From positions 60,698,001 to 60,762,000 of the forward strand of contig OX597830.1 of the NCBI GenBank assembly GCA_951406725.2: a stretch of 64,000 bases of DNA. Direction: 5' to 3'. Below the pieces are notes generated by a model. It had not been told where the DNA came from and did not search any database. It saw only the letters and a list, made by a program, of their open reading frames with translations. Origin of the DNA: Octopus vulgaris. Taxonomy: Eukaryota. The translations under genes and the position numbers were made by a program. Below, piece after piece: positions 1 to 64,000 of the stretch; position 1 is the first letter of the stretch; every line of letters begins with the position of its first letter.

Positions 1-265
<265 letters not shown>

Positions 266-516
266 ACCACAAATAAACTTATATATACACTTTTACATAT
301 AAATGTAAATGCTCTACCAAATAAAACTGCACTTCATTTCTTTAATCTCAGTCGAAACTGATGGGTGATACACAAGCACTGAACTATGAGTGCATTACAT
401 TTTGTAGCCGAAACAGCTGTAAGCTAATGAAGTTCATGGCATAATGTCTTATTCCCTTGCGGGTGTACGTGAAGCTTTACCAATCTAGAATATAATAGTG
501 TCACTCGAAGTAGAGT

Positions 517-1034
<518 letters not shown>

Positions 1035-2253
1035 ATGAATAAAATATGTTAACACTCGAACGATTTAGAAACAAAATGAGTCACAATATTTAAGGAGTCC
1101 TTTATTTTTTTTAAAGATTGTGGGTGTGATTTGAAAGAAAATTGTCATTTGTGGTATATGGAGAGAGTACATGAGGTCTCTGTCGTTGTCTCGTTTAAGC
1201 TAATTTATTTTGAATGAATATACTAAATTGATACTATTACTACCAGTTCTATTAGAGTAAAGGGACGAAACCTCCAAAACTAAATATTCTTCTACTGTTT
1301 CTGCTATCAGCACTGCTTGGTTACGCTTTTAGAAAAGAGATATTTTGCTGTGAAGTATTCGCCACTCCCAATATACACGAGCCAAAAGAGCCTGTACGTG
1401 ATTTTTTGACCTGCTGGAAATAAGAGGAAAATTCCACTCAAACCACATCTTGCCACCTTAAAATAAAAGGAAGGGCACATAGGAAAATGTAGCTCTGTTT
1501 ATATTGTTGGAAGTATGATGGAATAACCATGGCTAGAACGCCTGGAACATGGGTCATTTAGACCAGATTTGACCTGAAGCAAAACAACAAAAACAAAAAC
1601 TGTCATTTAAATGTCTTACTAATTAAAGATTGTGTAACTTCGATTTCCTATAAACCCCCTAAATGTGAATGGAGATATAACAGAAGACAGAGACAAAGGT
1701 TCTGTAGAATATCGTCAATATTCCTTGCTCTTTTCTTCTCTAACAATGCAGCAGTGACGCTGTTCTTAAAGAACAAACAGACAATCGATAACCGACTTCT
1801 ATTTGATGGTTATTGAATGTCTGGTAATAATTAATGCCTGTTGGGCGTGTTACTTACTCGACAATATTAAGCATTGGAATATTTCTGCATTTGCTGTTAA
1901 CACATAGCGCCTATTATGCAAATCTGCCTACAAATGTTGTAATAGAAGGATTATGTGCCGTCATTTTGACTACTTAGCGGTGACGAAATTTTATCTTAAT
2001 CGTTATACAGTCATGCATAAGATTAAAACACAGCAGCTTGTATAGAGATAAAGATTCCACATACTATTTGCATACGTTGATACATGGACACATAGATTCG
2101 CTATGTAACTAACCAACTCAGCACTAATCTTCAGCAGTAGGGATTTGCAAAAGCAGAAAAGACGTGACTCCATAGGAAATTACTGCTACAAGCCATTAAC
2201 GAAATCGTAGAGATATGTAAAACACTCCAGATGTTTAATATGTAATAGGAACT

Positions 2254-2515
<262 letters not shown>

Positions 2516-2589
2516 TATCACAAAGCATAGATGCATGTATGCAATGATATTCCTGTTTGCACAACAGACGTATATATACGATGGGATAT

Positions 2590-2700
2590 TTTCATGATTG
2601 TTCGGTTGATATCTAAATCCCAATGAAAAGACCTAGTTTCTAGGTTAGAAACCGATTCTTTATTGATGAGAAATTTGGAAAATAACAATAGAAAATACAT
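2590..2700 (+). mobile_element. Isolated 3' UTR fragment of R4/Dong-type LINE
   Basis: GTTGATATCTAAATCCCAATGAA...CTAGGTTAGAAACCGATTCTTT.TTG..GAGAAATTTGGAAA matches the 3' end at 13740-13838; followed by TACA/(CA)n/(CATA)n. Confidence 0.7.
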
Positions 2701-2732
2701 TCATACGTACATAGACACAAAAACGTTCATAT

Positions 2733-2739
<7 letters not shown>

Positions 2740-2801
<62 letters not shown>

Positions 2802-2837
2802 TACATACATACATACATATATAAATACATACATACA

Positions 2838-2869
<32 letters not shown>

Positions 2870-2895
2870 CATACATACATACATACATACATACA

Positions 2896-2925
<30 letters not shown>
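2740..2925. repeat. (CA)n + (CATA)n microsatellite
   Basis: Directly visible. Confidence 0.95.
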
Positions 2926-2926
<1 letters not shown>

Positions 2927-3908
2927 GTCTATATGTAATTTATATGGGATAAATGTGGGCTACGTATTCAGCTACAGTTTCGTTCGATCGATTCCTCATT
3001 CAAATGTACATACCAGTGAGTCGACCGAAGACCCGATCGCTCAGAAACGCTGTTTGATGTTTACTCTGTTTATCCCACCTTAATTAGCATATATCAGGAT
3101 TTATATCAGTGGTTCCTAGTTGGGTCCGTACCGTCCCCTAAGAAGGCATTTAAAATTATGAGGGTTGAGGTAAGCAAAATTATACTACAGGGAGCATTTA
3201 GAGGCATGGATGAGGGCGGTAAACAAACTTGTATATTATTAGCAGCGAAGTAAAGGTAGGGAAGAACAACACACTATTCAGCCAAACTTAATATTTTAAT
3301 AGATTTCATCTTTTTATTATTTTTGAACGGAAATTTGTATGCGAACATCTTGGCGTGACGATGTGGATTTTTCAACCAAAACGTTTCTTGATCTGCCAGT
3401 GTCGAAAAACCCGACACCCTGACATGAAGTTTTCTTTGGTATCTTTTATTTCAGTTAGAAATTTGTTTAATGGAATTAACTCGTTGTGTCACAAGACAAG
3501 CTGTAGTTTCTTATTACGCCCAACAACCTAGCGTTGTTTTGATCTTTATCAGTTGACAAGTCAGTCAGAGAATTTAACCCTAAATTTTTCGACCATACTT
3601 TGTTTCCTAAAATCTCAAGTATTTTGGCACTACTGTAGTTAAAAAGTTAGAATTAGATAAAACTGGTCCTCAGAAAAGTGGAGAGTGCTCCCAGGTATCG
3701 TCAGCGAATGACCACGTGACTAGAATAGAGGAATTTTCAAGAAAATCCAATTGTGGAATCAAGCATTTTTTAAATCTGAATTTCTAATGATAGCACCCAT
3801 TTAGCCAGACTTCAAGTGGGTACCGTTTATTTCGAGTGTCCACCTATACACTCTGTCAAAAACCCACAAGTTTTTGAGACACGCTCGCAGGGTAGCGATT
3901 AGACAACA

Positions 3909-4113
3909 TGGCAGAAACGGTAGCACGCCGGGCTAAATGCGTAGCCGTATTTCGTCTACCGTTACGTTCTGAGTTCAAATTCCGCCGAGGTCGACTTTGC
4001 CTTTCATCCTTTCGGGGTCGATAAATTAAGTACCAGTTACGCCCTGGGGTCGATGTAATCGACATAATCTGTTTGTCCCCTCTGTGTTTAGCCCCTTGTG
4101 GGCAGTAGTGAAA
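3909..4113 (+). mobile_element. SINE family B
   Basis: GGCAGAAACG.TAGCACGCCGGG...GAGTTCAAATTCCGCCGAGGTCGACTTTGCCTTTCATCCTTTCGGGGTCGATAAATTAAGTACCAG; closely matches 39591-39820. Confidence 0.9.
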
Positions 4114-4973
4114 AACATATAACTTCGTAAACAGGGTAGGAAAAGTGTTAATACAAAACCCTGCGTGGTTTTCGAAGACCATCGTACTGAAGTCAGACTG
4201 TCGAAGAAACTATTTTCATTCTAAATCTACTTAAATCGATGTTTACTCTCATTTGTCAAATCTTACCTGAGCAGCTTTCAGCTTTAAATGTAGCAATGCT
4301 CTTTCTCTTGGCTTTGTCTTTTGACAAAATCTATAACATCATTTTAATAAACGTAATTAAAATAGAAAAATCTCAACCTCAATTATTTTCTTGTTGTAGT
4401 GGAATGAAAAAGTAAAACGTTATTGTTAGACAGGGGACATTCGCGTGTCTTCAATAATGTTGATGGTTGGCTATTTTTGTTTTTTAGCAATCTTTCGGCA
4501 TAGAAATGAATTTAAATCCCCACTCTTTCTTTCTTTATTTTTATTTTTATTTTTTGTAAAACTACTTATTCAAATACAAATACTTGGAATTTAAATATAA
4601 ATATTAAGCCCGGACTTCTGAGTGAAATATATGTTTAATTAGGTGCCCTTTTCCCAACCGATTTTGTTTCCTCATAACTTTTTAAGAATTGCGCATTTTT
4701 AATGAACATTTTCAGAGATACATTTAAGTTGATAGCATTAAAAGACATCTCAGCTTATTCTCCTCTTCCGACTAAAGATAATACTTTTTCAAAATGCATA
4801 TTTTTTTAATGAAAATTGGTAAATTTTCGAGAGTTTCGATAACGTATTATTCATGTTTCAAGCATATAAGAATATTAAGGTTGCGGACATTGGTGGTTAA
4901 ACTTACGGAAACAGTTGGAGACGGAAGAATGATGAGAAATTTCTCCATATTTTTTTTCTAAATTTTATCAAAA

Positions 4974-5770
4974 CAGGGAGAGTGAAAAATAAGTAGGTAT
5001 TAAAAATTGGTCATAAAATCCATATTCCTTTTACAAATTTATTGAAACAAATGTTATATTTTCTTTATTACATGGGAAAAATGAGAGTAAATCTTCTCCT
5101 GGATCCGTGTCTTCAAGTCCTCCAGTATGCGCGGTTTTGTCTTGTACACTTCCTCTTATGTGTAACCCCGCAGGTAAAAATCACATGGTGTAAAATCTGG
5201 ACTTCTTGGAGTTCTGGACTTCTGGACTTCTGCAGTCACAGTCTTCAGGTTTTAGCTCCTGCACGTAATGGGGTTTCCACGGACGAAAATTCAATTCTTT
5301 ATGCAACACCATACGCATTGTATGTCTTGTTAGTCCACTTTCACGAGCTGCTTGACCAGTTGATTTTAGCGAGCTGCGATTAAATATTTCCAACACTGTT
5401 GCCACGTTCTCTGCTGATCGGAATGTGGTTGGACAGTCACTTCTTGCATCGTTCTCAGAGCCCGTGGTCATCAGCTTTGCATGACAACTTTTTATTGTCC
5501 CCGGACGTAGTGTTGCATGCTTACCTTTCCATGCACGCCACCATCTCTGAACCAAAACAATGGAATTCCACACTTCATAGCGTGCTGCAATCTTAGCTCG
5601 CTCCTGGACAGTCAAGTGACCGGCCATCATCTGGAAAATAAGAAATATGACAAAAAAATAAAAAATCCCCATTAGTGTTGTTTGTTTAAAAAGTGTTGTC
5701 GTCATGACTTCGGTGATACTAAAAATTCTATAAACAATTTCTAATGCCTAGTTAATTTCCACCCACCCTG
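4974..5770 (-). mobile_element. Internally deleted Tc1/mariner-superfamily element (Tc3/DUF4817-like N-terminus), non-autonomous
   Basis: Imperfect TIRs CAGGGTGGGTGGAAATTAACTAGGCATTAGAAATTG / CAGGGAGAGTGAAAAATAAGTAGGTATTAAAAATTG; TA at 5771-5772; ORF 5181-5705 has an HTH-like N-terminus; a RSPD.TPCDFYL remnant follows; the catalytic middle is missing. A second copy is at 22395-23171. Confidence 0.85.
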
Positions 5771-5892
5771 TACATCCTTGAAAACGTATCTCTGCAAAAT
5801 TTCGTTAAAAACTATATGCATTTTTTCAGAAATTTATGAGGAAACAAAATTGGGAACGGGGCGCACCAAACAGAAGCTATTCCGAACGAAAA

Positions 5893-6244
5893 GCAGGTGT
5901 GGCTGTGTGGTAAGAAGCTTACTTTCCAACCACATGGTTCTCGGTTCAGCTTCACTGCGCGGAAACATAGGCAAATGCCTTCTACTAGAGCCTCGAGCAA
6001 CCATATGTATATATGTGTGTGTGTTATTTTGTCTGTGGTTGACCTCTCCACCACCGCTTGACAACTGATGTTAGTGTGTTTATGTCCCCGTAACATAGCG
6101 GTTCGACAAAAGTGACTGATAGAATAAATACCAGGATTTAAAAAAGTAAGTACTGGGGTCAATTCGTTCGACTGAAACATTCTTTAGGACGATGCTCCAA
6201 CATGGCCGCAGTCTAATGACTGAAGCAAGTAAAAGATAAAAGAT
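5893..6244 (+). mobile_element. SINE family A (internal deletion)
   Basis: Head GCAGGTGTGGCTGTGTGGTAAGAAGCTT; tail CATGGCCGCAGTCTAATGACTGAAGCAAGTAAAAGATAAAAGATA. Confidence 0.88.
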
Positions 6245-7087
6245 AACTTATTCAGACTTAAAGGTTTAACATTTCGATTTTGCCAAAAAATTGCAAAATC
6301 TCATGTTTTTGATTTCTCCTACCATTTCTTGCTTCTTTTAAAATCTCTTTGTAATGTGTGTCTGGAAATGTGAACTAAATAACTTTGACCTCAAATATTT
6401 TTTTCAAAATTTCAAATAATTTTCGAAATCGAAATACACACGATTCGCACATCTGAGCGATACGTGACAAATGACAATCTTCGTTGTGTGTGCATGAGTG
6501 TGCGCTTGTGTGTTTGTAAGTGTATGTGTATACCAATTATAAACAGGGCTGCCTTAAAAGCATTATAGACTCCCAAGGAACTACTCTATGTGCTCATACC
6601 TTAAAAGGACACTTATGAAAGCTTTATATGTGTATGGGGAGAAGGTGTGTGTGTGTATGTATGTGAGTGAATAAATATGCATGTGTGTGTGTATTTGTTT
6701 GTACTTGTGTGTATGTGTGTGTACACAAATTATGGAAGTGTCTCTCGTCTTGTGTGTGTGTGGTGGGAAAAAATATTAACAATAGGAAAATTATAGAAAT
6801 CTGGTGTCACTACGCTATCTCTTGATCCGTGTTTCTTGCCTAGTAGAACAAGCAATTCTATACTTATCTTTAAAAAAAAAAAAATTCTAGTCTTTCTTCA
6901 ATAATTTATGTGTAATTTTCCTTTTTCGAACAAAATATAAGAAAGAAAATTGAAATGTTTCAAAATAAAAAGAAGAGATGCAAATTTTTTTGAAGAATTT
7001 TTACATTTTTTTGTTTCCCATAATTGTCGTCTTACACGCTGAAAACATATCCGAAGCAATTGTCAAAAAATATTTTTTTAAAGTTAC

Positions 7088-7495
7088 AGGCGCAGACGTG
7101 GCTGTGTGGTAAGAAACTTGCTTCCCAACCACATGGTTCCGGGTTCAGTCCCACTGCGTCGCACCTTGGGCAAGTGTCTTCTGCTATAGCTTCGGACAAA
7201 GCCTTGTTAGTGGATTTGGTAGACGAAAACGGAAAAAAGCCCGTCGTATATGTGTGTGTGTGTGTTTGTACCTATACGTGTGTGTCTTTGTGTTTGTCGC
7301 CCCACCATCGCTTGACAACCGGTTTTGGTGTGTTTATGCCCCCGTAACCTAGCGGTTCAGCAAAAGAGACTAACAAAATAAGTCCTAGGACTTAAAAATA
7401 ATTCCTGGTGTCGATTTGCTTGGCTGAAACCCCTCAAGATAATGTTCCAGCATGGCCGCAATCAAATGACTGAAACAAGTAAAAGAATAAAAGAA
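7088..7495 (+). mobile_element. SINE family A
   Basis: Head, internal (TG)n and tail all collinear with 54108-54540. Confidence 0.9.
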
Positions 7496-7639
7496 TGGTG
7501 TGCTTCGATCAGAACAATTCCGAACGAAGGATCAGTAGTTTTCTTTTATTTTCTTTGTTTGTTTCCGGGGATTATTTTTTCTTGATATTAGTGATTCGAA
7601 GATCTTTTACTTTAAATTTTAGATACTTCTTACAAAAAT

Positions 7640-9250
7640 GAGCAGGTAGGGAAATTACGAAAATCGCTAATCCAACAAAAGGTCACAAAGAATGTAAAAC
7701 ATAAGTTTTGCCAAATATAATGCAAACTTCCTACAGTATTGATTTATCGCTCTGCCTTCGGATCATCGGCGGTGAACTGCATGTACCTTTTGTGAAAATA
7801 CTTCACCAAATGAAGCAATGAAATGATCGTATCTAAAAGATCTTTTTCAATGAAAACATCTGGAAAATCGCATGATATATTACAGTTACAAAAGATAAAG
7901 AAGACTTCTGGAAAGGTACCCTACTCAACATGCATATAGGAAAATCTAATCCAAAACTTAAAATTGCCTCATTGCTCTACTATTAAATGTAAAAAAAAAA
8001 TACACAGAATTGGAGAGGCTCTAATACCCTCGGTTTCTGAAATTCTTACCACACTCTTTAAAAGTAGATAGAGATATTTTAAAATAATAATATTGCCTCT
8101 CGCCGTATGGCTGAAATGAGTGATGTTAAAGATCAGTTATGCATAACATTTAGAAGTTCTGACTTTAGTATGAATCACCGGTACGTTGCAATGAACAACT
8201 ACTTTTCTGTAAATCGTTGAAAATGGATACAAAAAGAGAAATTAATTTGAAGGTTTAAAAAAGTTATCTCGAAGTAAAGCTAACCCTTCGGCAATATGGT
8301 ATCGTGCACAAGTGATGCTGCACCATCTATGACAGGTTGCCCTTCTGGTCTGCTGCTATACGTGAAATAGAAAGTGTAATTCATCAACAACAACCCGTTT
8401 TAAAGCTTAATAAAAGCAAAGCTTGGTTCTTAGATATTTGGGTGTTCAGTCAAGTATATGAAGAGATAAATGAAAATTGTGATAGACTGAATTTCGATGG
8501 CTGTTAAATGGGTCTTGTTTGAAATGCTTCAATCAATATATATATAGCACTAACGTTGAATGTCTGTATCTTTTGCCAACTGGCAAGAGATATAAACATC
8601 ATTTATGGAGATGTGGCTTGTTTAACTGATATTTATGCCATGATAAACAGCCTAAATTTGCAAATACAATGAAACAAGTTTAATATAAAGCAAGCAAGGA
8701 TTGCAGTCAACGACTTTATAAGTAAAATTGAATCGTACAAGCGAAACCGTTCCAGAAGTGATGCTGTCAGTTTCTATCAATGGAAAGCCTTTCACAATGT
8801 TTACAGATGATAATCTGAGGACCTACAGTGCACTTTTACGACATCTGACGAGAGATTTTAAAATAAGATTCAACAACTTGATTAAACTGTGGGTTCCTGA
8901 CTGAGTAAAAAGCCCGTTCTTGCTTCAAATAGAACAAAACATTGGTTTATAAGAGACTATCAACGATTTACAAAATGATCAAGAAGTAAGAATGCTTTTC
9001 GAAAGATCAAAGCTTGTGTGAAATGTGGTGGCAATGTGGCCTGACCTAGCCCATATTGGAGAATGAAACCAAGATATTTTTATTACTTTTATCTGATGGG
9101 GAAAGGTTTTAGGGCAATAAATCAAATTTTGACCAAGAATAGGAATCGAATCAAAATAGTATACGAATTTACGACTTCTTTTATCAGATTTGGAAGGAAA
9201 TATTGCAAAACTCACTTCTGATTATCAACCACAGGGATTACCTCAAGAAA
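7640..9250 (+). pseudogene. Decayed hAT (Buster/Charlie/SPIN-like) transposase relic
   Basis: Manual translation gives NMVSCTSDAAPSMTG (~8293-8337), EFRWL (~8489), DVACLTDIYAMINSLNLQIQ (~8610-8670) and LRLLLSDLEGNIAKLTSDYQPQG (~9169-9237), typical of Buster-group hAT transposases; many stops and frameshifts. Confidence 0.65.
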
Positions 9251-9607
9251 TGGCATGTGTTATTTTAACTATTCTTATTTCAAGCATATTAATATGTCCT
9301 ATGAAAAGTAGTTCTTTTTTTTATTCACATTAATTGAAATGTACCTTTATAAGTAAAATAATAAAAATGCTTATATTCATTAAATTCAAATATATCGACA
9401 ACATTTATCATATAAGAGTAGAATTTTTCGAGGTGGAAATAAGAAAATACTAACGACAACCTCAACAACACAGCTCAACATCTTTCCTAAAATTTTCACC
9501 CAAAAATTTAACTTTGTATTCAACATAGTTATGGAACTTCAATTTTAAACAGCATTCTCCTTATTCACGTCCTTCCTAATCAGCGTCACCACTCCACGGA
9601 TGATATA

Positions 9608-10882
9608 TCAGACCATCCCATAAGTTCTGTCCGATTTTACCTTTTTTTAAATTGAATGAAATTTGATAGTTTTAGAATGTCTAATGGAATTTAAAATTAT
9701 TTTTATGCTTTTGTGTGCATTTAAACTAATTAAATATTATTTTACAGAATAATAGAATTAAAATTTCTTTGATTAAAACCCTCTCTAACATGGAAGTATC
9801 CAAAGAGCATTTAAGGCACATAATGCTTTATGAGTACAAAAATGGAAAGTCTGCAGCCGAAGCGACTCGAAACATACACTCAGTTTATGGGAAAGAATGC
9901 TAGAATGAAAGAACTTGCAGAAGATGGTTTGCAAAATTCAAAATTGGAGATTTCAGCCTTGAAGATGAAGATCGAACAGAACGTCCAGTTGAGTTAGATG
10001 ATAAGCTCCTTGAGGCATTACTTGAAGAAAATCCTGCATTATCAGTTGAAGAATTGGCAAACAAACCATACAACTGTTCATTGCCATCTTCAACAACTTG
10101 GAAAGGTTCCTAAACTTGGAAAATGGGTGCCTCATGAATTGTCGGAAAGCAACCGCAAATCCCGAGTTGACATCTGCTCTTTTCTCCATTCTCGCGAACT
10201 CATTTCACCCTTTATGAATAGACTTGTGACTGGTGACGAAAAATGGATCTTCTATCGAAATGTTAAGCGTCGTAAACAGTGCCTTGGTAAAAGGGAACAG
10301 GCTCAACCACAACCGAGAAGGGAACTTCATGGGAAAAAGGTTCTTCTCTCTATCTGGTGGGATTGCAAAGGAGTAATTCACTTTGAATTGTTACCACCGA
10401 ATGCAACAATTAATGCTCAAGTCTACTGTCAAGAATTAGAGCGTTTGAACCAAGCTTTGAAGAAAAAAAGACCAGCTTTAGTGAATCGAAAAGGAGTGAT
10501 GTTTCATCAGGACAATGCACGACCCCACACTGCAAAGATCACATCACAGAAGATCGAAGAGCTTGGTTGGGAAATAATTCCTCATCCACCTTATTCTCCC
10601 GACCTTGCTCCTTCAGACTACCATTTGTTTCGCAGTTTACAGAATCAATTGGGGGATATAACTTTCGCAAGCCAGGAGGAGGTCGAAACTGACATTTCAG
10701 AGTTCTTCGCTTTGAAACCAAAAGAGTTTTACATTGATGGGATTAAAAAGCTTGTAAATAGCTGGAAGGAAGTCGTAGATAATCAGGGAAAGTACATTGA
10801 TGATTAAATTTCAATTGAATATAACATTTAATCACTTGTTTTCATTCTTCAAAATTCGGTCAGAACTTATGGGATGACCTGA
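9608..10882 (+). mobile_element. Full-length mariner transposon (~1275 bp)
   Basis: TIRs TCAGACCATCCCATAAGTTCTGTCCGA / TCGGTCAGAACTTATGGGATGACCTGA, with TA on both sides (9606-9607, 10883-10884). Confidence 0.97.
9790..10807 (+). pseudogene. Mariner D,D34D transposase pseudogene
   Basis: ATG at 9790 (MEVSKEHLRHIMLYEY), in-frame TAG at 9901, frameshift near 10060; then WVPHEL, VTGDEKW, HQDNARPH and YSPDLAPSDYHLF with 34 aa between D2 and D3. Confidence 0.95.
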
Positions 10883-12240
10883 TAATTGCAATGCCTTTCG
10901 TCTGCTGCAAATGGCGATAGACGTCTGCGAACAACTGTGACTCTATTGCTACTACCATACCGCTAGCATGACGCCTGTGATGCTTCCCAGCAACGGTTCC
11001 TGAGCTTCGGACTAGCTCACCTTCCAAAACTGATGCGTTCTATCACCACATGCTTGTTAAGCGTCATCGCATCTGCTCCAGTTTTTCTCTTTAAACAGAC
11101 CCACCACAAATCGTTGGTGATCGACAATCTGATCTGAGTAAGCTTTCCCTACAGTGAAAGACACGTACTGCTTCTACTGACCAAGCTCGTATCTATGTCT
11201 AATCTAAACTGATTGTATAGGTCACAAACGCGCAGTCTGTATAACCATCTACCCAAACGAAACTGTGTCAACCTATATTGGCATGATTTGGAGGACACTT
11301 GTAGTTCATCCAAGTCTATAATGGCATATTTCGGAAATCCATACGGGATGGCCTATACTATCCTGTTGCGCTTGCACACAACAACGTGATGCATATAAGA
11401 GATTGCTTTTAGTCTCTTTTTAAGAAGATACTTGAAACAATCTCTTTTCAGCGGCTTCTCAAAAAGACTTACTCTGTCTGTTACGATTAACATTTTTACT
11501 AACACTAACACGATTCACTGATGTACTTTAAAGCAAGACTTTTGCAGCAATAAATAAACCAATAATTAGTTTCTCATAAAAACTCTTGTTAAATTTCATA
11601 GTTTTACAATCACTGTATTAATTAACATGAACATCAAAGGTAATGCATTCGTGGCGAATAATGTTGAAGACATAGTCTGAGAGGTGTATTTAATAATATA
11701 CTTGAGAGGGCAAATATTAATATGGTTGAGCATTGACGTTCTCATTAAGCGATTCTCATTATAATCAGAAATAACATTAAAACTAAATTTGTTAATGCAA
11801 ATAGATAACAAATTATGTACACCCCCGCGCGTCGCCAAGTCGATAGGACACTGCGAGAGGCCAGGTGAACAGCCAGAAATAGCAGCCAAAATTTCTGTCA
11901 GATTATTCCCGGATTTCAGAAGTTCTTGACTAAATCATGTGGGGACACCGTTGGAACGTCTTATATCAAAATAGAGTTGTCGCTGTTTAGTTAAGTATTT
12001 AGAAGTGGTTGTAATTTACTTATTGAATTTATTTATTGATACGGTTGTACATAGGGTAAATGTATTTAATAATTGTAGTTTCTTTGTTGTTGGCACCGCC
12101 GGATTGAATGGCACTGCCCAGGTGTCGAAACCATAATGTTATCCGTGGGGCAGCTGATGATGGAGGTATGTTGGATTGTTGGTATGACTGTGGAATACTA
12201 TTACAAGACATCCTTTTGATATATATATATATAAGTCCTC

Positions 12241-12382
12241 ACATACATACATACATACATACATACATACATACATACATACATACATACATACATACAG
12301 ACACACATACATACATACATACATACATACATACATACATACATACATACATACATACATACATACATACATACATACATAC
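12241..12382. repeat. (CATA)n microsatellite, 5' flank of R4 element
   Basis: Directly visible. Confidence 0.95.
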
Positions 12383-13990
12383 CAACATTTGGGCTGCTTG
12401 ATTGGACACTTGATGAAGTCCGAGCCATTGATGGGAAAACCCGAAAAATACTAAGAAGCACACATAATTTCCACATAAACAGTGATGTAGACCCCCTCTA
12501 CCTAAAACGAAAACAAGGCGGAAGAAGCTTAACATCGATCCAAAGTACCTTTGAATGTTGCATCATATCCCTTTGGCAACATCTTTTAACCACCAAGTGT
12601 CGAAGTGCATCCCTTGACCACGTTTGCATACATGATGCTGGTAACACCATAAGACTTGGAAGGCAGTTCTTTCAGAAGCAATCTTTGTCTGATAACCTAG
12701 AATACATGCCCAAAGAAGTCGCACGACTCTACCGCAATGTATTATCAGGTGAAAGGATGAGCCTCTATGAGAAGAAGACCATACGTGGATATGTTAGTAG
12801 AAAGCTTCGTGATGATAGTAACATCGATCATCAAAGCAGACTATCGTGGACCAATAACCGGATTACTACCTCCCACTTTCAAGAGTATGCGTTTGCAATC
12901 CAGGAACAGGAAATATCAACCAAGTATCTCATGCACAAAAAGGACAAAAGTGCAGGTAAAGCCGTAAAGTGTGACAAGTGATGCAGACTTTGTGGCGTTC
13001 ACACTGAAGATATCACCCACATCAGAAACAGTTGTCCGAAAATGTCATCACAGTATTATCTACCGATTCAGACATCACGTTGTAGCTGGGACACTCTATA
13101 AAGAAATCCGTCGGAAAGATAATTCCGAGGACAAAGAAATAAGAACTCACAATATGGTAGAAGCCATATCCACTCATAATAGAAAGAAATATTGGTAGAA
13201 TATACCAGTGAAGACCTCAATAAAATGTAAGCACAGCAGACCTGATATGAGGGAAGAGAAGCTGTGCACAGTTGTGGAAAATAGCTTCCCAGCGGATGTT
13301 AACATAAAGCTGAAGATCAGTGAAAAAGAGAACACCTATGCTGAACTATTGAGAAATCTGTAGTAACAATATCCCGATTACAAGTTCAGGTTTATACCTG
13401 TAATTATTGGAGCCCTGGGATATGTAACACACTACCCAAATGCCAATCTTGAGAAATTAGGCTTCTCAAAACCAGAAAGGAGAAAGCTAATTCGAAGACT
13501 ACAGATCCAATCCATTACTGGAACAGTAAAAATCTGTAAAACTTTCCAGAAGTTTATCATTTAGATATATATATGAGCATGTCTAGATATGCAACTATAT
13601 GCATGAGAATACATACATAAAACATATAAAACTGCACCTGTACATACATACATATATACATATATGCATACATACATACATACATACATACATACATACA
13701 TACATACATACATACATACATACAAACAAAAATACTCTGTTGTTGATGTTGAAATTCCAATGAATGGCGCCTTGGATCTAGGTTAGAAACCGATTCTTTC
13801 TCTATTGGCAAGAAATTTTGAAATAAACTGAATAATGACATACATACATACATACATACATACATACATACATACATACATACATACAAAAATACCCTAT
13901 TGCTGATGTTGAAATTCCAATGAATCCAGGTTAGAAACCAGTTCCTCCTGTTTTGGCAAGAAATCTTGAAATAAGCTGAATAATGACACA
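12383..13990 (+). mobile_element. 5'-truncated R4/Dong-clade non-LTR retrotransposon (RLE type) with duplicated 3' UTR end
   Basis: Decayed ORF: LYLKRKQGGRSL, SHFQEYAFAIQEQEISTKY, CRLC..H...C knuckle, RHHVVA, RPD, EKENTY, IPVIIGALG; stop near 13564. The 3' end module (13730-13838) is repeated at ~13888-13988. (CATA)n lies on both sides. Confidence 0.9.
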
Positions 13991-14039
13991 CACGCGCGCG
14001 CACATACACACATGTATACGGCTGCTGCTGCTGCTGCTA

Positions 14040-14830
14040 CCATTTCTGGCACCATGGACAATGTTTGGTGACGAGATTGTTTGGGTACATTGATTTCCAG
14101 ACGAACATTCCTAGAAACAACTGCGAACCCATCCACCTTGAACAAGAGATAAGAATGGAATATACTTTCAGGACCTCGGTAGGGGTACTAGTTACTGAAT
14201 CGGATGGAGTGGGAGCTTGGAGACCATTGGTCAACTACAACTGGCATCGTACTGAAGCGTTTGCATTGACGGAGTATTTGCATCATAAATGTAATTGAGT
14301 TTTATCACATGTTCTCACTAAAATGCCGTGATGCTTACAGTTTGTCATTGTTTCTGGTAGCTTGGGCCTAGGAATTGGTGCATTTCAACTGTTGCCAAAT
14401 GCCATAACACAGTTTATGTCAGTAGCAACATATTTCGTGAATTACCCAACATGTTGTGTACTGTAATCAGCGGTGATCTTTGAATAATGTTTATTCAATG
14501 TCGACTTCATCTAGAAAGGTTGGCTCTTCAAAGAGAGCGAATTGATTTCAAAATTACGATTCGAAACCTGCTTGCACTTACCGGTCCTTCAGATAAAGCT
14601 ATAAATGATCTGTTGAGCACGGCTTTCAAGTACTGATAAGACTCAATAGTAATATTCTTACTGAAATGAACTCTCGCTGGTTCGATTGCTATGTGATAAG
14701 GGAATGATATTGAATGATTGTGTTCATTACTACTAATTTATTAATGAGCAAACAATTTATGAGACAATCAACATTTTCATACTGATATTGTCATTGGCTC
14801 TAAGCTTGAAAAGTGCAAACTGGTGGGAGG
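14040..14830 (-). pseudogene. Possible highly decayed Ty3/gypsy pol (RNase H to integrase) relic
   Basis: Only weak, frame-broken similarity to gypsy motifs by eye; needs tBLASTn. Confidence 0.25.
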
Positions 14831-15764
14831 GTGAACATTCAACACTGAAAAGAAAAATCAAACAGCGTTTAAACTCTGTGTGAGTATATGTGTGTATGTG
14901 TGTGCGTGTACAAGGGAAGTATGTAAATGTATGTGAACATTCACAAATCTATTAATTTGATTTATCATCCATATTTATATATAAAATACTACAATTAGCC
15001 GTCATTTTTGAGGGCGCGGGGCCAGCTAGTATCGTATAGTGTATGAAGTGTCCTGATCTGTAACATTGACATTTTCGATGCCATTGCTTGATAACTAAAT
15101 CCGCAATGAACAGTTGATGTCTACTTCGTGCTGCAGAAAGGATTTTATTGTCAAAACTTTTTCCTACTCCTGATAGAAAATAGACCAGTTTTCATAATTG
15201 CAGTTTGCGACTATCGCTGCCAACTTCATAGAATTGATGGCAACATTTCTTGGAGCAAGATTCACGTAGTTGTTGGAATTGTTGTTGCTCGCGCAACATA
15301 ACTTAGCTCTAACTTAGCCGACCCATGAACAGTCAAAGGCCACAAACAGTTTTTAAAACAATGTGTCCTGCTTTGCGTCATTCAATGTGTCATCCAATCC
15401 ATTTTTGAGACGATACAGGGTTGTATAACAGATATTTGGTTGCTATTTCTGGCAAGTCAAGAGACTATATAAAGAATCCCCGCTGTTTCAAAGACTAATG
15501 AAGTAGCATCATGCAGTAGAGTGTGCTATAGTTGTGCAGTTGTGCAATGCTGTATATAAGTGTAGCGAAGTAGAATGTGTTGTCGGTGTGTAAAGTCTGT
15601 TGTTGAACGAATTTGTTTATACATAATTTATACTACAAAACTACATTTTGTAATCTCCCAATATTTCCTAATATGCTTGGTTTGGACCTTTTGTATGAGA
15701 TTTGTGCTTCCGTCTGATATTGCGTGGGAGCATTGTCAATTACCAACTGTTGCTTTCGTTATTG

Positions 15765-15978
15765 CTGTTTGTTTGTTTGTTGAGCGAAGCGGTCTTCGTC
15801 TCAGAGCTCGCAAGATCGCGCCTCAGGATTGTCTGTAGTGGGAGAAGTCCGAAACGTGGTCCTTTAGCTTTTCGTAAGCCCCGCAGAAGAGAAAGCCGGT
15901 CAACCCCCGACACCGAGAGCATCGATGGATGGATGAATGCGCATCCAGGCTCAGCGGTTGCGTAGGAAATCGGGGTGC
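15765..15978. repeat. Unclassified GC-rich, hairpin-forming interspersed-repeat-like segment
   Basis: Sharp GC rise, (GTTT)n at the left end, hairpins GAGCGAAG/CTTCGTCTC and GGATG/CATCC. Confidence 0.45.
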
Positions 15979-16747
15979 TGTTGCTGTTGCTGCAGCATCT
16001 AGTGCTGCTGAGTTCGCTGATGCTTTTGTCCCTGCTGCTGTTTTTTTTGTAGTTGTTGTTGCTCTTAGTATTGTTGTTACTTATGATGTTATTGTCCTCG
16101 TGTTGCACTCGCTCGTGGTTCCCGTCAACCATATAAGACGTTCACCCATCCCCGATCTCTTCAAACAAATCTTTTTGAGCAGAAGGGGAAAATCTGTCAT
16201 CACGGGATGGAAACATTACAACTTTCATTTCAACTTAGATTTAATTAATTATTTAATTAACGAAATTAATTCTTTTATTTTTATAATTTCAATTAGCGGT
16301 TATAACAACAACAATAACAACAACAACGGTAGCTGCACTTGTAACAACAATACCAACTACAACAGCACTCGCAACAGTAATACCATTCCCTGTAACAACA
16401 ACATCAACATCAACAATACAATCAACAACAGCAAGAATCACACAATCGGCAAGTGAACATCACCGAAACCATAGCAACAACAACACTAACTACTATAAAT
16501 CACAAGAAAGAAAGAAAAAAACCAAATTTAACAATTTTTAATTTAATCTTTTTTATTTATAAATTATTTAATTACAATTAAACAATTAATCAAATTTCAG
16601 CTTTTAATTCTAGTAATTGGGAGGAGGTTATTAATTTACACTTTGATTCCATATTTCCATATTTTCTACACTTTCTCTCAGACAACACAGCTTGAATGGT
16701 GAGATATAAAAAATCTGTTACTTCCAACAGTTTATCCAACTACACCG

Positions 16748-16749
16748 CT

Positions 16750-16779
<30 letters not shown>
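16748..16779. repeat. (GCC)n trinucleotide repeat
   Basis: Directly visible. Confidence 0.9.
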
Positions 16780-16781
<2 letters not shown>

Positions 16782-17033
16782 GTGAGATACGCATTCATTC
16801 CGCCAATGCACGAAGCAACATCCAAGAGAAAGTCACCCACTCAATACTTAAAGACATCTTCAACTGCTCAACCCAAACACACAAGTCTCTATGTTATCTA
16901 CAGACACCTTCTCTCCTCTCTTCAAGGTGTACATCCTGGGTGTTCCACCCTCATACATTTCAACCTAATTTACATTTTTCCCAACTATTTATAAACACAG
17001 TTTATTTGAACATTTCACATAATATTTATAAGA

Positions 17034-17225
17034 CGGCAAGCTGGTAGAAATGCTTGGTGGTATTTTTCCCGACCATACGTTCTGAGTTCAAATTCCACCG
17101 AGGTCGACTTCACCTTTCATCATTTCAGGGGCGTTAAATAAGTACCAGTTGAACACTGAGGTCGTTATAATCGACTTATCCCTCATCCAAAATTGCTGGC
17201 CTCGTGCCAAATTTTGAAACTAATA
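17034..17225 (+). mobile_element. SINE family B (diverged)
   Basis: TTCTGAGTTCAAATTCCACCGAGGTCGACTTCACCTTTCATC core. Confidence 0.8.
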
Positions 17226-18748
17226 TTTATTGAAAATCAGTAACGAACGGGAACGTGAAACTCTGAATAATAGTTTTTGTGATATTTTTGCTGCTTTTCA
17301 GTAAAGCATATTACTCTACCTCTGGTATTCGAGTACTATTTTTTCCACCTTGTTTCGCATTTATGTGCTTATTCTGGTGAAACTAATATTTATATACATG
17401 TGACGTTACAATTTACTTTGTGTCATTTAGTAAGGGGGGGGGGCGAAACGAAAAAACACAAGCCATTCAAGCGGAGCTGGTGAGATCGATGTTCGGTTTC
17501 AACTTCTGTAGGTAGGAATTCTAGAAAGTTACCGTCTGCTGTCAAAGATGGAAACTCAGCTTGTAATTTCTGAGCAGAAGCTGTTTTAGAAGGTGCAGAA
17601 AAAGAAGAAGGAGGAAAATGTACTGTGATTAGTGCATATGTGGCAATTATACGGATGAGTTTTTGGGTGGAGAACGAATAGAGTTGATAATGTTTATTTG
17701 TGTTACAGTTGCACCAGCCCACATGTGTGAATAGTCTTCTATAGTAGATTACACTCGAAGTTTGTACAGAGTCGGCAGCTGTTCACAGCTAAATAGTTTC
17801 AGGTCCGGAAAAATAAATCCTAGTTTGGGAGATGCAATTTCTGCAAAGTCAGGATGTAAGATGTATTTAGAACTTGATAAGTTTTTAGCTGTTTTCTTTT
17901 TAAGTAAAGAAAGACAGGAGTGATGTGGAAGTACTTTCTTAATATGTTAGCAACTATTTTCTCAGCCAGGATGTTTTGCTTCTTAAATCTTTTTAACGTC
18001 CCAATGCAATTCAAGAGTAAAATACGTGCATTGAATTTTGATAACATTTTGAAGTGGGGAAAACGTTATACTAGCTTCAATGATGGCGTCTGTATAGGAA
18101 TGTGTGTGTGTGTTGGTGGAAGTATCAGCGCGAAGCTTGTAAATGTAGAGAAGAGTCCTAAAACTAAGATACATCCCAATTCAAACAATGGAGTCTCAGA
18201 TAGATCCATGAACATATTTCACTTCCTTGTTGGTCACTCTGTGTTTCTTGCAGTGGTGATAGGTGAATGCAGTCCAGTTGGTGAGGGTGATTGATCTACT
18301 TTAGAACTTGTAAATAATATCTTTCTGTCCATCAGCAGATATCTACGTGTATATAACTTGGGAACATGAGGTATATATTTTGGTTGTCTGAGAAATATGG
18401 GTTCACATAAGAAAAAGGATGATTTTCGAGTGAGGAGTAGTGTGGCGTTAGGCTTTGCGATGACGAATATTTTCATTATGGCTGAATGTTGCTCAGGGAA
18501 TAAAGCCTGTGGCAACTGAAAAAAGTAAGGCTTCAAACTAGAAAGAGATCAAGAATAGTCAGAAGGAGAAAAGCAGCTCTCATGAACTTTCTCAGAGACT
18601 GAGATTAATGAGAAAATTGAACGATATTCACAAACCAGAAACCTGAGTTCTTTCGACTGAGTAGGCTCCATTAATGTCACCCAAGGATCTCCTAGGAACA
18701 GGAATTGTGCTTTCAATGAGTTTCCAAATAATTTCTTCCTCCAAAATT

Positions 18749-18882
18749 TCACTCACAAGGTTTTGGTTACCCCGAGTCTGTAGTGGAAGACATTCGCTCA
18801 CGCTACCACGCAATGGGATTGAACCGCAAAAGCCAAGTATTTGCGTGGCAAACTGCTTAACCACATAGCCATATCTGCGCCC
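18749..18882 (-). mobile_element. SINE family A head fragment
   Basis: Reverse complement GGGCGCAGATATGGCTATGTGGTTAAGCAGTTTGC... Confidence 0.7.
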
Positions 18883-19340
18883 ACAGATCCGATATCTGGA
18901 ATTAATGATGTAAACTGGTACACAAAATCAAGTTTGGCCAAAATTTCAACCTTTGCATCAACAGTGCTGAAGAATGGGAGAATTATGAGGAAGCGTGCAT
19001 ATTAAAATCATTGAAAGGAAGATACATTCAATGTCAGAAACAAATTGTCTAAAGTAATCAATATAATACGAGTACAAATACCAGTACACTCCTAAAGATA
19101 CCAAAGAATATATTCGATTTAGAAATAGAAAGTTGCGCTTCAAAACTGCTTCTAAAGAATCGCCACGAATTCAGGAAGACTTTTTTTCTGTGTGATCAAT
19201 AAATAAATAGAAGTAGAGGTAGCATTTACCAACTGGGATACACTTATTTTTTCTTTTTTTGTGAACTTTGAATTATTAGCATAGAGTCAAAAGAGAAATG
19301 CTTCATATAAAATATATTTATATGCGAAGGAAGGGATATA

Positions 19341-20456
19341 CAGGGTGCAAGAGGTATTAAGGACACGTAATTATTAGTACATTAGTACATTAGTACATTA
19401 GTACATTAGTACATTGCCCATTTTCTAAGGATTGCAAGATCTTTGGTACACAAAGTTTGAATGGAATTAGAGGCAAATGGTGGGAATGTTTCGAAAGAAT
19501 TCTAAACGTTCTGCCATTTATCTGATGGGTTCAAGACATTATCGATAACAATCCCGGAAGATCAATGAGGACCATTGTCAAAGAACCTAGGGTCTCGGAG
19601 TGGACTATTTGAACTGTGGTGCTCCAGGGTATTCAACACATGTCATATATATTGAAGAGAGGCCAATTCATGTCTGTAAAGACACAGGGGAGCCATTTCT
19701 CCGTGACAAGCGATTTCTTAACGAGGTTAAAAATCCTCACAAACATAACATGTTTTGGTTCTTCTCTGATAAAAAAAAAAAACTTTGACCAAGACCAAAA
19801 GTCTCCCAGGAGAAATGACAGCGAGTTATATGCACCTCCTTTTTATGTCCCTGAGTGACGCACACTAAGTTTTCAGCAAATGGTTTTAGGAGTGGTTAGT
19901 AACGATGGTCACGTGATTCCACCTCACATCTTTCCACAGGGTCTTAGAATTAATGCTGCTGGTTATGATGAAGTGGTGGAGAAAGTTGTTAAGCTCTCGA
20001 TGGATGAAGTACGTAGTAGAAGACCATAAGTGTTTCAACAAGGCTCGGCACCTTTTCACAAAGCTCACATAACAGAAGAATGGATATATGAGACAATGTT
20101 TTACTATCATGTAACACCAAACTTGTGGCTTCCAACTGTACCAGATTTAGATCCCATGAACCTCAATATTTAGAGCGTCATTGAATGAGAGACTAATGAA
20201 CAGCCTCACAATATCATAGGGTTACTGAAGTCCACCATTGGCGAGATGATGTCCGAAATGAATAAATACCATTTAGAGCAGTCGTGTCAACGATTCTAGT
20301 TCCACATCGAAGCTGAAGGCGGATTCGTAGAATAAATTAAAAGAAAATCTTATCGAGTATATTTGCACTAACTTTTAATAAAAAGTTTGATTTTTGCTGA
20401 ATTAAGGACCTTATATCAAATTACCTCCTATGTCCTCAAATACCTCTTGCACGCTT
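19341..20456 (+). mobile_element. Decayed Tc1/mariner-superfamily element (maT/DD37D-like)
   Basis: TA then TIR CAGGGTGCAAGAGGTATTAAGGACA, and reverse TGTCCTCAAATACCTCTTGCAC; remnants WFFSD.K.FDQDQK, FQQ.SAP and PDLDPM; (ATTAGTAC)n at 19373-19415. Confidence 0.8.
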
Positions 20457-20549
20457 CATTTATGCGCGCGCGCGCGTGTATGCGTGTGTGTGTGTGTGTG
20501 TGTGTTTGTATGTAATATCTGTGAGCATGATTTTGTAAATGTGTGTGTG

Positions 20550-20582
<33 letters not shown>

Positions 20583-20584
<2 letters not shown>

Positions 20585-20995
20585 ATCTTTTCGGTTTGAA
20601 CGGCAGTTTTTTCTAGCGGTGTCATATGAAATTGTCACCCATAATTATGACCCTAGTATCGATCTATTGCATTTCAATGTTTTACGGTTAGGGTTAGGGG
20701 TGGGGAAGGGTATCTTTTTTCTTCAGAAATGTAAATAAACCCAATCTGTTTCTTAAACGAGGGACATATTCATACGGCACAGAATGTTTTCACCTCAATA
20801 GACGTCATTGTTTGGTTGAAATTGCAGAAATTGAAGAAGAAAAACAACAAATATCTTACAAACCATAGAATTTTCTCAATAAAGCCAAGGGAAAAAGATG
20901 TTTTATAAACACATTCTACCAGTATACAAAGTTTAAAAGTGTTTAGTTGCGTGGAAATTATTTTTAGAAAATTGCCGTTCAAACCGAAAAGATCC
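20583..20995. mobile_element. MITE / non-autonomous TIR element (413 bp), AT flanks
   Basis: Perfect 23-bp TIR GGATCTTTTCGGTTTGAACGGCA / TGCCGTTCAAACCGAAAAGATCC; inserted in (AT)n; internal GGTTAGGGTTAGGG. Confidence 0.9.
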
Positions 20996-21217
20996 ATATG
21001 TATATACACACACACACAGATATGTATGTATAAATGAATGTCTGTGTGCGTATATATATATGTGTGTGTGTGTGTGTGTCTATAAGAACGCAAAGGTGAA
21101 TCGTAATAGAGACGGGCAAGTAGTTGATGGCTAAGAATATAATCAATAATTACAGCGAAGTCTTTCCTCGATGAAGATCATATTGCAACCTGGTGTTCTT
21201 TCTGTACTTCCCTTTAT

Positions 21218-21390
21218 ACAATATATCTATTGATATGCCCTATCTATTAATATACATTATTGATATAACCTATTTATTGATATACACCTTCTATCGAATC
21301 GTACGCTATTTATTGAGCTATATTATATATTGATTTACACGATCTATTCATATACACTATTTATTTATACACCCTATCCATTTATATACA
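21218..21390. repeat. Degenerate ~18-20 bp minisatellite (TATCTATTGATATACACC-like)
   Basis: Recurrent ATCTATTGATATA / ATTTATTGATATA units. Confidence 0.6.
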
Positions 21391-21562
21391 ATCGAAAGTA
21401 AACTGTATTTTATATTTAGAATTCTCTGAGTTGAGTCACTGCAAAAATAAATAAATATAGAAATAGGAAATTTGTGGTGAACAGTATCACGGTTTTAAAT
21501 AATTCTTGTAAGATATATGAGCATGTCTGGGTGTGTGCGTATTTATGTGTGTGCTTGTCCGC

Positions 21563-21626
<64 letters not shown>

Positions 21627-21743
21627 ATACATACATACATACATACATGCATACATACATACATAGATGGATGGATGGATGGATGTATACGCATGTATAT
21701 TTTCTTTATTAATATTTAGAATGACTCAAGGTCCAAGAGTTTC

Positions 21744-21779
<36 letters not shown>

Positions 21780-21857
21780 ATAAACATCTTTCCCAAATCA
21801 TATAGACTCATAGAGCCGGTTTCACGGTTTCCATTACGTATATATTCCCCAGGTGTG

Positions 21858-22040
21858 AAGGCCATGCCAGAGCACTGCCTTGAAGGGTTTTTAGTTGACC
21901 AAATCGACCCCAGACTTATTTCTTAAGCCTAGTACTTATTCCATCGATTCCCATTGCCGAACCGCTAAGTTACAGGGATGTAAACACACCAATAGTGGTT
22001 GTCAAACTTTCATTAGGAAACAAACGCTTACAAAAAACAC
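21858..22040 (-). mobile_element. SINE family A tail half
   Basis: AAATCGACCCCAGACTTATT...GCCGAACCGCTAAGTTAC matches 590-670. Confidence 0.8.
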
Positions 22041-22047
22041 ACATACA

Positions 22048-22081
<34 letters not shown>

Positions 22082-22134
22082 CATACATACATACATACAT
22101 ACATACATACATACATACATACATACATACATAC

Positions 22135-22329
22135 AGTCACCATGATTGATCGTTAGCCACTACACACAATTTTTTCTCTCCTTGTTTTCTGTGTCCCTTT
22201 CTGTAGAAGAGCGTAGGCTCAAAACGTAAAAGACTTTTTCTATTCCTGAGCGTTATACTAATACATCTGTCTGTTTTGTACACCACCTGTCTTCGTCTTT
22301 TGTTGTTTTTTTTCGTAAACTTTCCCTAC
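22135..22329 (+). mobile_element. Short PLE-terminus-like element with degenerate hammerhead motif, inside (CATA)n
   Basis: CTTT-CTGTAGA-A-GAGC(GTAG)GCTC-AAAAC-GTA-AAAG at 22197-22232, then TTCCTGAGCGT as in 36460-36665. Confidence 0.6.
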
Positions 22330-22358
22330 ATACATACATACATACATACATACATACA

Positions 22359-22390
<32 letters not shown>

Positions 22391-22394
22391 CATA

Positions 22395-23171
22395 CATAGT
22401 GGGTGGAAAGTAGCTAGGCATTAGAAATTGTTTATAGAATTTTTAGTATCACTGATGTGATGACGAAAACGTTTTTTAAACTGACAACACTAATGGGGAT
22501 TTTTTATTTTCTTGTCTTATTTCCTATTTCTTATTTTCCAGATGGCCGATCGCTTGACTGTTCAGGCGCGAGCTAAGATAGCAGCACACTATGAAGTGTG
22601 GAATTCCATTGTTTCGGATGAGAGATGGTAGCCAGCATGGAAACGTAAGCATGCAACATTTCGTCTGGAGACAATAAAAAGTTGTCATGCAAAGCTCGTG
22701 AAAGTGGACTAACAAGACACACAATACGTACGGGGTTGCATAAAGAGCTGTGTTTTCGTCCATGGAAACCTGAAGACTGTGAGTGCAGAATGGAATGTGG
22801 AATGGCTTCAGAAGTGACCGCAGATGTCCAGAACTCCAAGTAGTCCAGATCTCACTCCATGTGATTTTTACCTGTGGGGTTACACAAAAGAGGAGGTGTA
22901 CAACACAAAACCACACACACTGGAGGACTTGGAAACATGGATTCAGGAGGTCCTCAGTGATATCCCAGATGGCATCCTTCAAAAGGTTGTACATTTCATC
23001 CCTGGCCGTTTGAGGGAACTGGTTGATGCCACTGGTGCTTAAGTTGAAATATGAAGATTTACTCTCATTTTCTCATGTAATAAAGAACATGTCATTTGTT
23101 TCAATAAATTTGTAAAAGGAATATGGATTTCATGACCAATTGTTAATGCCTACTTACTTTTCACCTACCCT
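22395..23171 (+). mobile_element. Second copy of the deleted Tc1/mariner-superfamily element
   Basis: Collinear with the reverse complement of 4974-5770; SPDLTPCDFYLWGYTKEEVY; TIR remnants at both ends. Confidence 0.85.
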
Positions 23172-23306
23172 TCTTTCAGTTTCCATCTGCCAAACGCACT
23201 CACAAAGTTTTGGTCAACCCGAGGCTATAGCAGAAGGCACTCACCCAAGGTGCCATGCAATGGGACTGAACCCTGAACCATGCGGTTGGGAAGCAAGTTT
23301 CTTACC
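23172..23306 (-). mobile_element. SINE family A head fragment
   Basis: TTCTTTCAGTTTCC...CCCAAGGTGCCA.GCA.TGGGACTGAACCC.GAACCATG.GGTTGGGAAGCAAG. Confidence 0.85.
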
Positions 23307-23340
23307 GCTATAAATGTATGTTTATATTTATACATAATAT

Positions 23341-23684
23341 ATATTTGGTTAATGGGGAAAACGGAAGGTGGAAGATACGAGAATGTTTATTGATCCCTAC
23401 AGTTGTTTCGACCCATCTACCATGGATTCCTCAGGCGTGGGATACTGAATAACGGTGTCGATGTGTCTCTTCAGGTGATTACAAGATGTATCTCGCTAAA
23501 ATAACATCTGTTCCACAGGATTTCTTCTTGGTGTGTGTATGAAAAAGCAGCAAATTAAGGGGTACAACTCCTTTCTGTTCAGTATCTCATCCCTGTGAAA
23601 TCGATGCTAGATGGCTTGAAACAATTGTAGTGATCAATAATCATTCTCGTATCTTCAATCTTCTGTCTCTCTCATTAATCAAAT
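23341..23684. repeat. ~110-bp inverted repeat pair (23341-23452 / 23575-23684), PLE-terminus-like
   Basis: Reverse complement of the left arm, TAGATGGGTCGAAACAACTGTAGGGATCAATAAACATTCTCGTATCTTC..., matches the right arm TAGATGGCTTGAAACAATTGTAGTGATCAATAATCATTCTCGTATCTTC... Confidence 0.85.
23393..23479 (-). ncRNA. Type-I hammerhead ribozyme motif, core intact
   Basis: ATCAC-CTGAAGA-GACACATC...GATGGGTC-GAAAC-AACT-GTA-GGGAT; helix II 7/8 bp, helix I 4/5 bp. Confidence 0.7.
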
Positions 23685-24322
23685 ACTCGACGAACCCAGA
23701 GAAAGTGAACGTGCTTTACTGGTAAACTATCAGGTCTATACCATACGATTTAACTAATGCACGCACACACACACACACACATAACAATAACGATAACAAC
23801 TATTGCATCGTGAAGGACAGATATCAGTCATTGAAAACACAAAAACTGCTAACTCCAGTTACACATTTATCATCTGGTGTCAAAATTTTCATCGTACAAA
23901 CTGAAACCTTGTCACTGACACGCTTTCACTGCAACTGGTTTGAAGCAAGACTGTGGGCCAGTATATATAGCTTTCAGGGTTTAAAATATAAGTTTGTTTC
24001 CATTCTATATGGGTCAGTCAGTGGTTCTGGCAGTGACAACCAGGAAGCTGACCTACAGTAGAGAAGATACATCATTGAAGAGAAGACGTATGTCGACGAA
24101 AAGACTTTGACAAACATAACCGAATGATTAATTAACTAATCGATTAGCTAAATGGTTAAATAGTTAACCAATTGACAAAAAGTAAAGATGTGAAATATAA
24201 CCAGTGCGTGTATATATTATTGGCATAATGACCCTCCTGAAATGTAAGAATGCACGTATTATTCTTTACTTCTTCGAGAGCTGCGGCCATGCTGGGGCAC
24301 TGCCGTTAATAAAATTAACCCA

Positions 24323-24414
24323 CACTCGCAGAGTAACTCGAATCCGCGACCCTCAGATTACCTCTAAGGTCAACCTATAAAAGTCTGATGCCCTACTGAG
24401 TGAGCTAGGCAGGA
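24323..24414 (-). tRNA. tRNA-Lys(TTT)-like pseudogene with ~19-nt intron
   Basis: TCCTGCCTAGCTCACTCAGTAGGGCATCAGACTTTTA-[TAGGTTGACCTTAGAGGTA]-ATCTGAGGGTCGCGGATTCGAGTTACTCTGCGAGTG. The anticodon stem TCAGA/TCTGA is intact and the insert is after position 37; acceptor, D and T arms are degenerate. Confidence 0.75.
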
Positions 24415-24600
24415 GAGCGCTTGGCCTAGTGTTTGGAATTTAGGGCTCATGATCATAAATTCGAAGGTTCGATTCCTGAAAGGGTCAGCGCGTGGTGTCC
24501 TTGAGCAAGGCACTTAATTTCACGTTGCTCTAGTGTTCTCCGTTGAAAATTAGTACCTACCGATTGCCAGTGCGGCCCTTTCTCCCTTCAGATGTCACAA
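24415..24600 (+). mobile_element. Diverged tRNA-headed SINE, followed by an RTE insert
   Basis: TGGCCTAGTG A-box-like, GGTTCGATTCC B-box, GTGTCCTTGAGCAAGGCACTT. Confidence 0.6.
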
Positions 24601-24628
24601 TGAGGGTATGACAACTGGAAGTAGAGGG

Positions 24629-24955
24629 TCTGCGTTGGCTGGGTGATGCCTTCCGTCGTCAACCAGGAGAATTCATCAACGAAGCAATTGCCCCAGCTCC
24701 CCTTCAGGGTTGGCGAAAGCGATGTGGTGGACAACGAAAAACCTGGCTGATGACAGTCAAGGCTGATCTGGAACCCAACCTAGGCCCCCATGTCTACGGC
24801 GTTTGCCGCTGGAATAAGGAGTGGTTGGAGATCACGCGGTCGTTAGCCTCAATTCGCCAGGCCTGGTCGGCGTTTGTGAGAGATGCAGCATTGAGGATGA
24901 ATGAAGCCAGCTCAACCCACTCCGAGTGAATGTTGTCTCAAGTCAAGTCAAAGTC
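24629..24955 (+). mobile_element. RTE-clade LINE 3' end with (CAAGT)n tail
   Basis: Translates LRWLGDAFRRQPGEFI...GWRKRCGGQRKTWLMTVKADL...RQAWSAFVRDA..*; ends CAAGTCAAGTCAAAGTC. Confidence 0.85.
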
Positions 24956-25259
24956 GAAGGGGTGTCTATACCTGCACGAGACTACATTAGACACCAAAAA
25001 CAATTTGAGAAAGCGTGAAACAAACTACAAGGTCACACTCGCTTGCAAGTGACAGTAAGCCTTTTTGTGTATGCGTATTTATGTATGCATTTATGTATGA
25101 ATGTATATGAATGTATGTGTATGTATCGACGCATGCTATTCCTCAGCTAATGTATACATTGAGATTGGTTATGAATGCTAGTATATATTTCTAACATATC
25201 CTAGCTAGATATAATATCAATACAAACATACAAGCACTTCCATACACTTATATCCATAG

Positions 25260-25305
<46 letters not shown>

Positions 25306-25626
25306 TACGTATATATTCACACACATACACATAGTTACTTACTCTCACACACGCATACATATTTGCTTATATTCATACACTCACATGCATATTTCGATAT
25401 TCAAACATGCGCGCATGTACACACATATACACACAGATACACACTTTCTACGCACACACAAACACGCGCACGCAGGCGTATACACAGGCGTGCAGGCACA
25501 CATACAAGAACATATACACGCTTATATTTCTGTTCGTATATGAATGTGTACGTGTATTTTCACGCATGCGCACGTACGTATGTGAGCATGGGCGTTTGTG
25601 TATGCGTGTGTATGTCAGTGTCGATG

Positions 25627-25694
<68 letters not shown>

Positions 25695-25877
25695 CGTGCG
25701 TTTGTGCGTGAATGGGAGTATGTAATTTGTATTTGTGTGCGCGTGTATCAATAAAACTAGATCTGATCAGACGTCTTCAGTTTCGATAAACCAGTGTATC
25801 GATCTAAAGAGCAGCCAGAGTCAGCAGATATTCAGTTGTGGGGTCAGTGACGTTAGATGGAGCTTTCAAACCACATC

Positions 25878-25990
25878 TGGTTGGTTGGTTTGTTGGTTAG
25901 TTGGTTGGTTGGCTGGCTGGTTTGGCTGGTTGGTTGGCACTGGTGGGCGGCTAGGTCGGTCGGTCGGTCGGTCGGTCGGTCGGTCGGTTG
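25878..25990. repeat. (TTGG)n/(CTGG)n/(TCGG)n microsatellite
   Basis: Directly visible. Confidence 0.9.
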
Positions 25991-26135
25991 GTGGCTGTTT
26001 TGGATGGTGTTACACACTTCCTGTCAAACTGTTCTGTTTGCGATAAGAGAATCACTGCCATTCTAAATTCTATTCCCATTGTAGACCACTGCCTGGCTAT
26101 CTTTTTGTATATCTATGTATCTACCAATTATGTGG

Positions 26136-26192
<57 letters not shown>

Positions 26193-26354
26193 TACATACA
26201 TACATACATACATACATACATACATACATACATACATACATACATACATACACACATACATCATAGCATCATAGGGCAAAACCAAGCATTCTCGATTTTT
26301 TTTTTGACTGAACTGCTAGATAACGTAAACAAACCAATATCGGTTGTCAAACAG

Positions 26355-26563
26355 TGGCGAGCCGGCAGAAACGTTAGCACGCCGGGCGAAATGCGTAGCC
26401 GTATTTCGTCTGCCGCTACGTTCTGAGTTCAAATTCCGCCGAGGTCGACTTTGCCTTTCATCCTTTCAGGGTCGATAAATCAAATACCAGTTACGCACTG
26501 GGGTCGATGTAATCGACTTAATCCGTTTGTTTGTCCTTGTTTGTCCCTTCTGTGTTTAGCCCC
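26355..26563 (+). mobile_element. SINE family B
   Basis: Matches 39591-39820. Confidence 0.9.
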
Positions 26564-26579
26564 TAAACACACATATCCA

Positions 26580-27021
26580 GGCTCAGACCGTGGCTGTGTA
26601 GTAAGAAGTTTGCTTCCCAGCCCCACGGTTCCCACTGCGTGGCACCTTCGACAGGTGTCTTCTACTATAGCTTCTGTTTGACCAAAGCCTTGTGAGAGGA
26701 TCTGCTAGACGGAAACTGAAAGAAGACCGTCGTGAGTATGTGTATGTGTGCGTGTGTATGCGTTTGCGTCCATGCATGCGTATGTGTATGTTTGTGTGTG
26801 TGTTTGTCTGTCTCTGCGTTTGTCCCCCACCACCACTTGACAACCGGCATTGGTGTGCTTATTTCCCCGTAACTTAGCTGTTCGGCAAAAAAGCTGGATA
26901 GAATAAATACCAGACTTTAAAAAATTAAATCTCAGTGTCGATTCGCTCGACTAAAATACATCAAAGCGGTGCCCCAGCATGACCGTAGTCCAATGGCTGA
27001 AACAAGTGAAAGATAAAAGAT
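26580..27021 (+). mobile_element. SINE family A
   Basis: Head, internal (TG)n-rich tract and tail present; another head fragment lies on the minus strand at ~27035-27168. Confidence 0.88.
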
Positions 27022-27505
27022 ATTTGAAGGGCCTGCACAGTGTTTCCATCACAAGACTTTGGTCTACCAATGGCTATAGTAAACTACACTTGCCCAAGTT
27101 GATGCGCAGAGGGACTGAACCTGAAATTACAAAGTAAGCTACGTAACCACACAGCCATACCTGCGCCTGTATATGTAGGGAAAATCTCACAATGAGAAGA
27201 TGGGTGAATAATCATTGTCGTAAAAGTGGCTCAGTATAATGGTAAATGTTTAAGGGGTAATTTGGGAGGTGTGGGATACGGTAGAGAGAGAGACGAAACG
27301 TATATCAATAAGCTATACTGATCTTGCTTCATAGCCTGTTAAAATTAATGCTAAAGGGTATACAGAAGTGTTGTGTGTATGTGTACGTGTGTATATATAT
27401 ATGCATATATGTATGTATTTATATATGTATGGATGTATGTATATATGTATGCATGTATGTATGTATGTATGTATGTATGTATGTATGTATGTATGTATGT
27501 ATGTA

Positions 27506-28505
27506 TATTCTTCTCTTTGTCTTTGTAATTTTAGAGTAAATTTTGACCGGCCACCGAGCAAGGTTGTGAAGCAAAGTATCTTTTTTTAATCATCATCCTT
27601 TAAATATTAAAAAAAAAGTCTTGAAGATTTTTATAGTCCCAAATATCGTGATCATTTGTAGCATATGAATTAAGGATTTGCACTTTCCCCTCAAGATCCC
27701 AAGTTGCTATGTATCCTGTTACTCCAATAATAATAGAACGAGGCTGAAAGTGTATCTTGAGTACTGGATTTCCTTATCAATGATCTATAGATGTCCTCTT
27801 TCTAACCACGTTCGTGTCGAGAATGCAGCTGATTTCCAGAACAGAACATATCTTTTCTTTGTGATCACACACAACGATATCTTGTGTTTTAACTTGGTGG
27901 CTGTTTTAATTTTTAAGTTCTACCTATATTCCTTTGACCCATCGGTCTCAATATGGTCAACTTCGTTTGTAGATATTTTCTTTTTTGTTGTCCTGTTCCA
28001 GACCGTTTTGGCCACCACATTGTCTCATGGGAAGATAATATCCGGAAGACATTCTCTCGCAATTAAAAATAATGTGGTTGATGTCTTCAGTCTTGATCTT
28101 GCAAAGCCCACATTTGTCTGTCAACGTCTTCTGTCTTTTATGTTGTAGGTATTTGGCAGGAATCTCTTCTTGGATTGCATGGATGTAGCCTTCAAAAAGT
28201 GGAATATCAGTAGGGCATCAGACTTTTATAGGTTGACCTTAGAGGTAATCTGAGGGTCGCGGATTCGAGTTACTCTGCGGGTGTCGATACTCCATACAAA
28301 GCTGTTGACATGATCAATCCCTTCTATGGCTTCTGTTTCACGTGTCAAGTACCCACCCATACACTATCTCCTCAGTGAACTGGTCCATTTCGTTTCTATT
28401 GTTCTAATAAATGGATTTAACCGATGCTCCTTCAGGAGAGATCTGTATCAGTTCTTATTTCATACCTCTCCTCAAGTTCATTCGCTATACTAATTATGTT
28501 GTTTT
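27506..28505 (-). mobile_element. 5'-truncated R4/Dong-clade LINE (second subfamily)
   Basis: Minus strand reads FEGYIHAIQEE, KCGLCKIKTEDINHIIFNCERMSSGYYLPMR and ILGGRSKF at the end; (CATA)n on both sense flanks. Confidence 0.85.
28207..28284 (+). tRNA. 5'-truncated intron-containing tRNA-Lys(TTT)-like copy inserted in the R4 element
   Basis: TCAGTAGGGCATCAGACTTTTATAGGTTGACCTTAGAGGTAATCTGAGGGTCGCGGATTCGAGTTACTCTGCGGGTGT differs by one base from the reverse complement of the 24.3-kb copy. Confidence 0.75.
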
Positions 28506-28581
28506 ATGTATGTATGTATGTATGTATGTATGTATGTATGTATGTATGTATGTATGTATGTATGTATGTATGTATGTATGT

Positions 28582-29795
28582 ATCTTCTATTTTTTTTTTA
28601 ATTATTATAAATCTTCCACTGAGGAGGGATCCGGTTTCCAACAAAGACACAAGGCTCCATCTTTGGGATGTAGTTAATACAGACAAATTCACATTTGGAA
28701 CTTGAGAAATCTTGCATATTTTTACTGTTCCACTCACAGATTGCACTTGTAATGTACGAATTAGCCGGTCGATTTCTCTTTCTGAAAATCCCAGTTTATC
28801 CCGATTCTCCTTTAAGCATTTACTAACAAACCTAGTGCTTCAATTATTATTGGTATGAATATGAATTCATAGTCTGGATATAGAAGTTGGAGGTTTCGAA
28901 CCAGTTGTCCATAGATATCCTCTTTTTCTTAGATTTTCAAAGAGATATTTATATCTGCAGGGCAGCTGACCTCTGTAGTGGTACATACCTTTACTCCTCT
29001 GTCCCAAACAACAATATCCGGCCTGTTATGTTTACATTTGACAGAAATTTTGATGGGAATATTCCATCAGTATTCTTTGAGTTGGTGTTTATAAATAAAT
29101 TCCATAACTGAGATATTTTCTAAGTTTATTTCAGGACATTCTTTTTTTGCCGATGGCATTGTAAATTGTTTTCGCGGCAACATCGTGCCAAATAGGGAGG
29201 TAGTGACCGTGACGACACTTTAGGACAGCTGCTAATCAAATGTGGGATATCTTCTACAGGAACATGACACAGCCTACACATGCGGTTGCACCTTGGGATT
29301 ACAAGATCGTCACTGTCTCTCTTGTTCACCAGGTACTTTGTGGCAATCTCCTGTTCCTGGATTGCAAACGCAAAGCCTTTAAAGTGTGATGTGATGTAGT
29401 CTTGTGTCCAAGCGTGGCTGCGCTTCATGTCAGCTCTACTGTCTTCTTGAAGCTTCCTGGCAACATACCCATGCATAGTCCTTTTTATTTTTTGTATGCT
29501 GAGTGCTTTCCATCCAGGTTTTCTCTGAGGTAAGAGAGCCCAGCTGTTTTGGGGGTTGTATAGGAGATCGTCAGGAAGAGAGTGCTTCTTGAGGAGCTCA
29601 CTGCCAACTCGTATAATGTTGCTCGCTTCACTTTTCTGCACCTGCTTTCATATATTCATTTTTGCAGCTGCGTTCAGCAAGTGCTGCCTGAGTGGTGCCA
29701 TACGGCATTCGAAGGCCGTCTGCACTGATCTCAGGCCTCTACCACCTTCAGTTTTTCTTAGATAGAGTCAACATCACTGTTTCTGTGGAAATGCA
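28582..29795 (-). mobile_element. 5'-truncated R4/Dong-clade LINE (third subfamily)
   Basis: ORF 29126-29641: TSHFKGFAFAIQEQEIATKY, CRLCHVPVEDIPHLISSC; FHRNSDVD..EGGRGL at the 5' end; QSVSGTVKICK at the 3' end; (CATA)n on both sides. Confidence 0.9.
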
Positions 29796-30354
29796 TGTAT
29801 GTATGCATGTATGTGTGTATGTGTGTGTGTATGTATGTATGTATGTAGGTATGTATGTATGTATGTATGTATGTATGTATGTATGTATGTATGTATGTAT
29901 GCATGTATGTATGTATGTATGTATGTATGTATGTATGTGTGTATGTATGTATGTATGTATGTATGTATGTATGTATGTATGTATGTATGTGTGTGTATGT
30001 ATGTATGTATGTATGTATGTATGCATGCATGTGTGTATGTATGTATGTATGTATGTATGTATGTATGTGTGTATGTATGTATGTATGTATGTGTGTATGT
30101 ATGTATGTATGTATGTATGTATGTATGTATGTATGTATGTATGTATGTATGTATGTATGTATGTATGTATGTGTGTATGTATGTATGTATGTATGTATGT
30201 GTGTATGTATGTATGTGTGTGTGTATGTATGTATGTATGTATGTATGTATGCATGCATGTATGTATGTGTGTATGTATGTATGTATGTATGTATGTATGT
30301 ATGTATGTATGTGTATGTATGTATGTATGTATGTATGTATGCATGTATGTGTGT
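29793..30354. repeat. (TATG)n array running into the gap
   Basis: Directly visible. Confidence 0.95.
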
Positions 30355-30455
30355 ANNNNNNNNNNNNNNNNNNNNNNNNNNNNNNNNNNNNNNNNNNNNN
30401 NNNNNNNNNNNNNNNNNNNNNNNNNNNNNNNNNNNNNNNNNNNNNNNNNNNNNNN
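30355..30455. other. Assembly gap (~100 N)
   Basis: Run of n. Confidence 0.99.
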
Positions 30456-31900
30456 CCCTTCTATGGCTTCTGTTTCACGTGTCAAGTACCCACCCATACA
30501 CTATCTCCTCAGTGAACTGGTCCATTTCGTTTCTATTGTTCTAATAAATGGATTTAACCGATGCTCCTTCAGGAGAGATCTGTATCAGTTCTTATTTCAT
30601 ACCTCTCCTCAAGTTCATTCGCTATACTAATTATGTTGTTTTATGTATGTATGTATGTATGTATGTATGTATGTATGTATGTATGTACGTATCTTCTATT
30701 TTTTTAATTATTATAAATCTTCCACTGAGGAGGGATCCGGTTTCCAACAAAGACACAAGGCTCCATCTTTGGGATGTAGTTAATACAGACAAATTCACAT
30801 TTGGAACTTGAGAAATCTTGCATATTTTTACTGTTCCACTCACAGATTGCACTTGTAATGTACGAATTAGCCGGTCGATTTCTCTTTCTGAAAATCCCAG
30901 TTTATCCCGATTCTCCTTTAAGCATTTACTAACAAACCTAGTGCTTCAATTATTATTGGTATGAATATGAATTCATAGTCTGGATATAGAAGTTGGAGGT
31001 TTCGAACCAGTTGTCCATAGATATCCACTTTTTCTTAGATTTTCAAAGAGATATTTATATCTGCAGGGCAGCTGACCTCTGTAGTGGTACATACCTTTAC
31101 TCCTCTGTCCCAAACAACAATATCCGGCCTGTTATGTTTACATTTGACAGAAATTTTGATGGGAATATTCCATCAGTATTCTTTGAGTTGGTGTTTATAA
31201 ATAAATTCCATAACCGAGATATTTTCTAAGTTTATTTCAGGACATTCTTTTTTTGCCGATGGCATTGTAAATTGTTTTCGCGGCAACATCGTGCCAAATG
31301 GGAGGTAGTGACTGTGATGACATTTTAGAACAGCTGCTAATCAAATGTGGGATATCTTCTACAGGAACATGACACAGCCTACACATGCGGTTGCACCTTG
31401 GGATTACAAGATCGTCACTGTCTCTCTTGTTCACCAGGTACTTTGTGGCAATCTCCTGTTCCTGGATTGCAAACGCAAAGCCTTTAAAGTGTGATGTGAT
31501 GTAGTCTTGTGTCCAAGCGTGGCTGCGCTTCATGTCAGCTCTACTGTCTTCTTGAAGCTTCCTGGCAACATACCCATGCATAGTCCTTTTTATTTTTTGT
31601 ATGCTGAGTGCTTTCCATCCAGGTTTTCTCTGAGGTAAGAGAGCCCAGCTGTTTTGGGGGTTGTATAGGAGATCGTCAGGAAGAGAGTGCTTCTTGAGGA
31701 GCTCACTGCCAACTCGTATAATGTTGCTCGCTTCACTTTTCTGCACCTGCTTTCATATATTCATTTTTGCAGCTGCGTTCAGCAAGTGCTGCCTGAGTGG
31801 TGCCATACGGCATTCGAAGGCCGTCTGCACTGATCTCAGGCCTCTACCACCTTCAGTTTTTCTTAGATAGAGTCAACATCACTGTTTCTGTGGAAATGCA
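30456..31900 (-). mobile_element. Near-identical duplicate of 28319-29795 (R4 5' piece, microsatellite, R4 copy)
   Basis: Sequence after the gap restarts at CCCTTCTATGG (= 28319); only a few SNPs/indels and a different (TATG)n length. Confidence 0.92.
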
Positions 31901-33343
31901 TGTATGTATGCATGTATGTGTGTATGTGTGTGTGTGTATGTATGTATGTATGTAGGTATGTGTGTATGTATGTATGTATGTATGTATGTATGTATGTATG
32001 TATGTATGTATGTATGTATGTATGTATGTATGTGTGTATGTATGTATGTATGTATGTATGTATGTATGTATGTATGTATGTGTGTGTATGTATGTATGTA
32101 TGTATGTATGCATGCATGTGTGTATGTATGTATGTATGTATGTGTGTATGTATGTATGTATGTATGTGTGTGTATGTATGTATGTATGTATGTATGTATG
32201 TATGTATGTATGTATGTATGTATGTATGTATGTATGTATGTATGTATGTATGTATGTATGTATGTATGTATGTATGTATGTATGTATGTATGTATGTGTA
32301 TGTATGTATGTATGTATGTATGTATGTATGTATGTATGTATGTGTGTGTATGTATGTATGTATGTATGTATGCATGCATGTATGTATGTATGTATGTATG
32401 TGTGTATGTATGTATGTATGTGTGTATGTATGTATGTATGTATGTATGTATGTATGTATGTATGTATGTATGTATGTATGTATGTATGTATGTATGTATG
32501 TGTGTATGTATGTATGTATGTATGTATGTATGTATGTGTGTGTATGTATGTATGTATGTATGTATGCATGCATGTGTGTATGTATGTATGTATGTATGTA
32601 TGTATGTATGTATGTATGTATGTATGTATGTATGTATGTATGTATGTATGTATGTGTGTATGTATGTATGTATGTATGTATGTATGTATGTATGTATGTA
32701 TGTATGTATGTATGTATGTATGTATGTATGTATGTGTGTATGTATGTATGTGTGTATGTATGTATGTATGTGTGTATGTATGTATGTGTGTGTGTATGTA
32801 TGTATGTATGTATGTATGTATGTATGCATGCATGTATGTATGTATGTATGTATGTATGCATGTATGTATGTATGTATGTATGTGTGTATGTATGTATGTA
32901 TGTATGCATGTATGTATGTATGTATGTGTGTGTATGTATGTATGTATGTATGTATGCATGCATGTGTGTATGTATGTATGTATGTATGTATGTATGTATG
33001 TATGTATGTATGTATGTATGTATGTATGTATGTGTGTATGTATGTATGTATGAATGTATGTGTGTATGTATGTATGTATGTATGTGTGTATGTATGTATG
33101 TATGAATGTATGCATGTATGCATGTATGTATGCTTGTATGTATGTATGTATGTATGTGTGTATGTATGTGTGTATGTATGTATGTATGTGTGTATGTATG
33201 TATGTATGTATGTATGTATGTATGTATGTATGCGTATATGTATGTATGTATGTGTGTGTGTATGTATGTATGTATGTATGTATGTATGTATGTATGTATG
33301 TATGTATGTATGTATGTATGTATGTATGTATGTATGTATGTAC
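31897..33343. repeat. ~1.45-kb interrupted (TATG)n array
   Basis: Directly visible; TGTG and CATG variant units. Confidence 0.97.
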
Positions 33344-33672
33344 ATCCTTGGAACCTCAGTTCCTGATGAAGCCGTGCAGACACTGTATTGAACGTTTTAA
33401 ACCTGACAGAGCCCAGGTTCTAAACATGGTCGATTTCTTCTGAAGACAAAGAATGAGAGGAAAGATCGCCTTCAGTATTGATCTTGTATTTATCGACCCT
33501 GAAAGAACGAAAACAAAATTGATCTCGATAGGATCTGAGTTCAGATCGCCGATAGCCGTGACAAATTTTAGAAGTCATTCCATGCGACGAATTAATGATT
33601 CTGCCAACTTGTGTGTTACGTAATATGTATATGCACGCACGCACACAGATATATATGTGTGTGTGTGTGTAT

Positions 33673-33737
<65 letters not shown>

Positions 33738-34199
33738 CGTGTATGTGCATGCATATGTGTGTATATGATATTTTTTTTTCATTTGCTTAATATTGCAGGA
33801 GTTGATTAAGGGACTAAATTGTAGTATCAAAGCCCTTGTGAAACTGAGAAATCGAAAAAGAAATTCCTATATAGAAAATAAATAGAGTGTTCTAAGAAAT
33901 ACCATTAATGTCACGTAATGACGGCACATAATTTTGTCTATTTCCTGGTTTAATAGGTTGCGAACATGGTATGGATTATGTGTATTTTGGCACACTATAA
34001 AAGTTTACTTACATATAAATACATATACACATTTACAGCCACAACTTTTGCATAACACTATATACACATACGCACTTCAATGAACAAAGAAATATATAAA
34101 TATATATAAGATATGTAAAAAAAAAACAGAATAAAATATAATATAGATATGTATTCCCATGTATGCATACTCATCCACAGATACACGCATACATACACA

Positions 34200-35773
<1,574 letters not shown>

Positions 35774-36459
35774 TTGCAAGGAAGTTTGAAAGTCCTGAGA
35801 AGTTTCGACCTCTGCAGCCTTCATCGGACTGAAAGTTACTTTGGTTTTCTGTTTTACAAATTATTATTTACCGATTATCTTGGAGAAGGAACAATGCTGC
35901 TGCCGAATATATCTGCTGTAACAGCGTATTTCACTGGTTTATAAATGAATATCTTTATAGATAAGTTAATTGGATGGTAGGTAAAATTAATTGAGCAGAA
36001 GTAGTAGGGTAAGGAAGAGAAAAGAAAGATAAAGGAGGGGTCTAATACCAAGCGTTTATAGAGTGGGAGGTAAAAGGGGACGGATGGTAAATGCGTTTTT
36101 CTGGTTTGATATGTAAAGCCATGTTGAAACTGAGTGGTTACAGGAATTATTGATAGTTTATATATTATTGGTAGGGTGCGTTCGATGCTGTATGTAAACA
36201 GAGGTGATAGACGTGAGATGTGTATTGTAGTACAAGTCCAAGATAGGACAGAGACAGGTCACATTTAATGGGTTGTATTGGAGGTTTTGATGAATCTCGT
36301 CAGGTGATGCCTGTTACAAAATATATATATATATATATATATATCTATATATATACATACATACAACTCTACATACACATGTACCCATACACAGACACAT
36401 TCATACACATACTCATACACACATTCATTCATATATACATGCATACATACACTTTTCAA

Positions 36460-36665
36460 AATGTGACCGCGTGTGTACCGTTGGCGATTTTTTCCCTCTG
36501 TCTTCCCTTCCCTGGATCTTTCCTTCTCCTATGTTTCTGACGAAGAGCTCCGCTCGAAACGTTACACCCTCCTTCTTTCCTGAGCGTCCAATAATACTAT
36601 ACTTGTTCCACGTCCTCGCGTTGCTGTGTTTTCTCTTTGTGTTTTCATGTTTGGATTAACTTTAC
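36460..36665 (+). mobile_element. Short PLE-terminus-like element carrying a hammerhead, ending in (CATA)n
   Basis: Pyrimidine-rich leader, hammerhead and TTCCTGAGCGT; same layout as 22135-22329. Confidence 0.6.
36533..36567 (+). ncRNA. Minimal type-I hammerhead ribozyme motif
   Basis: GTTT-CTGACGA-A-GAGC(TCC)GCTC-GAAAC-GTT-ACAC; canonical core, palindromic AACGTT helix III, helix I 3/4 bp. Confidence 0.7.
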
Positions 36666-37216
36666 ATGCATACATACATACATACATACATACATACATA
36701 CATACATACATACATACATACATACATACATACATACATACATACATACATACATACATACATGTGTGTGTGAGAGAGAGGATATGTGTGTGTGCGTGCG
36801 CACTTAAGCATATATGCAACATGTCCATATACATTGTTCTAAGAGAAAAACTATATTTCTTAGCTATTATCTTAAGAAATAAACACGTTAATATCTTGCT
36901 CTGACGCCAGATTTTGAAAATTTTGCTCAAGTTGAAAGGCCGACTGGCTAACTTAGTTGATAAAAAGTCTGATTAACTCCAGTCAACTGACCAAACATAT
37001 TCCTCAGTCATAAACTCCTACATAGATAAGGAACTAGACCCTCTGACCACTTTAAGAGAAACATACATTACTTTTGTTGATGGTGAAATCAAGAAGTTTA
37101 ATAGTTCGCTATAAAAGATGGATTTTTGCAATAAAGTTTTGCTTCCCTCATAGAACTTTCATACATCGACAAAATATTTGGCGATGTCTCTGTACTAGAG
37201 TAGCAATTCTCAATTT

Positions 37217-37465
37217 TGTTAATACAGGAGGCTGAGAAGATTGGCCGTAAGTAGGCTATACCCTTCTAAGAACGAGAGTACAGCATTAGTCGTGAGCCTG
37301 ACTGATCAGCAGACAGCCGTGTTCAAATAGCATTTCTAAGCCTCATTTTCATTTTAAAGCCTCATTTTCATTCTAAAGCTTCGTTTCCAACTAGTTGTAG
37401 TAATATTAACAGTAGCGAATATAACATGCATAGTTATAGTAATAATATCAGTAATTATTACCACA
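37217..37465 (-). mobile_element. Probable 3' LTR of the gypsy element
   Basis: On the minus strand, a purine tract AGGGTAGAG then TGTGGTAATA...TATTAACA, downstream of the integrase stop. Confidence 0.55.
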
Positions 37466-37549
37466 CTCTACCCTACTGAAGAATCTGAGTACTACCGGGT
37501 GAGTTCGTAATCAAAATATAACATGGGCCATTACAATATTCCAGACAGC

Positions 37550-38840
37550 TTACGTCTTTTGACATCGCAAGTTGTATGAATGTAGATGTTGTTGACCAGC
37601 CCTTCGGTTTCTCAAATTGTATGAGTGTAGATGCTGTTGACCTTTCGATTGCTCAGGATTATCGAGTCTTGAGCTGTTAGCTTCTTCTTCAGGATCGATA
37701 CTATTGGTTCCAGTTTCAACTGCTGGTGTTTCCGCTTCGAGATTGTTCACAAGTTCCTGGTTGCACGATGAAGTGTCAAGCTTGGTCGTTGTATCGGAAA
37801 ATTGCGTATTTCCCACCGGAGCCAGATGTTTCAACAAAACCGTTTCGTCCTTGCCGCTCGATAAGCGTACAAGGGCCTACTGTGAATTGCATTCAAGTAA
37901 TTCAACCTTTTCTGCCGCTGGATCATATTTTGAGAACCGCTATTGCTTTTTCAGGAGCACAGATCCACCCTTCACTAGCCATTCTGGTAGTAAGATCCCA
38001 GAAGTTGAGCGGCGGTAAAAACTGAACAGTCTCTCGTGAGGCGTGGTGTTAGTGGCCGTACAGAGGAGGAAGCAAATAGAGTGCAGAGCATCAAGGAGTA
38101 CGTGCTGCCAGTGACTCGCACTCACTCCTTTTGATCTCAGTACCAAAGTAATGGTTTTCCATAAGGTTTAATTGAGCCTTTCGACCTGACCATTCCCCGT
38201 TGGGTTGTATGGGGTCGTCCTGCTGGTCGCTATGCTTTTATCATGGAGGAATTGTCTCAGTTCAGCTGACATGAAAGCAGCGCTGCGATCAGAATGGATT
38301 AGAGAAGGGAGTCCAAAAATCGAAAATATTTGGCAGAGATAATGAATAACAGTGGCGGCTGATCTATTTGAACATGCGAACTCAAATGAAAAGCAAGAAA
38401 ATTAATCGATAATTGTAAATATTTAAAGTGATTAGCGGATGGGAGTGGACCCTTGCAGTCTACACTTAATCTCTCGAGGGGCTCAGTGGCCTTCACCGAT
38501 TTGGCTGTCGGTGACACAAAAATCTAGGCTTCGGTTCGACACATGTGGAACATTGACACGTCACAGATTTTACGTCATGGGCAGAAAATGGTAGGTTCTT
38601 TGACCGCACGAAATGGAGCAATTGCGTCATGCCTGGATGGCACAAGGAATCGTGGAGCTGTTTAAGGTCCATGGGGGTATAAGATGCGCAGTAACCCCGA
38701 GAAAAGGCATCTGCAACTTTATTCTCCTTACCCGGCCGATGAACGACATCGCATTTGAAACAAGATAGCTCAATTCCCCCATCGTTATATCTTGTTGCTC
38801 TTGACTTTACTTTTTGTGTTCGTTGTTAAACATGAAAGCC
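37550..38840 (-). pseudogene. Ty3/gypsy pol remnant (RNase H end + integrase)
   Basis: HRPGKENKVADAFSR, HDSLCHPG, C..C, EPLERLSVDCKGPLP, HSDRSAAFMS, TTPYNPTGNGQVERLN, TNTTPHERLF; frameshifted. Confidence 0.92.
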
Positions 38841-38969
38841 GTATAAAGGGTTTATATACATACGTATATATGTTTAATTGTTCTACCCAGAATGACGTGG
38901 ACCGATACAACCACAAACAGGTACATCCACGAGTAAACTAGTACGTGTTATGGATTTTTATTATCAGTG

Positions 38970-39530
38970 GCATGGTAGCAAACTAGCAGAACACCCCAAA
39001 AAAACGTCTTGCAATATTTGTTCCGGCCCTCACCGTGACCGACTTTGCTTTCAGCCTTTCAGGGTCGATAAAATAAGTACCAGTTGAATACAAGGGTCGA
39101 TGTAATCGACTTACACCACCCCACCACCGAACTTTCTGATCTTGTACTAAAATTTCAAACCAATATTTGTTCCGGCTTTACGGCGGCGAGCTGGCAGAAT
39201 CGTTAACCGCGCCAGTAAAAATTCTCGGCGACATTTCTTCCGACTTTACGTTCTGAGTTTAAATGGCGCCTTTCATCTTTTCGGTACCTGTTGAGTACTG
39301 GGATCGATGTAACCGACGTGCATTCTCCTCCACAATTTCCGGCCCTGTGCCAAAATTTGAAGCCACTATTTTTTCCGGCTCTTTATATGCTAAGTTCAAA
39401 TGCTGCTGAGGCTAAATTTGTCTTACATCTCTCCAAAGCCGATAAAATAAAGTATCAGCCAAGTTCTGGAGTCGCTGGCATCGATTAACGCTCTTCACAA
39501 ATTGCTGCCAAACCTAAATCAGAAACCCAT
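38970..39530 (+). mobile_element. Tandem cluster of ~3 diverged SINE-B-related copies
   Basis: Repeated CCTTTCA.....GGTCGATAAAATAAGTACCAGTTGA...GGTCGATGTAATCGAC...AAATTTGAAACCAATATTT units. Confidence 0.75.
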
Positions 39531-39590
39531 ACCAATACAGCATACATATATATTCCAGTATATACCAATACCGCATACATATATATTCCA

Positions 39591-39820
39591 GGCGGCGAAA
39601 TGGTAGAAACGTTAGCACGCCGAGCGAAATGCGTAGCCGTATTTCGTCTGTCGTTACGTTCCGAGTTCAAATTCCGCCGAGGTCGACTTTGCCTTTCATC
39701 CTTTCGGGGTTGATAAATTAAGTACCAGTTACGCACTGGGGTCGATGTAGTCGACTTAATCCCTTTGTCTGTCCTTGTTTGTCCTCTCTGTGTTTAGCCC
39801 ATTGTGGGTAGTAAAGAAAT
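39591..39820 (+). mobile_element. SINE family B, full length with TSD
   Basis: GGCGGCGAAATGGTAGAAACGTTAGC ... GTAGTAAAGAAAT; ATATATATTCCAG on both sides. Confidence 0.93.
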
Positions 39821-40913
39821 ATATATATTCCAGTATACAGAGACAAGTGTACGAAGAATATAAAAATTAGATATATATGTATAATAGAACCTATAAAGGT
39901 ATAACAATTAATACACAGATTTATATATACATATATACGTAGGTACACCAATACACCCTATATTTACATATACACATACGTGTGCATACACACACATATA
40001 TGTATATATGCATAATCATACGCCTGTGAATCGCTCGTACACAAATGCACATATATTTGTATGCAAAGAGTTCTGAAGACTATATTTCTTTATTCTGATG
40101 TTACTTTCATTAGTTACGTGTTCCTTTCTACAGGTTTCAGCACAGAAAATATTTTCATCTATCCCTAAGTAGCTGTAGTATTCCTCTAGATATCGGAGAA
40201 ATAGTCATGCTGTTGATGGAAATGTAGCTAAAATGGCTTGTGGTTCTCTCATAGTTCTCTGCCTCGTTTTACAACTATACAAGAACAATTATTCTGGATA
40301 AACTCTATCCTTGTAACCTTTGAAACTACCGTAACAAGGCCAACACTTTTCTTCATAATATTATATTCTTAGAATATACTTTCAGATCATCCTCAAAGAA
40401 GAACTGTATTAGGTGAGCGTTTCCATCTTCCTTTGAGCTAATTGTGTATCCTTCAGATTTCCTTAACAAAAAGGAGAGGGTGTGGGGTTATTGAGTGTAT
40501 AAACAGCATCACAGAGAGATTGTCTCCTCGAAATAACCAACTGCGCTACTGTACACTTTCAGCAACAATGGAACCACTTCTTGTATTTAACTTCACAATG
40601 ACGGCCTATGTACATATGAGTCCGTACATATTTACGTGTGCATGCTGCCTTAGTAGCCATTTTTAAGTTATCAATAAGCGTATTTGTGTGGGTGTTTATA
40701 AATATTTGTAGGTATATAAAACCTGCTTATATATAAAGAATATATAGATACACATTTAGGTATATAATAATATATATATGTGCGTATGTGATATATATAT
40801 ATATATACTCCTGCTCGACGAATATGCTTGTATATGCATCCGATTCTTTACATTGTTACACAAATATGCATTGAGCAATTTGTTTCTGCACCACAAAATA
40901 AACAATATATGGC

Positions 40914-40949
<36 letters not shown>

Positions 40950-41758
40950 TGTATGTATGTATGTATGTATGTATGTATGCATGTATGTATGTATGTATGT
41001 GTGTATGTATGTGTGTATGTATGTATGTATGTATGTGTGTATGTATGTATATATATATAGAGAGAGAGAGGGAGAGAAAGAAAGAGACATATGCATATAT
41101 ACTTATATAATATATAATGTATGTATCTTAAGTCTCTGTATATATTGTGTGTGTAGAGTATTTGTACGCATGCACGTCTGTACTGCGTCTAAAAAGCTGT
41201 TGGCGATGATAACTCTAATAAATAATTAATAAATAATTTAACAAGATCGAAACGACGCAGCGTTGGCATAGCAACTGGTGCGCTTTTCAAAAGGTCATCT
41301 ATCAAAAATGACATCATATTTCGGTCATTTGTTGAGTGAGACGAGTGGGAGGGAAGAGGGGGCGGAGATAGGAGAGGAAATGGTTAGCGGGGGGTTGTTT
41401 TGTGGTTGTAACTGTTGTTTTTGCTGTCTTCGAATATATGGATAGAATTGGTGTTCTTGTTGCTATCATTATTACAACTGTTGTCTGTTATTTTCGTTGT
41501 TATTACTTTTGTTGTTGCAACAATACAGTTTACTGCAACATTCCGCCCTCGTCGTAACATTACACCCTCCTTACGACACACTGTGACTACGAGTCTTCAG
41601 CAGCATTTCAAAGTGAAACCCACAACTACGACATGTCGTAAAGGAAAGCGCTCCTCTGCGTCCCTCTCCGCGGGAGATTCATGTTAAAGTGATGCCCATA
41701 CACCAAGACCGATGCAACAGCCACCCACACTGACAGCTTAATCCACACCTAACACAAC

Positions 41759-42067
41759 GTGGAGGCACATGGCCTAGTGGTTAGAGCAGCGGACTCGCGG
41801 TCGAGGGATCGCGGGTTCGAGTTTCAGACCGGGCGATATGTGTTTATGAGCGAAAACACCAAAGCTCCACGCGGCTCTGGCAGAAGGTAATGCCGAAACT
41901 TCTGCTGACTCTTTCGCCACAACTTTCTCTCACTCTTTCCTCCTGCATCTTGAAGCTCACCCGCGATGGACCGGCGTCCCATCCAGGTGGGGAACCTATA
42001 CCCCAAGAAACCAGGAAACCGGCCCTTATGAGCCAGACATGGCTCGAGTAGGAACAAACAACAGGAA
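41759..42067 (+). mobile_element. SINE family C (tRNA-derived head), with TSD
   Basis: A box TGGCCTAGTGG, B box GGTTCGAGT; 12-bp TSD ACCTAACACAAC at 41747-41758 and 42068-42079. Confidence 0.93.
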
Positions 42068-42469
42068 ACCTAACACAACAGTTACTCCCCAACATGCAAC
42101 ACCCCCGATCTCATAACTATCTCTTTTCTCTGTGTCTTCTCCCATTTAAAGGCGTGTATAATTAGTTACATTATTGCCAAAAACAATGTATAAAATATAC
42201 TTCATCTTAAATATTTCATAACAAGGTATTTTAAACCTTGATACAAGTTAACTGCCAGTTTCTAGTTGAAAGCCATTTTCTGCCAGTGAAAGTGGCAAAA
42301 GAGTGTCTAATTCGATATACAACAAATATCTCAAGGGCCATTGTCTGTAAACTAATATTTTTTTACTCACAGCCTGTGTGGCTAATAAAGAAACATAATA
42401 GTTTTCCTCACCGACGTTTACATCGTGTTACATTGGCGAATGATATATACGCACATGCACGTGCGTGCA

Positions 42470-42510
<41 letters not shown>

Positions 42511-42525
42511 CTGATGTTGCTGCTG

Positions 42526-42560
<35 letters not shown>

Positions 42561-42597
42561 GGTGGTGGTGGTAGTAGTAGTGGTGGTGGTGGTGGTG

Positions 42598-42657
<60 letters not shown>
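42470..42657. repeat. (GTA)n/(GTG)n trinucleotide repeat
   Basis: Directly visible. Confidence 0.95.
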
Positions 42658-42664
42658 AAAGCAG

Positions 42665-43451
42665 CGATACTTGACCATAAGACGACTTATTCACTCGCCC
42701 GTGACGAAAAATACTCCTCCAGTGCTCTTCTGACTTCCTCTGCAGAATTTATTTTTCCCTTCCAAAAGATTTTGAAGACTACAAGAATAAATGATAATCA
42801 GATGGGACAATTAGTGAATATGGTGGGTGGGGCATCGTTTCCCATTGAAACTGCTCCAGCCTTTGGAATGTCATCCTCACTGTATGTGGCCAAGCATTAT
42901 CCTGATAGAAGAACACCTTTCGTCTTGAAACCAAAGATGGTTGTTTTCCGATGGCACGCAGGTGTCGGTGAATGGTTGAATGACCGAATCCAAGCTTCTC
43001 TGCTAGTTCTTCAACAGTTACGATGAGATTTTGTTCCACCAGGGTTTGCAGGACATTCTCGTCGAGCTCTACAGATCTTCCAGGAAGGCTCGTCTTCTAG
43101 GTTGTAGTTTCCGGCTCGGAATTTCTGGGACCACCGTTGACACTGGCTTATGCTTATTGTTCGATCCCCAAGTACTGCATTAATATTCCTCGCATTTTCC
43201 ATTGCATTGTTGCCTTTATTGAACTCATAAAGCAAAATAACCCCGAATATGTTCCTTTGCCACTTCCATTATAGCTTTGAAAAAAATGATAAAATCGAAC
43301 TGCACTCTTCAAAACTTGCACTAAGTATAAGAACAAAGATAAAATTACGACCTGCTTTTATAGCAAGTTGGGGGCAGGTAGTCTATTCGGTACCCCTCCA
43401 TCTTTTAGTTCATGCAATTGAAGAAATCGCATTATTTATTGGATGACCCAA
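42665..43451 (-). mobile_element. Internally deleted, 3'-truncated mariner
   Basis: 5' TIR TTGGGTCATCCAATAAATAATGCG after TA; LYEFNKGNNA..CQRWSQKFRAGNYNLEDEP and TIHRHLRAIGK fused to QPSLVSRRKVFFYQDNAWPH..HPPYS..PSDYHLF. Confidence 0.9.
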
Positions 43452-43968
43452 TATAGTAGTCATTTTAACTGTTGGAGTTGTTGTTACTATTGGCTGTTGT
43501 AATGATTGTAGTTGTTGAGGTTAATGTTTTTGCAACAGTTATTGTTGTTGTTGTGTCTGTTACGATGATAGATTGGAGAATTGGAGGATCGGAATCGGTA
43601 GAGCGCCGAATTACATTTTTCACAGTTTTGAGTATTTATCTTCAGTTTTAAATTTAAGAAGCGGTCGAGTCCTCTCATACAAATTTCTATTAATGCAGGA
43701 AATCAATGTGAACATAATATCAAATGTATTGCCATCAAAACCGAACAGTCATTTTTCTCATTTTATCCTCATTATTCAAAGTTATTCTGATGTGCTGAAG
43801 ATAGCCTTGATGCCAAAGTGTATAACGAGTGTGGGCAATACTTTTGAGCTCATCCATTTAAACTAACGAAACATTGATCTATTATGCAGAATCTCTACTG
43901 AAAATTGTGGATTATATTTTAACATTCTGACAAAGTATTCTTCAATATATATCGAAGAATACGCTATG

Positions 43969-44375
43969 AAGGCGTGTAGCGTAGTGGTAAGGGTATTCAG
44001 ATTCCAATCGTAAGGTCGTGTCTTCGATTACCGGCGGCGCAATTGTGTCCTTCAGCAAAACACTTTATTTCACGTTATTCCAATCCACTCAACTGAGAAA
44101 AATTACTTGTACTTCAGGCCAGCCCGAGAACTACGTCGAGAGTACGCAGTAGGGCACGTGGCTTAGTGGTCAGGGTATTGCATTCATGATTCCTGGGTCG
44201 GGCGATGTATTTTTTTTTTTCTTGGGCAAAACACCTCTTTTCATATTTCTCCAGTACACTCAACTGACAAAAAAGAGTGATTCTGCGATGAACCGACACC
44301 GTCCAGGGGAGGATTATATACGCCACAGAATCCTGGAAACCAGCTTTATGAGCCTATGGCTAGAGAAGGACATTT
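43969..44375 (+). mobile_element. Two diverged tRNA-headed SINE copies in tandem
   Basis: AAGGCGTGTAGCGTAGTGGTAAGGG and AGGGCACGTGGCTTAGTGGTCAGGG heads; tail GGAAACCAGC.TTATGAGCCTATGGCTAGAGAAGGAC resembles 42010-42055. Confidence 0.7.
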
Positions 44376-45976
44376 GAACCATTTTGATACATATATATAT
44401 TCGTACATATGTATGCATATATCCCTAAAATGATGTCATATGGCGAACTTGCTGGTAGAAAGCGCCCCCAACAGAAGCCAAGATTACGGCTCAAGTTTTT
44501 GTGTAAAGTCCTAGTTGAATGCTTGTGAGATATGCAAGGTCAATTGAGAAAGCAATGCTTGACATCACCAATATAGGGGAAAGAAGTAAAGGAAGTGGTG
44601 GGTATTTTTAAAGAAACACTCATTTTGGATGCTCGAATACGCAGTGTAGTGAGTGGGGGGGGGGGGGAGAGTTTCGTCTGCAATATCTGAGGGCGTGTAT
44701 GTCTATGAAGACCTGGGCTCATTAGTCACCGGCGGAGCCACAAGTGCAAAGTATAAATTTGTCTGAGGACGCAGTGTTCTTAGTAGTATTTAGCTCCAGG
44801 TCAGCTCTAACTGAGGCAGCTTATAAAGGCATTTCATTCAAGACCGCCCTACATTTCTTTGTTTTTCTTTTTTTCAGATAATGTATCTAGGATTATCCAG
44901 TGGGTCTCTCCTTTTATAAGAGAGTAGAATGATAGAATGTTTCGTTAGCTCATAGTTCTGATTTCGAACTCTTCTGCGAGCATTAGTCATGACAGCAATG
45001 CTAACAATACGAACATACTTCTTAATCCTCTCACAACTACTTCAGAGTAGAGAGGAAATTGGATGTAAGCATAATATAAAAGCAACTATGTCAGAATTAA
45101 AATTTATATATATATAACATATACACCCGTATAATTTGTGTCAGGTCATCAAAGAATACTGACCTTCCAGGCTGTTTATATCTATCAGAACTCTATAGCA
45201 GCCAACACAACTTATTGCTCGATCGGCGGAGGTATTTAATTAGAAGCATTTAGAAATTTTCTCCTGATTTATCTGAACTGCCTATGAAATTTCTCCAACT
45301 TCCACAAACCTTTAATTCTTAACTGACTAAAGCGTTCTTGCCTATGATCTTTTTTCCTGTAGATTGGAGTCTTCGAGATATTTTCGACGCAGCTATCGAT
45401 ACAATTACGTTTTGCTTTGATTTCGTGATCGATACAAACGAAAAGGTTTCAAATAAACGTTAGGAATAATTTTGCTTTGAATCTTTCACAATTTCCTTGA
45501 GACCATTCAAACGATCGACTTCAAAACATTCTGCCTGTATCTTCACCCCAATGTTAAGCCGTGAATATCTAACATGATCTAATTACAGTTACAGACTCGA
45601 TACGATGTGGAATTAAGATATTTGAGAAAAAATATATTTTTGTTTCTGTTATGTTTTTAGGTTGGCTAATTCCGTTTTTATATATCTAATAAATAGTATT
45701 TTGTAATTGGATAAACACAGTCTGTAGGTTTTCTTTTGATAATGTGAGAGTAGAATGACAAGTATGTATGTTTTTTTTAATTTATACATTGAGAACAGAC
45801 ATAGGCTAGATAGATGTTGACTTGATGAATATTGTGTGCAAATACCGACTATTAATACAGCCTCTTGATACTGACTGGTTAATCACATTTTGAAAATATC
45901 TGAATAGATATAGTGTATATGTGTTAAATGACAGACTCATACTGTAAATGTTTCTGCGATAGACAAAATGTATATA

Positions 45977-46206
45977 TTTCTTTACAACCCACAAGGGGCT
46001 AAACACAGAGGGGACAAACAAGGACCGACAAAGGGATTAAGTCGATTACATCGACCCCAGTGCGAAACTGGTACTTAATTTATTGCCCAGGAAAGGATGA
46101 AAGGCAAAGTCAACCTCGGCGGAATTTGAACTCAGAACGTAACGACATACGAAATACCACTAAGCATTTCGCCCGGCGCGCTAACGTTTCTGTCAGCTCG
46201 CCGCCT
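45977..46206 (-). mobile_element. SINE family B
   Basis: Reverse complement matches 39591-39820. Confidence 0.92.
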
Positions 46207-46564
46207 TAAACAAACTGTATTGACGACATTCACTGGATAGCCGTAAAGACATTTACTAGACAGATGTAGATAGAAATTTATTGGTTTGTTGTACATGTTG
46301 TTAAAGCTAGTTGAGCTGATTACACTCAGAAAGACGTTCCAGCCATAACTATTCCATCATTTGTTATCAACCATATGTCTAGTATAATATAATATCCTAT
46401 GTGTCTTTCGTTTTTTAAGAAAATAGAGTATTATTTGAGTGGTATTTAGCTGTTATTTCTAGTAGTTTGATTGATTGTATAGATGCTCCCTTGTTGGTTC
46501 GATGTTAACTGGGAGGGCATAGTATAGATTCTACGCTGGATAATTCTGTCTAATAAATTTTCAG

Positions 46565-46775
46565 ATGAGCATCTCTTGGATCCGTTGGGGAACGGAACTG
46601 CATTATCCACAATACTCCAGGTTATGGGAGAGGTTCTTATTCCAATATCCCTTTCCATTCGTTTTAAGGAAGATGGAATTGATTCTGAACTTTATGAATG
46701 CATGTGTTCGTTATGCCTGATCTTGAAAGTATTACCCCTAAGGCTTTTGTAATTCCCCTATAAAGACATAGTATA
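46565..46775 (-). pseudogene. PLE GIY-YIG endonuclease fragment
   Basis: YVFIG..GNTFKIRHNEH...ITWSIVDNAVPFPNGSKRC, typical of the PLE endonuclease C-half. Confidence 0.65.
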
Positions 46776-47484
46776 TGAATTAATCAAATGAGTAACAATT
46801 ATAAGTCCCTTACAATTCTTTAAATTGTTTTAATTAATTTATATTTCATACTTAATGAATCAAAATCCTTTAAGAGAGAGTTCCAAATGATCTTCATTTT
46901 TTTTACTCAGATTCAAATTGAATGGTCTCAAGAAAATTGTGAAAGATCCAAAGCAGGATTATTCCTAACGTTTATTTGAAACCTTTTCGTTTGTATCGAC
47001 CACGAAATCAAGGCAAAACATAATTATATCGAAAGCTAAGTGCATCTGAGAAAAAAAAAATCAAGACCATCTGGGACTCTCATTTCAAGGATTTTGTCAT
47101 CTTCCCACTTCCTAGTAATAACCCACCATTCTCCTACAAGAAGTTATTTCCCAATATCAAGAGCTTTTTTTATTTATAGCATACTTTTATTGCACAACCG
47201 CGTGCAGCTGCGTACCTTGAATATATATACAATGCTTTGTTTCTTTGCTTTTGTTTTTCGGAAACTGGTTTATCATACTGCAGTCTTCAACTTGTTAATC
47301 TTACTATTTTCTTTGTTAATTATATTTGTAAATCCCGACATTGTGATTGTGTATCATGCTTTTGAGTGTGTGTGTGTATGTGTGTGCGTGTGTGTGCGTA
47401 TGTGTGTGTGTGTGTGCGTGCGCGTGTGTGTGTGTGCGTGTGTGTGTGTGTGCGTGCGTGTGTGTGCGTGTGCGTGTGTGTGTG

Positions 47485-49400
47485 TTTTACAACCAAAACA
47501 CTTATTATAATTGCCTTTGTTTTCAGACTCGACATTCGGGTTATATCTATTTCTAGACTTTTAGTTTTGGATAATTTCTCAGTTTCTTTTTGCGGCACAT
47601 TACCATCAAGTGGGACTAATAATGCCGTTTAGGGAAGTATTTCTTTTCCTGGTTGTTTTTGGCAACAATATCAAGTAAATTAACATTGACTCTCTCTACC
47701 TGTGTTATATTATCAGCATATTCCAGAGTATGGTTGCCTGTTTATATTAGCGTATTCCACAATATAGTTGCTATAACTTATTACAGGGGCAACTAGAGTA
47801 TCGATACCTATCTTATATTCTGCATTTTGTTCATATCTAAAGTATTAATACAATTCGTCAGTAAATTGCCCTCTCGACCTTTTCTTTCATTTGTGTGTGT
47901 TGCGTTCGATTTACTTCATTCCTTCCCATGTCACCGTTTATATTAGTGTTTTCAGATAAGTTCCTTTCATCAACGCTGCCTTGATACATTTTTTCTTCAG
48001 TAGATGTGTTTTTCAGTTGATTATCATCTGTGACATTCAGTTTCAGGTCGTCAATATACAACAGCAAACGTAAATAATTTTCCTACAGCATTTGTATTCG
48101 AGTCCTGTCCTAACCGGGGAATTAAAGATGTTAACACCAAGTAGGAAAATAGTTGAGTGAGAGAGAGTCCCTTTGGAATATTACTGTTCTAACAGAGATA
48201 GAATTTGTTTTTTATCATTCTCGATTTGATTTTATTTGAGTCTACATAAATTCTTTGCCACTTATTCACGAACTGCTTGATGCACCTGCTAATTATCGGT
48301 GCTTCTTCATAGTTAAGGTTTACAGAATCCACATTTGAGGAACTCTGCCACAAACCTTTCTGGTGGTTCATTCTATACCATTCTTAAAACTCACTTTCTG
48401 TTTCTACAGACTTTGGTTATGGCAGTAACTGATCTTTACACTCATATGACCTTCCACGGCCTCTCTTCCGTTCTTCTGAAAACTAGTTGCTGTTTTCTCC
48501 CCACTTAACTATTTATATCCTCTTATTATTGCAACAAAGGCCTTAATCAGACAGGTTTAAGGGATCTGTTGTTTCTTTCGTCTTTGGAATTAAAATGGTT
48601 TTCTCTTCAAAGAACTTTTCAAGTGTTGTTTTCAACTTTTCAAGGGGGTTAGTTAGTTAGTTAGTTAAGTTAGTTAGTTTTTTGACTCAAAAAGCAAAAA
48701 GCAAGGCCATGTAGGGGGACATGGAGTTATGTACAGGGAGGGTGTTCATGCAAAGAGTTCAGGCCATTTCTGGTCAAGAGAGACTTTGAACCGAGCGGTC
48801 GTCGGCATCTTCACTATCTCGTCCGGCAGCTTATTCCACGGATCCGCAAACCCGGACGGAGAAAGCCCCTCTCCTTCGATTGAGATGAAATCGTCGCAGA
48901 TAGAGCTTTTCCGAGTGACCCCGCAGTCGACGCTCTGGAGCAGGAGTGATGAACTGCTCTTTCGAGGGGTTACACTTTCCGCTTATGATGTTGTGAGCAA
49001 GAATGAGATCACCACGGTGAATATATTCTTTTGTCAACACTTATTCTGTGTGGTTTGTATTGCAAGCTGGGCTTTGGTATTTTATCATTTTCTGCTGCCA
49101 TCTATTTGTTAGCTTTTTAGTGGAGGCATTTTTAATTCTTCAGTTTCTCTGACACTCCACGATAAGTGTTCACAGGTTGCGTTTGTTCTTTTGAACATGC
49201 TCACCCGTGACGTTCTTTTCATTATACATATTTCATGCCCATCCTCAGAATTCCTCCACTTGCTGTCGGAGCTACATTGATTTCTATTTTATTTTTACGT
49301 AGTTCTTGATAAAATTCGTTTTGGGTTAGAATCGAACTGTTTCTTTAGTTCAAAAAACCGTTATCGTTTTTCCTAACGACAAGTTCTTTGCCATTATGGA
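47485..49400 (-). mobile_element. Old R4-clade LINE relic including RT
   Basis: [51 protein letters not shown]; interrupted by a CR1 insert. Confidence 0.75.
48648..49020 (-). mobile_element. CR1-clade LINE 3' end with (AACT)n tail
   Basis: HRGDLILAHNIISG..RLRGHSEKL..RRGAFSVRV..PWNKLP..FKVSLD; tail AACTAACTAAC. Confidence 0.85.
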
Positions 49401-50334
49401 GAGATATCTTATTTCGGACGTTCTTTGATTGCGAGTTCGAGTTTCCTTTTCCTTTTTTTTTTTTCCTTTCCTTTCTTACCATTTGTGTTCAGTATTGATA
49501 TTATTTAGAAATGAGGCATCTTTCTTTCATTTTCCATTTTTTTACGGGTTTGTTTTCCATGCTGTTTGGGTTTTGATATCTCAATATAAGTAAATTCGAT
49601 GGCGTATTCCCTTTCCTTTGTTATTTCTGTGCCTGTTGCTGCGTAACGAGTACTCAGACACACAACCGGTCAAAACTGATTTGAAATGGTGAGAAATCAG
49701 ATGAGAAAATGCATTGAAATAAAGAAAAGAAAAACTCGAAGCAAAAGCAATGGATTTTCTGTAAAAATGATACGCAAAACATGTCAGGAGCGATGGAAAA
49801 TGGAAGAGTTATGTAAAAGTTTTATGAAATTTATGTAAAAATAATGTAAAGATAAAAATTCGAAACCTGGCAGTCGAAAAAACTTAAGAATTCAGAGTAA
49901 ATACAAGAAAATTCCAATATATTCCTAGAAATATTATTAACAGTCTTTATAAGAAGGAAGTATTAATGTATGTTACCTGTTTAGTGGAAGAGACATCGCA
50001 ACTCAAAACGTCGAAGAATGCCTGCAGCGGTTCAATAATTTAGGTTAAAACCAATTTGTTCTCAAATAGATTAAAATACTTCTCGCTGAAACACAACAGA
50101 CATTTGAGGGGATTATGGTGATAGTTACATCTCTGTGAATTTGTTCTTTCCAAAATTGACCAGTAGATCTCGAAAGGAGCCGAAACAGATCCTTTCAATA
50201 GCCAATGGTATTTGGACAGACTCGTTCAGGATACGTGAAATTTTGGGGAAGCGTTTCGCGAAGTTTTTCAACCTTAATAAAATTCTATATTTAACTCTTG
50301 ATTCCTATTTTCTCTTCCTCTTCTGCACGCACGA

Positions 50335-50400
<66 letters not shown>

Positions 50401-50967
50401 ACGCATACATTTCTATATTGTTAGGTGTCTGTTTAAAAAGCTGGAGGAACCGCAATTTAAGGTTTAGCACTCATTAACATATAGGGGACTGAACTATTTA
50501 TTTAGATTATGGCACTTACAAGACTGTTCGTGTTTCTTTTGATTTCAAACCCATCACAGTGCAAATATGATGGTGATGCCAGTCGGGCTTTGCAAATGTG
50601 TGCGATGTAATGCAATAAGGGGCAGATGGTGTATAGGGTTTCAATATTAGCTGTTGGTCAATATATTATGAAATACTTAAATGTGTGGAGGAAGGGTGGT
50701 GGCCAATAAATTAAGATAAACCATTGAAAGTGTGTGTGTGTGTGTGTGTGTAAGTGTGTGTGTGTGTGCAACCGAACCCCGTTGCTGTCTTGGCCGACAA
50801 GGAGACGACTTTACATCTAACATGGACCGCCTACGTGCAGGTCACTGACTACATGTTTCCAACCAGTCAGGCCTGCATGCTTCGCCACCTTCCCATCGCC
50901 GCAGGACTTCCGAATAAAGATATATATAAATATATATCTGTAATATAATATGTGAGAATTATTCGGT

Positions 50968-51040
50968 TGCCATAATAAAACTCCGAGTTTTGGATGTCGG
51001 GGCGGAAACCCGTTCCGGTATCTCTTCAGTTATCGAGGCA
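50968..51040 (-). ncRNA. Degenerate type-I hammerhead motif
   Basis: TGCC-TCG-ATAA-CTGAAGA-GAT...ATCC-AAAA-CTC(G)GAG-TT-TTAT-TAT-GGCA; helix I 4+4 bp around an internal loop; G12 appears mutated. Confidence 0.5.
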
Positions 51041-51525
51041 ATTAAAATATGCTATGAAAATGACCGTTAAACAAAGGGGAATTACTATGTAATTGACCGT
51101 TATTAAGACGAAAGAGCTATTAGAATGACCGTTAAATAAAAGAAAAAACCGAAGGGGAGGAAGTAAAGGAGTAAAAATGCTCATAGCAATCGCGTATGCG
51201 TGCATGTACATACATACACATGCGCGCACGCACACCCACGTACATGTGCCTATATGCATATGCTTACTCACACTCACATGAAACACATACATGCACACCC
51301 ACACATATGCCAATCAATGCACATATATATGCAACAATGCATGTACACGTATACATATCCGCGCGCGCGCACGCACACGTGCATATACCCATACGCGCAC
51401 AGTTATATTCAAATACACGTCTAAAAATATGCACATGCTATATTATGGCTCACGTTCGCGTGGAACACATGCATGTACACCCACATATATATGCAACCAT
51501 ACCTATGTTCGATTCCAGGCAGTGA

Positions 51526-51596
<71 letters not shown>

Positions 51597-51651
51597 TCGA
51601 AAAATACCTTAGGAATGAGAATGAGAACCCAGGTTCGAAATTTCTCCAAGC

Positions 51652-51693
51652 CACCTGTTGAAGGCTGGAGGGTATATCAGCCGAAACGTTGTG
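51652..51693 (+). ncRNA. Minimal hammerhead motif with A6->U change
   Basis: CAC-CTGTTGA-A-GGCTG(GAGGGTATAT)CAGCC-GAAAC-GTT-GTG, inside a ~155-bp element (51596-51750) next to (AAT)n(AAC)n. Confidence 0.6.
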
Positions 51694-52211
51694 TTAACAA
51701 CAAACAAGATGAGGACAAATATCCGTCAAATGTAAACAATATAAACGAGTACAATGTGTTGCATGGTCGGTCGAGCGATCTACCAGCGCAAATCAGTGAA
51801 CGTTGTTGACTGTATTTTACATAAAGCTATTGCTTTATAAGTTTATTCAGAGTTGTTTTTCTAAAGTATATCCCATTGATAAGAGCCAAGAAACTTGAGA
51901 CATCAATAGATGGCAGCCCTGAATAAAAAGAACACACCCTTTTACCATAAGAGAAATATCTTTCTCTACGGTAACTGCAGTTAATTTGCCTTTTAGTAGT
52001 TGAAATACGTCACAAATATATTTTAACTAACTTAAATCATATATAAGTTAGGTGTTAGTATATCTGGTTGGTAAAAAGCATTATACCAACTGAATAACCG
52101 TCTTTTCAACCAGTCTCTAACCTCTGACCTCGCCCTCACTATAAAAGATCTCATTACTTCCTTCTGCCTCTCTTTTACTGACACTAGCCATATCATCCGT
52201 ACCTCCTCTGT

Positions 52212-52602
52212 GAGTGGAGGCGCAATGGCCCAGTGGTTAGGGCAGCGGACTCGCGGTCATAGGATCGCGGTTTCGATTCCCAGACCGGGCGTTGTGAGTG
52301 TTTATTGAGCGAAAACACCTAAAAGCTCCACGAGGCTCCGACAGGGGATAGTGGTGATCCCTGCTGTACTCTTTCACCACAACTTTCTCTCACTCTTACT
52401 TCCTGTTTCTGTTGTACCTGTATTTCAAGGGGCCGGCCTTGTCACTCTCAGTGTCACGCTGAATATCCCCGAGAACTACGTTAAGGGTACACGTGTCTGT
52501 GGAGTGCTCAGCCACTTACACGTTAATTTCACGAGCAGGCTGTTCCGTTGATTCGGATCAACCGGAACCCTTATCGTCGTAACCGACGGAGTGCTTCCAC
52601 CC
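52212..52602 (+). mobile_element. SINE family C, with TSD
   Basis: A box TGGCCCAGTGG, B box GTTTCGATTCC; 11-bp TSD ACCTCCTCTGT at 52201-52211 and 52603-52613. Confidence 0.93.
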
Positions 52603-52822
52603 ACCTCCTCTGTACTAACGTCTAAATATTTTCCCTAAATTTATAAACTCTGGTCGCCCCTTCGTTTCCTCTTGCAATTGCTCCACTTCACTCGTTTCAA
52701 ACACCTCTATGGGATTCTCCAGCCGTCCTTCCGACATTCATGAAATCAATCAAGTTCTTTACCTCCTTAACTCTCTTCTCCTTTCCTTTCCCCTTTGCTC
52801 TACTTCACTCTGTACAAGTATC

Positions 52823-53050
52823 TGTTTCTTTATTACTCACAAGGGGCTAAACACAGAGGGGACAAACAAGGACAGACAAAGGGATTAAGTCGATTACATC
52901 AACCCCAGTGCGTAACTGGTACTTAATTTATCGACCCCGGAAGGATGAAAGGCAAAGTCGACCTCGGCGGAATTTGAACTCAGACCGTAACGGCAGACGA
53001 AATACGGCTACGCATTTCGCTCGGCGTGCTAACCACTCTGCCAGCTAGCC
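52823..53050 (-). mobile_element. SINE family B, with TSD
   Basis: 8-bp TSD CAAGTATC at 52815-52822 and 53051-53058. Confidence 0.93.
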
Positions 53051-54107
53051 CAAGTATCATTCCATACGATGACGGTCTTCTCGTCCTCAACTACTTCCAA
53101 CACCGCTGAACACTCTCCAACCCAGCATCTCCCACTTTCTTCTGCTTTACTCAGCTTCTCTTTCCTCTGAATTGTTTCTCTTTCTACGGAGAATTTTACC
53201 AACAAAGTTTAGTAGCTATGAGAACTAAGGTTGTTAGTTACGCTGAAGCCCAAATCTTCGCCCATTTCCCTGGTCCCACTCCAGAACTGCATGATAAGTA
53301 TATCAATCATTATATCGACGCCACTCCTCTCCCTCGCGCCCAGCTCACCCCTTCATCACTTTATCGATGCTTTCTACCTCCTCTTCTGTCAATTTTGTCC
53401 CCACCTCTGTCACCACTGATTACCTAAACTTCTCTCCCTTTGTGTGTCCATTTTCAGTAAACCGACTGACTCCCACACTTACCTCACCTACGCCTCTTCC
53501 TATTTCAGCCACCTCAAATCTTCTGTCCCTTACTAACAATTTCTATGCTTTTTTTAGCCATAACTACAATTTTGCAATCCAGTTTCGATTTGTGTGTCGT
53601 GATTACCCCCAGACTATTACTAGCAACGCCCGCATCCCAGCCTACAGTGTTGATCTGATCTTTGCCCTCATGCCCTGCACCTACTCGATTCAATTTACCT
53701 TTCTCCCTCGCCTTCCAACCTAATATCTTATTTCTTCATTTAGACCCCACCACTTCCCCTATATTCCATAAACGACCGCTTCTCTCCGTCAAACGAACCA
53801 CTAAATTGTGTGACCCTTTTATTCCGTTGCTCCTCAACCCTTCCTAATACCAATCCCTGCTCTCCAGTCCAGTGTATAACATATGCCCAGACATCCACAA
53901 CCCTACTCACTCTCATTGACCCTAACCAGTTTTCCTTCCTTATCAAGTACCGTTTCATCAGTTCCCGCCAGATATGTCATATGCTGCCTTAAGAATCATT
54001 TTTGTGGTTTCTTATACACTAAAGATTAGCAGATCATATCATGGAACATCTAAGTGATTTGCACCGTGATGTGATAATGTATTATATAGATATATATAGG
54101 CGCGGGA

Positions 54108-54263
54108 GTGGCTGTGTGGTAAGTAGCTTGCTTACGAACTACATGGTTCCGGGTTCAACCCACTGCGTAGCACCTTGGGCAAGTGTCTTCTACTATAGCC
54201 TCGGGTTGACCAAAGCCTTATGAGTGGATTTGGTAGACGGAAACTGAAAGAAGCCCGTCGTAC

Positions 54264-54314
<51 letters not shown>

Positions 54315-54540
54315 CATATATATATGTATGTCTGTATATGTTTTTGTGTGTTTGTCGCCCCAACATCGCTTAACAACCGATGCTGGTGTGTTTACGTCCC
54401 CGTAACTTAGCGGTTCGGCAAAAGAGGCCGATAGAATAAGTACTAGGCTTACAAAGAATAAGTCCTGGGGTCGATGTGCTCGACTAAAGGCGGTGCTCCA
54501 GCATGGCCGCAGTCAAATGACTGAAACAAGTAAAAGAGTA
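54108..54540 (+). mobile_element. SINE family A, full length
   Basis: Pol III-like head TGGCTGTGTGG...GGTTCAACCC, internal (TA)n after CCCGTCG, tail TGACTGAAACAAGTAAAAGAG. Confidence 0.93.
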
Positions 54541-54599
54541 TATATGTACGTACACACATACATAATTTTCATAAATAGCTGCTGTTTTACTAAAGTGAC

Positions 54600-55110
54600 T
54601 CGCAGTTTCACATTTAGATTTCTCAGACAATAGTAACATGAAATAGAACCATCTATCCACCAATATTGTGGAAAATATTAGCATTCTTTTGTCCACCACC
54701 TCATACGACGAACATTCTTTCAACAATGTTGTAGATCGTTGTAATAATACCTTGAACGATAGCGGTTTTAAAGAGAATATTTATTACCTACCATATAAAT
54801 CATATCAGAAAAATCTTAGTAAAGTGTAACGACACTCCTTTTAATTTGAATGTATACACCAATATAAACCAAAAGCTTTCCGAATTTGAAAGAGCAACAT
54901 TTTCCTAAAACACATGCCTACAATAATACGTACCTTCAGCAAAAATCATAAAGAAGCATGCTGTTTCTACTGCTGAAAAGCTCACCACATCTATAACTAA
55001 CATTTAACAATAAAGAAAAGACTTATAAATTAGGCAGTTTCTAACTTCACTACAAAACGTAATTACATCGATACAATAAATTCTTTTTAAATGGAAATTG
55101 TTGAGCTAGC
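54600..55110 (+). pseudogene. PLE relic (post-RT linker region)
   Basis: NIVENISILLSTTSYDEHSFNN...NNTLNDSGFKE, PFNLNVYTNI, HFPKTH. Confidence 0.55.
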
Positions 55111-55397
55111 TTCAACGCAGTAGGATCAAGCGAAATGTGAAATTTCAAGTCATTACGCTAAAGTTTCTGCTATTTGTCATAAATTATTGCACTCTTGTAT
55201 TGAAAAATGTTCTCACATTTATATATACACTAACATGTATTCGTATTCTATATATGCATACAAATATATTTTGCTCGTTTAACATGCTCCAACAAACACG
55301 CTCAAATACATACGCATATCCCTATGTGTCTCTATGTATCCGTGTGTCTTTATATGTCCGTGCACGCGTATGTATGTAGATGTATGATGTATGTGGA

Positions 55398-55434
<37 letters not shown>

Positions 55435-55594
55435 ATGTGGGTGCATGAATGTGTATATGTATGTGTGCGTGTGCTTGGTGATAATGCTATCGAATAAAAA
55501 AATAATTTGATAAAATATTAATGATGGCAAGAAATTATGCTAATATAGAAAAAAATGTAGTAGAAATATGGTAGAAAGAGGCGTTGGTGTCGTT

Positions 55595-55629
55595 CTTGCT
55601 GCTACTGCTGCTACTGCTGCTGCTGCTAC

Positions 55630-55681
<52 letters not shown>

Positions 55682-55790
55682 GGTGGTAGTGATGGTGGTG
55701 GTGGTGGTGGTGGTGGTGGTGGTGATGATGATGATGATGACGACGACGATGATGATCTCATTATTGTTGTTGTTGTTGTTGTTGTTGTTT
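55595..55790. repeat. Compound trinucleotide repeat (GCT)/(GAT)/(GGT)/(GTT)
   Basis: Directly visible. Confidence 0.95.
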
Positions 55791-57293
55791 AACCTCAGAT
55801 CAGTCTTGATTGAGACAAACCTATTATCAAAGACATCCAAGGTGATGGCCACATTACCCTTTCTTTCGGACGTACAACATCATTCAATATAAACCTCTTT
55901 ATTATGATATTTTATCAACACTTTTCATTAATGTTTTTTCCGCGTTTATTTTCCCGATATTCCATCATCTTTCTCATTTCTGGAGATGCTGACATAGTCA
56001 AAAACACCCAACAAAACATTCAATCCTAATCGAGAGAAAATAACTCAGGTCTTCCAGTTCGGCTCTAATGAGATGACCTTCACACTCGACCTGTGCAGAG
56101 ATGACATTGGCGCATTACATAAAAGTGGAGTCATAGATGTTACTCCTACGACCGAAAGGTTTACACGACATTACAAATAGATACTATAACGATTCATTTC
56201 ACACAGAAAGGTGAAACATCAAATAACATCCTTTTTATGCTTGTTTGTAGATTTTGTTTAGCTATAGCACATAGAATATTCTATGATACAGGTTTGCAGC
56301 GGGAAACATAAACATAAAAATTACGTTACATGCAAATATGGCAGACGTTGTGGATTCAGAGTGAATCTGATCTTCGATTGGTTGCTCTTTGAACATTGAG
56401 GTAGCTTTGCATTCAGGGAATTGCATGAGCTAGCATGATGTGTGCATGTATAAAACCCTTTAATATTGTTGTCGGTGTTATATCGATGTCACCGTTCCTC
56501 GTTTATGTGGTTGTTGTTGTTGTTGCTGTTGCTTTTGCTGCTGCTGTTGTTGTTGTTGTTGTCCTCGTAGTTATCGTTTTTGTTGCCGCTGTCACTTTTG
56601 TTGTTCATGTCACTGTTGCTGCTATTTATTATATTTTATATTATATTATCAATCTGGCAACATTTTAGGGTTTTATTTTATTCTATTTATTGCTGAAAAT
56701 ATTAAAAGTGAGGGATCGATAGATGGCTATTCTTCGATCGAAAAAATCTCCATGAAAATTTAAATGGAAAGTAGGGAGCGGCTTTTGAAATGGGATGTAA
56801 TGGCTGCCGTCGGCAAGGATCAAAAGGTTCGTTGTATTTCAGTCTATGGATGGAACCGTGGGGTTGGTGATGTGTTGTTGGCAGTGTAGCCTGAAGTATG
56901 GTCTCTCATCTATGTGTTTTTATGTGTTTGGATGCAATTATAAATAGAGTGTATGTTTGTGAGTGTGTAAATGCATGCATACGCGTATGACTGCTTATAG
57001 CGTTATATGTGGATGTGCATGAATATAAATTTCGGAATATCCAAGTGTGTGTGTATTCCATAGGTCTATGTATTTATGTTTGTAATATTGTTTATAAGAG
57101 TGTATGGATGTGCATGATTAGTGTATGCTGGTGTATGGATGTATAAGCATAACGTAAGTATGCTTGTTAGGCATGTCTTTGAATATGATGGCGTATATGT
57201 ATGTTTAGCACATTCATGTCTACATACATACATCTATATGTATGTATATATGTGTGTATATACATATATATACATATATATACATATATATAC

Positions 57294-57366
<73 letters not shown>

Positions 57367-57639
57367 CAGTATGCATGTCTAGGAATACATAGAAATGCAT
57401 GCAGTATTCTGTGTCCGTGTGAACATGTGCTTGCACGCACGTGCGTGTGTGTGTGTGTGTGTGTGCTACATATACCAATATGCCCGCATGTATATCTGCA
57501 TCCTTTCTGTTTTAAATGTATATATATGTATGCGCATTCGTTATACATTTTACTCTGTGTGTACAAGTTGTGTATAAGTGAGTCTTTATAAGTAAATATG
57601 CATATATATGAATATGTCGCTCTACATTAATGTTATATG

Positions 57640-57697
<58 letters not shown>

Positions 57698-57717
57698 CAT
57701 GCATATATATATTTGCG

Positions 57718-57752
<35 letters not shown>

Positions 57753-57935
57753 ATACACAAAATATTTGCATACATACAGATGTAGATATATACATAAATA
57801 CGTGTACATGCGTTTATATATTTATTGATGTATGTATGATTATATGTATTTATCATGGATTTGGGTGTATATGTATGTGTATATATGTGTGTGTGTGTAC
57901 GTATGCACGCATGTGTATATGAATGTATGTAACTA

Positions 57936-57984
<49 letters not shown>

Positions 57985-58479
57985 CAGACACACATACATG
58001 TGTGTGTTTGTGTTTGTATATGTGTATGTGTTTCGTATGTGTGTGTGCGTGCGTGCGTGTTAGCGTGCGTACGTGCGTGTGTATATCTGTTAGTACACGA
58101 GTGCATGTGTTTATGTGTGCGCGCATTTTCGGTTCTTAATTTCGGCGTCGAATAAGATGGCTCCGCTGGCTTTAAAAGTTAATATATTCAACACGTAACG
58201 AACACGTGACTATGGTGATATGGCGAAAGATGAAGCACAGAGAGCGAGAGAGTCGGAGCTGAAGGAGTAATTGCTAGAAATGGTGGTATAGATAGTAGTG
58301 TTGTTGTTTTAGTTTCGGGTGAAATAGAGAATGGTTGTGATGGTGGGCATGGTAGAGGTTGTAGTGGTGGGAAGCTCAAGATTGTCGTCGTCAGCATCAA
58401 AATGGTAATATCTGTTAATTGTAATGATGGGGTTGTTAATAGTAGTGTTGTTGATGATGATGGTGATGATAATGGTGCT

Positions 58480-58612
58480 GTCGTCTTCTTCTTCTTCTCC
58501 TTTTTCTTCTTCTTCTTCATCTTCTCCTTCTCCTCCTTCTTCTTCTTCATCTTCTCCTCCTCCTCCTTCTTCTTATTCTTCATCTTCTCCTCCTCCTCCT
58601 TCTTCTTCTTCC
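58480..58612. repeat. (TTC)/(TCC)n tract, possibly the tail of the adjacent minus-strand SINE
   Basis: Directly visible. Confidence 0.9.
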
Positions 58613-59090
58613 AATCAGGACTCACGCCATTAGCCACAAAGAATAATCTCTAATTCGAGCCTACTCTAAGCTGCTAAGAATGCGTGTGGCAACTTGAAGA
58701 TCCACCCACCACACGCGATAGACTGGCGGTTGCACTGGCGTGAAAGCTACGTTGTTATCCTCATTCCGTAAACGGTGGCTTTTAACGGGTGGAGAGCTGA
58801 ACCATCCTGGGGTACAGAGGATTCGCAATCTAGACTAGGGTCTGAAAGTTTACCACACCATAGTGGGTTACACCATGGTTCCTCTGCTTTGTGGCAGAAG
58901 TAGGAAGAAAGAGTGAGAGAAAGTTGTGGTGAAAGGGTACAGCGGGGTTCACCTCCCCTCCCCGCCGGAGACTCGTGGAGCTTAGGTGTTTTTGCTCATT
59001 AAACACTCACAATGCCCGGTCTGGGAATCGAAACCGCGTTCTTACGACCGCGAGTTCGCTGCCCTAACCACTGGGCCATTGTGCCTCCAC
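58613..59090 (-). mobile_element. SINE family C head with a third, different 3' body
   Basis: Reverse complement GTGGAGGCACAATGGCCCAGTGGTTAGGGCAGCGAACTCGCGGTCG...CTTTCACCACAACTTTCTCTCACTCT, then an unrelated body. Confidence 0.8.
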
Positions 59091-59099
59091 TGTTGCTGT

Positions 59100-59400
59100 T
59101 GTCGTCGTCGATGGTGGTCGTGGTGGTCGTGGTGGTCGTGGCGGCGGCGGCGGTGGCGGCGGCGGTGGTGGCGGCGGCGGCGGTGGTGGTGGTGGTGGTG
59201 GTGGTGGTGGTGGTGGTGGTGGTGGTGCTGATGGTGGTGCTGGTGGTGGTGCTGGTGGTAGTGGTAGTGCTGGTGCTGATGGTGTTGGTGCTGGTGCTGG
59301 TGCTGGTGCTGGCGGTGCTGGTGGTGGTGGTGCTGGTGCTGGTGGTGGTGGTGGTGGTGGTGGTGGTGGTGGTGGTGGTGGTGGTGGTGGTGGTGGTGGC
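59100..59400. repeat. (GGT)/(GGC)/(GCT)n trinucleotide array
   Basis: Directly visible. Confidence 0.95.
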
Positions 59401-59711
59401 TTTATAGAGGAAGTTCATTCGGAACGACAGAGGTCAAGATCATAACAGTAGAAGAAACAAAGAAAGAGTGTGTCTTTGAGCCGGTAGTTAATTAATGGTA
59501 GATGAGGGTTTTGTCTCTCAACTGAATCACTTACTTTTAGACACAGACGAGATTGGGGTCGACAACAACCCACAAATGTGCCGCTGCAGTGTTCTCAATG
59601 GGCTCGAAAGTTTTCTAAAATTTTTTCCAATTTCATTTATTTGTGGATCATTGAGCAGTCAGTACTTTTTAGATAGTTTTCTTTTTATGTCATATTTCTT
59701 TTATTTTTTTT

Positions 59712-59926
59712 AATTCTTTTACTTGTTTCAGTCATTTGACTGCGACCATGCTGGGGCAGTGCCTTGAAGAATTTTTTTAGTCGTATGAATCGACCCCACT
59801 ACTTATTTATTTTAATCCTGGCGCTTATTGTGTCGGACACGTTTGCCGAACAGCAAAATTACCGGGATATAAATATAGCAACACCGGTTGTCAAGGGAGG
59901 ATTATCACGTACACAAAGACACACAC

Positions 59927-59930
<4 letters not shown>
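59712..59930 (-). mobile_element. SINE family A tail half
   Basis: TTCTTTTACTTGTTTCAGTCATTTGACTGCGACCATGCTGGGGCA. Confidence 0.85.
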
Positions 59931-59973
<43 letters not shown>

Positions 59974-59980
59974 TATATAA

Positions 59981-60059
<79 letters not shown>

Positions 60060-60209
60060 TAAGAAAGTTTGTTTGGTAAAGCACGTGGGTGAATATATAA
60101 GAAAATAGTAAAGTGTGAAAAAACGACAGAAGGCTTAAATGTTAAAAGATATATATATTTGTGTCAAAATGTCTGGAGAATATTGGAAAAATTTTTTTTC
60201 CTTTCCTTA

Positions 60210-61354
60210 CCAGGAATCTCTATCAATCTTTGGAAACTCCCTCTCTCAATACATAAAAGAGAATTGGAAACGATTCCTAGACGATTGTTTCATTCTCTGG
60301 AATGAAAACATAGATAAACTCCTAAAATTTAAAAACCTATTGAACAGCATAAACCCAAATATACAGTTCACAATGGAATACAACCAAAAGGAGCTCCCGT
60401 TCTTGGATATACTAATTAAAAAAATTAACCTTAAAATAGAAACAGACATTTTTTACAAAGCCACAGACGCCAAACAATACCTTCTTTTTTAATTCATGCC
60501 ACCCAAGACACACTAAAACAAACATACCCTTCAACCTTGCAAGAAGGATATGCACAATAGTGTCAGAACAAAATACCAGGAACTTTAGACTGCAAGAACT
60601 CAAAAACACCCTAATTGACAGACATTACCCAGCTCAACTCATAGAGGATGGGATCAGACGTGCAACAGAAATCAACATAGAAACTTTAAGAAAAGTTCAA
60701 CACAACAACACACCTTCCCCGAAAATACTACCTTACATATCTACATACAACCCCAGAAACAAAGAAGCCTTCACCATCATCACCCAGAATTTACCAATAC
60801 TTCATAAAAACCCAAAATTAAGGGAAATTCTAAACATACACCAAATCATTAAAAGCTACAAACAGCCTAAATCACTTAAAAAGATTCTCACAAAGGCAAA
60901 ATTGTCTTCTAAAATTACGGATGCAAAAGTAAAAAAATGTGGTAGATCGAACTGTGCAACATGTCCTAACCTATTGGAAGGATCAGAATTCTTCTTTAAA
61001 GAAGGACAGAAATTTAAGATCAAATCTAACTTTACTTGTGCCTCTGAAAACATAATTTATGTTATTAAATGCTCGGGCTGCCACCAAGACTACGTGGGTT
61101 CCACGGGACTATCACTCAGGCGCAGATGCACACTGCATCGACAACAGATTGCATTCCCAGAATATAGAATGATACCTTTTAGTGAGCACATTGAGAAATG
61201 CGCAAAGCAACTACTGCCACAATTTTTAATCTTCCCATTTTACCAATGTGCTTTCGGATCATCAACACAAATGAGACTGAACAAGGAAACATTCTTCATT
61301 GAAAAGTACAAACCCAGACTCAACCATCCGAACATACTGACACAGAGAAATTAA
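60210..61354 (+). pseudogene. PLE reverse transcriptase C-half + GIY-YIG endonuclease (one frameshift near 60490)
   Basis: WKRFLDDCF, LPFLDILI, FYKATD..YL / SCHP, CGRSNCATC, FTCASENIIYVIKCSGCHQDYVGST..LRRRCTLH, ETFFIEKYKPRLN. Confidence 0.95.
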
Positions 61355-61490
61355 CAAGGAAATGGGAAAAAAATTTTTTAAGCGATTATCTCCCCTACAC
61401 CGGAAAAAATCACTCACTACCTCCCCTTATTTAGAAATCTCCTGGAAATAAAAACAACGATAAATCCATGCAATATAAACATAACGTCAC

Positions 61491-61530
61491 AAGAAATTTG
61501 AAAAGCTACACGCGAAACCGGTAATTTCTT
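61491..61530 (+). ncRNA. Minimal type-I hammerhead, U3-A8 core variant, in the PLE 3' terminus
   Basis: AAGAAAT-TTGAAAA-GC(TACAC)GC-GAAAC-CG-GTA-ATTTCTT; perfect 7-bp helix I, palindromic ACCGGT. Confidence 0.75.
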
Positions 61531-61844
61531 TAAAAATTTAAAATTATGTCATTTTAAGGAAAGGAAAAAAAATTTTTCCAATATTCTCCAGACATTTTGA
61601 CACAAATATATATATCTTTTAACATTTAAGCCTTCTGTCGTTTTTTCACACTTTACTATTTTCTTATATATATATATATATATACATATGTATATATACA
61701 TATATTAACACATATATGCATATATATATATACACATACATGCATGTGTGATTGTGTGTGCATGGGTGTGTGGGTGGGTGTGGGTGTGTGTCTGTATATA
61801 TTCCTATGTTTCAGCCCTGAGGCTGTGGCCATGCTGGATGACGA

Positions 61845-62167
61845 AAACATATTTACAAGTCCAGAAAAAACCGAACACCGATCTGGCTTAACTGATGATA
61901 GCAATGGAAATTGCTGAAACTAACGTCAGCCTTGAGAATTCTCTGTCAATATTTTTCAGACAATTATACTCCCTGATGGTGTATATGTTTTCATTCATGT
62001 GCGTTAACGACAGCATTAGACCATTTAGCGCTTATTTCTAGCAATGCAGTGCCTTTTAACACCCTGGTCAGATTTAATTATAATCATAATTCTCCTTTTT
62101 GGGGCTAAAAACAACAGTAGCGTCGTTCTCTATGGGATTGTCACATTTAGTTGGCAATTGTATTTTA

Positions 62168-62170
<3 letters not shown>
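61845..62170 (+). mobile_element. PLE-terminus-like fragment ending in (TA)n
   Basis: Contains the hammerhead at 61885-61931 and abuts (TA)n like the neighbouring PLE; family assignment is inferred. Confidence 0.55.
61885..61931 (+). ncRNA. Hammerhead motif with canonical core
   Basis: GGCT-TAA-CTGATGA-T-AGCAAT(GGAA)ATTGCT-GAAAC-TAAC-GTC-AGCC; 6-bp helix II with GNRA loop, GUC site; helix I offset by 3 nt. Confidence 0.7.
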
Positions 62171-62203
<33 letters not shown>

Positions 62204-62206
<3 letters not shown>

Positions 62207-62316
62207 GAACTGCTGCTACAACTCCAACCACCACTCCGTCCATGGTTACTACTACTACTACTACTACTACGACCAACGGTCTCTGCTACTGCTGCTATTA
62301 CGGCCAACGGTCACTT

Positions 62317-62350
<34 letters not shown>

Positions 62351-62757
62351 AGCCAATGAACTTCTGCTACAACTCCAACCACCACTACCACCACGGTCAC
62401 TACTACTACTACGACCAACGGTCTCTACTTCTACTGCTTCTATTACAGTTAACGATCACTTTCACTTCTACAGCCAACGAATTCACAACGACCTCGAACC
62501 CACAAGAGTAAACAAGAGAGACAGAGACAGGCAAAAACAAGGAAAATGCCCCTTGTATTTGAATACTATGCAAATATTCTTTTAAAAAAATTTTCTTTTA
62601 ACTTTTCCAAAATTTAATTATTTTCCATACTTACAGTTGAAAAAGTCTCAATGACTGAAACCGGTACTGAAATGTTTTTTTTATAAAATTATGTTGCCAT
62701 TTTCTACCTTGACTTTTTTTCCATATATATCAACTCGTGTCTTCCTTTTCAACCTTA
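62204..62757 (+). mobile_element. PLE-terminus-like fragment with internal tandem units, ending in (TA)n
   Basis: Repeated AATGAACT.CTGCTACAACTCCAACCACCAC and CCAACGGTC units with (TAC)n; hammerhead at 62631-62672. Confidence 0.6.
62631..62672 (+). ncRNA. Minimal type-I hammerhead, U3-A8 core variant
   Basis: TTACAG-TTGAAAA-AGTC(TCAAT)GACT-GAAAC-CG-GTA-CTGAAA; helix I 5/6 bp, palindromic ACCGGT. Confidence 0.75.
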
Positions 62758-62784
62758 TATATATATATACATATATATATATAC

Positions 62785-62815
<31 letters not shown>

Positions 62816-62938
62816 CATATATATATACATATATATACATATATATATACATATATATATACATATATATATACATATATATATATATATGTAGGTATGT
62901 ATATATATATATATACACATATATATATATATATATAC

Positions 62939-63012
<74 letters not shown>

Positions 63013-63075
63013 TCTAAACAACACTTTGTTTCGCAGTAATGTGCTTACTCTGGTATATATATATATATATATATA

Positions 63076-63210
63076 TACGACGGACTTCTTTCAGTTTCCA
63101 TCTACCAACTCCACTCACAAGGCCTTGGTCAGCTCAATGCTATGATAGAAGACACTTGCCCAAGGTGCCATGTAGTGGGAGTGAACCCTGAACCATATGG
63201 TTGGGATACA
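63076..63210 (-). mobile_element. SINE family A head half
   Basis: ACGACGGACTTCTTTCAGTTTCC...GACACTTGCCCAAGGTGCCA. Confidence 0.85.
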
Positions 63211-63529
63211 AACATGACAGAACTCTTGCACCAGCTCCTATGTGGCAATGCAATATCTTATAACTCAGCTTTTTCTTCGGTTACAACATGTATAATTTTA
63301 TGTTTTCAGATATGTATCTTACATTTGCTTGTAAATAAGATGAATCTACTTTAGTCGTTTTCTCTGTGTTCCATCTTTTCACTTAAGGGCGCCTTTTAAG
63401 AAGACTTCGATTCAATCCTAAACTTGAAAGCTCTATGAAAGAAAGTATTTCTTCTGTCGAGAATCTTTCGTGAATCATAACCAGAAGTCATATCTGGTCC
63501 CCTAAGTCGGTGAGGGTCACTTGTATTAG

Positions 63530-63778
<249 letters not shown>

Positions 63779-64000
63779 TGTTTCTTTATTAGCCACACAG
63801 GGCTGCACACAGATAGAACAAATTACAAGGTAGAGCTTTTCTTTTGAAGGTTTAAGAAAAAAAAAAAAAAAAAAGGAAGGGGGAGTTTCGATCAAAAGGG
63901 ATCGTAAAAGGAGAGAAAGAGGACAAAAAAAGGGGGGTTAAAAAAAAGGGGGGAGGAAAAAAAATTGATCAATAGGGATCGTTATCACAGAAATGTCAAT
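63779..64000 (-). mobile_element. 3' end of an unclassified retroelement running out of the window
   Basis: Minus strand ends ..GCAGCCCTGTGTGGCTAATAAAGAAAC then (TATC)n; the same terminus occurs at 42370-42395. Confidence 0.55.

Follow-up and report, generated by a model that had tools for sequence, protein, structure and literature searches.

A candidate minimal hammerhead ribozyme with a U-A pair at positions 3 and 8 in a young Penelope-like element of Octopus vulgaris

The locus described here raises the question of whether a motif whose core reads TTGAAAA, in place of the CUGANGA on which standard hammerhead searches rely, belongs to a genuine ribozyme lineage of a Penelope-like element (PLE), is the product of private mutation or loss of function, or merely reflects coincidence in AT-rich DNA. 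The motif lies in a 64-kb stretch of DNA, hereafter the window, at 61491..61530 of the plus strand, where it is read directly from the sequence, recovered by a structure scan as a minimal type I hammerhead with a GUA site (HHR1) and further documented by contig letters at T3 and A8. Helix I joins 61491-61497 to 61524-61530 through seven of seven Watson-Crick pairs, the UUGAAAA core at 61498-61504 places U3 at 61498, A8 at 61503 and A9 at 61504, and helix II consists of 2 bp (GC at 61505-06 with GC at 61512-13) around a 5-nt loop. Downstream, the GAAA stretch at 61514-17 supplies G12-A14 (61514-16) and A15.1 (61517), while helix III (61517-22) is a perfect 6-nt palindrome, ACCGGT, running from A15.1 to U16.1 (61522), with the predicted cleavage site after A17 at 61523. 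The core, the perfect 7-bp helix I, the 2-bp helix II, the GAAAC and the GUA named in a first-pass annotation of this DNA are all present in the sequence, and the positions of U3 and A8 support its proposal that the double change keeps the 3-8 pair; the palindrome, which is common to HHR1 and a second motif, HHR2, had gone without mention there.

A strict structural descriptor, drawn up after the motif had been seen and demanding a Watson-Crick 3-8 pair, a helix II of at least 2 bp, a palindromic helix III and a helix I of at least 3 bp, finds exactly two sites on both strands of the 64-kb window, HHR1 and HHR2. Sixty block-wise dinucleotide shuffles yielded a single match in total at this helix I length and none at 7 bp or more. 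A looser pattern free of helix tests gave seven matches in the window against 1.03 expected, and the five additional ones showed no convincing helices when inspected by eye. Rfam at gathering thresholds returned no match anywhere in the window, in agreement with the earlier expectation that CUGANGA searches would miss this core, and Cervera and De la Pena (2014, PMC4209133) acknowledge that their own first descriptor missed the U3-A8 variant.

The motif was also claimed to sit in a PLE, and for HHR1 the adjoining coding sequence supports this. A 5'-truncated PLE open reading frame (60208..61354, plus strand) encodes the end of a reverse transcriptase (RT), its thumb, a CX4CxxC linker plus a C-terminal endonuclease of GIY-YIG type with a CCHH motif, carries a single frameshift close to the run of T at 60485-60490 and ends 137 nt upstream of HHR1. 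Its two frames share 75% and 71% identity with a 659-aa protein, P0001, that carries RVT_1 and GIY-YIG domains; the GIY-YIG match of the window reading frame itself (E 0.012) falls below the curated cut-off. In an alignment of the window protein with 28 of its 56 matches, C525/C530/C533 and C569/C572/H591/H608 (P0001 numbering) are invariant in 29 of 29 sequences, and the named protein matches include mussel sequences at about 41%. The reading frame is followed by a 3' untranslated repeat, or pseudo-LTR, that contains HHR1 and ends in (TA)n (61355..61671, plus strand, outer limits approximate). Its distal part, 61555-61671, recurs as an inverted 5' copy at 60093..60209 of the minus strand (117/117 nt identical), beyond which a 35-nt 'tail' extension (60058..60092, minus strand) is followed by (TA)n, such that both ends of the insertion run into this dinucleotide repeat. 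Judged from the sequence, inverted arm, tail and (TA)n are the usual PLE arrangement, and the length of the extension fits the tail of 30-40 bp reported at PLE insertions (PMC8557442). The source of the inverted copy begins 25 nt downstream of HHR1; the arm therefore lacks a hammerhead and the insertion has only one HHR1. A search of the window gave no further copy of either the HHR1 or the HHR2 region, and a non-LTR retrozyme, that is, a non-coding tandem repeat with one hammerhead per unit, was rejected as a classification because HHR1 is single and follows a PLE reading frame.

The element shares with Neptune/Nematis-type EN+ PLEs (PMC8557442) an RT with C-terminal GIY-YIG endonuclease, a CX2-5CxxC linker, the CCHH motif, an inverted 5' segment with tail and a (TA)n target, and its layout points to that type, Neptune and Nematis being taken together. 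We observed in addition that the uncommon C at 61616, where T makes up 98-99% of family depth, is found in both arms of the inverted repeat (mirror position 60148), which were thus likely copied from one template in a single insertion event. Separately, the word TAACGTCAC at 61481-61490 also occurs at about 3542-3550 of L119 and about 1813-1838 of L120, two related loci described below, and in three of the six elements compared it is found no more than 90 nt upstream of the hammerhead core; an 8-mer of this kind with at least two G/C arose in 9 of 2000 shuffles in this post hoc comparison. The word resembles what we take to be a CRE-type promoter site and may be a conserved repeat-promoter element. 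The repeats of the window look, presumably, cephalopod-like.

How does HHR1 compare with hammerheads already described? By its sequence features it belongs with the PLE minimal hammerheads of the U3-A8 subtype already published, showing every testable defining feature but an optional extra nucleotide. U3 and A8 provide the Watson-Crick 3-8 core of minimal type I forms, G12-A13-A14-A15.1 and the U16.1-H17 site are represented by GAAA at 61514-17, U at 61522 and A at 61523, both helices I and II are present with G10.1-C11.1 at the base of the latter (A-U in HHR2), and the palindromic helix III permits a dimer, co-folding giving a 6-bp shared helix. The motif stands in the terminal repeat of its element, whereas HHR2 has no adjacent reading frame. 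The nucleotide usually, but not universally, inserted between A9 and 10.1 is absent from HHR1 and also from two rows of Fig. S3 of PMC4209133, so its absence does not exclude membership; the Marsupenaeus japonicus and Saccoglossus kowalevskii(2) hammerheads of that figure similarly have no nucleotide between A9 and helix II and a longer palindrome, but keep C3-G8.

The novelty of U3-A8 implied by the first-pass annotation does not hold. Natural U3-A8 covariation was reported by Perreault et al. (2011, PMC3088659), who state that such ribozymes had already proved active in vitro and described helices II of often only two pairs and palindromic helices III for dimers; their hammerheads resemble HHR1 in the compensatory 3-8 swap, the 2-bp helix II and the palindromic helix III, but come from a survey that spans all domains of life, which does not appear to tie the swap to PLEs of this clade. 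Within PLEs, Cervera and De la Pena (2014, PMC4209133) described U3-A8 in Cercyon elements of Schistosoma mansoni, with about 1,300 matches, and their Fig. S3 includes a family, Sm4, with the identical UUGAAAA core, as well as an S. japonicum counterpart with CUGAAGA. The Cercyon families Sm3 and Sm4 likewise place a U3-A8 minimal type I hammerhead with palindromic helix III in a PLE repeat, but belong to another host and PLE lineage, and the 7-bp helix I of HHR1 and its lack of an extra nucleotide after A9 are both unlike Cercyon; helix II has 2 bp in HHR1 and 6 bp in Sm4, the palindrome is 6 nt long in HHR1 and 4 in Cercyon, and N17 is an A able to pair with U3 in HHR1 but a U in Sm4 (PMC4209133). 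The helix length given for Schistosoma is 7-8 bp (PMC4209133), and the 2-bp helix II of HHR1 is shorter. A narrow literature search found no paper on hammerheads in the PLEs of octopus or other cephalopods. Work by Luense et al. in 2017 on small PLE hammerheads may already cover forms with a short helix II or with U3-A8.

Whether U3-A8 is the state of the family or a peculiarity of this copy was examined with contigs from 4 of 24 listed sequencing runs, aligned to 61150-61662 at a likeness of at least 80%, with differences listed from 4%; the comparison sampled the HHR1 region only. Run X1, which may be the window's own source, contributed 1570 contigs and run X13 contributed 1396, and the summed depth in the bin with the core reached 768,267 and 653,408, respectively, values that are no copy number, with most long contigs listed at about 40-120. 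The HHR1 family is very abundant. At T3 and A8, no other letter reaches 4% in X1 or X13, within the limits of contigs, which drop rare variants, and a CUGAAGA form, only two letters off the HHR1 core, would pass the likeness filter. The 23 substitution rows (22 places) and 6 indel rows recorded across 61150-61662 all fall outside 61465-61535. In X17, which has a third organism label, one contig spans HHR1 with no difference inside the motif; X6 gave one contig with five differing letters, only two of them listed. Absence of an alternative letter at 4% or more in the two deep runs indicates that U3-A8 is the state of the HHR1 family and not private decay.

The same data bear on age and selection. 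This copy departs from the majority at 6 (X1) and 8 (X13) of 513 places, or 1.2-1.6%, the X13 figure resting on 14 of the 22 places entered, with the remainder under half by inspection, and such small divergence marks it as young, as the annotation had claimed and as the fully identical 117-nt inverted arm also suggests. The annotation further held the core to be a selected lineage variant and no product of decay: the lineage variant is borne out for HHR1 by the contigs, selection is not, since an invariant 40-mer is expected with a probability of 0.16 given 22 variable places in 513, or of 0.28 within the 3' untranslated region. The 40-nt invariance of HHR1 was accordingly rejected as proof of selection, being within chance for so young a family, and fixation of U3-A8 fits inheritance from one master copy. 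Loose contig ends cluster at 61491/61492 and 61522/61530, an indication that more remote relatives align across the motif itself and depart from it at its borders. As separate observations, a loose end before 61512 in X13 (2 contigs) reads as a rare relative with G at position 8 and a different 5-nt loop II, and loose ends at 61522 (9 and 8 contigs) read as rare relatives with C instead of A just after U16.1; position 3 is hidden in both.

Wider relationships were sought through a related-locus scan of prokaryotic genome contigs, which gave 21 loci (L119-L139); these PLE-related sequences, filed as bacterial, are probably mis-binned host DNA, and several of them carry 3' hammerheads. The six closest (L119-L124) are near full-length at 37-44% identity, and L121 and L122 end before the hammerhead. 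Among the four with a readable 3' hammerhead, L119, L120 and L123 have C3-G8 and L124 has U3-A8, there with U17; a Watson-Crick 3-8 pair is present in 4/4, no mismatched state being seen, and all have a 6-nt palindromic helix III. The hammerheads of L120 (1852-1890) and L123 (2705-2740) were found by eye, because their helix II opens with a U-U opposition; that of L123 has no more than two pairs beyond this opposition and a loop of 5 nt, similar to the tiny helix II of HHR1. In quick trees of the C-terminal region (18 and 58 rows) the window element and L124 stand far apart, and in the 18-row set their grouping against the three C-G rows is rejected (p-AU 0.011), in a test run after the first tree had been seen and with a grouping set by hammerhead state. 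The well-supported branches of the 58-row tree, taken alone, are compatible with one origin of U3-A8. More than one 3-8 swap within this PLE clade is thus likely, not proven, on these phylogenies. A pattern scan of metagenome contigs gave helix I of at least 3 and helix II of at least 2 pairs in 2 of 118 loci (one C-G, one U-G); the four 3/8 combinations are about equally common in the other metagenome loci, as expected by chance, so the scan is not counted as evidence. None of nine candidates was confirmed in a related-locus scan of viral contigs.

The second U3-A8 minimal hammerhead, HHR2 (62634..62669, plus strand), was likewise found by sequence reading and structure scan, and its core at 62637-62643 has the same letters as that of HHR1; GAAACCGGTA is also common to both. 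It combines a helix I of only 3 bp, a 4-bp helix II (A10.1-U11.1), the ACCGGT palindrome and a GUA site, which confirms the reported recurrence of the double change with different helices I and II. In tblastn, PLE protein matches are confined to 60208-61327 and no PLE coding sequence adjoins HHR2. A common origin of the HHR1 and HHR2 flanks was rejected, their likeness not being significant (452 and 912 of 2000 shuffles equally good), and HHR2 is probably the stub of another family. A heterodimer of the two as the active form was rejected as well: despite the common ACCGGU, the crossed helix I arms mismatch at their first pair (U-C, G-A). The 5' arm of HHR2 helix I closes a pyrimidine-rich stretch (62620-62636) with CAG and resembles a 3' splice site; in Drosophila virilis Penelope, an intron ends at helix I (PMC4209133).

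Four more hammerhead-like motifs, with C3-G8 cores, occur at 61885-61930, 36530-36570 and 51655-51700 on the plus strand and at 35790-35835 on the minus strand, all damaged by disruption of helix I, by a change at A6 or U4, or by an unusual cleavage site; PLE-type hammerhead remnants thus number at least six in the window, and three lie within 1.2 kb. An abundant repeat that we take to be a SINE ends at 54495-54545 (plus strand) in a hairpin of 4 bp, after which most copies have GAAAC-NN-GUA, and similar ends lie near 26980-27025, 6210-6265 and 7465-7520 (plus strand) and near 59700-59750, 61790-61835 and 510-560 (minus strand). The hairpin stem covaries between copies (AGTC/GACT, AGCC/GGCT), and 19 of 23 letters of the end match the 3' half of HHR2 (0/2000 shuffles, for a pair picked after seeing it), while the first strand of the hammerhead core is absent. 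The tail could be borrowed from a PLE hammerhead or could be a convergent LINE-type stem-loop; a narrow literature search found no relevant paper on an octopus SINE with a PLE-like tail.

Taken as a functional element, HHR1 is in our judgement probably the type I minimal hammerhead of a PLE family that is abundant, was active recently and has U-A for C-G at 3-8; cleavage, after GUA, is predicted for the dimer alone. Folding points the same way: two co-folded copies give a double hammerhead at -15.5 kcal/mol vs -4.0 for the monomer, and the monomeric three-helix form costs +3.1 kcal/mol. By analogy with known PLE hammerheads, a full element with two repeats, or tandem copies, would bring two ACCGGU palindromes together in one common 6-bp helix III, with the helix I arms exchanged between the copies. 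U3 and A8 would form the pair that C3 and G8 form elsewhere, and the cut would free element RNA of unit length, for retrotransposition, from transcripts that are tandem or read through. The present insertion is likely inert in cis, as it has a single HHR1 and the helix I arms of HHR2 are mismatched to it. Metazoan PLE minimal hammerheads are described as inactive as monomers and weakly active as dimers (PMC4209133, PMC6765202), and even canonical PLE dimers cleave poorly in vitro (PMC4209133). A further brake may come from U3 itself: in the minimum-energy dimers of HHR1 and HHR2 at 37 C it is paired with A17 and not free for A8, an interaction that contributes some 0.7 kcal/mol per unit in HHR1 and is needed in the folding for HHR2 helix I to be stable at this temperature. 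Stacked atop helix I over the cut site, such a pair would slow cleavage, a prediction from a folding program that does not model the catalytic core. The arrangement resembles C3-G17, an inhibitory pair to which the weak activity of minimal hammerheads with G17 is generally ascribed (PMC3884650), and activity may thus be lower than with C3-G8. The searched terms of a narrow literature search gave no mention of A17 in the source on pairing with C3, and nothing usable among kinetic data on the 3-8 swap.

Three other explanations compete with a dimer-active ribozyme. That HHR1 is a chance match draws on the frequent occurrence of TTGAAAA and GAAA in DNA of about 35% GC and on the five unconvincing matches of the loose pattern, but none of the 60 shuffles gave a match with a helix I of 7 bp or more and the motif lies 137 nt past a PLE stop codon, where related elements have hammerheads; we give this reading practically no weight. 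Also very improbable is a CUGAAGA family in which this copy is decaying and has acquired both changes as mutations of its own. The G8 form at the X13 loose end (2 contigs) does occur among near relatives, and for HHR2 such an origin remains formally possible; neither C at 61498 nor G at 61503, however, reaches 4% of depth in X1 or X13, and this copy is only 6-8 of 513 places off the majority. T3 and A8 prevail in the family where the private-mutation reading, raised in the first-pass annotation itself, predicts CTGAAGA, and together with the small divergence this refutes it for HHR1, within the limits of contig data.

A fixed, non-cleaving relic is the more serious competitor, and one that we nonetheless consider unlikely: a master copy may have lost activity through the U3-A17 trap and the 2-bp helix II yet spread, or the sequence may be kept for a promoter or template-end role. 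The U3-A17 pair forms in the minimum-energy dimers of both motifs, its C3-G17 analogue is accepted as crippling (PMC3884650), Naiad PLEs attain a high copy number although they lack canonical hammerheads (PMC8557442), and the invariance of HHR1 does not exceed chance. Yet one would not expect a dead motif to retain the two compensatory letters together with a perfect helix I and palindrome; the 3-8 pair is Watson-Crick in all six compared hammerheads (HHR1, HHR2 and four relatives), the pair with A17 contributes little energy in HHR1, 2-bp helices II are common in natural hammerheads (PMC3088659), and diverged relatives still fit over the motif at the contig loose ends. A bolder version of the dimer-active ribozyme, which we find doubtful, would make U3-A8 with GUA a safety catch, in which U3 toggles between A17 (off) and A8 (on), is kept in two separate families to tune the cutting of element RNA, and stems from a swap that arose more than once in the clade; if true, a trapped state from which canonical hammerheads stay clear would here be fixed in nature.

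The 3-8 pair of the hammerhead was first seen in crystals, and the motif described here offers further natural covariation evidence for it. Searches limited to CUGANGA under-count PLE hammerheads, and the U3/A17 combination would allow an inexpensive check on whether the NUH rule for the cleavage site depends on which base occupies position 3. The accepted role of PLE hammerheads is unchanged by HHR1, and its significance is modest: it adds a very abundant, recently active PLE family in which U3-A8 prevails, and it suggests that the 3-8 pair has been swapped more than once within one PLE clade.
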